Below are positions 1 to 47,123 of a stretch of 47,123 nucleotides of DNA, one piece after another; position 1 is the stretch's first letter; the number at the start of each line of letters is the position of its first letter. The position numbers were made by a program, and so were the translations under genes. A model generated the notes under the pieces. That model was not told where the DNA came from and made no database searches. It was given only the letters and a program-made list of their open reading frames with translations. Origin of the DNA: a bacterium (GTDB taxonomy: Bacteria > RBG-13-66-14). The stretch is from contig DATKYS010000030.1 of NCBI GenBank assembly GCA_035528375.1, positions 1 through 47,123 on the forward strand, given 5' to 3'.

Positions 1-1
1 G

Positions 2-874
2 ATGGACTGGTACTTCAACGTGGACCTGGACTACGACCCCGTCTATCACCTGATGAGCCCCGAGAAGGGCGAAGTAGTATATGCATTCCCCTTCACGTTC
101 GACTGGGAGGACCAACAGATACCCAACCTGGAATCCTACACCCTCTGGTGGGGGACAGACCCGGACTTCATCACCTATAACGAAATTACGGACATTGACA
201 AGTCGGAGTATACGATATCCGGCGGCATCGAGGACGGGGCGCGCGTCTACTGGCGGGTGAAATCGCTCGACGACGGGGGCGGGGAGTATTGGGCCGAGGA
301 GCTGGACTGGTACTTCGACATTGACCTGGGCGGCGGGGTGGACCTCGCCGACTTCGGCGCGGGCGCGACCGACGAGGGCGTTCTCGTAAACTGGCGCCTC
401 TCGGGCGAGGAACCGGCAGGTCTGCGCGTCCTGCGGGGCGCCGGCGAGCCGGAGATGATTTCCGGCAATCTGCCCGGCGATTCATCCAGATACCTCGACC
501 GGGGCGTGGAACCCGGCGGGAGTTACGCCTACTGGCTGGAGGTCATTGACGCGGAAGGCGTGGTCAGCCGCTTCGGCCCCACGGAGGCGGTCTCGGTTCC
601 CGGGGAGACGTTTACTCTCGTCCTCTACGCCGCCTATCCGAGCCCGTCGCGGGATGCCGTCAACTTCGTCTACTCCCTGCCCGACGACGGCCACGCAGTG
701 CTGTCGGTTTACGATTTATCGGGTCGGAGGATTGCGACGCCGGTTGACTCGGAGCTGACCGCCGGGCGTCACGAAGTTTCCTGGTCCTGCGCGGAAATTC
801 CCTCCGGCGTCTACCTCTACCGCCTGGAAACGAGCGCGGGGTCGCTGACGCAGCGGCTGGTCGTCAGCCGGTAG
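2..874 (+). CDS. Secreted repeat protein with T9SS C-terminal sorting domain, 5'-truncated by the window edge. Tandem paralog of 1112..3292.
   Basis: About 85% aa identity to the C-terminal 290 aa of the downstream gene, with an identical 42-mer at 356-397 and 2774-2815. FN3-like repeat (YTLWWGTDPDF..YWRVKSLDDG). C-terminal beta-sandwich motif LVLYAAYPSPSRD..VYDLSGRRI..SGVYLYRLET typical of the Por/T9SS sorting domain. Confidence 0.8.
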   Translation: MDWYFNVDLDYDPVYHLMSPEKGEVVYAFPFTFDWEDQQIPNLESYTLWWGTDPDFITYNEITDIDKSEYTISGGIEDGARVYWRVKSLDDGGGEYWAEELDWYFDIDLGGGVDLADFGAGATDEGVLVNWRLSGEEPAGLRVLRGAGEPEMISGNLPGDSSRYLDRGVEPGGSYAYWLEVIDAEGVVSRFGPTEAVSVPGETFTLVLYAAYPSPSRDAVNFVYSLPDDGHAVLSVYDLSGRRIATPVDSELTAGRHEVSWSCAEIPSGVYLYRLETSAGSLTQRLVVSR

Positions 875-944
875 CGGCCTCCCGTCTCGAATCCCACCCG
901 CGCCCTCCGGTACGAGGAGAGCGTAAAAAGACCTTAAATCGAAG

Positions 945-970
945 ACGGGGTTGTTCCCCGCTTTTTTTCT
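945..970 (+). terminator. Rho-independent terminator
   Basis: Hairpin ggggttgttcccc followed by cttttttt, 70 nt after the stop of ORF 2..874. Confidence 0.6.
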
Positions 971-1046
971 GGGAAGCACAGACCCTTATTTTCCAACGGT
1001 TCACCGAATATCTTCTTTTCGGCGTTTTTAAAGGTGACCAGGCGGG

Positions 1047-1075
1047 TTGACACGGTTACGATTTGGGGTTACATT
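1047..1075 (+). promoter_or_regulatory. Sigma70-like promoter for 1112..3292
   Basis: TTGACA (1047-1052), 17-nt spacer, TACATT (1070-1075). RBS-like gggggtggcggg sits before ATG 1112. Confidence 0.55.
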
Positions 1076-1111
1076 GACGGCGGATGACATAAGTGATTTG
1101 GGGGTGGCGGG

Positions 1112-3292
1112 ATGAAAGCGCTTCACTTTGGCTCGATTCTACTCTTCCTGGTGTCGGCTGCTCCGGCCGGTCTGTGGCATATCGAAGAGGTGGATTACAG
1201 CGGCGCGTTAGGTTTCGGAACGTCCCTCGAGCTGGACGCGGACGACCAGCCGCTTATCGCGTACTACATGGATAATCAATTGATGCTCGCCCGGTGGGAG
1301 GCGGGGGGATGGAACATCGAGGCGGTTGTAGCAGGTGATTTTGGTGGTGAATCCATTTCCCTGACCCTGGACAGCCTGGACCTACCCCACATAGCTTATG
1401 TCGCGAATTGGCCGGCGGTGGACCTTAAATACGCCCACTGGACCGGAACCGAATGGCTGACTGAGACGGTTGACGGTGACGGATCCAGCGGCCCTTACTG
1501 TTCCATTGCAGTGGATTCGTCCGATAATCCACACATAGCCTATATGGATGTACAAGCCAACGGTCTGAAATACGCCCGTTGGGACGGCGACGAGTGGCTG
1601 CTCGAGATCATAGACACCGATGGCGCTTGTACGGACGTCTCGCTCGCGCTGGATTCGAACGACCGCCCCAACATATCATATACGAACAGGGACGCCGCTG
1701 AACTTAAATATGCGCGTTGGGACGGCTCCCAATGGTTGATCGAGACCGTGGACGGCGACGGTCCTTTCCGTACGTTTACTTCGATAGCCCTGGATTCGTC
1801 CGAACATCCCCATATCGCCTACGCTTACAACAGCAAAGGCGTCATCTACCAGAAATACGCCTACTGGGACGGGTCGGAGTGGCAGATAGAGAGAGCTGAT
1901 GGGGGGATTTCGAGTTTGGTTGGTGGTTATTGTTCAATCGCTCTTGATTCCACCGACCAACCCTACATCTCCTATTACAGACAACTTGATACCGTACTCA
2001 AATGCGCCCACAATGACGGCTCAGACTGGATTCCCGAGGTTGTGGACCCGGATTCTGGTTCCGGCAGGTATACCTCCATCGAGATTGATTCCCTCGACCA
2101 GCCCCATATCAGCTACGAAGGCTCACCTCCCGATTCCAAAGGTCTCCGGTACGCCTGGTACGAGGTCTCCTTTCATCTTTTAAGCCCCGGGAATGGCGAT
2201 ACAGTATACGCATTTCCCATTACGTTTGACTGGGAAGACCACGATCTTGACGGTCTCGAGAGCTACACCCTCTGGTGGGGGACCGATCCGGACTTCATCA
2301 CCTATAACGAAGTTACGGATATTGACGAGTCGGAGTATACGTTAGTTGGCGGCATCGAGGACGGGGACCGCATCTACTGGCGTGTGAAATCGCTGGACGA
2401 CGGGGACGGCGAGTACTGGGCCGAGGAGATGAATTGGTACTTCGACGTGGAATTGATCCAATTTCATCTCCTGGATCCAACGAAGGGCGAGGTCGTTGAT
2501 ACTCTTTCGCCACTCCTGGATTGGGAGGATTCCCCCGACTCCGACCACGAATCCTACACCCTCTGGTGGGGAACCGACCCGGACTTCGTTACCTACAATG
2601 AGGTTACCGGTATAAACGAATCTAAGTATACGATTCCGAGCGGAATCGGTGATGGGGACCGCGTCTACTGGCGGGTGAAATCACTGGACGACGAGGGCGG
2701 CGACTACTGGGCCGAGGAGCTGGACTGGTACTTCGATGTTGACCTGCCCGGCGGGATTGATCTTGCCGATTTCGGCGCGGGCGCGACCGACGAGGGCGTT
2801 CTCGTAAACTGGCGCTTCTCTGGCGAAGAGCCCACCGGGGTGCGCGTCCTGCGGGGCGTGGGCGAGCCGGAAGTTATATCAGGAAATTTAACCGGCGATT
2901 CATCCAGATACCTCGACCGGGATGTAGAACCCGGCGAGAGTTACGCCTACTGGCTGGAGGTCGTCGAGGCCGACGGGACTGTCGAGCGCTTCGGGCCGAC
3001 AGAGGCTGTCTCGGTCCCCGAGATAACGTTTGAGCTCGTCCTCTACGCCGCCTACCCGAGCCCGTCGCGGGACACCGTCAACTTCGCCTACTCCCTGCCC
3101 GCCGACGGCCGCGTCGTGCTATCGGTTTACGATTTATCGGGTCGGAGGATTGCGACGCTGGTCAACGACGAGCTGACCGCCGGTCGTCACGAGGCGTCCT
3201 GGAACTGCGCGGAAATCACCTCCGGCGTGTACCTCTACCGCCTGGAAACGAACGCGGGGTCGCTGACGAAGCGGCTGGTAGTCAGCCGGTAG
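1112..3292 (+). CDS. Large secreted repeat protein: signal peptide, about 8 propeller-like repeats (LDSxDxPHIAY...LKYARWDG), three FN3-like repeats, T9SS C-terminal sorting domain.
   Basis: N-terminal MKALHFGSILLFLVSAAPA signal. Repeats of about 44 aa with the motif S[IL]ALDSxDxPHI[AS]Y. Three copies of an about 95-aa repeat ESYTLWWGTDPDF[IV]TYNEVT. C-terminal CTD identical in pattern to ORF 2..874. Confidence 0.85.
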   Translation: MKALHFGSILLFLVSAAPAGLWHIEEVDYSGALGFGTSLELDADDQPLIAYYMDNQLMLARWEAGGWNIEAVVAGDFGGESISLTLDSLDLPHIAYVANWPAVDLKYAHWTGTEWLTETVDGDGSSGPYCSIAVDSSDNPHIAYMDVQANGLKYARWDGDEWLLEIIDTDGACTDVSLALDSNDRPNISYTNRDAAELKYARWDGSQWLIETVDGDGPFRTFTSIALDSSEHPHIAYAYNSKGVIYQKYAYWDGSEWQIERADGGISSLVGGYCSIALDSTDQPYISYYRQLDTVLKCAHNDGSDWIPEVVDPDSGSGRYTSIEIDSLDQPHISYEGSPPDSKGLRYAWYEVSFHLLSPGNGDTVYAFPITFDWEDHDLDGLESYTLWWGTDPDFITYNEVTDIDESEYTLVGGIEDGDRIYWRVKSLDDGDGEYWAEEMNWYFDVELIQFHLLDPTKGEVVDTLSPLLDWEDSPDSDHESYTLWWGTDPDFVTYNEVTGINESKYTIPSGIGDGDRVYWRVKSLDDEGGDYWAEELDWYFDVDLPGGIDLADFGAGATDEGVLVNWRFSGEEPTGVRVLRGVGEPEVISGNLTGDSSRYLDRDVEPGESYAYWLEVVEADGTVERFGPTEAVSVPEITFELVLYAAYPSPSRDTVNFAYSLPADGRVVLSVYDLSGRRIATLVNDELTAGRHEASWNCAEITSGVYLYRLETNAGSLTKRLVVSR

Positions 3293-3320
3293 CGGCTCTC
3301 CTCACCCCCGTTTGCGATGA

Positions 3321-3352
3321 CGTAGGGGCCGACCTTTAGGTCGGCCCTTTTT
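3321..3352 (+). terminator. Palindromic element cgtaggggccgacc-ttta-ggtcggccc plus T-tract. Terminator of 1112..3292.
   Basis: Perfect inverted repeat ggccgacc/ggtcggcc followed by ttttta. Same element family recurs at 15281-15310 and 18745-18790. Confidence 0.65.
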
Positions 3353-3362
3353 ATTAAGACAG

Positions 3363-3600
3363 CCCTCACCCCCATCCCCGTGCCTCGCAGGCCTCCCACG
3401 GGGAGAGGGGGGCCGCGTATATGCCTCTACCCTCACCCTAACCCGTAGGCGAGCCTCTCCCTTAAAGGGAGAGGGGACCGCTACACCCCTCACCCTAGCC
3501 CGTCGGCGAGCCGCTCCCTAAAAGGGGGAGGGGACATGCGGCAGCCCTCACCCCTGCCCGTGAGGCTGAGCCTCCTCCCACAGGAAGAGGGTGGGACACC
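3363..3600. repeat. Tandem array of four degenerate 55-67 bp GC-rich units (ccctcaccc..cccgt..gcgagcc.ctccc-ttaaa-gggagaggggac).
   Basis: Units start at 3363, 3430, 3487 and 3545. Each has an internal short palindrome (ctctccc ttaaa gggagag). The same unit family recurs at 17042-17130, 18800-18898, 22600-22656, 32431-32575, 44905-44955 and 47060-47123. Confidence 0.7.
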
Positions 3601-3743
3601 TGCCCCGCGCCTCGCTAGTGGCGATACGTGGGGTGGGGATTCCTAACCCACCACTGTAATTCTCCAATCGCCGACCGGCGGGACCTCGCCGACGCCGGCG
3701 ATTTTTGCTATAATCTTTTCGTCACGTGTAAGCGAGGTTCCCC

Positions 3744-4220
3744 ATGCCCACCCCGGACCAGATACGCGACGTCATGCTCTTCGCCGGTCTAGACGATTCC
3801 GAGCTCGAGGAGGTCGCCTCCCGCATGAAGGAGGAGACCTTCGCCAAGGACGACTTCATCTTCTACGAGGGCGACACCGGGGACAAGTTCTACATCGTGG
3901 ATTCCGGCATGGTCTCCATCACCCTCGCCATCGAGGGGGTGGGGACCGAGGAGCTTCTGTACCTGGAGCGCCCGGCTTTCTTCGGCGAGATGGCGCTCAT
4001 AGATGCCGCGCCCCGCTCGGCCTCCGCCGTCTGCCGCAAGGACACCAAGCTCCTCTCCCTGGGCAAGGCGGATTTCGAGAAGCTCATCGTCGAGGACATC
4101 GAAATCGGCAATAAAATCATGATCGCCTTCATCCGCACCTTCTGCACCCGCATCCGCAAGTCCAACGAGAAGCTGCGTAACTACTACAAGATTCACAAGG
4201 CCTTCGAGGGCTCGTCGTAA
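3744..4220 (+). CDS. Cyclic-nucleotide-binding (Crp-like cNMP-binding) domain protein, 158 aa, no DNA-binding domain.
   Basis: Motifs FAGLDDSELEEVA, DFIFYEGDTGDKFYIVDSGMVSI and FFGEMALID..RSASAVC match the CAP-family cNMP-binding fold. RBS gcgagg before the ATG. Confidence 0.75.
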   Translation: MPTPDQIRDVMLFAGLDDSELEEVASRMKEETFAKDDFIFYEGDTGDKFYIVDSGMVSITLAIEGVGTEELLYLERPAFFGEMALIDAAPRSASAVCRKDTKLLSLGKADFEKLIVEDIEIGNKIMIAFIRTFCTRIRKSNEKLRNYYKIHKAFEGSS

Positions 4221-4332
4221 CCCCGGTCCGGTCCGATTCCCCACGTCCATCCACAGGCGGGTATCTGCACCCGAAGGGAAATCTCGGGCCCGGCCCAGAC
4301 CGACGTAGAAAACGCGCCCACATCCCCCCAGA

Positions 4333-4353
4333 GGCGGGAATCCCCGCCTTTTA
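4333..4353 (+). terminator. Hairpin ggcggg-aatc-cccgcc plus tttt, a member of the ggcgggga/tccccgcc hairpin family.
   Basis: Lies 113 nt after the stop of 3744..4220 and only 12 nt before ATG 4365, so it may instead be a regulatory hairpin. Confidence 0.45.
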
Positions 4354-4364
4354 AAAAAATTTCC

Positions 4365-4898
4365 ATGACCGACCCCGCCCCATTCCCAGGCTCGATTACC
4401 GGTGACGAGCTCGCCCGTCTCCTCTCGGGCAGCCCGCCCCTGGTGGAGGGGATGCCCGACCCCCGGACCCAGGTGACCCCGAACGGAGTGGACCTCACCG
4501 CGGCCGAGGTGGCCTGGTTTTGCGACGACACTCCCGGCCGCCTGGATTTCGATAACTCCGACCGCCGGCTGCCGGAGACGGAGGTCATCCCCTGGCGGGA
4601 TGGGCGGCTCATCCTGCCGCCCGGGGTCTACCTCGTCCGTTACTCCGAGAAGGTCAACCTGCCGCGGGACGTTCTGGCGCTGGGGAAGCCGCGCTCGAGC
4701 CTGTTGCGCTGCGGGGCGCACCTGGGCAGCGCGGTGTGGGACGCGGGTTACTCGGGGCGCGGACAGGGGCTCCTCGCCGTTTTCAACCCCGCCGGTCTGG
4801 AACTCGCCGAGCGGGCCCGGGTTTTACAACTTCTGTTTTTCCGCCTGAATGGGGAGACCGCAGGCTATCGGGGCGGCTACCAGGGCGAGGGCGGGTAG
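4365..4898 (+). CDS. dCTP deaminase/dUTPase-superfamily protein
   Basis: Motifs GKPRSSLLRCGAHLG and DAGYSGRGQGLLAVFNP..LQLLFF resemble Dcd/Dut signatures (RSSLxRxG, DxGYxG). Confidence 0.6.
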   Translation: MTDPAPFPGSITGDELARLLSGSPPLVEGMPDPRTQVTPNGVDLTAAEVAWFCDDTPGRLDFDNSDRRLPETEVIPWRDGRLILPPGVYLVRYSEKVNLPRDVLALGKPRSSLLRCGAHLGSAVWDAGYSGRGQGLLAVFNPAGLELAERARVLQLLFFRLNGETAGYRGGYQGEGG

Positions 4899-4901
4899 AA
4901 G

Positions 4902-5300
4902 ATGGGCGACGAACCGAAGAACGCTGGACGCCTGGGGCCGGTGGCCCGGGGGTTTCTCATCGCCGCCGGCTCGCTCTGTCTGGGTCTTGGCGTTCTGGGC
5001 ATCTTCCTCCCGGTCCTCCCCACCACGCCGTTCCTTTTACTGACCGCCGTCTGCTACGCCCACGGCTCCAAGAGGCTCCACGACTGGCTCATGGGCACCC
5101 GCCTCGGGGCCTACATCAGCGCCTGGCGCGAGAAGAAAGCCATCCCCCTCCGCTTGAAAATTTGGACCCTAACCCTGATGGCGACGTTCATAACCGTCTC
5201 CGCCGTCTTCTTCGTCGAGGCGCTCTGGCTGCGCATTCTTTTGGGCGTCGTCCTGGTCGCCGTCGGCATCCACATCCTTTCCATCCCCACGGCCCGTTAA
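4902..5300 (+). CDS. ybaN: YbaN/DUF454 family inner-membrane protein
   Basis: GFLIAAGSLCLGLGVLGIFLPVLPTTPFLLLTAVCY..GSKRLHDWL is the DUF454 signature. Start is 3 nt after the stop of 4365..4898, so the genes are coupled. Confidence 0.8.
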   Translation: MGDEPKNAGRLGPVARGFLIAAGSLCLGLGVLGIFLPVLPTTPFLLLTAVCYAHGSKRLHDWLMGTRLGAYISAWREKKAIPLRLKIWTLTLMATFITVSAVFFVEALWLRILLGVVLVAVGIHILSIPTAR

Positions 5301-5382
5301 CCCCCGCCTCCCGTTGTCAGACCCTGCCGTGGCGTGATATGCTAGGGTCCGCAAATTCCCCCCGCGCATTCAAGGAGTGACC

Positions 5383-6411
5383 ATGGCCATCGAAGTCCTG
5401 CAATCCCTCGACAACACGGGCGACGTCCTCGTCGAGCGCGTCCCGCGCGACGGCTCCGGCGACATCGCCTACGGCGCCCAGGTCGTCGTCCACGAGAGCC
5501 AGGAGGCCATCTTCTTCCGCGACGGCCAGGCGCTGGACCGCTTCGCCCCCGGACGCCACACCGTCACCTCGGCCAACATCCCGCTCCTGCGGGCGTTGAT
5601 CAAGCTCCCCTTCGGCGGCCAGACCCCCTTCAAGGTCGAGGTCTACTTCGTCAACCGGAAGGTGTTCACCGACCTCAAGTGGGGGACGCCGCAGCCGGTG
5701 GCCTTCCGCGACGCCGAGTTCGGCATCGTCCGCCTCCGCGCTCACGGCATCTACTCCCTGCGCATCACCGACTCCGGCCTATTCGTCAACAAGTACGTGG
5801 GCACCGGCAATTTAAAAATGGTCGGCGAGCTCGAGGACTTCCTCCGCGGGATAATCGTCAGCCAGACCTTCGACTTCCTGGGCGAGCAGGTCAAGAGCCT
5901 CCTCGATCTCCCCCCGCTCTACGACGAGTTCGCCATTGCGCTCAAGGCCAAGCTCACCGAGGAGGTCGCCACCTACGGGATCGAGCTGGTGGACTTCACC
6001 GTGGGGGCGATAACCGCCCCGCCCGAGGTCGAGAAGGCCATGGACGAGCGCGCCAAGATGGGCGCCATCGGCGACATGGACCGCTACACCCGCTACAAGA
6101 CCGCCGAGGCCATCGGCGACGCGGCCAAGCAGCCCGGCGGCGGGGGGATGGCCGGCATGGGCGCCGGACTCGGCGCGGGCATGGCAATCGGGGGACAGAT
6201 GGCCGACGCCATGAAGGACAAGGGTGGGTCCAAGGCCGCCCCGGAGAAGGTAATCGTCTGCGGCAAGTGCGGCTTCGAGAACGCGGCGGGGAACAAGTTC
6301 TGCGGCAAGTGCGGCGCGCTGCTGCACCCCGTCTGCCCCCACTGCGGCGCCGAGCTCGTCCCCGGCGACAAGTTCTGCGGCAAATGCGGCAAGGAGATTG
6401 AACCTTCCTGA
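5383..6411 (+). CDS. SPFH/band-7 domain protein with C-terminal glycine-rich linker and double zinc ribbon
   Basis: N-terminal SPFH-like region. C-terminal CGKCGFENAAGNKFCGKCG..CPHCGAELVPGDKFCGKCG gives two CxxC...CxxC ribbons. RBS AAGGAG at 5372-5377 supports ATG 5383; the track's GTG 5377 is less likely. Confidence 0.8.
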   Translation: MAIEVLQSLDNTGDVLVERVPRDGSGDIAYGAQVVVHESQEAIFFRDGQALDRFAPGRHTVTSANIPLLRALIKLPFGGQTPFKVEVYFVNRKVFTDLKWGTPQPVAFRDAEFGIVRLRAHGIYSLRITDSGLFVNKYVGTGNLKMVGELEDFLRGIIVSQTFDFLGEQVKSLLDLPPLYDEFAIALKAKLTEEVATYGIELVDFTVGAITAPPEVEKAMDERAKMGAIGDMDRYTRYKTAEAIGDAAKQPGGGGMAGMGAGLGAGMAIGGQMADAMKDKGGSKAAPEKVIVCGKCGFENAAGNKFCGKCGALLHPVCPHCGAELVPGDKFCGKCGKEIEPS

Positions 6412-6454
6412 CGTCGCGGGGTATCCTCAAACGCCGGGCCGGAGGTGGGACCGA

Positions 6455-6913
6455 ATGGCCGAGGCGAAGATAGAGCTAAAGAGAGGCGTGAACTTCACCG
6501 CGGCGCACCTGCGGGGATGGGAGAGCCTGGAGGAGTTCAGCTTTCAGCTTCCGGGGATGAAGGACCGCTATCCGGGGAAGCTGTTCATGAAAGAGCCGCT
6601 GGGGCTTACGGGGGTGGAGATGTCGCTCAACCGCCTCCCGCCGGGCGGCGAGATTCCCTTCCTCCACCGTCACCGGAACAACGAGGAGCTGTACATCTTC
6701 ATCAAGGGGCGGGGGCGATTCCAGGTGGACGGCGAGGTCCTGGAGGTCGGCGAGGGGTCGGTGATACGGGTCGCCCAGGACGGCGTCCGCGCCTGGCGCA
6801 ACGACTCAGACGAGGACCTGTACTTCATCGTCATTCAGGCCAGGGCCGGCAGCATGCCCGACGCGTGCATCTCCGATGGCGTCGGCGTCAAGGGAAAGGC
6901 TGAGTGGGATTAG
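6455..6913 (+). CDS. Cupin-domain protein
   Basis: HRHRNNEELYIFIKGRGRFQVDGEVLEVGEGSVIRV is a cupin-2 motif. RBS GGAGGT at 6441-6446 precedes ATG 6455. The upstream part of track ORF 6398 is rejected. Confidence 0.75.
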   Translation: MAEAKIELKRGVNFTAAHLRGWESLEEFSFQLPGMKDRYPGKLFMKEPLGLTGVEMSLNRLPPGGEIPFLHRHRNNEELYIFIKGRGRFQVDGEVLEVGEGSVIRVAQDGVRAWRNDSDEDLYFIVIQARAGSMPDACISDGVGVKGKAEWD

Positions 6914-6933
6914 CCCCTTGCTCGGCCACCATC

Positions 6934-7018
6934 TCCAACCCGCCTGCCCGACCGCGGCGCCTTTCTCACCCCCGGCGACAAATTCCGCGGCAAGTGCGGC
7001 AAGGAGCTGAAAGAGTAA
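6934..7018 (+). pseudogene. Degenerate duplicate of the 3' end of the zinc-ribbon gene 5383..6411 (gene remnant/scar)
   Basis: 6967-7002 (cccggcgacaaattccgcggcaagtgcggcaaggag) matches 6361-6396 at 33 of 36 positions. Upstream, ccgcctgcccgaccgcggcgcc is similar to cccgtctgcccccactgcggcgcc at 6328-6351. It ends at its own stop 7016-7018 and has no N-terminal body. Confidence 0.5.
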
Positions 7019-7091
7019 AAAGAAGCTCACAAAGAACAGCGAGATAGACGGTTCATGTTTCCGCGAAACATTTTCGAGGTATGGTGTTGGC

Positions 7092-7760
7092 ATGTGCAAG
7101 AAGGCAGATGATATAGTCGTTTATGCCTGTGATGTAGGCTCAACAAGAGGAGAAAACTTCGGATGGGCCAAATGCGAGAATGGAGAGATAAAATTAGGTA
7201 CAAACAAAATAGATGAATTGGTAAATGAACTTTCCAAGTCACTTTATAAGAAACCCGTGGCACTAGGTTTCGAATGTCCCTGTTTCCTGCCTATCCCTGG
7301 AAAATCCGCCCAATTGAGTAAGGGGCGAGTTAATGAACACGACAGGTCATGCTTCGCTCCCGCAGGCGGCTATGTAGCTACACTCGGTATACACCAAATG
7401 GCATTTATATTCGATAATATAAAACAAAATGTTTTAAAAGTATCAGTTAATTATAGTGAATGGGATAAAGAACCTAAGTCACTTTTTATTTGGGAGGCAT
7501 TTGTATCTGGAGCTGCTCACAGCGATGACAACAACCATATGCAAGACGCAGCCACAGCGGTTGATGAGTTTATAAAGAGGTATAACAATGGTTCACTGGG
7601 AAATAGCGATGTAACAATCCCAGTTGGCTCAGAGTGCATTTCACTAGCTGGTCTGGCTTGTAGATGGTCCAATCTGCCATACACTAATGACGTGTTACGC
7701 GAAGAACTGATGGTTATTAAACCTACCGAGCAATATAAGAACGAAATTGAAAATAGCTAA
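7092..7760 (+). CDS. Low-GC (about 38%) hypothetical protein, putative RNase H-like fold nuclease (RuvC/YqgF/DUF429-like guess)
   Basis: GC is sharply below the 65% background. N-terminal IVVYACDVGSTRGENFGWAK resembles the first catalytic strand of RuvC/YqgF/Cas9-RuvC-I (hhhDhGxxxxGWA). Candidate acidic residues are E61 (GFECP) and H143/D145/D146 (AAHSDDNNH). Family assignment is inferred, not recognised with certainty. Confidence 0.55.
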   Translation: MCKKADDIVVYACDVGSTRGENFGWAKCENGEIKLGTNKIDELVNELSKSLYKKPVALGFECPCFLPIPGKSAQLSKGRVNEHDRSCFAPAGGYVATLGIHQMAFIFDNIKQNVLKVSVNYSEWDKEPKSLFIWEAFVSGAAHSDDNNHMQDAATAVDEFIKRYNNGSLGNSDVTIPVGSECISLAGLACRWSNLPYTNDVLREELMVIKPTEQYKNEIENS

Positions 7761-7809
7761 CTAACCTGCTAAGTTTCCCAGCGAAGGAATACGCACCACC
7801 GGAGCCACC

Positions 7810-8061
7810 ATGTGCCTCTCCGTGCCGATGAGAATCATAGAGGTCGAGGGGGATAAGGCCGTCGTCGAGCTGGGCGGCGCCACCCAGGAAATCTCCGTCG
7901 TCCTCGTGGACCCACCGCCCGTCCCCGGCCAGTACGCCATCGTCCACGCCGGTTTCGCCCTCAACGTGATAGACGAGGACGAGGCGCGGGAGAACCTGGC
8001 CCTTTTGGAAGAGCTGGCCGAGCACCACCAGCGCGAGCTCGACGCCCGGGGGGAGGGGTAG
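7810..8061 (+). CDS. hypC: [NiFe]-hydrogenase maturation factor HypC
   Basis: Begins MCLSVPMRIIEV, the hallmark MCL[AS][IV]P N-terminus with Cys2. LVHAGFAL motif. Confidence 0.9.
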   Translation: MCLSVPMRIIEVEGDKAVVELGGATQEISVVLVDPPPVPGQYAIVHAGFALNVIDEDEARENLALLEELAEHHQRELDARGEG

Positions 8062-9153
8062 TTGCGCCACCTGGATGAGTACCGGCGGAAGGGGCTGGTG
8101 CGGGGTTTGGCGGCGGCGATTACGGTCGAGGCCGACCCCGAAAAAATCTACACCCTGATGGAGGTCTGCGGGACGCACACCATGAGCGTGGCCCGCACCG
8201 GCCTGCGGAAGCTCCTGCCGAAGAATATCAAGCTCCTCTCCGGACCGGGCTGCCCGGTGTGCGTGACCGGCGTGGGCTTCGTGGACGCCGCGGTCGCCTA
8301 CGCCCGGCGGCCGGAAACCATCGTCTGCACCTTCGGCGATATGGTGAAGGTGCCGGGGTCTTCGGGCTCCCTGGCGACGGAGCGTGCCCGGGGCGCCGAC
8401 GTCCGCGTCCTCTACTCCCCCGCCGAGGCACTTGCAATCGCGGGGGAAAACCCGGATAAGCTCGTCCTCTTCCTCGGTGTGGGCTTCGAGACGACCACGC
8501 CCACCGTGGCCGCCCTGGTGGACGCGGCGGTCAAGGGGAGCGTTAAAAATTTCGCCCTCCTCTCGGCGCACAAGACCATGCCGCAGGCGCTGCGGGCGCT
8601 CTGCACCGGCGGGGTGAAGCTGGACGGATTTCTGCTGCCCGGCCACGTGAGCGTCGTCACCGGCCTGGGCATCTACCGCTTCGTCCCGGAGGAGTTCGGC
8701 CTGGCGTGCGCGGTGACCGGCTTCGAGGCGGCGGACATTTTGAGCGGAATCCTGGCCCTGGTGCGACAGGTGAACGCCGGCGAACCGAAGGTGGAGAACG
8801 CCTACCCCCGGGCGGTGACCGAGGGGGGCAACCCCAAGGCCCGGGCGCTGGTGGCGAAATATTTCCAGGCGTGCGACGCCGACTGGCGCGGCCTGGGCGT
8901 CATCCCCGGCTCCGGCCTCGAGCTGCGGGAGGAATATGTGAATTACGACGCGCTCAAGGCGTATCCCGTGGAGGTCGGGGAGCCGATGGAACCGGCGGGC
9001 TGCCGCTGCGGCGACGTCCTGCGCGGGCTGATCCACCCCACCGAATGCCCGCTATTCGAGAATCCCTGCAACCCCGGGGAGCCGATGGGCGCCTGCATGG
9101 TCTCCAGCGAGGGCGCCTGCGCCGCGGCCTACCGATACGGAGCGCGGACATGA
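8062..9153 (+). CDS. hypD: [NiFe]-hydrogenase maturation factor HypD
   Basis: Motifs CGTHTM, GPGCPVCVT, CTFGDM, GFETTTPT and MVSSEGACAAAYRY are all HypD signatures. TTG start lies directly after the hypC stop. Confidence 0.9.
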   Translation: MRHLDEYRRKGLVRGLAAAITVEADPEKIYTLMEVCGTHTMSVARTGLRKLLPKNIKLLSGPGCPVCVTGVGFVDAAVAYARRPETIVCTFGDMVKVPGSSGSLATERARGADVRVLYSPAEALAIAGENPDKLVLFLGVGFETTTPTVAALVDAAVKGSVKNFALLSAHKTMPQALRALCTGGVKLDGFLLPGHVSVVTGLGIYRFVPEEFGLACAVTGFEAADILSGILALVRQVNAGEPKVENAYPRAVTEGGNPKARALVAKYFQACDADWRGLGVIPGSGLELREEYVNYDALKAYPVEVGEPMEPAGCRCGDVLRGLIHPTECPLFENPCNPGEPMGACMVSSEGACAAAYRYGART

Positions 9154-9419
9154 ACGTCGCGGAGCTCGCCGAGGCGCTGTGGGTCATCGGCCTCTCCCTG
9201 GCGGCCAACGGCCTGTTGTGGTATTTCATCGGCGGCTGGAACGTGAAGAACGAAAAAGGTAAGACCATCGGCCCGCCGGGGTCTAATTTCAAGAAAATCG
9301 AGGTCGAGGGGGCCGACGCGGTGAAGCTCGGTCAGCGGCGGCGGAAGTGGAGCCAGGTGATGTTCATGGCCGGTATCGCGGCGCTGGTGTCCTGGGCCAT
9401 AACGTGGATGGGTGGTTAG
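9149..9419 (+). CDS. Small two-pass membrane protein, start overlapping the hypD stop (ATGA)
   Basis: MNVAELAEALWVIGLSLAANGLLWYFIGGW...MFMAGIAALVSWAITWMGG shows two hydrophobic helices. It is translationally coupled to hypD. Confidence 0.45.
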
Positions 9420-9427
9420 CGCCGCCC

Positions 9428-9456
9428 TTGACGGAAACCCCGAGACGTACTATATT
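9428..9456 (+). promoter_or_regulatory. Sigma70-like promoter for the lipoprotein gene at 9493
   Basis: TTGACG (9428-9433), 17-nt spacer, TATATT (9451-9456). Confidence 0.55.
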
Positions 9457-9492
9457 GGTCCATGGAGAAATACATCCAGGGATGTTTTTTAT

Positions 9493-10394
9493 ATGACCAG
9501 AGCCCGGTGGATTGGTCTGTTCGCGGTCCTGTTGGCCCTCGCGGGCTGCACGGAACCGGCGGAGCTGGATACAAGCGCGCCCGAGCTTCTCTACGAGGGA
9601 CCGGTCGGCTGGTCGCCCGAATTATCCCCGGACGGCACGTATCTGGCTATCCCTGAAGGCGTCAGTTACGGTGACGATGAAGCCGTGGACATGCTGCTCC
9701 TGGACATGGAATCCGGCGAGATAACGAACTTGACGCAGTACAACCCCCTGGATGGAATAACCCAAGACGCTCGTTATCCCTGTTGGTCGCCCGATGGGGA
9801 ATACGTCTACTTCATCCAGGTCGAGGGATGGGATCCCATCTATAGCGTCTGTCGCATCCCCTCCGCCGGCGGCGATATAGAGACCATCCTCACCCTGCCC
9901 GAAGCACGCCTCCTCGGCGTCAACGGCGCCGGCACCGAACTGGCCTTCTACTACCGGGACGATAACTATTCGTACCACATTGGCAGGTACGACCTCACTT
10001 CCGGTGGGCTGACCGACGTCCCCGGCGGGGACGACCTGGGGTGAAGAGCCTGAGGTACACGCCCGACGGGGAGTCCCTCATGGCGACAATCGAGCGGAGC
10101 CCGGACATCCCCTACCGCTCGGACGTGGTCCTCTTTCCCCTTGTAGACGGCGAACCGGTGGAGCTGGACTTAGATTTCGACTGGTCGCCCAGCCGTCTCT
10201 CCTTCTCGCCGGAGGGCGACCGTTGCCTTTTCCAGTGTTTCCAGTACCACTGTATCGTCCCGATTACCGGAGGCGAAGGCGCGTACTATCTCCCCGACGT
10301 GTGGGGGGAAATCACACGGGGGGCTTGGTTCTCATACGGTTACATCTACTTCGTCCTCGACGGGTACGAGGTCTGGCGGTACAAGCCTGAATAG
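9493..10394 (+). pseudogene. TolB-like WD40/PD40 beta-propeller lipoprotein split by a frameshift near 10040 (ORFs 9493..10044 and 10041..10394)
   Basis: Lipobox LLALAGC after MTRARWIGLFAV. PD40 repeats WSPDGEYVYF, YTPDGESL and FSPEGDRCLF continue across the frame change. The two ORFs overlap by 4 nt in different frames. Confidence 0.6.
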
Positions 10395-10413
10395 CGGCGG
10401 TGGTGCGGTGCAT

Positions 10414-10447
10414 AAAAAGAGCGGGCCGCGGCCCGCCTCTTTTTTAC
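10414..10447. terminator. Bidirectional rho-independent terminator between convergent genes
   Basis: aaaaagagcgggccgcggcccgcctctttttt: a GC stem flanked by an A-tract and a T-tract. Confidence 0.7.
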
Positions 10448-10460
10448 GACATCCCGAGGA

Positions 10461-11069
10461 TTAACCCGGTGGCGCCACCACCACGAAGTAAATCCCCTTC
10501 TCGATGATTTCGTGCGGGCGCAGGCGCGTCCTTTGCAAAATTTCCCGCACCTCGGGGATGGTGAAGGAAATTTTCAGGATGGGGACGAGGTGCCCCAGCC
10601 AGGAGCGTTTGATCGAGCCGAGGTACAGCCGGCCACCGGGCGCCAGTACACGCTCCAGCTCGTTCACCAGCGCCACCGGGTCGGGCACTATCTGCAGCAC
10701 GTCGGTACAGATGACCACGTCGAAATGCCCGTCGGGGTGGGGCGTGGCCGCGGCGTCGCCCACCTCGAAGCGCAGGTTCGGGAGGGGGCCGGACTTCGCG
10801 GCCTTCTCCCGGGCCATTTCTACAAGCTCGGGCGAGAGGTCGAGGCCGACCGCCTCCGCGTCGGGAAAGACCTTGGCCAGCTCGATTGAGCACTCCCCGC
10901 TGCCGCAGCCGGCATCCAGGATGGGTCCCCCGGTGTAGCCGACGCGCGCGAGCTCTTTGGCGTAGGTGCGCCCCATCCGGCGGTTGCGTGCCGCCGAGCG
11001 ACGCCCGTAGGCCCGCGCCTTCTCAGGGTCGGCGAACATTCCCTCGACCAGCTCCGGCTGCCGCTCCAC
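10461..11069 (-). CDS. Class I SAM-dependent methyltransferase
   Basis: ILDAGCGSGECSIELAK (motif I), GHFDVVICTDVLQIV and APGGRLYLGS. GTG start at 11069 with SD gagggtga. Confidence 0.8.
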   Translation of the reverse strand: MERQPELVEGMFADPEKARAYGRRSAARNRRMGRTYAKELARVGYTGGPILDAGCGSGECSIELAKVFPDAEAVGLDLSPELVEMAREKAAKSGPLPNLRFEVGDAAATPHPDGHFDVVICTDVLQIVPDPVALVNELERVLAPGGRLYLGSIKRSWLGHLVPILKISFTIPEVREILQRTRLRPHEIIEKGIYFVVVAPPG

Positions 11070-11113
11070 GGCTCACCCTCGCAGAATATTCACATACCTA
11101 TTTTCCATAAAAC

Positions 11114-11683
11114 CTAGTTTTTATTGAATAGGGAAATGCCTTTGATTGAAATGACATTAGCTAAGTCAAGTACCAAGATAACAATATAAATAAAATATAA
11201 AACAATGAAGCACCACGGCAATAATTTCTCAATTTTGGGTAATCTTTTGTAATGAGCACAAAACTTTCCTTTACCAAGTGCCAACCACTCTGCTTTGAAC
11301 AGCGATAAAGGCAATCTACTCTCAATCTCCTGGATCAGCGAAAACTTCACTTCAGTAAGCTTTGCGAAATTCCTCGACAGCCTAACCCAATAAGCACAGA
11401 TTAAAACACCAACAGAAGGGAATATCAGGCCCCAATAAATATCAAATTTAAAAGCAATTGCTGCAATCAGAGCTGCGTTTATGGCAACAAGATAGTTGTT
11501 ATGCGTGTCTCTTCTTCGACCGACCTGATCCATTACATTTACATAGCATTTATATTGTTCAATCAATAACTTATCTTTATCAAGTTTATTATTTTCGTTG
11601 AAGAGGACTTTCTTCGCTCTTTCTTGAAGAACGTGCGAACAAAAATCGATAAGTCTTTCTTTGTCTTTCTTACAATTACTCAT
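11114..11683 (-). CDS. Low-GC (about 35%) hypothetical small membrane protein with 2-3 TM helices; possibly a conflict-system membrane effector (SLATT-like guess)
   Basis: Strong RBS aaaggagcaaaag before the ATG. Helical N-terminal region, then hydrophobic segments YLVAINAALIAAIAF, WGLIFPSVGVLICAYWV and LLPWCFIVLYFIYIVILVL. Composition is foreign to the host. Confidence 0.55.
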   Translation of the reverse strand: MSNCKKDKERLIDFCSHVLQERAKKVLFNENNKLDKDKLLIEQYKCYVNVMDQVGRRRDTHNNYLVAINAALIAAIAFKFDIYWGLIFPSVGVLICAYWVRLSRNFAKLTEVKFSLIQEIESRLPLSLFKAEWLALGKGKFCAHYKRLPKIEKLLPWCFIVLYFIYIVILVLDLANVISIKGISLFNKN

Positions 11684-11763
11684 CTTTTGCTCCTTTAGTG
11701 GCAGTTGACACTTATTAATTTTGCTGGCGCGTGAGGGATATGAAATAGTAGCGACGCCTTAAA

Positions 11764-12876
11764 TCACTTCTCCCGCGCGAAGCGGGGCTCGTACGTCTCG
11801 AACAGCCGCCCCCAGGGCGATTCGTCCAGCCACCTCTTGTAGATGCGCTGACCCTTCCAGTTCCACCAGAACTTGTCGTGGTAGAGGTCCGAGGCGGCGA
11901 CGAATACCGAGACCAACGGCGTGTGGAAGAAGAGCTTCTGGATGGGGCGGAAAGGCCCGAACCAGAGGAGGTCCCCCACCAGGGAGGCGAAGTTGTCCCC
12001 CACGGTGAAGCCCCAGCTTTCCTTCGAGACGTCCACGTCGCCGGCGATTTCGATTTCCTCGATTCGCCCCGTGCCCAGGCCGCGCTCGTGGGCCAGCCGG
12101 ATGTACTCGATCTGGAGGGGGTCGAAGCCCATCATCTTGGCCGCCACGGCGTCAATGGCCACCTGGTCCGCCGAGGCCAGCATGAGGTCTTTTTGTACCG
12201 GGATGAGGGTCCGCGGCCCGGGGCCGTTGCCCGCCGAGGTGCCGTCCATCACGGCGAAGATTCCCGGGTGTATCTCCCGCTGAATCGCCAGGAGGTCCAC
12301 CAGGGTCTGGTGAATCCAGGAGTGGGTGTAGTGGCGCCTGGTGGCTAAAAGCCCCCCGAAGGCGTTCTTCATCGCCCCGGTGGTGGTGGTGTAAATGTGG
12401 CACTTGACCGTGGGCAGATGGACGATGTTCTTGCCCAAAAAGTAGTCGGGGAGGTGGATACCCTCGGGGAAAATTCGATTCAGGACCAGCATCTCGGCCT
12501 TCGGTTCGTAGCGGCGCCACACCATGTGGTCCGAGCGGAAGTTGAAGAGGACCGGGACGCCGTACCTCTCGTAAACGGGTCGGTACTTGTTCAGAAAATC
12601 GCCGCGCTCGGCCTCGGTGACCACGGTCTTGTTCTCCACGGCCACCAGGTCGCCCCGGCCCTCGCTCGCACGCAGGGCCTTTATGACCCCCTCGAGCTGC
12701 CAGGGGGTGGTGTTGGCCGAGGGCATGGGCAGGTGCCAGGAGATGTTGTCCTTGAGGATGGTGGTCTTCCTGGCGGGCAGGGCGCCCTCGAAGCCGGCGA
12801 GCTCCATCGCCCGGGCGGTGTCTTCCAGGACGGACTCGGGTCGCGTTTTTACGACGGCCACCTTGGCGCGGGCCAT
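11764..12876 (-). CDS. DUF362 domain-containing protein
   Basis: KVAVVK N-terminus, IVHLPTVKCHIYTTTTGAMKNAFGGLL and MDGTSAGNGPGP match DUF362 conserved blocks. RBS aaggagagtc before the ATG. Confidence 0.75.
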   Translation of the reverse strand: MARAKVAVVKTRPESVLEDTARAMELAGFEGALPARKTTILKDNISWHLPMPSANTTPWQLEGVIKALRASEGRGDLVAVENKTVVTEAERGDFLNKYRPVYERYGVPVLFNFRSDHMVWRRYEPKAEMLVLNRIFPEGIHLPDYFLGKNIVHLPTVKCHIYTTTTGAMKNAFGGLLATRRHYTHSWIHQTLVDLLAIQREIHPGIFAVMDGTSAGNGPGPRTLIPVQKDLMLASADQVAIDAVAAKMMGFDPLQIEYIRLAHERGLGTGRIEEIEIAGDVDVSKESWGFTVGDNFASLVGDLLWFGPFRPIQKLFFHTPLVSVFVAASDLYHDKFWWNWKGQRIYKRWLDESPWGRLFETYEPRFAREK

Positions 12877-13036
12877 TGACTCTCCTTGGGGTCTCGATTA
12901 GAATATTCCGAATCTTGTACAGGCTCGGAGCCGTCCCACTTCGGGCTTAGGCTAGCATAATTAACCTAATAGTTCCAAGGGGCGGCGGGATGTTACATTT
13001 TACCCCATCGAACCGGAGCGGGGGATACAGGTGCCG

Positions 13037-13065
13037 GCGACAGCGGGAAGCTCAATTTTTATAAT
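13037..13065 (+). promoter_or_regulatory. Putative promoter (GCGACA-N17-TATAAT)
   Basis: Perfect -10 TATAAT at 13060-13065 with a weak -35. Confidence 0.4.
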
Positions 13066-13134
13066 TGATTAAGAAAACCGCGTTTAGCTACCTGGGCACC
13101 TTTGGACTGTACGTGGCATGGAGTTTGCTTTACA

Positions 13135-13677
13135 ATGGGTCGCAAGTCCGTCCGGGAACGAATCTTGAAGCCCAAGAACCTCATCATCTTAGCCGCTTTC
13201 GCCGTCCTGGTGCTCACCGCAGGGGTCCTGCACTTCGGTCAGCAGCAGACCCAAGCCGCGGCGCAACAGCACGTCTCGATAGTCTCGAGCGAAAAAAACG
13301 ACTCCCTCGAACAGGCGGGTGACGGCATCAACGTCTGGCTGATCAAGGGCACGGTTCCCGCGGACGGCTTCGTCTCCTGCCAGGTCAGCTTCACCGACGG
13401 CCGGGTCGAGACCGTCCCCCTCGACGGGAGTTACGTGCTCGACGACCGGTGCTATTTCCTGGTTTCCCTCTTCCCCGCAGTGGGCGATTGGGGCGCCACC
13501 GTGCGCATTTCCTACAATCGTCTGGACCAGACCGAGGCCGACTTCAGGGCCGACCGTATAGTGATGTTGGAAAAGGTCGCCCCTCAGCTGCCCGCGGACA
13601 GGCCCGAGGAAGGCTTCATCTGGCGTGGGGAGGAGCTACCGGGGTGTAACGTGTGGCGTTGGGAGATTAATTTGTAG
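13135..13677 (+). CDS. Hypothetical membrane-anchored/secreted protein
   Basis: MGRKSVRERILKPKNLIILAAFAVLVLTAGVL is an N-terminal anchor; the rest has no recognisable domain. An alternative start at 13102 is possible. Confidence 0.55.
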   Translation: MGRKSVRERILKPKNLIILAAFAVLVLTAGVLHFGQQQTQAAAQQHVSIVSSEKNDSLEQAGDGINVWLIKGTVPADGFVSCQVSFTDGRVETVPLDGSYVLDDRCYFLVSLFPAVGDWGATVRISYNRLDQTEADFRADRIVMLEKVAPQLPADRPEEGFIWRGEELPGCNVWRWEINL

Positions 13678-13693
13678 CCTGCGTTCCCGGTAG

Positions 13694-13724
13694 AAAAGGG
13701 GCCCCCCCTAGGGGGCCTTTTTAC
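13694..13724 (+). terminator. Rho-independent terminator
   Basis: aaaagggGCCCCCctaGGGGGCcttttt. Confidence 0.65.
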
Positions 13725-13915
13725 AGGTGGAAATTGGTGCCGTATCCTGACCCTCCCCCCTGGGTGAGTCTGTATGGTGCGGGCCGGGGTGGGTGGTGCG
13801 ATAGCGGGCGGGTAACCCTCGTCATCGCTACCGGTATGGCGCAGACCGTAGAGAGGGGGGCGGCGCAACGGATCACGGACGGCGCGGTAAAAAAATACCC
13901 CGCACGGGTACGGGA

Positions 13916-13944
13916 TTGACTTACGGCATTTCCCCTGGTAAAAT
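13916..13944 (+). promoter_or_regulatory. Sigma70-like promoter with about 160-nt 5'UTR for 14112..15218
   Basis: TTGACT (13916-13921), 17-nt spacer, TAAAAT (13939-13944). The UTR contains the hairpin ggacgattgaaatccaccgtcc. Confidence 0.6.
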
Positions 13945-14111
13945 GTTACGGACGATTGAAATCCACCGTCCTCCCAGGGCGGACGGATGGTAGCGCGGCA
14001 GGCGGATACGCAAAATTAAGGTTACGAATTAATCCATTCCCCGTTTCCCGGCCTCAAAACAAGCTGAAAAAATCACTACTCAACCCACCCCCCCCAAAAA
14101 AGGAGACTCCC

Positions 14112-15218
14112 ATGCGTAAGCTCATTGTGCTCTTGTCCTTGGTTCTACTCTGTACGGCGTTCGCCGGTACGCCCTTCCTGAGCGTCGGCGGCTCCAACGA
14201 CGCCCAAACCGCCCACTGGCAGGCCTACGACGACGGCACCGACGACGTGGCCGCCTGCGTCGTGGACGACACCGACGAGTACGGCCTGGGCGACAAGACC
14301 TGGATGTACAACACCGACGGTATAGACTTCTCCGACGCGGAGACCGCTTACCTCACCTTCTCCTACATGCTGGACACGGACAGCTCCGACGACTACCTGG
14401 CCGTCTACGCCGTGGACTACGAGCCCGTCGGCGGCGACTTCGACCCCGATTCCGAGACGCCCCTGGAGGTCTACGACACCAACGCGGACGACTGGACCGA
14501 CGAGACCCTGTTCCTGTCCGACCATCTCGGCGAGGACGACGTCTACATCGTCTTCTACTGGGAGTCCGACGCGACCGACGTCGCCGCCGGCCCGCGCCTC
14601 AACGAGGCCTGCGTCTACTCCTGGGACGGCGAGTCCATGGATTGGAACCAGATACTCTACTGGAACGAAAACCACTACGGTGAGGCGGTCAACCTCGACC
14701 TATCCGACGGCGCCGGCGGCACCATCGGCGTGGACTTCCACTACAACGACGCCAGCTGGGACTGGTACTGCGAGGTGGACAACGCCGTCATCTCCGACGA
14801 CTCGCGCGGCGAGCTCCTCAACGAGCAGTTCGAGTCTTGGCCGCCCTCGGGTTGGGACATATACACCGGGGAAACCTACACTTGGGTGAGTAACACCACG
14901 TGCTACCGCTCGAACCAAACCGGAGGCAGCGGTAACTGCGCCGACGCCGACTCCGATTACTGGTACATGGGGGTCGACGCCCACATGGTTACCCCGCCCA
15001 TCGACTGCTCCGGCAGCACCACCGTCGACCTGGACTTCCTCGCCTACTATTGGGACATCGGCGGCGGCGACTACTTCGAGGTCCTGCTGGGCACCGCCGG
15101 CATGTCGGCCGACATCGAGGACATGTTCGACGACCTCGGCGGCTGGACCACCGTGGACGAGGGCGAGTACCTCGACGTGGTGACCACTAGCTGGGGCGAC
15201 ATCAAGGCCACCTTCTAG
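14112..15218 (+). CDS. Highly acidic secreted protein with two MAM/choice-of-anchor-J-like half domains
   Basis: Strong RBS aaaaaaggagactccc before the ATG. Signal MRKLIVLLSLVLLCTAFAGTP. Asp content is roughly 20%. The second half begins FESWPPSGWDIYTGETYTWV, as in choice-of-anchor J/MAM-like domains. The region upstream of 14112 in track ORF 13956 is rejected. Confidence 0.7.
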   Translation: MRKLIVLLSLVLLCTAFAGTPFLSVGGSNDAQTAHWQAYDDGTDDVAACVVDDTDEYGLGDKTWMYNTDGIDFSDAETAYLTFSYMLDTDSSDDYLAVYAVDYEPVGGDFDPDSETPLEVYDTNADDWTDETLFLSDHLGEDDVYIVFYWESDATDVAAGPRLNEACVYSWDGESMDWNQILYWNENHYGEAVNLDLSDGAGGTIGVDFHYNDASWDWYCEVDNAVISDDSRGELLNEQFESWPPSGWDIYTGETYTWVSNTTCYRSNQTGGSGNCADADSDYWYMGVDAHMVTPPIDCSGSTTVDLDFLAYYWDIGGGDYFEVLLGTAGMSADIEDMFDDLGGWTTVDEGEYLDVVTTSWGDIKATF

Positions 15219-15237
15219 TCCCGTACCCGCAACGCTG

Positions 15238-15275
15238 AAAAAGGGGTCGGTCGTCCGGCCCCTTCTGTATTGCTT
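15238..15275 (+). terminator. Rho-independent terminator
   Basis: aaaaa ggggtcgg tcgt ccggcccc ttctgtatt. Confidence 0.55.
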
Positions 15276-15280
15276 AAACA

Positions 15281-15310
15281 GACGTAGGGGCCGACCTTCA
15301 GGTCGGCCCG
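15281..15310. repeat. gacgtaggggccgacc-ttca-ggtcggccc palindromic element, same family as 3321 and 18745
   Basis: Conserved flank (GAT)G(A/C)CGTAGGG plus a perfect hairpin. Two further GC hairpins follow at 15340-15377 and 15408-15429. Confidence 0.6.
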
Positions 15311-15454
15311 CGGTTTCCCTTGTAAACGGCGATGTGGGGCGGCCCCGTGGGACGAGTCCCCTGCGGGCCGCCGCGATATTTTGATGCTCGACGGTGGTTA
15401 AACCCGCGGGCGGGTGTGGACACCCGCCCCTACGTCAAAACCGCAATCCCACCG

Positions 15455-15484
15455 TTGACCGCCCCGCGGGCCGGTTGCTATCAT
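15455..15484 (+). promoter_or_regulatory. Sigma70-like promoter for the aldehyde dehydrogenase
   Basis: TTGACC (15455-15460), 18-nt spacer, TATCAT (15479-15484). Confidence 0.5.
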
Positions 15485-15531
15485 CACCCCGAAGCTCAAC
15501 CCACCCCCTTTCAGCCCCAAAGCGAGGAACA

Positions 15532-17028
15532 ATGCCCGAGCCGAAGCACTTCAAGAACTACATCGGCGGCGCGTGGGTCGAGGCCGCCTCCGGCGAACGC
15601 TACGAAAACCGCAACCCGGCCGATACAGACGACCTGGTCGCCACCCACCCGAGATCCGATGGGCGGGACGTGGACGCCGCCGTGGCCGCGGCCAGGGAGG
15701 CCTTCGAATCCTGGCGCCTGGTCCCCGCCCCCGAGCGCGGCCTGGCGATAATGAAGGCCGCGGAAATCCTGAAAGCGCGCAAAGAGGAAATTTCCCGGAT
15801 GATGACCCGGGAGATGGGCAAGGTCATCGCCGAGACCCGGGGTGACACCCAGGAGGCCATAGACTGCGGGATGTACGCCGCGGGGGAGGGCCGCCGCCTC
15901 TTCGGCCGCCACACACCCGTCGAGATGCGCAACAAATTCGGCATGGCCATCCGCCGGCCCGTGGGCGTCTGCGGCATGATAACCCCCTGGAATTTCCCCA
16001 TCGCCATCCCCTCGTGGAAGATGTTCCCCGCGCTCATCTGCGGCAACACCTGCGTCATCAAGCCCGCGACCCTCACCCCGGCGAGCGTGGGCAACTTCAT
16101 GGAGGTCTTCGAGGAGGCCGGCTTCCCGCCCGGCGTGGTGAACATGGTCACCGGCGGCGGCTCAACCGTGGGCAAGGCCATCGTCGAGCACCCCGATGTC
16201 AACCGCGTCTCGTTCACCGGCTCGGTGGAGATAGGCAACATGCTGGCCGGGCAGTGCGGGGCGCTGGGCAAGCCGTTTTCCGCCGAGCTGGGCGGCAAAA
16301 ACGCCCAGATCGTCATGGACGACGCCAACCTTCCCCTGGCGCTCGACGGCGTCCTGTGGGGCGCCTTCGGCACCACCGGCCAGCGCTGCACCGCCACCAG
16401 CCGCCTCATCCTCCACGAAAAAATCCACGACGGGTTCATGGAAAAGCTCATCGAGCGGGCCAAAAAGCTCAAGGTCGGCAACGGCCTCGACGAGTCCGTG
16501 GACATGGGCCCCGCCGTGTCCGAGGACCAACTCAAGACCGACCTCTACTACATCGAGGTGGGCAAGAACGAGGACAAGGCCGCGCTCGTCCTGGGCGGGA
16601 AGCGGCTCACCGGCGGCGCCTACGACAAGGGCTTCTTCATCGAGCCGACGATTTTTTCAGGGGTCAAGGCGGGGATGCGCCTGGAGCAGGAGGAGATTTT
16701 CGGCCCGATCCTTTCCGTGATAAAGGTCGGGAGCTTCGAGGAGGCCATCCGCGTCCAGAACGACACCGCCTACGGCCTCTCCAGCTCCATCTACACCGAG
16801 AACGTGAACCTGGCCTTCAAGGCGATTCAGGACATCGAGGCGGGGATAACGTACATCAACGGGCCGACCATCGGCGCCGAGGTGCACCTGCCCTTCGGCG
16901 GGGTGAAGGGCACCGGCAACGGGCACCGCGAGGCGTCCTGGACGGTGCTGGATTTCTACACCGAGTGGAAGAGCGTTTACGTGGAGTACTCCGGCAGGCT
17001 CCAGCGCGCGCAGATCGACAACCAGTAG
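15532..17028 (+). CDS. NAD(P)-dependent aldehyde dehydrogenase family protein
   Basis: ALDH catalytic motifs FSAELGGKNAQIV (Glu) and FGTTGQRCTATSRL (Cys), plus the GxxxxG NAD fingerprint (MVTGGGSTVG). Start MPEPKHFKNYIGGAWV with SD gagga. Confidence 0.9.
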   Translation: MPEPKHFKNYIGGAWVEAASGERYENRNPADTDDLVATHPRSDGRDVDAAVAAAREAFESWRLVPAPERGLAIMKAAEILKARKEEISRMMTREMGKVIAETRGDTQEAIDCGMYAAGEGRRLFGRHTPVEMRNKFGMAIRRPVGVCGMITPWNFPIAIPSWKMFPALICGNTCVIKPATLTPASVGNFMEVFEEAGFPPGVVNMVTGGGSTVGKAIVEHPDVNRVSFTGSVEIGNMLAGQCGALGKPFSAELGGKNAQIVMDDANLPLALDGVLWGAFGTTGQRCTATSRLILHEKIHDGFMEKLIERAKKLKVGNGLDESVDMGPAVSEDQLKTDLYYIEVGKNEDKAALVLGGKRLTGGAYDKGFFIEPTIFSGVKAGMRLEQEEIFGPILSVIKVGSFEEAIRVQNDTAYGLSSSIYTENVNLAFKAIQDIEAGITYINGPTIGAEVHLPFGGVKGTGNGHREASWTVLDFYTEWKSVYVEYSGRLQRAQIDNQ

Positions 17029-17041
17029 CACCTTTCATGTC

Positions 17042-17212
17042 CCCTCTCCCCTCTGGGGAGCGGCTCACCGACGGGCTAGGGAGGGGGGTTCATATCTCCT
17101 CGCCCCTTTGGGGAAAGGGATAGGGTGAGGGGTGAGATGTAGGGCGGCAGCTCTGTATGCCGCCCTCCTCAACGTTTTTCGGGCGGGGTACAGAGCCCCC
17201 GCCCTACAGGTT
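17042..17212. repeat. Composite repeat: two reversed ctctccc units (17042-17130) then two gtagggcgg hairpins (17136-17168, 17181-17210)
   Basis: gtcccctctcccctctggggagcggctcaccgacgggctaggg is the reverse complement of the unit seen at 3487-3541. atgtagggcggcagctctgtatgccgccct and gggcggggtacagagcccccgccctaca are both hairpins. Confidence 0.65.
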
Positions 17213-17373
17213 GGTTTGCGTTTAACCGTTGGTAGGCTTACAACAAACATTGACGTAACGATAGTGGTAACTGTAGTTGTAGCGTGGACACTTAATGTGC
17301 CGGTCACAGCCGGGCTTCCTGCTATCTGCTACAATGCCTCCTTCTTATTTGGTGGCAGGATACCATACTTCTA

Positions 17374-18207
17374 CTACAAACATGCCCACATTATAAGAAG
17401 TCCAACACCAACAATTATAAGAAGCCATGGCACACTTAATAGCTCTTCCCTTTCTTGTGCCTGCCTTGCAAGTCTTTCCCTCTCTTGTTGTGCAAGCCTT
17501 TCCTCTTCTAGTCGTACGTCTCGTACGTCTGAACTACTTGTTGGGCAGTTAATTGTAAATGTTTTTCCAACATCAACATCGGCGTATTTGACATCAATCG
17601 TCTTCTGGTATCCATAAGTCCCTGAATATACAAATTTTATCTTGTGTGAACCTGTTGTAACGTCGTATTCAACAGGGCATACGCCTATGTATTGTCCATT
17701 AACATAAGCTTCAACACCGTCATCATTTGCCCTAATTCGTAAATGAATAACACTTGCTTTACTTGCCATTTCCTTTGCTAAATCATTACATATGCTGGGT
17801 ATTTGGTCCTCTCCTTCTGCCGTAAACGTGTCGGCTAATGTAATCTCTGCTGTCTCCACTTTAACAAAGCGGGTGGATACCGTATATGTGTTGCCAAATT
17901 TAGTAATACTGCCAACACCAACATAATCAGCCCCAAGTATTTGTCCTATCTGTACCGCTGTTGACGGGTCAACAAGCCCTGAAGTCTGAAATGCTTGTTC
18001 TTCTAAAACGCGGATTATCTGACCGCGCTCAATCAACCTAAAAGCGCCGGTATCGGACAGTCTTGAAGACAGAATCTCTGTTACCCCTCGTGCATAATCC
18101 TGGGAGCAGTTAATTCCCTCAAAGTCAACGACGGCCACGGTTGGGGTCGTCGCAAGAACGGCATTAACGGCGAAGAGGTAAGCGAGGAAACCAGCGATCT
18201 TCCGCAT
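17374..18207 (-). CDS. Low-GC (about 43%) exported protein: signal peptide, CsgG/LpoB-like N-domain, PEGA domain, coiled coil, C-terminal TM anchor
   Basis: MRKIAGFLAYLFAVNAVLA signal. VAVVDFEGIN..GAFRLIERGQIIRVLEEQAFQTSGLVD is the CsgG/LPP20-like pattern. VNGQYIGVCPVEYDVTTGSHKIKFVYSGTYGYQKTI is a PEGA-like motif. RLEEERLAQQERERLARQAQEREE is coiled coil. VPWLLIIVGVGLLIMWACL is a TM helix. The track's TTG start at 18243 is possible, but the ATG at 18207 fits the signal peptide. Confidence 0.65.
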   Translation of the reverse strand: MRKIAGFLAYLFAVNAVLATTPTVAVVDFEGINCSQDYARGVTEILSSRLSDTGAFRLIERGQIIRVLEEQAFQTSGLVDPSTAVQIGQILGADYVGVGSITKFGNTYTVSTRFVKVETAEITLADTFTAEGEDQIPSICNDLAKEMASKASVIHLRIRANDDGVEAYVNGQYIGVCPVEYDVTTGSHKIKFVYSGTYGYQKTIDVKYADVDVGKTFTINCPTSSSDVRDVRLEEERLAQQERERLARQAQEREELLSVPWLLIIVGVGLLIMWACL

Positions 18208-18295
18208 GACTACAACCTTTTGTTGAGTTCTACTCCTCCTCAATCCTTTTTAAGTCTAGTAAAAGTGTGGGGGGTGCTGTCAAGGTTTTTTTCAG

Positions 18296-18358
18296 CGGGG
18301 ACTAAAGTCCCCGCCCTACATTTCGACGGATTGAGGATAGAATCCCCGCCCTACATTA
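18296..18358. repeat. Two gtagggcgggg hairpin elements in reverse orientation (ggcggggactaaagtccccgccctaca; a second degenerate copy ending ccccgccctacat)
   Basis: Palindrome gcgggga ctaaag tccccgc preceded by a T7 run. Shares the ATGTAGGGCGG terminus with 17136. Confidence 0.6.
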
Positions 18359-18443
18359 CGTGAATCGAGGTCTGCTTCCCCCCTTGCGCGGGGGGATTTT
18401 TTTCGCTATTTTATGAACGAAGGGGTTTCGCGGGAGGGCGGAA

Positions 18444-18680
18444 ATGGAAGAATACTACCATGTTGACGTGCGGATGAAGGACGGGGAGGTGGTCCGGGCC
18501 ACGGCGCTCGGGCGCTTCGCCGCCTGGGTCTGCCCCTACTGCCGGCACCAGATGCTGGCGGAACTGGACTTCGACCCCGGCGCCCGGCCCACCCGGGCGA
18601 GCCACTGTTGCGAGAAGAGTTACCTCCTCCACGGCGATAGCGGCAGTCCCGAGAAAATCGGGTACATCGAGGAGCAGTAG
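18444..18680 (+). CDS. Small Cys-rich hypothetical protein (CPYC ... HCC), possibly metal-binding
   Basis: 78 aa with an SD-like ggaggg upstream. No family recognised. Sits between repeat clusters. Confidence 0.35.
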   Translation: MEEYYHVDVRMKDGEVVRATALGRFAAWVCPYCRHQMLAELDFDPGARPTRASHCCEKSYLLHGDSGSPEKIGYIEEQ

Positions 18681-18744
18681 GGGCGGGAATCTAAGCCCGC
18701 CCGACGTTTTCGCTCTTCCACCCCGACTCATGCCTGCGCCGATG

Positions 18745-18898
18745 TAGGGGCCGACCGACGGCGCGCCGTTTAGGTCGGCCCGCATCTTTTCTAAGGTAGC
18801 CCTCACCCCGGCCCTCTCCCTAGAAGGGAGAGGGTGCTGCTACACCCCCCTCCCTAGCCCGTAGGCGCGCCTCCCCCCAAAGGGGGGAGGGGATGTGT
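18745..18898. repeat. Composite repeat: gatgtaggggccgacc hairpin with a nested palindrome (acggcgcgccgt) in its loop, then two ctctccc units
   Basis: ggggccgacc-gacggcgcgccgt-ttaggtcggccc. Then ccctcaccccggccctctccctagaagggagaggg and ccctccctagcccgtaggcgcgcctccccccaaaggggggagggga. Confidence 0.65.
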
Positions 18899-19542
18899 TA
18901 TCCTCTTTTCGGACGATTAACCGAGGAGGCCGGTTGAAGCGGACCGTCGTTTTATTACTCCTCGCGGCGCTGGCCGCCGGGGCGCTCGAGGTGGGCGTGA
19001 CCCTCTCCGCCCGGGGCTTATTCGCCCTGGACTCGCCCTACTCCTTCGACGCCTTCTGGGACCAGGACATAGACGCGGGCGTACAGTACGGCTTCGGCTT
19101 CATGCTCAATCTTTTCCTGGGCGGCGGATTCGCCCTGGGACCCTGCGTCTCCGGCACCTTCTTCACCGATGAAATCGCCCTGGACGACCCCTACTCGGAC
19201 TACGACACAGCCTACACCTACGACTGGACCGAGCTTTTCTTCGGGCTGGGGGCGCGCTACGACTTCGTCACCCGCGGCAGCTACCGCCCCTGGGTCCGCA
19301 TCGCCGGCGGCTACCTCTCCACCGACCTCACCGTCACCGAGAAGGGCGTGGGGACGACGGACTCCTCCGGGGGGAACTGGGGGGCGGAGGCCGGGCTGGG
19401 ACTCGACCTCTACATGGCCGACTACTTCAGCGTGGGCGTTTCCTGCGAGTACCGCCTGACGGGCGTTGGGATGGATTCCGAGGTTTTAGCCGACACCGCG
19501 TCGGCGCTCGGCGCCGGGGTGAACCTGGGCTTCGTTTTCTAA
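18895..19542 (+). CDS. Outer-membrane beta-barrel protein (OmpW/opacity-like porin family)
   Basis: Signal LKRTVVLLLLAALAAGA, alternating aromatic/Gly beta-strands, C-terminal NLGFVF with terminal Phe. An alternative TTG start at 18934 has GGAGG 4 nt upstream. Confidence 0.7.
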   Translation: MLSSFRTINRGGRLKRTVVLLLLAALAAGALEVGVTLSARGLFALDSPYSFDAFWDQDIDAGVQYGFGFMLNLFLGGGFALGPCVSGTFFTDEIALDDPYSDYDTAYTYDWTELFFGLGARYDFVTRGSYRPWVRIAGGYLSTDLTVTEKGVGTTDSSGGNWGAEAGLGLDLYMADYFSVGVSCEYRLTGVGMDSEVLADTASALGAGVNLGFVF

Positions 19543-19750
19543 GAGATGGAGCATGAGACGCTGGATTTGGTTTATCCTAGTATTCTTATACGCGACCGCC
19601 GCGCAGGGGCTCGGTTTCGGCTTCAACGCCGGGATCAACCTGTAATTTACCATTGTATGAGTGACCGGCCGACGCGCCCTTGAACCGGCGCGCCACTCTA
19701 TGTTAATCTGGCCGCGGGACCGGCTAACGCGTTGAAACGGAAAAGGCAGA

Positions 19751-19984
19751 ATGCCCTCCTTCGATGACGTCCCCATCAAAAAGGGTGGCGAGGTGGTGGC
19801 CCAGGCCATGGGAATGGGCCCGCGGGTCGTCTTCCGCTGCGTCAACAGCAACTGTTACGCCCAGCTCCTGTTCAACGCCGCCGAGGAGGAGGCCGGGGTC
19901 GGGATATGCCAGGGCTGCGGGGCGCAGTACCGGCTGACCCTGTCCCCCGACGACGGACGGATCGTCGGTCTGGAGATGCTCTGA
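19751..19984 (+). CDS. Small zinc-ribbon-like hypothetical protein (CxxxxC ... CxxC)
   Basis: FRCVNSNCYAQL..GICQGCGAQYRL gives two Cys pairs 28 aa apart. Confidence 0.4.
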   Translation: MPSFDDVPIKKGGEVVAQAMGMGPRVVFRCVNSNCYAQLLFNAAEEEAGVGICQGCGAQYRLTLSPDDGRIVGLEML

Positions 19985-20126
19985 TCCCGCTCGAATCGAA
20001 ACGTACACTGGTCGGCGATGGCCGGCCCTTTTTTATGTAATCTCGACTTCCCGGATTGAATAATGTCCGGGCCCCGGCGCATAATCCGATGCGGTTCCCC
20101 ATGGATGGGAGAATTTTGGGCTGATG

Positions 20127-20335
20127 GAGGAAGAATGAACGCGAAGGCCGAGTTCCCGGCGATCGGCAAGATGTCGGAAAAATTCTTCGACGCGGTGATT
20201 TACACCTTTCTGGGTGCGGTCCGTCCCGAGGTGCTCGTCGGCCCGCGGCACGGGGTGGACACCGCCGTCGTCCGCACCGGTCACGTTCGGGTCCGCGACC
20301 CTCGTCCCTTTTATTTTACCCGGTCCTTGTCCTAA
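20127..20335 (+). pseudogene. Possible N-terminal fragment of a PurM/AIR-synthase-superfamily protein (ThiL/HypE-like) truncated after about 70 aa
   Basis: MNAKAEFPAIGKMSEKFFDAVI..VLVGPRHGVDTAVV resembles the N-terminal EFxLI...GxDDxAV block of ThiL/HypE/SelD. The ORF stops well short of a full PurM-like domain, just before the nitroreductase gene. Confidence 0.25.
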
Positions 20336-20366
20336 ACTTGGGTGTACCGTCGTCCCGAGGTGAGGC

Positions 20367-20978
20367 ATGCCCGCCGAAGACTTGAGCCCGATCGAGCGCC
20401 CGGCGTCCACGGACCACCCGGTCCACGGGCTCATAGCCGCCCGCTGGAGCCCCCGGGCCCTGGACCCCGACCGCCCCGTGGAACGGGAGAAGCTCGAGAG
20501 CATTTTTGAAGCCGCCCGCTGGGCGCCCTCCTGCTTCAACGACCAGCCCTGGAATTTTTTAGTATTCACCACCGAGAACCCCGAGACTCTCGAAAAGGCG
20601 CGTGAGAGCCTCTCCGAGGGCAACGACTGGGCGCGGAAGGCTCCGGTGCTCATCTTCTCCGTCGCCCGTAAAAATTTCACCCACAACGGCAAGCCCAACC
20701 GTTTCGCGGAGCACGACCAGGGCATGGCCTCGGTCCTGGCCGCGCTGGAGGCGGTGAACCGGGGGCTCTGCTTCCACCAGATGGCCGGCTTCTCGCGAGC
20801 CAAGCTCGCCGAGAGCTTCGGTGTCCCCGAGGACCACGAGGTAATGGCGGCCATCGCGGTGGGTTATCCGGGAAAAATCGCCGACCTGCCCCCCGAGAAA
20901 CGTGAGGCCGAGACCGCTCCGCGGGAGCGTAGACCCCAGACCGCCTTCGTCCACTACAACGGCTGGCAGCCCCGATAA
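20367..20978 (+). CDS. Nitroreductase family protein
   Basis: RWAPSCFNDQPWNFLVF, APVLIFSVARKNF and HDQGMASVLAALEAVNRGLCFHQMAGFS. SD gaggtgagg upstream. Confidence 0.85.
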   Translation: MPAEDLSPIERPASTDHPVHGLIAARWSPRALDPDRPVEREKLESIFEAARWAPSCFNDQPWNFLVFTTENPETLEKARESLSEGNDWARKAPVLIFSVARKNFTHNGKPNRFAEHDQGMASVLAALEAVNRGLCFHQMAGFSRAKLAESFGVPEDHEVMAAIAVGYPGKIADLPPEKREAETAPRERRPQTAFVHYNGWQPR

Positions 20979-21035
20979 AAAGATGACAGCCCCGGGTTGC
21001 GTGTGCTAACTTTACGGGCGCCGCAGAGGAGTACC

Positions 21036-21494
21036 ATGGCCGACATCCAACTCCAGGTGCAGCTTTCGCGACCCCCGACCGACGTCTGGAAAGCCCTTTT
21101 CAACCCGGCCGCCCGGCGCATCTGGTGGGCGTACGGCATCCAGCTCCAGCCGGAGTCCGGCTCCCCCTTCTTCGAATACTGGCGCGACGGTGACGGACAC
21201 GAGCGCGTCAGCCGGGGCAAGGTCCTCTCCGCCAAGAAGAACCGGCTCCTGCGCCTGAGCTGGCAGGACGACGACTGGCCCGCCGCCACGCAGGTGGAGT
21301 TCAGGCTGGCCTCCAAGCGGGGCGCGACGAACCTGACCCTGGTCCACTCCGGCTTCGAGGCCCTGGGGCCCAAGCTCCAGTACAACGTCGAGGAGTACAC
21401 CGGCGGCTGGGAGGCGCTCCTCGAGGACCTGCGGGTCTACCTCGAGGGGCCGGCCGAGGAGCTCGCCGAAACGCCGGAAGACGACGAAACGTAA
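21036..21494 (+). CDS. SRPBCC-superfamily (Aha1/activator-of-Hsp90-ATPase-like) protein
   Basis: PPTDVWKALFNPAARRIWW..LRLSWQDDDW..TQVEFRL..GGTNLTLVHSGF is the AHSA1-domain pattern. SD agaggag before ATG 21036. Upstream part of track ORF 20997 is rejected. Confidence 0.7.
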   Translation: MADIQLQVQLSRPPTDVWKALFNPAARRIWWAYGIQLQPESGSPFFEYWRDGDGHERVSRGKVLSAKKNRLLRLSWQDDDWPAATQVEFRLASKRGATNLTLVHSGFEALGPKLQYNVEEYTGGWEALLEDLRVYLEGPAEELAETPEDDET

Positions 21495-21510
21495 CCCCGG
21501 GGGACGTGAC

Positions 21511-21753
21511 ATGGACGAGAAAAAGTTCCGAGCCGTGCTGGAGGAGATAGCCGCCGAGATGGGCCGGGGCTCCCGCGTGGCCAAGGACAAGCTGGACGAG
21601 TGGACGCTCAAGGTGAAGGACGCCTGGCCCGAGGTGGAGGGTAGCTTCGAGCGATTCGGCCGGGCCTTCGCCGCCAGCATCGGCGCCTTCGCCAAGGCCT
21701 TCCGCGACTCCTACCACGGGGAGGACGAGGATGGAGAGGATGAAAAGGAATAA
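21511..21753 (+). CDS. Small acidic hypothetical protein
   Basis: 80 aa, helical with Glu/Asp-rich C-terminus. Overlaps the start of the next gene. Confidence 0.4.
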   Translation: MDEKKFRAVLEEIAAEMGRGSRVAKDKLDEWTLKVKDAWPEVEGSFERFGRAFAASIGAFAKAFRDSYHGEDEDGEDEKE

Positions 21754-22444
21754 TAACAACCGCCCGGCACGAAGGGGCGTGATTGCAGCCGCTTTCACCC
21801 TGGCGTCCCTTTTACTTCTTGTCGGCTGCGCCTCTCCGACCGGCGTGGAGGGCAGCGACATGTGGTGGCCCCAGGCCGTCGGCTGGAGCTGGCTCTACGT
21901 CGCGACCGACCAGGATGACCTCGAGATAAATGTGAATATCGAGGACACCGCCGAGTACGGGGACCACGAGTGTTTCATCAACGAGTTCGGAGACTACGAT
22001 TCCCACGAGGGGATGCTCGTCGCGGTCCGCCCCACCTCGGACGAGGCCTTCGAGATTTGGGACCAGCGATTCTGGGTGGACCTGGGCGACGGCTGGTGGG
22101 TCGAGACGGAGCTGCGCTACACCGACCCGATCACCGTTTACATCTCGGGCACGCTCGACGACCCCGTCTCGGACTCGGGCGAGGGTGTCGTTTACGTGAG
22201 CGGAATCCCCGTCGGCGACGGGTTCACGGCCACACTGACCTCGGAGACCCTGGAGACCGGCGTCGAGCTCGAGGTCCAGGACACGACATACACCGACATG
22301 CGCCGGTTGGAATTCACCCTCGAGAGCGACGTGCAGGACCCGGTGGTCTCCCACGGCTACTTCAAGCGTGGCGTGGGGCTGGTCCGCAGTGAGGGCCTCT
22401 GGGGCTACGGCGTGCTGGAACTCGTGAGCTACGAGACGCCGTAG
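21731..22444 (+). CDS. Hypothetical lipoprotein
   Basis: Lipobox LLLVGCASP after a basic N-terminus. Acidic mature domain. Confidence 0.55.
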   Translation: MERMKRNNNNRPARRGVIAAAFTLASLLLLVGCASPTGVEGSDMWWPQAVGWSWLYVATDQDDLEINVNIEDTAEYGDHECFINEFGDYDSHEGMLVAVRPTSDEAFEIWDQRFWVDLGDGWWVETELRYTDPITVYISGTLDDPVSDSGEGVVYVSGIPVGDGFTATLTSETLETGVELEVQDTTYTDMRRLEFTLESDVQDPVVSHGYFKRGVGLVRSEGLWGYGVLELVSYETP

Positions 22445-22502
22445 GATTCGATGGGGCGCGAGGTGTGTTTTTCCCCGTGTCCGTTCCTCACCGTTCAACC
22501 AC

Positions 22503-22533
22503 AGGGCGGGGGCTTGAGTGCCCCGCCCGTTTT
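22503..22533 (+). terminator. Terminator formed by a gggcgggg...ccccgccc hairpin plus gtttt
   Basis: gggcggggg-cttgagtg-ccccgccc-gtttt. Followed by a second hairpin element at 22551-22586 and a ctctccc unit at 22600-22656. Confidence 0.6.
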
Positions 22534-22743
22534 CACCCCTCACCCCAAGCCACGATGCCGTAGGGCGGGGAATCATTTCCCCGCCGCTTCAACGCATATA
22601 CCCCGACCCTCGCCCTAGCCCGTCGGCGTGCCGCTCCCTAAAAGGGAAAGGGGATGGAAGGCAGGTTTCCCACGGGGACGGGGATATCTCGGCGCCCCCC
22701 TGTGCTATAATCGCCTTCGACTGAAACGACCCAAGGAGAGCGG

Positions 22744-23295
22744 ATGGACCTGTTGAGACTCTTCGCCGCACTGGGCTACGTGGCCCTGGTCGTCCTGTTG
22801 GGGTGCGCCGGTGGGGAGGGTGAATCCGCCGACAACGCCGCGCAGAACGCCGTGGTCGCCCTGCCGGACGTCTCGCCCGGCGAGGTGTACATGGCCTACG
22901 TGCGCTCGGTCCGCCGCGGGGAGTTCGACCGCCTCACCTCCTACTACTCGAAGGAAGCCCTGGCGGAGCTGGACCAGCTCGCCGGTGAGATGAACCGGGA
23001 GGCTCCGGAGCTGAAGCTGTCCGCGGAGAAGATGATCGTGGACGCCGCCCGCCAGGCGGAGCCCGGTTTCGCCGACGAGGTGGATATCCTGAGCGAGGTC
23101 GTGGACGCCGAGCGCGGCACGGCCGAGGTCTCCTGGCGCACCGCCGACACGCCCGCCGGCGGGGAGGGGTTCGTCTTCTTCGTCCTCGAGGACGGGGCGT
23201 GGAAAATCGGGCTGGAGAGCCCCGCGCCCCCCGAGGATGAAAGAACGGCTCCGGTGCTGCCCTCGGGTTCCGGCGCGACCGGGACGGTGCAGTGA
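22744..23295 (+). CDS. Hypothetical lipoprotein
   Basis: SD AGGAG at 22733-22738. Lipobox VVLLGCAGG. Confidence 0.6.
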   Translation: MDLLRLFAALGYVALVVLLGCAGGEGESADNAAQNAVVALPDVSPGEVYMAYVRSVRRGEFDRLTSYYSKEALAELDQLAGEMNREAPELKLSAEKMIVDAARQAEPGFADEVDILSEVVDAERGTAEVSWRTADTPAGGEGFVFFVLEDGAWKIGLESPAPPEDERTAPVLPSGSGATGTVQ

Positions 23296-23296
23296 C

Positions 23297-23842
23297 ATGG
23301 CGACCGGCGAGATACGCTTCGCCTGGATGGTGGCCCCGTGGAGCGCCTACGGCTGGGGGAACATCGCCGTGGAGGTCGCGGGCGACGCCCTGACGCGGAT
23401 CGGGCTCCTGAACGGCTGGTACAATCCCCCGCCCGGGGTGAAACCGCGCCCCGACGACCCGCTCCTGAGCGCGGCCATCGAGCAGATCTACGCCTACCTG
23501 AACGGGACCCGGCGGAGCTTCGATCTACCGTTGAATCCCGGCGGGACCGCGTTCGAGAACAAGGTTTGGCGGGAGCTTTCCGCGATTCCCTACGGCGGGA
23601 CGCGGACCTACGGCGAGATTGCGGTCGCTGTGGGGAGCCCCCGAGGGGCGCGCGCCGTGGGCGGGGCGGTGGGAGCCAACCCGCTCCCCATAATCATCCC
23701 CTGCCACCGGGTGCTGCGCGCCGGGGGGAAGCTCGGTGGATACGGCGGCCACACCGAGCGGGATTTCAAGCTGAAGTGCTTCTTCCTGGCGCTCGAAGGG
23801 GCCGAGCGGCCGCCCGACTGCGACCGGTACTCCATCCGCTGA
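23297..23842 (+). CDS. ogt: Methylated-DNA-[protein]-cysteine S-methyltransferase (O6-alkylguanine-DNA alkyltransferase)
   Basis: Active-site motif IPCHRV and the helix-turn-helix YGEIAVAVG. ATG sits 1 nt after the upstream stop. Confidence 0.8.
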   Translation: MATGEIRFAWMVAPWSAYGWGNIAVEVAGDALTRIGLLNGWYNPPPGVKPRPDDPLLSAAIEQIYAYLNGTRRSFDLPLNPGGTAFENKVWRELSAIPYGGTRTYGEIAVAVGSPRGARAVGGAVGANPLPIIIPCHRVLRAGGKLGGYGGHTERDFKLKCFFLALEGAERPPDCDRYSIR

Positions 23843-23906
23843 ATTGCCTCTTTTTCGGGCGGGTCGGCTCCGGCGGTGACGCGGTTCCGGAGCCCCCGCC
23901 TTTTCT

Positions 23907-25268
23907 ATGGGACCGATGATGGGCAACTTGTCGCCAGCTCTGAGTGAGGTCGTGGCGCGAATCCGCGGGGCCGGCGGTCGCGTCTGGCTCGTGGGCGGGG
24001 CACTGCGCGACGAGCTCCTCGGGCGTCCGACCGGTGAGCTAGACCTGGCCACCGACCTCCTCCCGGATCGCGTGCTGGCGCTCTTCCCCGGCAGTCTTGA
24101 CGTGGGGGCCCGCTTCGGCACGGTGATGGTGCGGCTCGGCGGCGAGACCTTCGAGGTGACGACGCTGCGCGGCGAGGGGACGTATTCCGACGGCCGCCGC
24201 CCGGACGAGGTGCGCTTCGGGCTGGATATAAAAGAAGACCTGGCCCGCCGGGACTTCACCGTGAACGCCCTGGCTCGCGAGCTGCCCGACGGCGACCTCG
24301 TGGACCCCTTCGGCGGACGTGCCGATTTGAAAAGGGGGCTTCTGCGGACGGTGGGCAATCCTGACGAGCGGCTGGCCGAGGACGGCCTGCGGGCCTATCG
24401 CGCCTGCCGCTTCGCCGCGACGTTGGAGTTCGAGGTCGAGCCGAGGCTCCTGCGGGCCGTCCGGCGCAACGCCGCCGTCGCCCGGGGGGTGGCCTGGGAG
24501 CGTATCGGCGGCGAGCTCGCCAAGACGATGACGGCCCCGAGGCCCGGCGTCACCTTCGAGCTCCTGCGCGGGACCGGCCTCCTGGACCACTGCCTGCCCG
24601 AACTGGCCGCCTGTTACGGCGTGACCCAGAACCGCTACCACGACTTCGATGTCTTCGATCACAGCCTGCGCTCCTGCGACCTGGCGCCGTCGGAGAAGCC
24701 GGTGGTGCGGTGGGCGGCGCTCCTGCACGACGTCGCCAAGCCGCCGACCAAGCAGCCCAAGGACCGCGACTTCGTCTTCTACGGCCACGACGAGCGGTCG
24801 GCGGAGATGGCCGACCGGGCCATGCGGCGGCTGACCCTGTCCCGGGAGCTGCGCGAGCGGGTGTGCCTCTTGATAAAAAACCACATGCTCCTCTACTCGC
24901 CGGAGTGGACCGACGCGGCGGTGCGGCGCTTCGTGCGGCGGGTGGGGCCGGAGAACGTCGCCGACCTCTTCGACCTGGTCATCGCCGACCGCCAGGCCCA
25001 CCGGCGGACCGAGGTGTTCCAGCTTCCCGCGGACATCTCCGAGCTGATGGGACGAATCGAGTCCCTGGGCGCGGCGGGGGCGCCGCTGACCGTGGCCGAC
25101 CTGGCCGTGTCGGGCGATGACCTCCTCGAAATGTCGGGTCGTGGGCCGGGCCGATGGGTGGGCGAAATTTTGGACCGCCTGGTGGATGAGGTGCTGGAGC
25201 GCCCGGACCTGAACGAGCGGGAGGCGCTCTTGGAGCGGGCGCGGGAGATGCTGGCCGATGAGCGGTGA
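23907..25268 (+). CDS. cca: CCA tRNA nucleotidyltransferase with HD domain
   Basis: Pol-beta head VWLVGGALRD..DLAT..RDFTVNALA. HD motif YHDFDVFDHSL..LLHDVAKP. Confidence 0.75.
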   Translation: MGPMMGNLSPALSEVVARIRGAGGRVWLVGGALRDELLGRPTGELDLATDLLPDRVLALFPGSLDVGARFGTVMVRLGGETFEVTTLRGEGTYSDGRRPDEVRFGLDIKEDLARRDFTVNALARELPDGDLVDPFGGRADLKRGLLRTVGNPDERLAEDGLRAYRACRFAATLEFEVEPRLLRAVRRNAAVARGVAWERIGGELAKTMTAPRPGVTFELLRGTGLLDHCLPELAACYGVTQNRYHDFDVFDHSLRSCDLAPSEKPVVRWAALLHDVAKPPTKQPKDRDFVFYGHDERSAEMADRAMRRLTLSRELRERVCLLIKNHMLLYSPEWTDAAVRRFVRRVGPENVADLFDLVIADRQAHRRTEVFQLPADISELMGRIESLGAAGAPLTVADLAVSGDDLLEMSGRGPGRWVGEILDRLVDEVLERPDLNEREALLERAREMLADER

Positions 25269-26538
25269 CCGCCTCCACCGCCTGCGGGTCGTGGACGTCG
25301 CCGGCCGCGACGGCGTGGCCCGGCTCGAAGGTCGGGTCGTTTTCGTTCCCGGCACCGTCCCCGGCGACACGGCCCTCGTGGAAATAACACGCCAGACGCG
25401 GGACTACTCCCACGGCCGGGTCGTGGAGCTACTGGAGGGCGGCGAGGGACGCGTCGAGCCTGCTTGTGAAATTTTCGGCCGCTGCGGCGGCTGCGACTGG
25501 CTGCACATCGCCCATCCCGTCCAGCTCCGGCTCAAGGGGAAACTGACGGCCGACCTGGCGCGTAAGAACGCCCGGCTGGACATCGAGCCCCCGCCCGTGG
25601 AGCCCTCGGAGCCCTTCTGTCACCGCGCCGTCGCCCGACTCCAGGTCGCCCGTCATTCCGGGGAGCCGGAGCTCGGGTACTACGTCCGGGGCAGCCACGA
25701 GCTGGTCGCCTGGGACGCCTGCCCCCTGTTGATGGAGCCGCTCAACACCGCGGTGGGGGCGGTCCGCAAGGTTTTACGAACCGGAATCGGTGGGGATTGG
25801 TCGGGTCTTTTCGAGGTGACCGTCGAGAGGGCCGCCGGAGGTTGGGCGCTCACCCTGGGATTCGACCGGAGCGCGCCGCCCGGTACCGATTGGTCGGCCC
25901 CGGCCGGGGAGCTTCCCGGCCTCGTCGCCCTCCGGGTGAAGGGGAAAAACTTCTCGACGGCGGCGTGGGGCGGGGAGCGATTCGAGACCGGCTCCCTCGC
26001 TTCGCCGCTTGTAAAAACGCCGGGTGTCTTCCGCCAGCCCAACGACGCGGGTGCGCGGTGGTTGCACGCGCGGATGACCATGCTCTGCGGGGAGTTGAAA
26101 CCCGAGGTTGTGTGGGACCTCTACGGCGGGGGAGGCCCGCTGGGCTCGACGGCCCTCGCGGGCGGGGCGCGGCTCTGGCTCGTCGAGGCGGATCCCCTCG
26201 GCGCGGCCGACGCGGAGGAGAACCTGTCCCGGTCGGGGTGGGATTTTCGGGTCGCGGCGGGAACGGTGGAGCGGGCCCTGGTCGAGGGACCGGACGCTCC
26301 GTTCGAGAGGCCCGACCTGGTCATCCTGGACCCGCCCCGGACGGGGCTTTCCCGGGAAGTCACCGATGCGCTGAACACGCTTAAGCCGCCGCTCATCGCC
26401 TACGTGTCCTGCAACCCGGCGCGTTTCTGGCGCGACGCCGCGCTTTTCATCCGGGGGGGATACGAGCTGGAAGGATTAGCGGCGTTCGACATGCTCCCCC
26501 AGACGCCGGGCCTGGAGCTCGTCGGCATTTTCCGATAA
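25258..26538 (+). CDS. 23S rRNA (uracil-5-)-methyltransferase RlmD/RumA family (TRAM, Fe-S, SAM MTase)
   Basis: Cys cluster CEIFGRCGGC. DLYGGGGPLG motif I. ILDPPRTGL motif IV. 11-nt overlap with cca. Confidence 0.8.
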   Translation: MSGDRLHRLRVVDVAGRDGVARLEGRVVFVPGTVPGDTALVEITRQTRDYSHGRVVELLEGGEGRVEPACEIFGRCGGCDWLHIAHPVQLRLKGKLTADLARKNARLDIEPPPVEPSEPFCHRAVARLQVARHSGEPELGYYVRGSHELVAWDACPLLMEPLNTAVGAVRKVLRTGIGGDWSGLFEVTVERAAGGWALTLGFDRSAPPGTDWSAPAGELPGLVALRVKGKNFSTAAWGGERFETGSLASPLVKTPGVFRQPNDAGARWLHARMTMLCGELKPEVVWDLYGGGGPLGSTALAGGARLWLVEADPLGAADAEENLSRSGWDFRVAAGTVERALVEGPDAPFERPDLVILDPPRTGLSREVTDALNTLKPPLIAYVSCNPARFWRDAALFIRGGYELEGLAAFDMLPQTPGLELVGIFR

Positions 26539-27059
26539 ATAAGGGGGCCGGTCTGGGGGGGCAGACCGACCCCTTCTCTGGGCGGGAGGCTTTGGCTCGC
26601 CTCCCCCCGTGGGACCGGTTGGGGGAGGAATGGCCGGTCCCCGTTTTTTCGAAGGTCGGGGAGGGGATTTCCGACCTCCACGGCGGATATTCCCGTCCGC
26701 CTCAGGGGATACGCGGGTTAATTCCGATGGGTTCCGAATAAATTTTGGGTTTGACCAGCCGCCGCGAAGTCGTATTTGCGTGCGCATTATTACGCTGTGT
26801 CGGGCGGTGATTTGTCGTTCCAACGTTCGCCGCGCGCGGCACCGGGGCGGACGGCTGGAGGAGAATCAGTTGATTGGGGTTATAGCGACCCACCCCCCGA
26901 GTAAGACAAAGGGGGATTTTTATCCCCCTCAAACGCAAGACGAGGGGCTTCAGCCCCTTGCTCGCATCATGAGGGGTTACCACCCCCTTTTTCGTACCGC
27001 CGGCTTCAAGTCGCGAACGGCGGCGCTCCCGTGATAAATGGAAAGATACCACCGGACCT

Positions 27060-27956
27060 TCACCGCCCCCGGACCCGTCCCTCGATGAACCGAATGACGG
27101 CCCCGGCCACGTCCGCGCCGGTGATCTCCTCCGCTCCCCGGAAGCCCGGCACCGAGTTGACCTCCAGGACCTTCGGTCCGTCGTCCGTGGGCAGGAGGTC
27201 CACCCCGGCGAAGTCCAGCCCCAACGCCTCCGCGGCGGCCAGCGCCAGCTCCCGTTCCTCGTCCGTGGGCTCATGCGGGACGCCGCTCCCGCCCCGGTGC
27301 AGGTTCGAGCGGAAATCGTCCGCGGGCGCCCGCCGCTCGTAGCACGCGATCACGCTCCCGCCCAGGACCAGGACGCGCAGGTCGCTCCCCCCGGCCTCGG
27401 GGTGGTGGCGCTCCAGGAAGACGTTCTGCTCCAGGACCGCTGAGAGTTGCCACTGGCCGCGCAGCGCCTTCATAGACTCCACCAGTGCCGTCCCCACCCC
27501 CCGCGTCCCCCGCACCCATTTGAGCACCAGGGGGAAGCCGCCCACCGCCTCGGCCGCGCGCTTCAGTTGAGATTCGTCGGTGACCAGCGCCGCGTCCACC
27601 GTCGGAACGCCCGCCGCCCGCAGGAGCTGGTGCGTGTGGAACTTGTCCGAGCAGCGGAGCACGGCCCGGGTGGAGTTGAGGGTGGGCACGCCCATCGCCT
27701 CGAGGTGCCGCCAGAGCGCCAGGTCCCAGCCGAAATCCAGCCTTCGGTACCCGGAGCGGAAAACGGCGAAGTCCGGCGGGTCCAGCGCCTCGCCGTCCGA
27801 TAGCAGCCGGAGACCGTCCCCGGTGACCAGGGCGGTCAGGCGCGTCGTGTCGAGCTCCCGCAGCTCGTGCCCGCGCGCCCGGGCGGTCTCGGCTAGGCGC
27901 CGGGACGAGTGGAGCTCGAAGTTTCGCGACAGGCTCCAGATGAGCATGGGGGTCAA
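27060..27956 (-). CDS. RimK-family ATP-grasp ligase (alpha-L-glutamate ligase-like)
   Basis: ATP-grasp blocks VLRCSDKFHTHQLL, GFPLVLKWVRGTRGVG, RSNLHRGGS and LGLDFAGVDLL. Confidence 0.8.
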   Translation of the reverse strand: MTPMLIWSLSRNFELHSSRRLAETARARGHELRELDTTRLTALVTGDGLRLLSDGEALDPPDFAVFRSGYRRLDFGWDLALWRHLEAMGVPTLNSTRAVLRCSDKFHTHQLLRAAGVPTVDAALVTDESQLKRAAEAVGGFPLVLKWVRGTRGVGTALVESMKALRGQWQLSAVLEQNVFLERHHPEAGGSDLRVLVLGGSVIACYERRAPADDFRSNLHRGGSGVPHEPTDEERELALAAAEALGLDFAGVDLLPTDDGPKVLEVNSVPGFRGAEEITGADVAGAVIRFIEGRVRGR

Positions 27957-28202
27957 TCCCGGTGGATCAGGGGTAGGGAGGACGACATTTAACGCTTAGT
28001 TTAAAGAGTCGAGAACCTTATCCATTGACGAACGGAGTCTGCGTTAACCCCATCGGGTTAGAAGAGTGAGCGCGGGCGGACCGTATATTGGCCTGCCAAC
28101 GGTATGCGGTGACGTAACCCGTATTATCAGTGCCGGGACCGACGACGTATCGGGTTCGTTCCGAGGATGTCCGCCACTGGAGACGCGGGTATTGAGCCGC
28201 TT

Positions 28203-30617
28203 CTACGGTGTTTTGCTCCACCTAAAGGCCCCGGTGGCCGAGACCAGGGCGTACGCGACGAGCCCGGCCATCAGCCCGACCGAGTAGCCCAGGCTGACCG
28301 CGATGATCGTTGCCAGCACCGAAGCCATGACGCTCATGACGCTGTTGATTCCCCAGACGTAGGGGATCATGCCGCTGCTGCCCGCTTCGTCCAGACGCGA
28401 AATACCCAGGGGGAAGGCCATCCCCATGACGAACCCCAGGGGCGCCAGCAGGAGAGCCGCGATGATGAGGCGCCAGACGAGGAAGGCCGGCATGGCCAGG
28501 TTCAAGACCCAGGGCACCACGAAAGCCTGGACGAGGATCAGGCCCCCGATCGCGGCGAAGATCGTCATGTTCAAACCGCGCAGCGGGAAGCGTTTCTTGA
28601 GGCGGTTCGTCGTCGCGCTGCCCAGTCCCGCGAACAGGAGCAGGGAGAAGATAACGATGGAGGTCGCATACGCCGGGTGCCCAAGGAAGAGCACGTAGCG
28701 CTGGATGAGTGAGAGCTCGACCAGCATGAAACCCAGACCGATGCCCGCGAAATACAGCCACTTCTGCGGGCGGGCCAGCACGTTTTTTAAGCCGTACCCG
28801 TCTTTTTTTCTCAGGGCCAGCGGCAGGACGATGAAGAGAAGGGAGGCGGCGACGAGTGCATAGAACAGGTACCGCAGTACCGTGGTCGCGTCGGCCGCGA
28901 CCGCTGTGTCACCGGAAGCCTCCGGGTTCTCCAGCACCGAGCTGTGGAATAGAAAGAAGAATGGCCAGTCGTCTACGGGGGGACGGATATCTATAGGGAG
29001 GGAAGCCGTATAGGAGTCCCTCTCCCTGGAGAAAAGCGTGTTGATGCCTGCGTCCGATCCGCCCTGCCCGGGAATCCAAACGGTGTCGAACTGCAGACGC
29101 TCGACGGCATCCCGCAACCTGCTCAGCTCTTCCTCGGTGAAGGGGATCTTAGACATCAGCACCGTGGCGATGCGGTCCCCTCCGATGACAACGATATGGC
29201 GGGCTGGTTCTCGAATTCCCCGCCTTTCGAGGGTCTCGATGCAGAGGTTGACCAGGCGCAGTGTCTCGTCGCTGCGACCTCCCCCCTTGTACCAGCGTGA
29301 GATGGTCAGGATGCCGTCCCGCCTCAGGTGATCAAGGTAGAGCTGAAAGGCTTCCACCGTGTAGAGGTTGTTCTCGGACAGGGCGAAGGCCCCCGCCATG
29401 GAGGCGGCCCAGGAGTCTATTAGCGAGATCATGATAAGGTCGTATTTGGCGTCATCGCGCGCTATGTAACTGCGCGCCTCGTCCACGACCGCCCTGACCC
29501 CGGGCATCTCGTAGGGGCGGCCCGAAAAATCGCCGTACACGTTCTCGACCACCTCTATCATGTCTGGGTTGATCTCTACGGCGGTGACCCGTTTCGCCCC
29601 GAAGTACTTGGCCGCCAGAACGTCCCGACCCCCGCCCGACCCGATGACTAAAACGTCGTCGAAGTCCCTGTACTGGTACGCGACGTTGGTGACGTCGTAG
29701 CCGAGGAAATCGAGCTTTTCGAGGTTGCCGTCGAAGTTGGTGATCGGTGTGCCGGCGCAGTCGTCCTGGTCTATCCAGTACTGCTCGATGCCGCTTCCCG
29801 AAAATGTGGGGCTCATCCCCCAACCGAAGGGCGTGTCCGGTTTCTGGAAGAAGATGTTATCGTAGACGGTCAGGCTGGCGAGGGCGTTCCATGACGTGTA
29901 GACGGGCTTTTCGTCGGCGTGGGCGACCTTCGTGTAGCGCACCGCGTAGGGGTTGGAGGAGAGGAAGAGTGACAATGCCAGGGCTACGATTATGAGACCC
30001 GTTGCCGCGGCCGGGATGGTGAACCTCCACTTCGCCTTTCGAACGGCGGGCGTCGCATTTTCATTCTGCATGCCCCGGTTCAAGAGAAAGGCGGCCGCGA
30101 CGGGAAGCACCCCGGCCCAGGCCAGGAGGTTGGGTGCCGGGATGATGTTCAGGAGCGGGATGACGACCAGGCACCCCAGGCTCGCCCCGGAGAGGTCCGC
30201 CCAGTACAGGGTGCCGATGCGCTCCGAGTACGAGGAAAACACGCCCGCAATGACGACCCCGGCGAAAAAGAAGGGCAGGAAAAAGAGGACGAGTGTCAGC
30301 GCCAAGTTGAAGAGTCCAGAGGAATCAAACACGAACTTCAGATTCAGGTTCAGGTAAATTAATGGGCTGACTGCGGCAAAAAGACCACAGAGGACCGCGG
30401 CCAGTGGGATGATGCTTTTCGCGTGGCGGCGGAACCAGCCGCCGAAAACTAAGATGAGGGCCGACGCGGCTCCGTAACCCAGAAGGGCCAGTGAGATGAC
30501 GAAGAAGGCGAAGTAGTACCAGACCGTCACCGAAAAGACCCGCATCAGCGACAGCTCGTAGATGAGGGTCGTGACGGATACCAGGGCGATTGCCACGAGG
30601 AGGCTGTAACGTTTCAT
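28203..30617 (-). CDS. Polytopic membrane protein with a central spermidine-synthase-like (PABS) aminopropyltransferase domain
   Basis: About 8 N-terminal and 6 C-terminal TM segments. Core VLVIGSGGGRDV...VTAVEINPDMIEV...YDLIMISLIDSWA matches spermidine synthase SAM/decarboxy-SAM binding. Confidence 0.8.
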   Translation of the reverse strand: MKRYSLLVAIALVSVTTLIYELSLMRVFSVTVWYYFAFFVISLALLGYGAASALILVFGGWFRRHAKSIIPLAAVLCGLFAAVSPLIYLNLNLKFVFDSSGLFNLALTLVLFFLPFFFAGVVIAGVFSSYSERIGTLYWADLSGASLGCLVVIPLLNIIPAPNLLAWAGVLPVAAAFLLNRGMQNENATPAVRKAKWRFTIPAAATGLIIVALALSLFLSSNPYAVRYTKVAHADEKPVYTSWNALASLTVYDNIFFQKPDTPFGWGMSPTFSGSGIEQYWIDQDDCAGTPITNFDGNLEKLDFLGYDVTNVAYQYRDFDDVLVIGSGGGRDVLAAKYFGAKRVTAVEINPDMIEVVENVYGDFSGRPYEMPGVRAVVDEARSYIARDDAKYDLIMISLIDSWAASMAGAFALSENNLYTVEAFQLYLDHLRRDGILTISRWYKGGGRSDETLRLVNLCIETLERRGIREPARHIVVIGGDRIATVLMSKIPFTEEELSRLRDAVERLQFDTVWIPGQGGSDAGINTLFSRERDSYTASLPIDIRPPVDDWPFFFLFHSSVLENPEASGDTAVAADATTVLRYLFYALVAASLLFIVLPLALRKKDGYGLKNVLARPQKWLYFAGIGLGFMLVELSLIQRYVLFLGHPAYATSIVIFSLLLFAGLGSATTNRLKKRFPLRGLNMTIFAAIGGLILVQAFVVPWVLNLAMPAFLVWRLIIAALLLAPLGFVMGMAFPLGISRLDEAGSSGMIPYVWGINSVMSVMASVLATIIAVSLGYSVGLMAGLVAYALVSATGAFRWSKTP

Positions 30618-30651
30618 CGGATCACTTCGCTTTCGTTACAGATTGAGAGGC

Positions 30652-31149
30652 TCATCGGATGGCGTTCTCCAGCAACTGGCGCAGGTCCGCCCGCGCCTCT
30701 TTTTCGAAGGACCTTTCCAGGACGCCGAAGGCCGTTTCCAGGCGCGCCGTACCCCGGAGCGTGTAGCAGAGGTTCTCCACGTTACCGGCGAGGATGATGT
30801 TGAGGAGTGCGCGGTGGTCCAGCGCGAAGGGAAGTAAAACCCGCACGGTGTCCGCCGGGGGTATGGCGTACGTCGAATCCAGGCTCCCGGAGCCCACCGC
30901 GACGCCGTTTATCTCGAGTTCGTAGTCGGCCCCGACCAGGTTCCCGCCGAAGGCGTTCGGGTTGGTTACCTCGGCGGCGAAGACGAGGGTGGATTTCTCG
31001 TCACCGAACACCCAACTTTTGAGACCCGCAATCGCGACGGTGGGCTGGATGACCTTCGGGCCGCACGAAAGGAGGGGCGCGGCCGCGCAGAGGGTCGCGA
31101 TTAATACTGCGCTGAACTTCCGCGAAGGCGGCGGTTTCGGCGGACCCAT
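30652..31149 (-). CDS. Lipoprotein with LEA_2/WHy-like (Lea14-like) fold
   Basis: Lipobox PLLSCG. GADYELEINGVAVGSG..TVRVLLPFALD resembles the LEA14/NDR1 beta-sandwich. Good SD ggagg. Stop is 34 nt before the start of 28203..30617, so the two are likely co-transcribed. Confidence 0.5.
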   Translation of the reverse strand: MGPPKPPPSRKFSAVLIATLCAAAPLLSCGPKVIQPTVAIAGLKSWVFGDEKSTLVFAAEVTNPNAFGGNLVGADYELEINGVAVGSGSLDSTYAIPPADTVRVLLPFALDHRALLNIILAGNVENLCYTLRGTARLETAFGVLERSFEKEARADLRQLLENAIR

Positions 31150-31216
31150 CGCGGCGGCCTCCGGCTCGGGGTTCGAGTATCATACCAGCGGGCGGTTCCG
31201 CAAAGCAAGGATGCGC

Positions 31217-31245
31217 TTGACCGTCCGCCCCGCTCGCTGTAATAT
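31217..31245 (+). promoter_or_regulatory. Sigma70-like promoter giving a near-leaderless tsaC mRNA
   Basis: TTGACC (31217-31222), 17-nt spacer, TAATAT (31240-31245). ATG at 31253 is 8 nt after the -10, so the predicted TSS falls at or just before the start codon. Confidence 0.55.
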
Positions 31246-31252
31246 TGCAAGG

Positions 31253-31975
31253 ATGTCTTGGCTTCTTAGAGATTTCAGGGGTGACCCGCTCCCCATCGTC
31301 CTGGAAGCCCTGCGGCGTCCGGGGGCTGTGGCCGTGCTGTTGACCGACACGGTCTACGGCCTCGTGGCGCGGGCCTCCGACGCCGAGGCGGTGGAGCGTG
31401 TCTACCGCCTGAAGAAGCGCGACCCCGACAAGCCGCTCCCCTACCTCTTCGGCGCGTCCTACTGGGTGGAGCGATACTGCCGGGTGGCCGATCCGCGCGC
31501 CCGGGCCTACGTGAAAATCGCCTGGCCGGGGCCGCTCGCCGCCAACGCCTGGGAGGACGACTACACCCCCGGCGTGGAAACGCGCTGGCTGCCGCTGGCC
31601 AATCACTTCTGGCCCGGTCCCCTGACCCTCGTTCTGCCCGCGGGGGAAACGTTGCCCAGGGCCGGTCTTGGGGGAGGAGAAACCGTGGCCTGCCGTGTGC
31701 CGGGAAACGATTTACTCCTCCGCGTCTTCACCGTCATCAACGAGCCGCTGGTCGCGCCGAGCGCCAACCTCACCGGCGAGATGACTCTCGCCACGGCCGA
31801 CGAGGTCATCGAGGTGTTCGAGAAGGACGTGGACCTGATAGTGGACTCGGGGACGGTGAAGAACCCCCTGGCCTCGACCGTTCTGGACCTGACGGGGCCC
31901 AAGCCGCGGATTCTGCGCGAGGGGCGCGTTCCCATCGCGAAAATTTCCGCCGTCATCGGCCCCGTGGATAGATAA
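31253..31975 (+). CDS. tsaC: L-threonylcarbamoyladenylate synthase (YrdC/TsaC family)
   Basis: VLLTDTVYGLVARA, KKRDPDKPL and APSANLTGEMT are YrdC motifs. The upstream 97 codons of track ORF 30962 are rejected. Confidence 0.8.
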   Translation: MSWLLRDFRGDPLPIVLEALRRPGAVAVLLTDTVYGLVARASDAEAVERVYRLKKRDPDKPLPYLFGASYWVERYCRVADPRARAYVKIAWPGPLAANAWEDDYTPGVETRWLPLANHFWPGPLTLVLPAGETLPRAGLGGGETVACRVPGNDLLLRVFTVINEPLVAPSANLTGEMTLATADEVIEVFEKDVDLIVDSGTVKNPLASTVLDLTGPKPRILREGRVPIAKISAVIGPVDR

Positions 31976-31988
31976 TCCGGGAGGAAGA

Positions 31989-32426
31989 GTGAAGGTAGCC
32001 CTCGGCTGCGACCACGGCGGAATCGCCGTCAAGAACGCCGTCCGCGACTGGTGCCGCGCGAGGGGCTACGAGGTCAGCGACTTCGGCACGGACACCGAGG
32101 AGTCGGTGGACTACCCCGATTACGCGAGGCTCGTCGGCGGGGCGGTGGCCGCTGGAGATGCGGACCGAGGCGTGCTGGTCTGCACCAACGGAATAGGCAT
32201 GTGCATGGCGGCGAACAAGGTGCACGGCGTCCGGGCGGCCCTGGTGCGCATCCCGGAAAATGCTATTCGCTCGCGCGCCCACAACGACGCCAACGTCCTG
32301 TGCCTGGCGGGGCAGATAGACGCGCCGCCGGATTTGCCCGCGCTTTTGGCCGCCTGGTTCGACACGCCCTTCGAGGGCGGCCGCCACGCGCGCCGGGTGG
32401 CCAAAATCATGGCCCTGGAAAAGTAG
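31989..32426 (+). CDS. rpiB: Ribose-5-phosphate isomerase B (RpiB/LacA/LacB family)
   Basis: MKVALGCDHGGIAVKN..VLVCTNGIGMCMAANKV..RSRAHNDANVLCLAG. GTG start with SD gggagg. Confidence 0.85.
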   Translation: MKVALGCDHGGIAVKNAVRDWCRARGYEVSDFGTDTEESVDYPDYARLVGGAVAAGDADRGVLVCTNGIGMCMAANKVHGVRAALVRIPENAIRSRAHNDANVLCLAGQIDAPPDLPALLAAWFDTPFEGGRHARRVAKIMALEK

Positions 32427-32430
32427 CGGT

Positions 32431-32575
32431 CCCCCTCTCCCCGTGGGAGAGGGGATGGGGGTGAGGGCTACCTTATATCCCCTCCCCCCATTGGGGGGGA
32501 AGCGCGCTTACCGGTTAGGGTGAGGGGTGCAGCGTCCCCTCCCCCCTTTGGGGGGAGGGCAGGGAGGGGGGTTCA
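32431..32575. repeat. Three reversed ctctccc-family units
   Basis: gtccccctctccccgtgggagaggggatgggggtgaggg is the reverse complement of the unit at 3363-3416. Two more units follow. They overlap the annotated 5' end of cutA. Confidence 0.65.
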
Positions 32576-32901
32576 TAATCACCGACACCAACCTCCGCTT
32601 CATCTACATCACCTGCGCCGACGCGGCCCAGGCGGAAAAAATCGCCCGCGCCCTCGTCGAAGAACGCCTCGCCGCCTGTGCCAACATACTCCCCGGCGTC
32701 CGCTCCATCTACCGCTGGAAGGGGAACATCGAGGAGGCGGAGGAGGTCGCGCTAATCGCCAAGACGCGGGCGGGGCTGGTGGATGCGCTCACCGAACGGG
32801 TCAAGGCCCTGCACTCCTACGAGGTCCCCTGCATCGTCGCCCTGCCCATCACGGGGGGGAATCGGGAGTTCCTGGCGTGGATTGAAGAGGAAACAGGTTA
32901 A
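32527..32901 (+). CDS. cutA: Divalent-cation tolerance protein CutA
   Basis: ITCADAAQAEKIARALVEERLAACANI...SIYRWKGNIEE...VALIAKT. The N-terminal about 16 codons of the track ORF are read out of the repeat element, so the true start is uncertain (possibly near 32548-32575). Confidence 0.7.
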   Translation: MQRPLPPLGGGQGGGFIITDTNLRFIYITCADAAQAEKIARALVEERLAACANILPGVRSIYRWKGNIEEAEEVALIAKTRAGLVDALTERVKALHSYEVPCIVALPITGGNREFLAWIEEETG

Positions 32902-33059
32902 TGACATCTTCCGCCCCATCTGTAAAACCGATTTCGATACCTAGGGCCCGTTTGTAAAAATCTACGAGCATTTCTTTTCAGGTCTTGACTGGGCTGGGGT
33001 AGAAGTAGCATAGTTGTAGTTGTTTTATAGCTAAGAACTTTTTAACTTAAGGGGGTAAA

Positions 33060-35093
33060 GTGGATATTTCATATGAAGATCATAAGGGGTCCATTGTAAA
33101 CGAGGTTCTAAGAATTGTTGATGCGGATGACTTTGATGTAGAGGATGAATTTACAGCATTTAACTATCTTGTTGCTGAACTTTTTTCGAATGCTAGTCTA
33201 GATGATCAAATTATGGTAACTGATAAATCTAATGATCATGGTATAGATTTTTACTCTGTTATTGATGGTTCATACGAAATATTTCAGTGTAAATTTGCAG
33301 ATTCGGAAAAAATTGTTTCATCTCCATCACCACTGCATTTTAACAAAGAAGGAGTAGAAGATATTGAAAGGGCGTATAAATATATTTTGAGGATATCAGA
33401 TATAAAGAACGTTTCTCCCAAGGTTAAGCATTTGAGAGCTCAATTAACAGAAAACTACAACGACATTACGTTTAATCTATGTATTTTTGGCGATCTCACT
33501 AAAAGTGCTCTTGATATGTTTAACTCTATTAAAAAAGAGTATGAAGATGATCGCATTAAATTTAATCTATATACTTGGAAAGAAGTTATTTATGAGATAG
33601 TTAAGAGAGTATATATTAGTGATAAAGATATTAATTACACATTCAATATTTTTGATACACAAGTACTTAAGAAGCATAATTATTGTTATTTTCTAGCATA
33701 TGTAAAGGAATTTTATGATCTCTTTGAGCGTTATGGTTGGGCATTATTTGATCTGAATGTTAGATACGAACAAAAAAATTCTCCAGTAAACAAGGAAATT
33801 ATTAATTCACTAACACACAATAAAAGTATGAAAATATTTCACCACCTTAACAATGGAATATTAATACTTTGTGATAACTATACTAAATCAAATGATGATA
33901 GTAAGGTTACTATAAATGGATTACATATAATAAACGGCTGTCAGACAGTTAGATCAATTGGCAGGGCTTATGATAAAATTGTGGGTGATGATAGCAAACG
34001 TAGCACATTTGTTGAAAGTTGCTTTGTACAGGTTAAAGTAATTAGAAAAGATAGCAGCATTTCTGACATGTTGGATGATATTATAATATCTACAAACTAT
34101 CAAAATGAAATGTCAACAAGAAATTTAAAATCTAATACAAATGAGCAACTTCAAATTAAATCGATGTTTGATTCTTTAAAGCATAAGTGGTTTTATCAAA
34201 GAAAAGATGGCGAATTCGATAGCCTAAGAAATGATCCAAGAATTGGTAGCAGAAGTTTCAAGGTTTCAAATTATTTAAGCCGGAAAGGAAATGCTTATCG
34301 TATGGTTGATAATAATGATTTAGCTAAAGCTTGGGCATCTCACATAGGATTATCACACATGATAAGCATGAATAAAAAAATATTTGACGATAGAATATAT
34401 ACGAATATCTTCAAGGCAAAGCCAACAGAAAAATTATGGCTTACTATTCAAGATCCGCAAGGAATTGTAGAGCTTGATGATGATGAGTTGTTTGATTATA
34501 GTGGATTGCCAAAAGCTGAGGAATATCTGCTTTCTTATTTAGTGTTACAATTTATAAATAAATATACACCTTCTTCGTCTAAAAACAGAGAAAATGCCCT
34601 GGCGCGTGCAAGTAAAAAAACTATTTCAAAAGAGGAAAGGGATGCATATTTAGTTACAGATGATGAATATATGGTAACAAACATGATATTGAATAGTAAA
34701 GAGATTTTTGCGCAAATGTATTCAGCTATACTTGGCCAGAAGTATGGACGAACGTTTAGCACATATCGTAAATTGTGCTCATATAAAACAAATAAGCAAT
34801 TGTTTGAAAATCCGGATTTTAAAAAATACGTACAGACCTTAGAACCTAATTTAGAAAATATATTGTGGATGATCTATGAGTTTGTCAAATATGTGTATAA
34901 ACAAATTTACATTGAAGTGAAGGCCGATTACTTAGGTGCTCCGAGAAGGAAGGCATATTTGGGGAGCAAAAAATTTATTCTAAGAATTAAGGGGAAGATT
35001 GACGATCTTAATAATGAAAATAATTTTAAGGAATTGCTCCGTGGTTGGAAGAAAAATGATTCTTCGTTCATTGATAGTCTTCCAACCATATAG
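33060..35093 (+). CDS. AIPR-family abortive-infection protein with N-terminal Mrr-like (PD-QxK) nuclease domain; low GC (about 33%)
   Basis: [21 protein letters not shown] resembles the Mrr_cat motif (D..GIDG...IQCK). Central [13 protein letters not shown] is the AIPR hallmark NGxQT motif. GC is about 30 points below the background. Confidence 0.75.
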
Positions 35094-35122
35094 TTACATA
35101 CTGTAAAAGTAGGGGTTTAAGT

Positions 35123-36370
35123 ATGACATCGCTCCGTTCCTTCGACCCTGAGATTGCCGATGCCATAGCCGGCGAGATTAAGCGCCAGGCGGAAGGCATC
35201 GAGCTCATCGCAAGTGAAAACTTCGTCAGCATCCCCGTCCTCGAAGCGATGGGCTCCGTGATGACCAACAAGTACGCCGAGGGCTACCCCGGCAAGCGGT
35301 ACTACGGCGGCTGCGAGTTCGTGGACGAGGCGGAGCGCCTGGCGCGCGACCGGGCCAAGGAGCTTTTCGGGTCCGAGCGCGCCAACGTCCAGCCGCATTC
35401 GGGCACCCAGGCCAACATGGCGGTCTTCTTCGCCTGCTGCGACCCCGGCGACACGGTGATGGGCCAGTCGCTCACCCACGGCGGGCACCTGTCGCACGGC
35501 CACCCGGTGAACTTCTCCGGCCGCTTCTATCACGTGGTCCAGTACGAGGTACACCCGGAAACCCACCGGCTGGACTACGACATGATCCGCGACGTGGCGA
35601 AGCAGTGCAAGCCGAAGATGATAATGTCGGGCGCCAGCGCCTACCCGCGGTTCATCGACTTCGCGGCCTTCCGCTCGATTGCCGACGAGGTGGGGGCGAA
35701 GCTGGTGGCGGACATCGCGCACATCGCGGGGATGGTGGCGACCAAGCTGCACCCGGACTCGATTCCCTACGCGCACTACACGACGACGACGACGCATAAG
35801 ACGCTTCGCGGCCCGCGCGGGGGGCTCATCCTCACCGACAAGGACAACTACAGCGCGCTGCAGAAGAACGTCTTCCCGGGCATCCAGGGCGGCCCGCTGA
35901 TGCACGTCATCGCGGCCAAGGCCGTGGCGCTCAAAGAGGCGCTCCAGCCCGAGTTCAAGGTCTACCAGCAGCGGATATTGGACAACGCCAAGGCCCTCGC
36001 AAATTACCTGATGGAGGAGGGTTTCACGCTGGTCACCGGCGGGACAGACAACCACCTGATGCTCCTGGACATGCGCTCGAAGGGGCTGACGGGGAAGGAC
36101 TTCGAGGAGGCGCTGGAGCGGGCGGGCATCACCGTCAACAAGAACACCATCCCCTTCGACCCGGAGAGCCCCTTCGTGACCTCGGGGGTGCGGGTGGGGA
36201 CGCCGGCGGTGACGACGCGGGGCTTCGGCGACGCGGAGATGAAGCGCATCGCGGGGTGGTTCGGTCGCGTGGCCGCCGACCACACGAACGAGGATTTGGC
36301 TGCCAAAATCAAGGGCGAGGTCCGGGAGCTGTGCAAGGGTTTCCCGCTCTACGCCGAGCTGAAGGTCTAG
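35123..36370 (+). CDS. glyA: Serine hydroxymethyltransferase
   Basis: Canonical blocks [23 protein letters not shown] and [14 protein letters not shown] (PLP-Lys). Confidence 0.95.
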
Positions 36371-36384
36371 CCGTTTTGTGGCAT

Positions 36385-36412
36385 AAAAAAAGGCCGCCTT
36401 CGGGCGGCTTTT
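36385..36412. terminator. Bidirectional terminator (first of two)
   Basis: aaaaaaaggccgccttcgggcggcttttcc. Confidence 0.75.
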
Positions 36413-36451
36413 CCGTTTCTGCGCGGAGGGGGGACGGCTTCCCGGTTTACA

Positions 36452-36482
36452 AAAAAGGGCCGCCCGCGAGCGGCTTTTTTAA
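36452..36482. terminator. Bidirectional terminator (second of two)
   Basis: aaaaaagggccgcccgcgagcggcttttttaa. Confidence 0.7.
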
Positions 36483-37045
36483 TAGAGGTCGAATGAGACT
36501 AATGTTCCGTCTATCATGTTTATCTCGACCCGCGCTAATTTGTCGAACGTCGGGTTGAAGAGGGTAATCCGCGCATCCGAACTGTACTCGCCGCAGAAGG
36601 CCTCGAATCCGTAACAAACGTCGTCCTCACGTCCAGTGATGTAGCGGTAGCAGTACCGCCCCAGCTCGAGCCAGTCCGCGAGATCGGCGGAGGTGTAGGT
36701 GAACGATATATCGTAGCTGTGATAATTTTCGTCCTCCATAACGGTGGTGCTTCCGTCGGGGTGGACGACGATGCGGACCAGGATGTCGGGGTCGTTGTAC
36801 CAGAAGCGCCAGTAGGGGTGCTGGACACCGCCGTAGAGGAAGCCCTGGATGTCGAGGTATGTGGCCTCGACCCTGAACATGACAAGGCTCTGGTCGTAGA
36901 AGTCCGCAATGACTCCGTCGGCAATGGTCCGCGCCCAGTCCAGGTCGCCCCCCTCAGTCGGGGTGACCTCGGTAAACGTGCTGCACCCAGCGAGGGCGAA
37001 GCCGACGATCAATGGGGGCAGCAACTTCTTGATGAAGGGTTTCAC
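36479..37045 (-). CDS. Hypothetical lipoprotein, paralog A of a tandem pair
   Basis: Lipobox GFALAGCS. Shares LDWARTIADGVIADFY, HPDGS and EDDVCYGFEAFCGEY blocks with the upstream paralog. GTG start overlaps the stop of 37045..37608 by 1 nt. Confidence 0.6.
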   Translation of the reverse strand: MKPFIKKLLPPLIVGFALAGCSTFTEVTPTEGGDLDWARTIADGVIADFYDQSLVMFRVEATYLDIQGFLYGGVQHPYWRFWYNDPDILVRIVVHPDGSTTVMEDENYHSYDISFTYTSADLADWLELGRYCYRYITGREDDVCYGFEAFCGEYSSDARITLFNPTFDKLARVEINMIDGTLVSFDLY

Positions 37046-37608
37046 TAGTAGAAGTTGAATCCCGTTATTTCGCCGGTTTGGGCAAGGAGATACGCCACGG
37101 CCAACCTTTCAAGATCAACATCATAAAGGCCGACCGCTACTAAATCGCAATTATCCATTTCCTCTTCACACCAGCAGTTCATTACATAGCAGACGTCGTC
37201 CGTCAGGCCGGTTAACTCCCGATACACGCGAGAGGCGGTCCGCAGCCACGAGGCGACGGCCTCGGAGCTGTACGTTGAATTTAGCGGAGATGCACCGTAG
37301 CCGTCAAACTCGAAGATGGAATACCGGCCGTCGGGGTGGATGATGACCCACAGCAACGTGTACGAGCCGTCGGAGTAGTACACGTCCCACTCGGGGAAGG
37401 GTATATCCTCGTACAGGTCGCCTGAAATATCCAGGTATTCGGCGCCAAAGGACGACACGTACCAGTGCTCGCCGTAGGCCAGGTCCACGGCGTCGCGGGC
37501 GATGGCACTGGCCCAGTCCCAGCCGGTGAGCCCGCCGTCCGCGCCGACGCCCAGGTCACACGCCAGCGCCATGAGCCCCACGAGCACGATGAGCCGGGTG
37601 ATGCGCAT
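37045..37608 (-). CDS. Hypothetical lipoprotein, paralog B of a tandem pair
   Basis: Lipobox LMALACDLG. WDWASAIARDAVDLAY, IIHPDGRY and TDDVCYVMNCWCEEE. About 30% identity to paralog A over the full length. Confidence 0.6.
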   Translation of the reverse strand: MRITRLIVLVGLMALACDLGVGADGGLTGWDWASAIARDAVDLAYGEHWYVSSFGAEYLDISGDLYEDIPFPEWDVYYSDGSYTLLWVIIHPDGRYSIFEFDGYGASPLNSTYSSEAVASWLRTASRVYRELTGLTDDVCYVMNCWCEEEMDNCDLVAVGLYDVDLERLAVAYLLAQTGEITGFNFY

Positions 37609-37635
37609 CGAATCCCCCAGAAGATTTCAACAGGT

Positions 37636-37664
37636 ATTATAATCAACCTCCGGGTGCTACGCAA
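37636..37664 (-). promoter_or_regulatory. Promoter for the lipoprotein pair (minus strand)
   Basis: On the minus strand: TTGCGT, 17-nt spacer, TATAAT. The -10 is perfect, 20 nt upstream of ATG 37608. Confidence 0.45.
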
Positions 37665-37679
37665 CGGATAACTCATCTG

Positions 37680-38195
37680 ATGCACGTACCAACTGAAAGC
37701 TACATCGCCCTGGACGTGGAGACCACGGGGCTGGACGCGGGGCTGCACCGGGTGGTGGAGATAGCCCTGGTGCGCTTCGAGTCCGGCGTCGAGACGGACG
37801 CCTGGAGCAGCCTGGTCAACCCGGGGTGCAACATCCCGCCGGATGCGACGGCGATTCACGGGATAAGCGACCGCGACGCGGCCGGTGCGCCGACCTTCGC
37901 CGCGCTCGCCCCCGTCGTCGCCGGGCGGATGGCCGGGTTTCCGCTCCTGGCCTACAACGCCCCCTTCGATTTCGGTTTTTTGCAAATCGAGATGGCCCGC
38001 GCGGGGAGGACGATTCCGCCGCTGGCCGCCTGGTTGGATCCCCTGCCGTTGGCGCGGGCCAGGCTCTCCTACGGCCGGGCGACGCTGGAGATCGCCTGCC
38101 GCGAGTTCGGCATCCCCCTGCCTCGGGCGCACCGGGCAGCCGCCGACGCGCGGGCGGCGGGGCTCCTGTGGCTCAAGCTCACCGGGGCTAATTGA
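37680..38195 (+). CDS. DnaQ-like (DEDDh) 3'-5' exonuclease domain protein
   Basis: Exo I YIALDVETTGL, Exo II LLAYNAPFDFGFL, Exo III AHRAAADARAAGLL. Confidence 0.8.
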   Translation: MHVPTESYIALDVETTGLDAGLHRVVEIALVRFESGVETDAWSSLVNPGCNIPPDATAIHGISDRDAAGAPTFAALAPVVAGRMAGFPLLAYNAPFDFGFLQIEMARAGRTIPPLAAWLDPLPLARARLSYGRATLEIACREFGIPLPRAHRAAADARAAGLLWLKLTGAN

Positions 38196-38413
38196 GACTC
38201 TGTCGGGATGAAATTCCGTACTCGACCGTCTATACTGCGTTGACCGGTGGGTATGGGAACCTCCCCACCGACCGTCGGCCCCGGGGCTCCCCCTCACGTG
38301 AGACAAGGAGACTGCGATGGACGGCCTCTTCGGGATTCTCGGCATCGAGCACGAGCGCCGGCCCTTCCGGTCGGGACGAGTTGGGGCCCGGTAAGCCTGA
38401 GCGGTTGGCTCGA

Positions 38414-38441
38414 GGGTGGTCCGCGGACCGCCCTTTTTTTA
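38414..38441 (+). terminator. Strong rho-independent terminator
   Basis: gggtggtccgcggaccgccc followed by seven T residues. Confidence 0.8.
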
Positions 38442-38456
38442 GCCCGCCGGTCGCGG

Positions 38457-38485
38457 TTGACACACCGCATTTCGGTGCATAGACT
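38457..38485 (+). promoter_or_regulatory. Consensus-like sigma70 promoter of the que operon with an embedded palindrome
   Basis: TTGACA (38457-38462), 17-nt spacer, TAGACT (38480-38485). The spacer contains the inverted repeat CACCG-cattt-CGGTG (38463-38477), a candidate operator. Confidence 0.6.
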
Positions 38486-38536
38486 TGGACCGCCTCCGCC
38501 GAAGGAGTTTTACTGGATCATCTGCCCCTGACACTC

Positions 38537-40444
38537 TTGAAGCTGCGCGACGGTCGCCTGGTTCCCTACGACAAGGAACGGGTCTCGGCCCAGGTGATGG
38601 CCGCCGCCCAGGCCGTCGGCATGGAGGACCCCCTCTGGCCCGCCGAGGTGGCCGAGGCGGTCACGCTCTACCTGCGGCGCAAGACCGCCACCGGCGTCCC
38701 CACCGAGGAGCAGCTCGAGGACGCCGTGGTGAAAATCCTGCTGCGCACGGGCCATGTGGACATGGCGAAGGCCTACGTCCTCTACCGCAGCCAGCGGCGG
38801 CTGGAGGAGGCCCAGGTCTTCGATCATCGCCTGACGACCCACCAGCTCGACCTGTTGGAGACCAACGAGGGGTCCATCCTGGTGCGGGACCTCTCGGGGG
38901 AGCTCTTCCCCTGGTCGCGCCAGGGGCGTATCTCGGCCATCGTCATCAACTCCGGCCTCGACCCGTCCATCGCCGAGCAGCTCGTCCTGGAGGTCGAAAA
39001 GATGCTCCGCGAGGCCAAGCTGTTTCCCGTTCCACTTCCCGTCATCCTCTCCCTCCACGCCCTGAAGCTCATCGAGCTTGGCGCCGGCTCCTACGCGGAC
39101 ATTGATCCGGTGGCGGTGCCGGCCCAGCTCGTCCGGAGTGCGCTCACCCAGGGGCGTATCGAGGACCGGACGCCCCGGGAGGCCGTCGAGACCTCCGGCG
39201 GCTACATCGTCGGGCAGTACGCCGTCTCCAACGTGTATCCCAAGTCGGTCCGCTACGACCACTACCACGGCAGCCTGCAGATTCGGTCCCCCCAGATGGT
39301 CAACCGCTTCCTCTCGGCCGGGTGGAGCCCGGAGGTGGGCCCGGAAATCGGTCTGGGGAGCTACACCACGGAGAGATGGCTGGAGCTGATGAGCCTGCCG
39401 GACCGCCTGGCACCCTATTTTTCCCGGATGGAGCTCCCGCGGTTCGACGTCCTCCTGGCGCGGCTGGGAGCCGGTTCCGGGATGGTGGACCTCGACGTCG
39501 CCGCCATGCTGGGGTTGCGTTTCTGGCCGTCCTCTACGGAGCGCCTGGTCATCGGCCTCGGCGCCGGGCTGGACACCTCGTCCGACCTCGCCGCTTACTC
39601 CCTGACCGTCGCCGGGCTGGTGGACCGTATGGACCGGCGGGTCGAGCTGGTAGTCGAGGTGGGGGAATCCTCCGACGAGGGATTCGTCGCAAAACTGGTG
39701 GAGGCCTCCGGGCGGGCGTGCCTGCGCTTCACCCGCCCCCGCGAGGTGCAACCTACGCCGAAGGCCGGGGCGGGGGACGTGCTCCGCAGCCCCGTGGCGA
39801 GCCGGGTGGCGGTCAACCTCCGGCGCGTCTCCACCTCCGGCGCGGGCAAGGCGGACCAGTTGGGAATCGAGGTCATCGGCCACGCCCTGGAGGCGGCCCG
39901 GGTGAAGGCCGATTTCCTGCGGTCGGTGGCCGGACGGCGCTCGTCCGGGGTGCTCGGAGGGCTGGTGGACGGCCTGGGTCTCGACTGGGTGAGCGCGGCG
40001 GCGGGAGTGGCGGAGCTCGAGCTCTTCGGCCTGGACACGGCCGTCTTCGAGCTGACCGGCGACTGGCCCTCCGGGAACCCGGAGTCGGCAAAACTCCTCG
40101 GGCGACTGGCGAGGAAGCTGGTCCGGGCGGCCCGTGATTTTTCCGAGAAGCTGGGGCTGACCCTCGTCGTCCGCGCCGGTGTGGACCCCGCTCTCGAGGG
40201 CTTCTTCGGGATGCTGGATCAGGTGGTGCTCGGCCTCCCGGCGCCGCCGCCATCGCTTTTCACCCTCTCGCCTGACGCGGCGCACCTCTTCCGCGGGCCC
40301 TACGCCCCGGCCTGGCCCGACGACGTGTCCGTGGAGCTCTGGACCGTCCTGGACCCGGAGTCGGCCCTGGCTTGCATTCGGACCGCCCTCGACGCCGGGG
40401 CGTCGTCGGTTTTCGTTCAGAAGGGCAACCCATGTATCTCTTGA
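38537..40444 (+). CDS. Protein with two N-terminal ATP-cone domains and an about 445-aa C-terminal region of unrecognised family
   Basis: MKLRDGRLVPYDKERVSAQVMAAAQAVG...VVKILLRTGH matches the ATP-cone pattern (hIKRDGxxExFDxxKI). A second ATP-cone-like repeat is ILVRDLSGELFPWSRQGRISAIVINSG. The C-terminal part has almost no Cys, so no RNR glycyl-radical or thiyl signatures. The TTG start is the first possible initiator after the in-frame stop at 38480. It overlaps the queD start by 13 nt. Confidence 0.65.
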   Translation: MKLRDGRLVPYDKERVSAQVMAAAQAVGMEDPLWPAEVAEAVTLYLRRKTATGVPTEEQLEDAVVKILLRTGHVDMAKAYVLYRSQRRLEEAQVFDHRLTTHQLDLLETNEGSILVRDLSGELFPWSRQGRISAIVINSGLDPSIAEQLVLEVEKMLREAKLFPVPLPVILSLHALKLIELGAGSYADIDPVAVPAQLVRSALTQGRIEDRTPREAVETSGGYIVGQYAVSNVYPKSVRYDHYHGSLQIRSPQMVNRFLSAGWSPEVGPEIGLGSYTTERWLELMSLPDRLAPYFSRMELPRFDVLLARLGAGSGMVDLDVAAMLGLRFWPSSTERLVIGLGAGLDTSSDLAAYSLTVAGLVDRMDRRVELVVEVGESSDEGFVAKLVEASGRACLRFTRPREVQPTPKAGAGDVLRSPVASRVAVNLRRVSTSGAGKADQLGIEVIGHALEAARVKADFLRSVAGRRSSGVLGGLVDGLGLDWVSAAAGVAELELFGLDTAVFELTGDWPSGNPESAKLLGRLARKLVRAARDFSEKLGLTLVVRAGVDPALEGFFGMLDQVVLGLPAPPPSLFTLSPDAAHLFRGPYAPAWPDDVSVELWTVLDPESALACIRTALDAGASSVFVQKGNPCIS

Positions 40445-40815
40445 CCGTTACGGGAAGCTTTTCCTCGGCCCACGCGCTGCGGGGCTACGGCGGTCCCTGC
40501 GAGCGACTCCACGGCCACAACTGGCGGGTCGAGGTGACCGTTTCCGCACCTCAGCTCGATGGGCAGGGGCTAGCCATTGACTTCAGGGTGCTCCGGGAGC
40601 ACCTGGGGAAAATTTGCGACCGGCTCGATCACCGATTCCTGAACGAGCTGGAGCCCTTCGACCGGCTCAACCCCACCAGCGAGATTTTGGCGAAATACCT
40701 GGCCGGGGAGCTTGAGTCGAGCTTGAAGGGCGCCGACGCGCCGGTCCGGGTACACGAGGTCCGCGTTTGGGAATCCGAGGGTGCCTCGGCCGCGTGGCGG
40801 AACGAGGAATCGTAA
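40432..40815 (+). CDS. queD: 6-carboxy-5,6,7,8-tetrahydropterin synthase (QueD/PTPS family)
   Basis: SFSSAHAL..CERLHGHNWRVEV..DHRFLNE are the PTPS Zn-binding Cys/His motifs. Confidence 0.85.
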   Translation: MYLLTVTGSFSSAHALRGYGGPCERLHGHNWRVEVTVSAPQLDGQGLAIDFRVLREHLGKICDRLDHRFLNELEPFDRLNPTSEILAKYLAGELESSLKGADAPVRVHEVRVWESEGASAAWRNEES

Positions 40816-41519
40816 TGAACGCGAAGACCCTCGTCCTCCTCTCGGGTGGGCTGGACTCGTACGGCGCGGCGGCCGAGCTGCGGGCCGGCGGTCAATTGGG
40901 CGCGACCCTGTGGGTGGATTACGGCCAGCTCGCCGCGGAAGGGGAGCGCGCGGCGGCGGAGTCGCAGGCGGGGGTACTGGGCGTTCCCCTGCGCGAGACG
41001 GAAACGGACCTCTACCGCGACCTCCCCCGCACCGGCGCCCTGATCGAGGGCGGGCTGGAGGACGACGCGGACGTCGGGCGGTTGTGGGTTCCGGCGCGTA
41101 ACGCCGTCCTCTTCAGCCTGGGGGCCGCCGTGGCCGAGTCCCTGGGGATGGCCGCCGTCGCGATGGGGTTGAACGCCGACGAGGCGGTGGATTTCCCCGA
41201 CAACAGCCCCTCCTTCCTCGCCGCCGCCGACCGCTTCCTCTTCCTCGCCACCGCCGGCCGGGTACAGGCCGTGTCGCCCACGGTGCACCGGACGAAGCGG
41301 GAGATCGTCGCCCGCCTGCTGGACCTCGGCCTCCCCCTGGACCGTATCTACTCCTGCTACCGTCCCCCCGACGCCCGCGGCCGGATGTGCGGGCGGTGCC
41401 CCAGTTGCCGGAGGCTCAAGGACGCGCTGTCGGCGAACTCAGGCGCCCGAGGGGTGGACCTCCTCGGCCGCTTCGCCCCTGCCCCCGGAACCTCCGCCGC
41501 CGGCGGGCGTACAGGATAG
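40815..41519 (+). CDS. queC: 7-cyano-7-deazaguanine synthase
   Basis: PP-loop VLLSGGLDS. C-terminal Zn motif CYRPPDARGRMCGRCPSCRRL. ATG overlaps the queD TAA (TAATG). Confidence 0.9.
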   Translation: MNAKTLVLLSGGLDSYGAAAELRAGGQLGATLWVDYGQLAAEGERAAAESQAGVLGVPLRETETDLYRDLPRTGALIEGGLEDDADVGRLWVPARNAVLFSLGAAVAESLGMAAVAMGLNADEAVDFPDNSPSFLAAADRFLFLATAGRVQAVSPTVHRTKREIVARLLDLGLPLDRIYSCYRPPDARGRMCGRCPSCRRLKDALSANSGARGVDLLGRFAPAPGTSAAGGRTG

Positions 41520-41523
41520 TGCC

Positions 41524-44500
41524 ATGCTGGAGCTCGGACAGGTTCTGGCGCGGGTGCGAAACCGGCTGAGGGCGGTGCGGTGGGCGCGGTGGGCGCTCCT
41601 CTTCCTGGTCGCCCTGGTCGCGCCGTTGCCTTTAGTTCTCTTCGCCGTCGCCGCCGGGCTGCCCTGGTTGCTGGGCTGGCTGGGCTGGCTGGTCGCGGCC
41701 TTTCTTCTATTTTACCGGCCCCTCCTCTCGCCGAGGGCGGTTTCGGCGAGCCGAGCGGACATCCCGCTGGCCGCGCGCACCCTCGAAGGTTCCGATACAT
41801 TTCTGGGCGACGAGCTCTCCTCGGCCGCCGAGCTCCTGGATTCACCGAACCCTTTCGCCCGGCTCCAGGTGCGGCGTGCCGAGAGGCTGCTGGCCGCGGC
41901 GAAACCCGACCTGGGAGACGTCTGGCGGAGCGAGCTCAGGCGCCCCCTGACCGGGGCCTTGGGGGCGCTCCTCGTTTTCGGTCTCGGGGTCCTCATCGGT
42001 CCGGGGAGCTACGACCTGGGTTGGCGCGGGATGTTGGGCGCGGACACCTCGCCGCCCGTCCCCCGGCTCATCGAGGTCGAACCGGGTAACCTCGAAATCG
42101 CTCCCGGGTCTCGTGTGACCGTCCGGGCCCTCTTCGATCACCCCCCCCGGGCGCCGGTCCTCCGGCACCGGCCCCTCAGCGGCGGACCCTGGCGGGAGAC
42201 CGCGCTCGAGCCGGTGGACGACCCGCTCGTCTTCGCCGCCGCGCTGCCGCCGCTGGAAGAACCCCTCGAGTACCAGGTGCTCCACGCCGCCGGCGCCGGC
42301 GAAAGGTACGCCCTCACCCTCCTGCCCTCCCCCCGGTTGAGCGGTCTGCGCCTGAAAATTACACCTCCGGCGTACACCGGCCTGCCCCCCCGCGAGCTGC
42401 CTCCGGGCGAGGGGAACGTCATCGCCCCCGTGGGCAGCCGCATCGGGCTCGAGGCGCTGGCGACGCCGGAGCTCTCCGCCGCCGGGCTCGAGTTCGAGGA
42501 ATCACCGGCCGTCCCGGTGGAGCCGCTCCCGCTGGCCGCCGGTTCCCGTCTGGCGACCTCCTTCACCCTCCGTCGGAGCGAGGGCTGGAATCTCCGCCTC
42601 ACCGCGGCGAACGGCCTCGAGTCCGCCACGCCGCGTTACCGCCTGGTGGCCCTCCCCGACGAGCCGCCTACCATCGTCCTCGACGAGCCCGGGGGCGCCG
42701 TGGACCTGGACATCACCATGACCGTCCCCCTCTCGGCGCGGGTGGCCGACGACTACGGTGTTTCCTCTCTCTCGCTGGTTTACTCCCGGCGGGGTGAGGG
42801 GGGCGGCGTCGGAGAGCCGGAGCGCCTGGTCATCGCCCGGAACCTCGGCCTCGTGGCCCGGGTGGATTACCGCTGGAATCTGACCGGGGTGGACCTCCTC
42901 CCCGGTGAGGAGCTCCTGTGCCGCCTGGAGGTAACCGACAACGACGCCTTCGCCGGTCCGAAGACCGTCCCGTCGGCGGGCTTCGTGGTCCGCTACCCCG
43001 GCATCGAGGAGATAGTGGAGGGGGAGACCTTCGCCGGGCCGCTGGACTCCCTCGAGGAGCTGGGGGAGCGGGAGGAGCGACTGGCCCAGCGGATGGAGGA
43101 GCTGGCCCGCGAGCACCGCGGCGAGGAACGGGTGGGCTCCGAGGAACAGAGGCAGCTCCGCCGGCTGATGGACGAGCAGGCGGAGGCGGTGGCCCGGGCC
43201 GAGGAGGTCGTCCGCCGGCTCGAGGACACCCTGAACACCCTCTACGAGAAGAACCTCATCACCCCCGAGAGCTTCGCCAAACTCTCCGAGGTGCAGGGGC
43301 TCCTGGAAAAGGTCCTGGACGAGCGGCTGAAGGAGCAGCTCGCCTCGCTGCAGCGGGCGGTTGAGAATCTGGACCGGGCCGAGATCGAGCGGCTGGCGGC
43401 CCAGTTCAATCAAACCCGGCAGGAGTTCGAGCGCAGTCTGGACCGGATGCTGGAACTCCTCCGGCGGGCCGAGGCGGAACAGCGGCTGACGGAGCTGGTC
43501 GAGCGGGCGGCCGAGGCCTCCGAGCGATCGGGGGAAATTCTCGAAGAGCCGAATCCCGAGGACGCCTCCGACCAGGCCGGTGAAATCGAGTCGCTCTCCG
43601 AGGAAGCCGAGACGGTCCGGGAGGCGCTCTCCGAGTTGGCGACCGTGGACGAGGACCTGGGCCGGGCGGCGGAGGAGGTGGGTGAGGCGGCGGCGGAGCT
43701 GGCCGAGTCCGGCGCGGCGGAGCTCTCCTCGCAGGCGGCGGAATCCCTGCAGGCCGGCGAATCCCGGTCGGCGCGGGGGATGCTGGGGCAGACCTCCCAA
43801 TCTCTGGGCCAGTTCCACCAGAGCCTCGCCGGGACCCTCGCCGAGCTGAGGTCCAGCCAACACCGCAAGCTCCTCGAGATGATAGCCGCTCAGGTCAACG
43901 CCTTGATTCTCCTCTCCCGGTACCAGGAGCAGGTCGTCGGCCTTATCGCGGGCCCCGGGTCCGCGGAGCGGAGCGGAGAAATCGGGCGGCGCCTGGCCTC
44001 CATCTCCGCCGGGGTGCGCCGGGTGGCGGTGAACCTGGAGGACGTCTACCGCCAGACCGTTTACCTGGACTCGGATCTCCTGGACCAGTTGGAGCAGCTC
44101 GCGGTCAGCCTGGATTCCAGCGCGGCCGAAATCGCCGCCGGGGAGAGGCCCAACGCCTCCCTCACCGGGCGCCAGCTCGCCACCCTCACGGCCGTCGGGC
44201 TCAAGCTCCTGGAGATACAGGGGCAGGCCATGAGCGCCGCTAGCTCCACGGGAATGAGTGAGCTGATGGCCGCCCTGGGGGAGCTGGCGGCCCGGCAGCA
44301 GGGGGTGAACCAGCAGACGATGCAGGGCGCGGGCGGGATGCCGATGCCCATGCCCGGCGGGTTCAACCTGGCGCAGCTCGCGGCCCGGCAGGCGGCGATT
44401 CAGCAGGGTCTCGGGGAGCTCGCGCAGAAGTACGGCGAGATGGAGGGCATGCTGGGTGATATTGGCGAGATGGCGTCCCAGGCGGGGGGAATCGAGGAGC

Positions 44501-44784
44501 TCCTGCGCGAGGGACGCCTCGGCGAGCCCACGCAACAGGAGCAGCAGCAACTCCTGCGGCGGATGCTCGACGCGCAGCGGTCGCTGAACGAGGAGGAGCT
44601 CTCCCGGCGAAGGGAGTCGCAGCAGGCGAGGCCCTACACCGTCCAGCCGCCGCCCCCGCTCGAGGTGGAGCGGCCGGAGGATTTTGGCGAGCTGCGGCCC
44701 GCCGATTCCCGGCTCGAGATAGGGATGTTCCCGCCCGAGTACCGCCAGGCCATCGAGGAGTACCTGCGCCGGTTGGGGGAGTGA
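41524..44784 (+). CDS. Large membrane-anchored protein: N-terminal double-TM anchor, repeated beta-rich domains, about 450-aa acidic coiled-coil/low-complexity C-terminus (DUF4175/BatD-like guess)
   Basis: Two hydrophobic helices in residues about 20-65. Repeated PxxYTGLPP/Ig-like segments. C-terminal E/Q/A/L-rich heptads. No Walker motifs. ATG is 4 nt after the queC stop. Confidence 0.65.
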   Translation: MLELGQVLARVRNRLRAVRWARWALLFLVALVAPLPLVLFAVAAGLPWLLGWLGWLVAAFLLFYRPLLSPRAVSASRADIPLAARTLEGSDTFLGDELSSAAELLDSPNPFARLQVRRAERLLAAAKPDLGDVWRSELRRPLTGALGALLVFGLGVLIGPGSYDLGWRGMLGADTSPPVPRLIEVEPGNLEIAPGSRVTVRALFDHPPRAPVLRHRPLSGGPWRETALEPVDDPLVFAAALPPLEEPLEYQVLHAAGAGERYALTLLPSPRLSGLRLKITPPAYTGLPPRELPPGEGNVIAPVGSRIGLEALATPELSAAGLEFEESPAVPVEPLPLAAGSRLATSFTLRRSEGWNLRLTAANGLESATPRYRLVALPDEPPTIVLDEPGGAVDLDITMTVPLSARVADDYGVSSLSLVYSRRGEGGGVGEPERLVIARNLGLVARVDYRWNLTGVDLLPGEELLCRLEVTDNDAFAGPKTVPSAGFVVRYPGIEEIVEGETFAGPLDSLEELGEREERLAQRMEELAREHRGEERVGSEEQRQLRRLMDEQAEAVARAEEVVRRLEDTLNTLYEKNLITPESFAKLSEVQGLLEKVLDERLKEQLASLQRAVENLDRAEIERLAAQFNQTRQEFERSLDRMLELLRRAEAEQRLTELVERAAEASERSGEILEEPNPEDASDQAGEIESLSEEAETVREALSELATVDEDLGRAAEEVGEAAAELAESGAAELSSQAAESLQAGESRSARGMLGQTSQSLGQFHQSLAGTLAELRSSQHRKLLEMIAAQVNALILLSRYQEQVVGLIAGPGSAERSGEIGRRLASISAGVRRVAVNLEDVYRQTVYLDSDLLDQLEQLAVSLDSSAAEIAAGERPNASLTGRQLATLTAVGLKLLEIQGQAMSAASSTGMSELMAALGELAARQQGVNQQTMQGAGGMPMPMPGGFNLAQLAARQAAIQQGLGELAQKYGEMEGMLGDIGEMASQAGGIEELLREGRLGEPTQQEQQQLLRRMLDAQRSLNEEELSRRRESQQARPYTVQPPPPLEVERPEDFGELRPADSRLEIGMFPPEYRQAIEEYLRRLGE

Positions 44785-44802
44785 GGGGAGCGCGATTCAT
44801 GA

Positions 44803-44955
44803 TGTAGGGCGGGGACTTTTGTCCCCGCCACTTTTTTACCCCTCACCCTTAGTTGCGATGGCGTAGGGCGGGGATTCCTATCCCCGCCGTTTTAACATTT
44901 CCTACCCCGACCCTCACCCTAACCCTCTCCCTAAAAGGGAGAGGGGACATGCGGG
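44803..44955. repeat. Composite repeat: two GATGnCGTAGGGCGGGGA hairpin elements, each followed by a T-run (terminators at 44807-44837 and 44866-44893), plus one ctctccc unit
   Basis: gggcgggga-cttttg-tccccgcc-acttttttacc. gggcgggga-ttccta-tccccgcc-gtttt. Unit ccccgaccctcaccctaaccctctccctaaaagggagaggggacatgcgg. Confidence 0.7.
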
Positions 44956-45029
44956 CGACCGTGGAGGACTCGTCCTACCGGTCGCCCCTACGGCGAGATT
45001 CGCGGGGCATAGACGTAGGGGCGGGTTTT

Positions 45030-46190
45030 TTAATTTACCGGATGTCCCCGGGCCAGGACCACCAGGCGCCCGTCCCGGCCCGCGACGTACACGGCGAGCC
45101 GGGCGCGTTCCTCGTCGGTGAGCTTCAGGTCCGCCGGGGGCGCGAAAAGGGTGGCTCCACCGCGCAGGCCCGGTTCGCGGATGAAGAGCCAATCGAGCGC
45201 GACCCGTCCCGACCCAGGCCCTTCGGGATCGAAGGGGGTGCCCGCGAGGTCCAGGGCCGCCAGCCGGTTCCAGCCGAGGGGGATGATCAGCTCCCGGCCG
45301 CGCAGGACCGCCCCCGGCCGGGGGATCCACCCCAGGTCCACCTCCCCCGCCGGAGTGCCGTCTTGGAAGAAAAGGAGCCTCCCCTCCACCGTCCCCACGG
45401 CCAGCCCCTCCCCGGGCAGGGCGTAGAGGGCGGAAGGCGGCGCGCCCAGCTCGTGGTACTCCACCAGCGGCGCGGCGGGGTTGTCCGGCGAAAAGCCGTA
45501 CAACCGGTTGTCCCCGCAGGCGAAATAAATCATCCCCCCCAGGACGGCCGGTGCGGCGGTCAGGCTCCCGCCGGTCCCGTAGCGCCAGAGCTCACCGCCC
45601 TCCGGGTCAATGGCGATCACGGTGTCGCCGGCGCCGTAGAGGAGCGTACCCCCGACCACCGCCGGCGGCGAGGTCGCGGGCAGCGGAAATTTCCGCGGGG
45701 CGGAATCGGCCGGGTCTGCCGGGTCGAGGGCCGCCCAGCTCTCCCGCCCCAGGCAGTAGAGGGTCGTCTCAGGTTTCTCGCCCCCGGTCGGCGCGGTCTC
45801 GGCGAGGGCGAATCGGACCGGTCCGCCGCCGGGAAGTCTTCCGGCGAAGACGACCGTCCCGTCGCCCTTAATCAGATACACGCCGCCGCCCGAGTCGCCC
45901 GCCGCCGCCAGATTGGGTCCCGCCGCCGCGAGGTCGGTGGGCTCGGCCGCCAGGGGCAGGACCCAGGCCAGGCTCCTCGCCCCACCCAGCGCCGCCAGAC
46001 GCGGCTCCGCCCCCCCGAAGGCGACGAACACGCGCCCGGGCGTGGGGCATACGATTGATAAATCCGCGCCCGGCGCCAGGGTGTGGCCCTCGTCGGGCGC
46101 CGGCAGCGGCTCCAGCTCCACCGGGACCCCCGGGAGGAGGCCGGAAAGGACGAGCGGCAGCCAGGCCAGGGTGAAAATCAAGGCCATCAT
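45030..46190 (-). CDS. PQQ-like/BamB-like beta-propeller repeat protein (secreted)
   Basis: Start at Met-Met (MMALIFTLAWLPLVLSGLLPG signal). Repeats GGVYLIKGDGTVVFA, TLLYGAGDTVIAIDPEGGELWRY and GGMIYFACGDNRLYGF are typical PQQ-propeller blades. The upstream 74 codons of the track ORF are rejected. ATG overlaps the stop of 46187..46912. Confidence 0.7.
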   Translation of the reverse strand: MMALIFTLAWLPLVLSGLLPGVPVELEPLPAPDEGHTLAPGADLSIVCPTPGRVFVAFGGAEPRLAALGGARSLAWVLPLAAEPTDLAAAGPNLAAAGDSGGGVYLIKGDGTVVFAGRLPGGGPVRFALAETAPTGGEKPETTLYCLGRESWAALDPADPADSAPRKFPLPATSPPAVVGGTLLYGAGDTVIAIDPEGGELWRYGTGGSLTAAPAVLGGMIYFACGDNRLYGFSPDNPAAPLVEYHELGAPPSALYALPGEGLAVGTVEGRLLFFQDGTPAGEVDLGWIPRPGAVLRGRELIIPLGWNRLAALDLAGTPFDPEGPGSGRVALDWLFIREPGLRGGATLFAPPADLKLTDEERARLAVYVAGRDGRLVVLARGHPVN

Positions 46191-46912
46191 CGCCCCTCCG
46201 CGTCGCGGCCCCGCAGCATGTACCAAAGCTCGCGCTTCGGGACCAGCTCCTCCCCGGTGAGCCTCTCCACCACCGCTTCCCGGGAGTGCGGGCGTCCCAG
46301 CCGGTCGCGCCAGACCAGGCGCGGGAGCACCGGCCCGAGCTCCTCGGAGCACAGCCCGCAGACCGAAAAGGAGTCGTCGAAGGGGCCCGAGGAGCGGCAG
46401 GGGTCGCACCACTCCCAGGAATAAATTTCGAGGCTGCCCGGGTCGTATCGGGCGTCGAAGCCCACCCAGCCCGCGTGAACCCCGGGAATGACCCGGAGGC
46501 CGGGGAGCTCCCGGGCGAGGGCCTCCCGCCGGTCGGCTAGACCGGGATCGGTCACGACCAGGACCGCCGGTCCGTCGCCCAGGGCTTTTACCCGCTCCAC
46601 GAGGGCGCCCGGCTCCACCTCACCAAAGGCGACGTCCGGGGCGTGGGGCGGGGGGAGGCGGTTGGGCAGGCCCCGCCGGATTTCAGCCCGATAGACCTGC
46701 CGCAGCACCGTTTCGCTCTCCTCGATCCCGCCCGCCGCGACGTAGAACGGGGGGCGGAAGAGCGGGTCCGGGGGCAGGTCGGGGCGCAGGAAGAAGGCGA
46801 CGATTCCGGGGGTGCCGGACGGGGCGATGCAGAGTGTCAGCCCCCCGTCGTCGGCCGCCGCGGGCCCGAGGGCGGGGAACAGGAAGACGAGGGGGAGGAT
46901 TTTTTTGAGCAT
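46187..46912 (-). CDS. Secreted hypothetical protein with two CxxC motifs
   Basis: Signal MLKKILPLVFLFPALGPAAA. CDPC and CGLC motifs near the C-terminus. Coupled to the downstream propeller gene. Confidence 0.5.
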   Translation of the reverse strand: MLKKILPLVFLFPALGPAAADDGGLTLCIAPSGTPGIVAFFLRPDLPPDPLFRPPFYVAAGGIEESETVLRQVYRAEIRRGLPNRLPPPHAPDVAFGEVEPGALVERVKALGDGPAVLVVTDPGLADRREALARELPGLRVIPGVHAGWVGFDARYDPGSLEIYSWEWCDPCRSSGPFDDSFSVCGLCSEELGPVLPRLVWRDRLGRPHSREAVVERLTGEELVPKRELWYMLRGRDAEGR

Positions 46913-47059
46913 GGCGGACCCCGCGGCGTTTGCGGTTCCATATTAAACCAAACTCGGTCGCCGAGGCCACCGGGTCGGGAAAAAACGACGGGCGACCGTG
47001 GACGGTCGCCCCTGCGGAAGGGATTTACGATTTATAGACGTATGGCCGGGTATCCGCAC

Positions 47060-47123
47060 CCGCACGCCCCTCTCCCTAGCCCTCTCCCCAATGGGGAGAG
47101 GGGGCCGCGACACCCCCCCCCCC
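47060..47123. repeat. Reversed ctctccc-family units at the window edge
   Basis: cccctctccctagccctctccccaatggggagaggggg. Confidence 0.55.

Follow-up and report, generated by a model that had tools for sequence, protein, structure and literature searches.

Layout of the locus and its conserved core

The window, by which we mean the whole stretch of 47,123 nucleotides that was analysed (contig DATKYS010000030.1), carries a run of four genes on the plus strand. The first, here called X, is followed by queD, a queC-family gene and a gene for a large membrane protein, and the run lies between a promoter and a terminator-like hairpin:

38457-38485, plus strand: sigma-70-like promoter, TTGACA-17-TAGACT, matching 10 of 12 positions in a consensus scan
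38537-40444, plus strand: gene X, 635 aa, named 'ATP cone domain-containing protein' by NCBI
38546-38800, plus strand: ATP-cone 1 (X residues 4-88), where conservation within X is highest
38870-39091, plus strand: putative ATP-cone 2, degenerate (X residues ~112-185), placed by alignment to NrdD-like second cones
39092-40441, plus strand: remnant of an NrdD-type alpha/beta barrel (X residues 186-635)
39800-39826, plus strand: SRVAVNLRR (X residues 422-430), aligned as the counterpart of the NrdD 'VTLNLPRIA' strand
40432-40815, plus strand: queD, 127 aa, 6-carboxytetrahydropterin synthase
40815-41519, plus strand: queC-family gene, 234 aa, with an atypical signature
41524-44784, plus strand: gene for a 1086-aa membrane protein with no Pfam match
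44808-44839, plus strand: terminator-like hairpin GGCGGGGAC-TTTT-GTCCCCGCC with a T-run (stem-loop 44808-44829), built on GTAGGGCGGGG

The tight packing described in the initial annotation can be read directly in the sequence: X and queD overlap by 13 nt, queD and the queC-family gene overlap by 1 nt (TAATG), and a 4-nt gap precedes the 1086-aa gene. The near-consensus promoter also stands; two sites of the TTGACA-17-TAGACT type were observed against 0.3 expected, and both hexamers are kept in the relatives L001 and L011. However, the CACCG-N5-CGGTG palindrome, taken earlier for a possible operator, lies in a spacer that is not conserved among relatives; it is only partial (CACCG CTTTT TGGTG) in the 89%-identical L011, and absent from the 71%-identical L001 although both hexamers are conserved there. 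No NrdR box was found near the promoter. At the other end of the operon, the proposed hairpin terminator is present as a stem-loop with a T-run, made from GTAGGGCGGGG, a repeated intergenic element with six exact copies. The position of the X start codon is uncertain: homologues begin ~8 codons further upstream, where the window has TTA in place of TTG, and translation may start at an upstream codon such as CTG 38513.

We compared the neighbourhoods of X homologues. All 17 distinct loci with sequence beyond X have queD as the next gene, and 16 of them show queC as well. These loci fall into three clades (A, B and C), reaching down to 34-38% identity, and their flanking genes differ between clades; in most loci X and queD either overlap by 13 nt or are separated by 0-12 nt. 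The suspected unusual tie between an ATP-cone protein and queD-queC is thus conserved across three clades with unlike flanks. The family itself is very rare, being found in 7 of 185,579 species genomes, and all named genomes carrying it are Candidatus Coatesbacteria. Because only one phylum-level group has the family, inherited synteny could explain some of the linkage. The pairing of a dead ribonucleotide reductase (RNR) with queD-queC is unreported so far.

Ancestry of gene X and the loss of catalytic features

The C-terminal part of X had been described as of unknown fold, but a profile search assigns its 450 residues to a degenerate NrdD-type barrel. Among 1.84 billion representatives, the C-terminal profile recovered four clusters of the X family itself, and the next matches were NRDD proteins (PF13597) with E values of 4e-7 to 1e-3. 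Judged by its sequence, X is a catalytically dead paralogue of the class III (anaerobic) ribonucleotide reductase NrdD that has retained its ATP-cones. The relationship lies beyond direct detection: Pfam sees only the ATP-cone, with no direct match to PF13597, and the NCBIfam NrdD equivalogs match residues 3-113 alone, far under cutoff. X has the ten-stranded alpha/beta barrel of the RNR/glycyl-radical enzyme fold, and its AF2 model has a pLDDT of 70.8, rising above 85 over most of residues 420-630. With the two-cone subtype of NrdD (PF13597) it shares the order cone, cone, ten-stranded barrel, and the core motifs AHxxG, NLxR with its Asn, KRxF, G-L-x-E and RFxxLD; the ancestor of X was an NrdD type with two N-terminal ATP-cones. 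Asn427, within SRVAVNLRR, is invariant in the family alignment, and presumably corresponds to the active-site Asn of NrdD. Other invariant polar residues of the barrel are H242, N256, R257, R397, R423, R430, K457, E493 and D561. X differs from NrdD in being ~150 aa shorter, in having no nrdG nearby and in being tied to queD-queC instead.

Alignments with NrdD agree with the earlier observation that X carries no RNR Cys or Gly-radical signatures, as the HxHD motif, both active-site cysteines, the Zn ribbon and the glycyl-radical domain are all missing. HxHD, which binds the substrate triphosphate in NrdD (PMC11226230), is replaced in the X family by LQIRS, LQVHR or IAIDK. We aligned the finger loop with those of a real NrdD (P0017, 'LGECYRL') and of S. 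thermophilus ('MGCRSF'); the loop of X is shortened, and no conserved Cys in the place of the thiyl-radical Cys of 'MGCRSF' type was found in any family member. The bottom Cys is also lost, the NrdD 'N-C-C' position being N256-R257 in X. The protein stops at the last barrel strand, ahead of the Zn ribbon (CxxC...CxxC) and the RxxGY glycyl-radical motif that are present in P0017. None of the loci contains a small radical-SAM gene that could encode an nrdG-like activase. The sole CxxxCxxC ORF among the loci encodes an unrelated 539-aa SPASM protein (L020).

X is not alone in its decay. A number of uncharacterised NrdD-like proteins (P0039/P0056, P0019-P0022 and P0025-P0031) likewise lack the finger Cys and the glycyl-radical C-terminus, and there are shorter NrdD relics of 470-520 aa (P0100, P0106 and P0109). 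All resemble X in combining tandem ATP-cones with a decaying NrdD barrel, and cone 1 of P0039 is closely like that of X (LIRTGHDRMAKAYILYRHKR in P0039, LLRTGHVDMAKAYVLYRSQR in X). They differ from X in that PF13597 still recognises them or their barrel has decayed further, and they adjoin nrdR, stand alone or are coupled to a YchF-like GTPase, none of them having an adjacent queD or queC. Some of the uncharacterised proteins are annotated as 'anaerobic ribonucleoside-triphosphate reductase'. Among the closest known systems are also the inactive R1 homologues of herpesviruses (for example BORF2, 7rw6). X lacks the DNA-binding Zn ribbon of NrdR (a Zn ribbon plus ATP-cone repressor) and the radical-generating domain of the ATP-cone-bearing NrdB of Leeuwenhoekiella, and, unlike both, it is partnered with enzymes of the deazapurine pathway instead of RNR.

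ATP-cones and selective constraint

X had been credited with two ATP-cones. The first is clear, matching PF03477 at 51.4 bits (cutoff 25.8) over model positions 6-87 of 88. The second is not seen by Pfam, as PF03477 found nothing in residues 105-190 even at E<=10, and an hhalign comparison of cone 2 with cone 1 was not significant; it is assigned only by alignment with the second cones of the NrdD-like proteins P0022 and P0019, which match PF03477 at 31.7 and 21.8 bits, respectively. The AF2 model predicts a beta-hairpin and three helices for this segment. The Lys-Arg dyad in the ATP-cone hairpin of PcNrdD is K7/R8 (PMC11226230). Of the nucleotide-ligand residues compared (K7, R8, R11, Y83, R87 and R91 of PcNrdD), those retained in X are R7 (equivalent to R11 of PcNrdD), Y83, R84 and R87 and/or R88. 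The dyad itself reads L-R in clade A, L-T in clade B and L-E in clade C, and, because it is altered in all three clades, canonical (d)ATP binding by X is not assured.

Conservation is distributed unevenly along the protein. Between the window X and the most distant members, identity is 63-72% in cone 1 and 47-55% in cone 2, and falls in the barrel to 17-20% (N-terminal half) and 35-40% (C-terminal half); for the neighbouring products it is 59-62% (QueD) and 55-62% (QueC). The N-terminal half of the barrel also carries large deletions, P0012 being short of ~90 residues there. The dN/dS ratios follow the same order: cone 1 has 0.03-0.17, cone 2 has 0.08-0.21 and the barrel has 0.22-0.40 (compare SHMT, 0.12-0.13; QueD, 0.15-0.22; QueC, 0.25-0.26). 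The cone region is thus under very strong constraint, and the barrel is still under purifying selection.

QueD, the atypical QueC and a proposed role for X

QueD converts H2NTP to CPH4, and QueC converts CDG to preQ0 in an ATP-dependent reaction. Both family assignments made in the initial annotation hold. QueD matches PF01242 at 125 bits and TIGR03367 at 91.1 bits (cutoff 89.25), and has the CxxxHGH motif, which reads 'CERLHGHNW' in 6 of 6 orthologues; the queC product matches PF06508 at 124.5 bits. We compared the QueC motifs with those described in PMC13329287. SGGLDS (SGGxDS), VPARN (VPxRN) and the Zn cysteines are present, the latter as C(x)10CxxCxxC where the canonical spacing is x8. The YxQxHxxE position reads YGQxAAxxE, a YxQ(x)5E form in which the His is missing and the Glu shifted, and the YPDC position reads F[PA]DN, with the essential aromatic residue (PMC13329287) kept as Phe. 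Like canonical queCDEF-type preQ0 operons, the locus places QueD and a QueC-family enzyme in one operon; unlike them, it lacks queE and queF and has a dead RNR as its first gene. As reported earlier for the window, folE, queE, queF and tgt are missing from its ~45 ORFs (Pfam), and none of them was found in any fetched flank. No preQ1 riboswitch was found.

We propose, with a probability of roughly 0.45, that X is an RNR-derived nucleotide-sensing subunit, regulatory or scaffolding, that gates QueD/QueC. The proposal starts from the homology to NrdD, the loss of its catalytic motifs, the gradient of conservation and the strict gene linkage. X is co-transcribed with queD and the queC-family gene, and translationally coupled to them in several lineages. 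Its cones may bind adenine nucleotides, by analogy with the ATP-cones of RNRs and NrdR, and binding would shift the dead barrel to another conformation or oligomeric state, which in turn would switch physically associated QueD and/or QueC on or off. Synthesis of 7-deazaguanine, which starts from GTP and consumes ATP, would thereby be coupled to the nucleotide pool. ATP-cone-driven oligomerisation is the established mode of regulation in RNRs and NrdR (PMC11226230, PMC9110341), and the tandem-cone NrdD relics found beside NrdR or coupled to a YchF-like GTPase are a precedent for reuse of such reduced proteins. The initial annotation had offered nucleotide-sensing control, replacement of a missing step or a conflict module; of these, nucleotide sensing is the one favoured by the pattern of conservation.

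The absence of queE from every locus nevertheless leaves room for a catalytic role of X, and the invariant polar residues and purifying selection on the barrel would fit a new ligand-binding or catalytic site too. It is conceivable, though rather unlikely, that the dead barrel has acquired a new role with 7-deazapurines, either in binding or converting CPH4/CDG (replacing or recruiting QueE) or, with the atypical QueC, as an ATP-cone-gated module that conjugates deazaguanine. With either role, X would be the first RNR scaffold in bacteria to serve a purpose other than nucleotide reduction, and also the first protein to control the synthesis of queuosine precursors allosterically.

We consider it unlikely that the RNR barrel of X has become an outright new enzyme for 7-deazaguanine synthesis, standing in for QueE (CPH4 to CDG) or for GTP cyclohydrolase I, or carrying the product one step further, with the cavity left by the glycyl-radical domain housing a new cofactor or substrate. 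X heads a biosynthetic operon and its translation is coupled to that of queD, its barrel is under purifying selection, and S422, R423, N427 and R430 are invariant on strands lining the NrdD active site, all of which would suit an enzyme; however, nothing is left of the known radical machinery or of the HxHD phosphate site, and X offers no conserved group of Cys or His residues that could hold an Fe-S cluster or a metal. The divergence and deletions in the N-terminal half of the barrel are also unlike an active-site scaffold. The missing queE and folE, which would call for such an enzyme, are often unlinked to queC/queD, and queE is near only 26% of canonical queC genes (PMC13329287).

It is also improbable that the adjacency of X, queD and queC has no functional meaning, and that X acts in dNTP/RNR regulation like its relatives beside NrdR. 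The closest outgroups, P0039 and P0021, do lie beside nrdR or overlap it, with no que gene next to them (queA in L004 is ~2.5 kb downstream on the opposite strand), and synteny can be inherited within the Coatesbacteria-like genomes to which the family is limited. Yet the three-gene order persists across clades A, B and C in wholly changed surroundings, with overlaps or gaps of <=12 nt in most lineages, and the vicinity of the promoter is free of NrdR boxes.

Least probable is that QueC is a Cap9/QatC-like ligase joining 7-carboxy-7-deazaguanine to a protein or other amine rather than a preQ0 synthase, with X as its target or nucleotide-sensing partner in a signalling or conflict module: QueC scores 108 bits with TIGR00364 (cutoff 150), its best PDB sequence match is Cap9 (9nto_B, E 5.7e-13, against 1.7e-6 and 1.2e-5 for canonical QueC structures), F[PA]DN replaces YPDC, and the QueC paralogues of Qat and type IV CBASS share operons with the proteins they modify, but the likeness to Cap9/QatC is limited to that match and to the Y/FxQ(x)5E variant described for Cap9, the family is full length (217-234 aa against ~185 aa for Cap9), no CD-NTase, TGT-like Cap10 or QatA/B/D occurs in any locus, and neither X, QueD nor the 1086-aa protein has a conserved N-terminal Gly tail, as in known targets. 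Adjacency to queD is the hallmark of canonical QueC, unseen in paralogue clusters (PMC13329287), and here queD adjoins queC in every locus, and queE in none. The surroundings, moreover, are housekeeping and syntenic (SHMT, RNase T, Sua5 and RpiB) rather than a defence island, and a search of viral contigs yielded no relatives.

The fourth gene does not belong to the conserved unit, contrary to the initial four-gene picture, since its placement varies by clade: only clade A has it on the same strand, clade B has it in convergent orientation, and the sequenced flanks of clade C (6-9 kb past queC) do not contain it. Its 1086-aa product, for which only 15 homologues were found, is predicted to have N-terminal TM helices, three Ig/FN3-like domains and a long helical region (AF2 model and Foldseek). 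It is a clade-specific neighbour outside the conserved core, probably an unrelated envelope protein gene that is co-transcribed in the window's clade only.

Identity and distribution of the first protein

The first protein of the operon (X) had been described in the initial annotation as a tandem ATP-cone protein of unknown fold. Pfam and NCBIfam place an ATP-cone at residues 4-88, and this first cone is a clear PF03477 match. The second segment of the tandem, at about residues 112-185, gave no Pfam match even at E<=10 and no significant match to cone 1 by hhalign, so that only half of the tandem was detected directly; the segment aligns with the second cone of NrdD-like proteins, which match PF03477 (P0022, 31.7 bits). 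The fold is a known one, which overturns the initial description. A profile of the C-terminal 450 residues, compared with 1.84 billion representatives, recovered only four clusters of the X family itself, followed by proteins of 590-770 aa (E 4e-7 to 1e-3), and all eight of these that were scanned carry PF13597 (NRDD). In alignments to a genuine NrdD (P0017) and to the structures from S. thermophilus and P. copri, the 'HYHG' of X (242-245) fell on NrdD 'AHxxG', and its 'SRVAVNLRR' (422-430) on 'VTLNLPRIA', where the Asn is preserved; KRxF, G-L-x-E and RFxxLD are further NrdD motifs that X retains.

The HxHD motif of NrdD binds the substrate triphosphate (PMC11226230). At its position X has LQIRS, LQVHR or IAIDK across the three clades of X loci (A, which includes the window, B and C). 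The thiyl cysteine of the finger-loop 'MGCRSF' is absent, the 'N-C-C' position is occupied by N256-R257, and X terminates ahead of the Zn ribbon and the RxxGY glycyl-radical motif. These losses indicate that X is a catalytically dead NrdD paralogue. There is strong support for X as an inactivated, ATP-cone-bearing NrdD whose linkage to queD-queC is strict in Coatesbacteria.

Members of the family are very few: 16 proteins at 90% clustering among 5.8 billion. Species genomes contain eight loci (in 7 of 185,579 genomes; those named are all Candidatus Coatesbacteria) and JGI metagenomes nine. The Coatesbacteria assemblies encountered are GCA_026398675.1, MFAF01 (RBG_13_66_14), DAOVLG01 (CSMAG_1439), WJMB01 (Bin_537), JAIOSI01 and a 588-kb scaffold of ERZ23486233. 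No relatives were found in viral contigs, and a phage origin was therefore rejected. Identity to the window protein is 71-91% in clade A, 43-47% in clade B and 34-38% in clade C. In all 17 distinct loci that extend downstream, queD directly follows X, and queC comes next in 16 of them; the remaining locus, L011, ends within queD. X and queD overlap by 13 nt in clade A and are separated by about 12 nt in clade C; in clade B they are adjacent or up to 83 nt apart. The gene surroundings of the trio differ completely between clades: upstream lie SHMT, two small genes and RNase T in clade A, a zinc-ribbon protein or transposase fragment in clade B, and a 182-aa protein of unknown function in clade C, where Usp and MnmE lie downstream. 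The conserved unit is thus three genes rather than the four proposed initially. The impression of an unusual arrangement is strengthened. Literature searches brought up no description of a dead or pseudo NrdD, of ATP-cones associated with QueC, or of RNR in connection with 7-deazaguanine.

Layout of the operon and its fourth gene

The gene layout of the initial annotation was recovered exactly, with four ORFs on the + strand, in a window of 62.7% G+C:

38457-38485: promoter-like site TTGACA-17-TAGACT, upstream of X
38537-40444 (+): X, 635 aa
40432-40815 (+): queD, 127 aa
40815-41519 (+): queC-family gene, 234 aa
41524-44784 (+): fourth gene, 1086 aa
44808-44829: GC-rich hairpin with T-run, the operon terminator

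Read directly, the junctions are a 13-nt overlap (X/queD), a 1-nt overlap (queD/queC, TAATG) and a 4-nt gap before the 1086-aa gene. A terminator at 38412-38435 sets the operon apart from the preceding sequence. A consensus scan found two promoter-like sites against 0.3 expected, and the promoter hexamers upstream of X are kept in both L001 and L011, two related loci. The CACCG/CGGTG palindrome, which had been called operator-like, persists only in part in L011 and is missing from L001, and was rejected as an operator. No NrdR box was found near the X promoter. Among the roughly 45 window ORFs scanned with Pfam there was no folE, queE, queF or tgt, as had been noted before; in the flanks of the X loci the only radical-SAM gene encodes an unrelated SPASM protein, in locus L020.

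At the start of X (window 38507-38539), close relatives begin TTG-CTG-GAA-AAG (M-L-E-K-L-P-L-T-L-L-K). The window has TTA at the relatives' start codon, so that the conserved PLTLL residues precede the start as annotated (TTG, 38537). Translation in this genome may begin at CTG 38513, or the N-terminus may be truncated.

The 1086-aa protein has no Pfam or NCBIfam assignment and only 15 detectable homologues. Its predicted model has N-terminal TM helices, three Ig/FN3-like sandwiches and a helical region of about 540 residues, and Foldseek returned generic Ig-tandem matches only. The gene lies on the same strand as the trio in clade A, as the initial annotation had it for the window, but its clade B homologue (47% identity) is convergent on the opposite strand, and the flanks sequenced in clade C, which reach 6-9 kb past queC, do not contain it. 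The clade B copies (L009 3767-6988 (-) and L020 13562-16513 (-)) converge on queC and still occupy the neighbourhood, though co-transcription with queC is impossible there. In an unrelated operon, a remote homologue is encoded after a DUF4159 gene. We treat the protein as a clade-specific envelope-protein neighbour. A match to PADLOC LmuB (E 7e-7) was rejected, as it covers only the coiled coil, and so was a link to the 1012-aa protein encoded after the NrdD relic P0039, the two being unrelated.

Constraint, QueC and the possible role of X

We compared constraint along X and its neighbours.

Constraint on X and neighbouring proteins (identity, window versus clades B/C; dN/dS within clade A)
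X cone 1: identity 63-72%; dN/dS 0.03-0.14
X cone 2: identity 47-55%; dN/dS 0.08-0.21
X barrel, N-terminal half: identity 17-20%, large deletions in clade B; dN/dS 0.22-0.35
X barrel, C-terminal half: identity 35-40%; dN/dS 0.24-0.40
QueD: identity 59-62%; dN/dS 0.15-0.22
QueC: identity 55-62%; dN/dS 0.25-0.26
SHMT: dN/dS 0.12-0.13

These values show X to be functional, with cones under stronger constraint than any other sequence in the neighbourhood. The drifting half of the barrel is the one that bears the HxHD and bottom-cysteine motifs in true NrdDs.

The textbook example of nucleotide pools under allosteric control is that of RNRs with their ATP-cones. A dead enzyme with highly constrained allosteric domains and stoichiometric co-expression with two enzymes is best explained as a regulatory or scaffold subunit, and our best reading, with a probability of about 0.45, is that X would serve as a regulator or scaffold that senses nucleotides. 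Adenine nucleotides would be sensed by the cones; sensing could alter the oligomeric or conformational state of the barrel, and this change might gate QueD and/or the ATP-consuming QueC. ATP-cones act by such oligomeric or conformational change in all RNR classes and in NrdR (PMC11226230, PMC9110341). Two observations call for caution. Invariant polar residues persist in the barrel, and in place of the canonical K-R dyad in the cone hairpin the three clades have L-R, L-T or L-E, although Y83, R84 and R87/R88 are kept. A new catalytic role for X, for which the persisting polar residues have to be borne in mind, seems unlikely. Meaningless synteny, in which X merely happens to lie next to queD-queC, is slightly less probable again, and has to be set beside a trio that recurs in three clades with different surroundings.

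The only preQ0 control element known to us is the preQ1 riboswitch, and no Rfam family, preQ1 riboswitches included, matched the window or the short leader of the operon. We found no report of a protein regulator. A phylum-wide operon joining a dead NrdD to QueD and QueC suggests a protein-level nucleotide sensor for 7-deazaguanine synthesis, or new RNR-scaffold chemistry.

The second protein is QueD (TIGR03367, just above cutoff) and the third belongs to the QueC family (PF06508, 124.5 bits; TIGR00364, 108 bits, under its cutoff of 150). Relative to the canonical signature defined by Libby et al. 2026 (PMC13329287), it shares SGGxDS, VPxRN and the Zn-cysteine motif, here C(x)10CxxCxxC, whereas YxQxHxxE is changed to YGQxAAxxE and YPDC to F[PA]DN. 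The first change gives the Y/FxQ(x)5E form reported for Cap9 (PMC13329287), and Cap9 was also the best match in a PDB sequence search (E 5.7e-13, against 1.7e-6 for a canonical QueC), which keeps a ligase-type function alive as a rival. A Cap9-like ligase module is nevertheless the least probable of the alternatives, since Cap10, CD-NTase and Qat genes are all missing, none of the operon products shows an N-terminal Gly tail, the neighbourhood is syntenic and housekeeping, and queD adjacency is the hallmark of canonical QueC (PMC13329287). The window protein (40815-41519) and its orthologues in L001, L002, L003, L009 and L010 stand apart as a group with its own signature (YGQxAAxxE, F[PA]DN, C(x)10CxxCxxC), which falls below the TIGR00364 cutoff and is closer to Cap9 than to canonical QueC in PDB sequence searches.

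Other NrdD relics and further features of the window

The nearest outgroups of X are other NrdD-like proteins, uncharacterised as well, in which the finger cysteine and the glycyl-radical C-terminus are likewise missing; the gene for one (P0039) overlaps nrdR and that for another (P0021) is close to nrdR. Some tandem-cone relics are reduced still further, to 470-520 aa. In one of these, P0100 (518 aa), the barrel has almost vanished, and its gene overlaps one for a YchF-like GTPase in four independent contigs. NrdD-like lineages with tandem ATP-cones but neither the finger Cys nor the glycyl-radical domain are found at:

L005, 2014-4552
L004, 4245-8419
L022-L025 (e.g. L022, 7001-9473)

Retention of the cones with decay of the barrel and a change of partners thus seems to be a recurring pattern, which fits a sensor role. 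Several unstudied relic lineages are exposed in this way, adjoining NrdR, YchF or QueD/QueC. Some apparently inactive relics carry the annotation 'anaerobic ribonucleoside-triphosphate reductase', and metabolic reconstructions of candidate phyla would be misled by it.

Between the RNase T gene and the X promoter (region 38208-38435) lies a 25-aa ORF, MDGLFGILGIEHERRPFRSGRVGAR, at 38318-38395 (+). This ORF has a promoter-like site (ATGAAA-17-TATACT) and a terminator (38412-38435) of its own, together with a Shine-Dalgarno sequence and, upstream, a conserved stem. Conservation of the peptide extends to L011 and L001 (MISLFGVLEVTYERKLFRSKRLWAN), where the codons show synonymous changes; either a small protein or a leader peptide is conceivable.

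The repeated intergenic element GTAGGGCGGGG occurs in six exact copies (17197, 18309, 18344, 22560, 44804 and 44863) and as 1-mismatch copies. The two copies examined (44804 and 44863) form GGCGGGGA...TCCCCGCC hairpins, one of which is the terminator of the X operon, and the element resembles REP sequences. Two abutting paralogous genes (36479-37045 and 37045-37608, both (-)) encode proteins of about 187 aa with lipoprotein-like N-termini and no Pfam match; the pair is also present in L001 and L011. Finally, two proteins (2-874 and 1112-3292, (+)) end in a Por_Secre_tail domain, the C-terminal sorting domain of type IX secretion, which suggests that this Coatesbacteria genome encodes an export route of the T9SS type.
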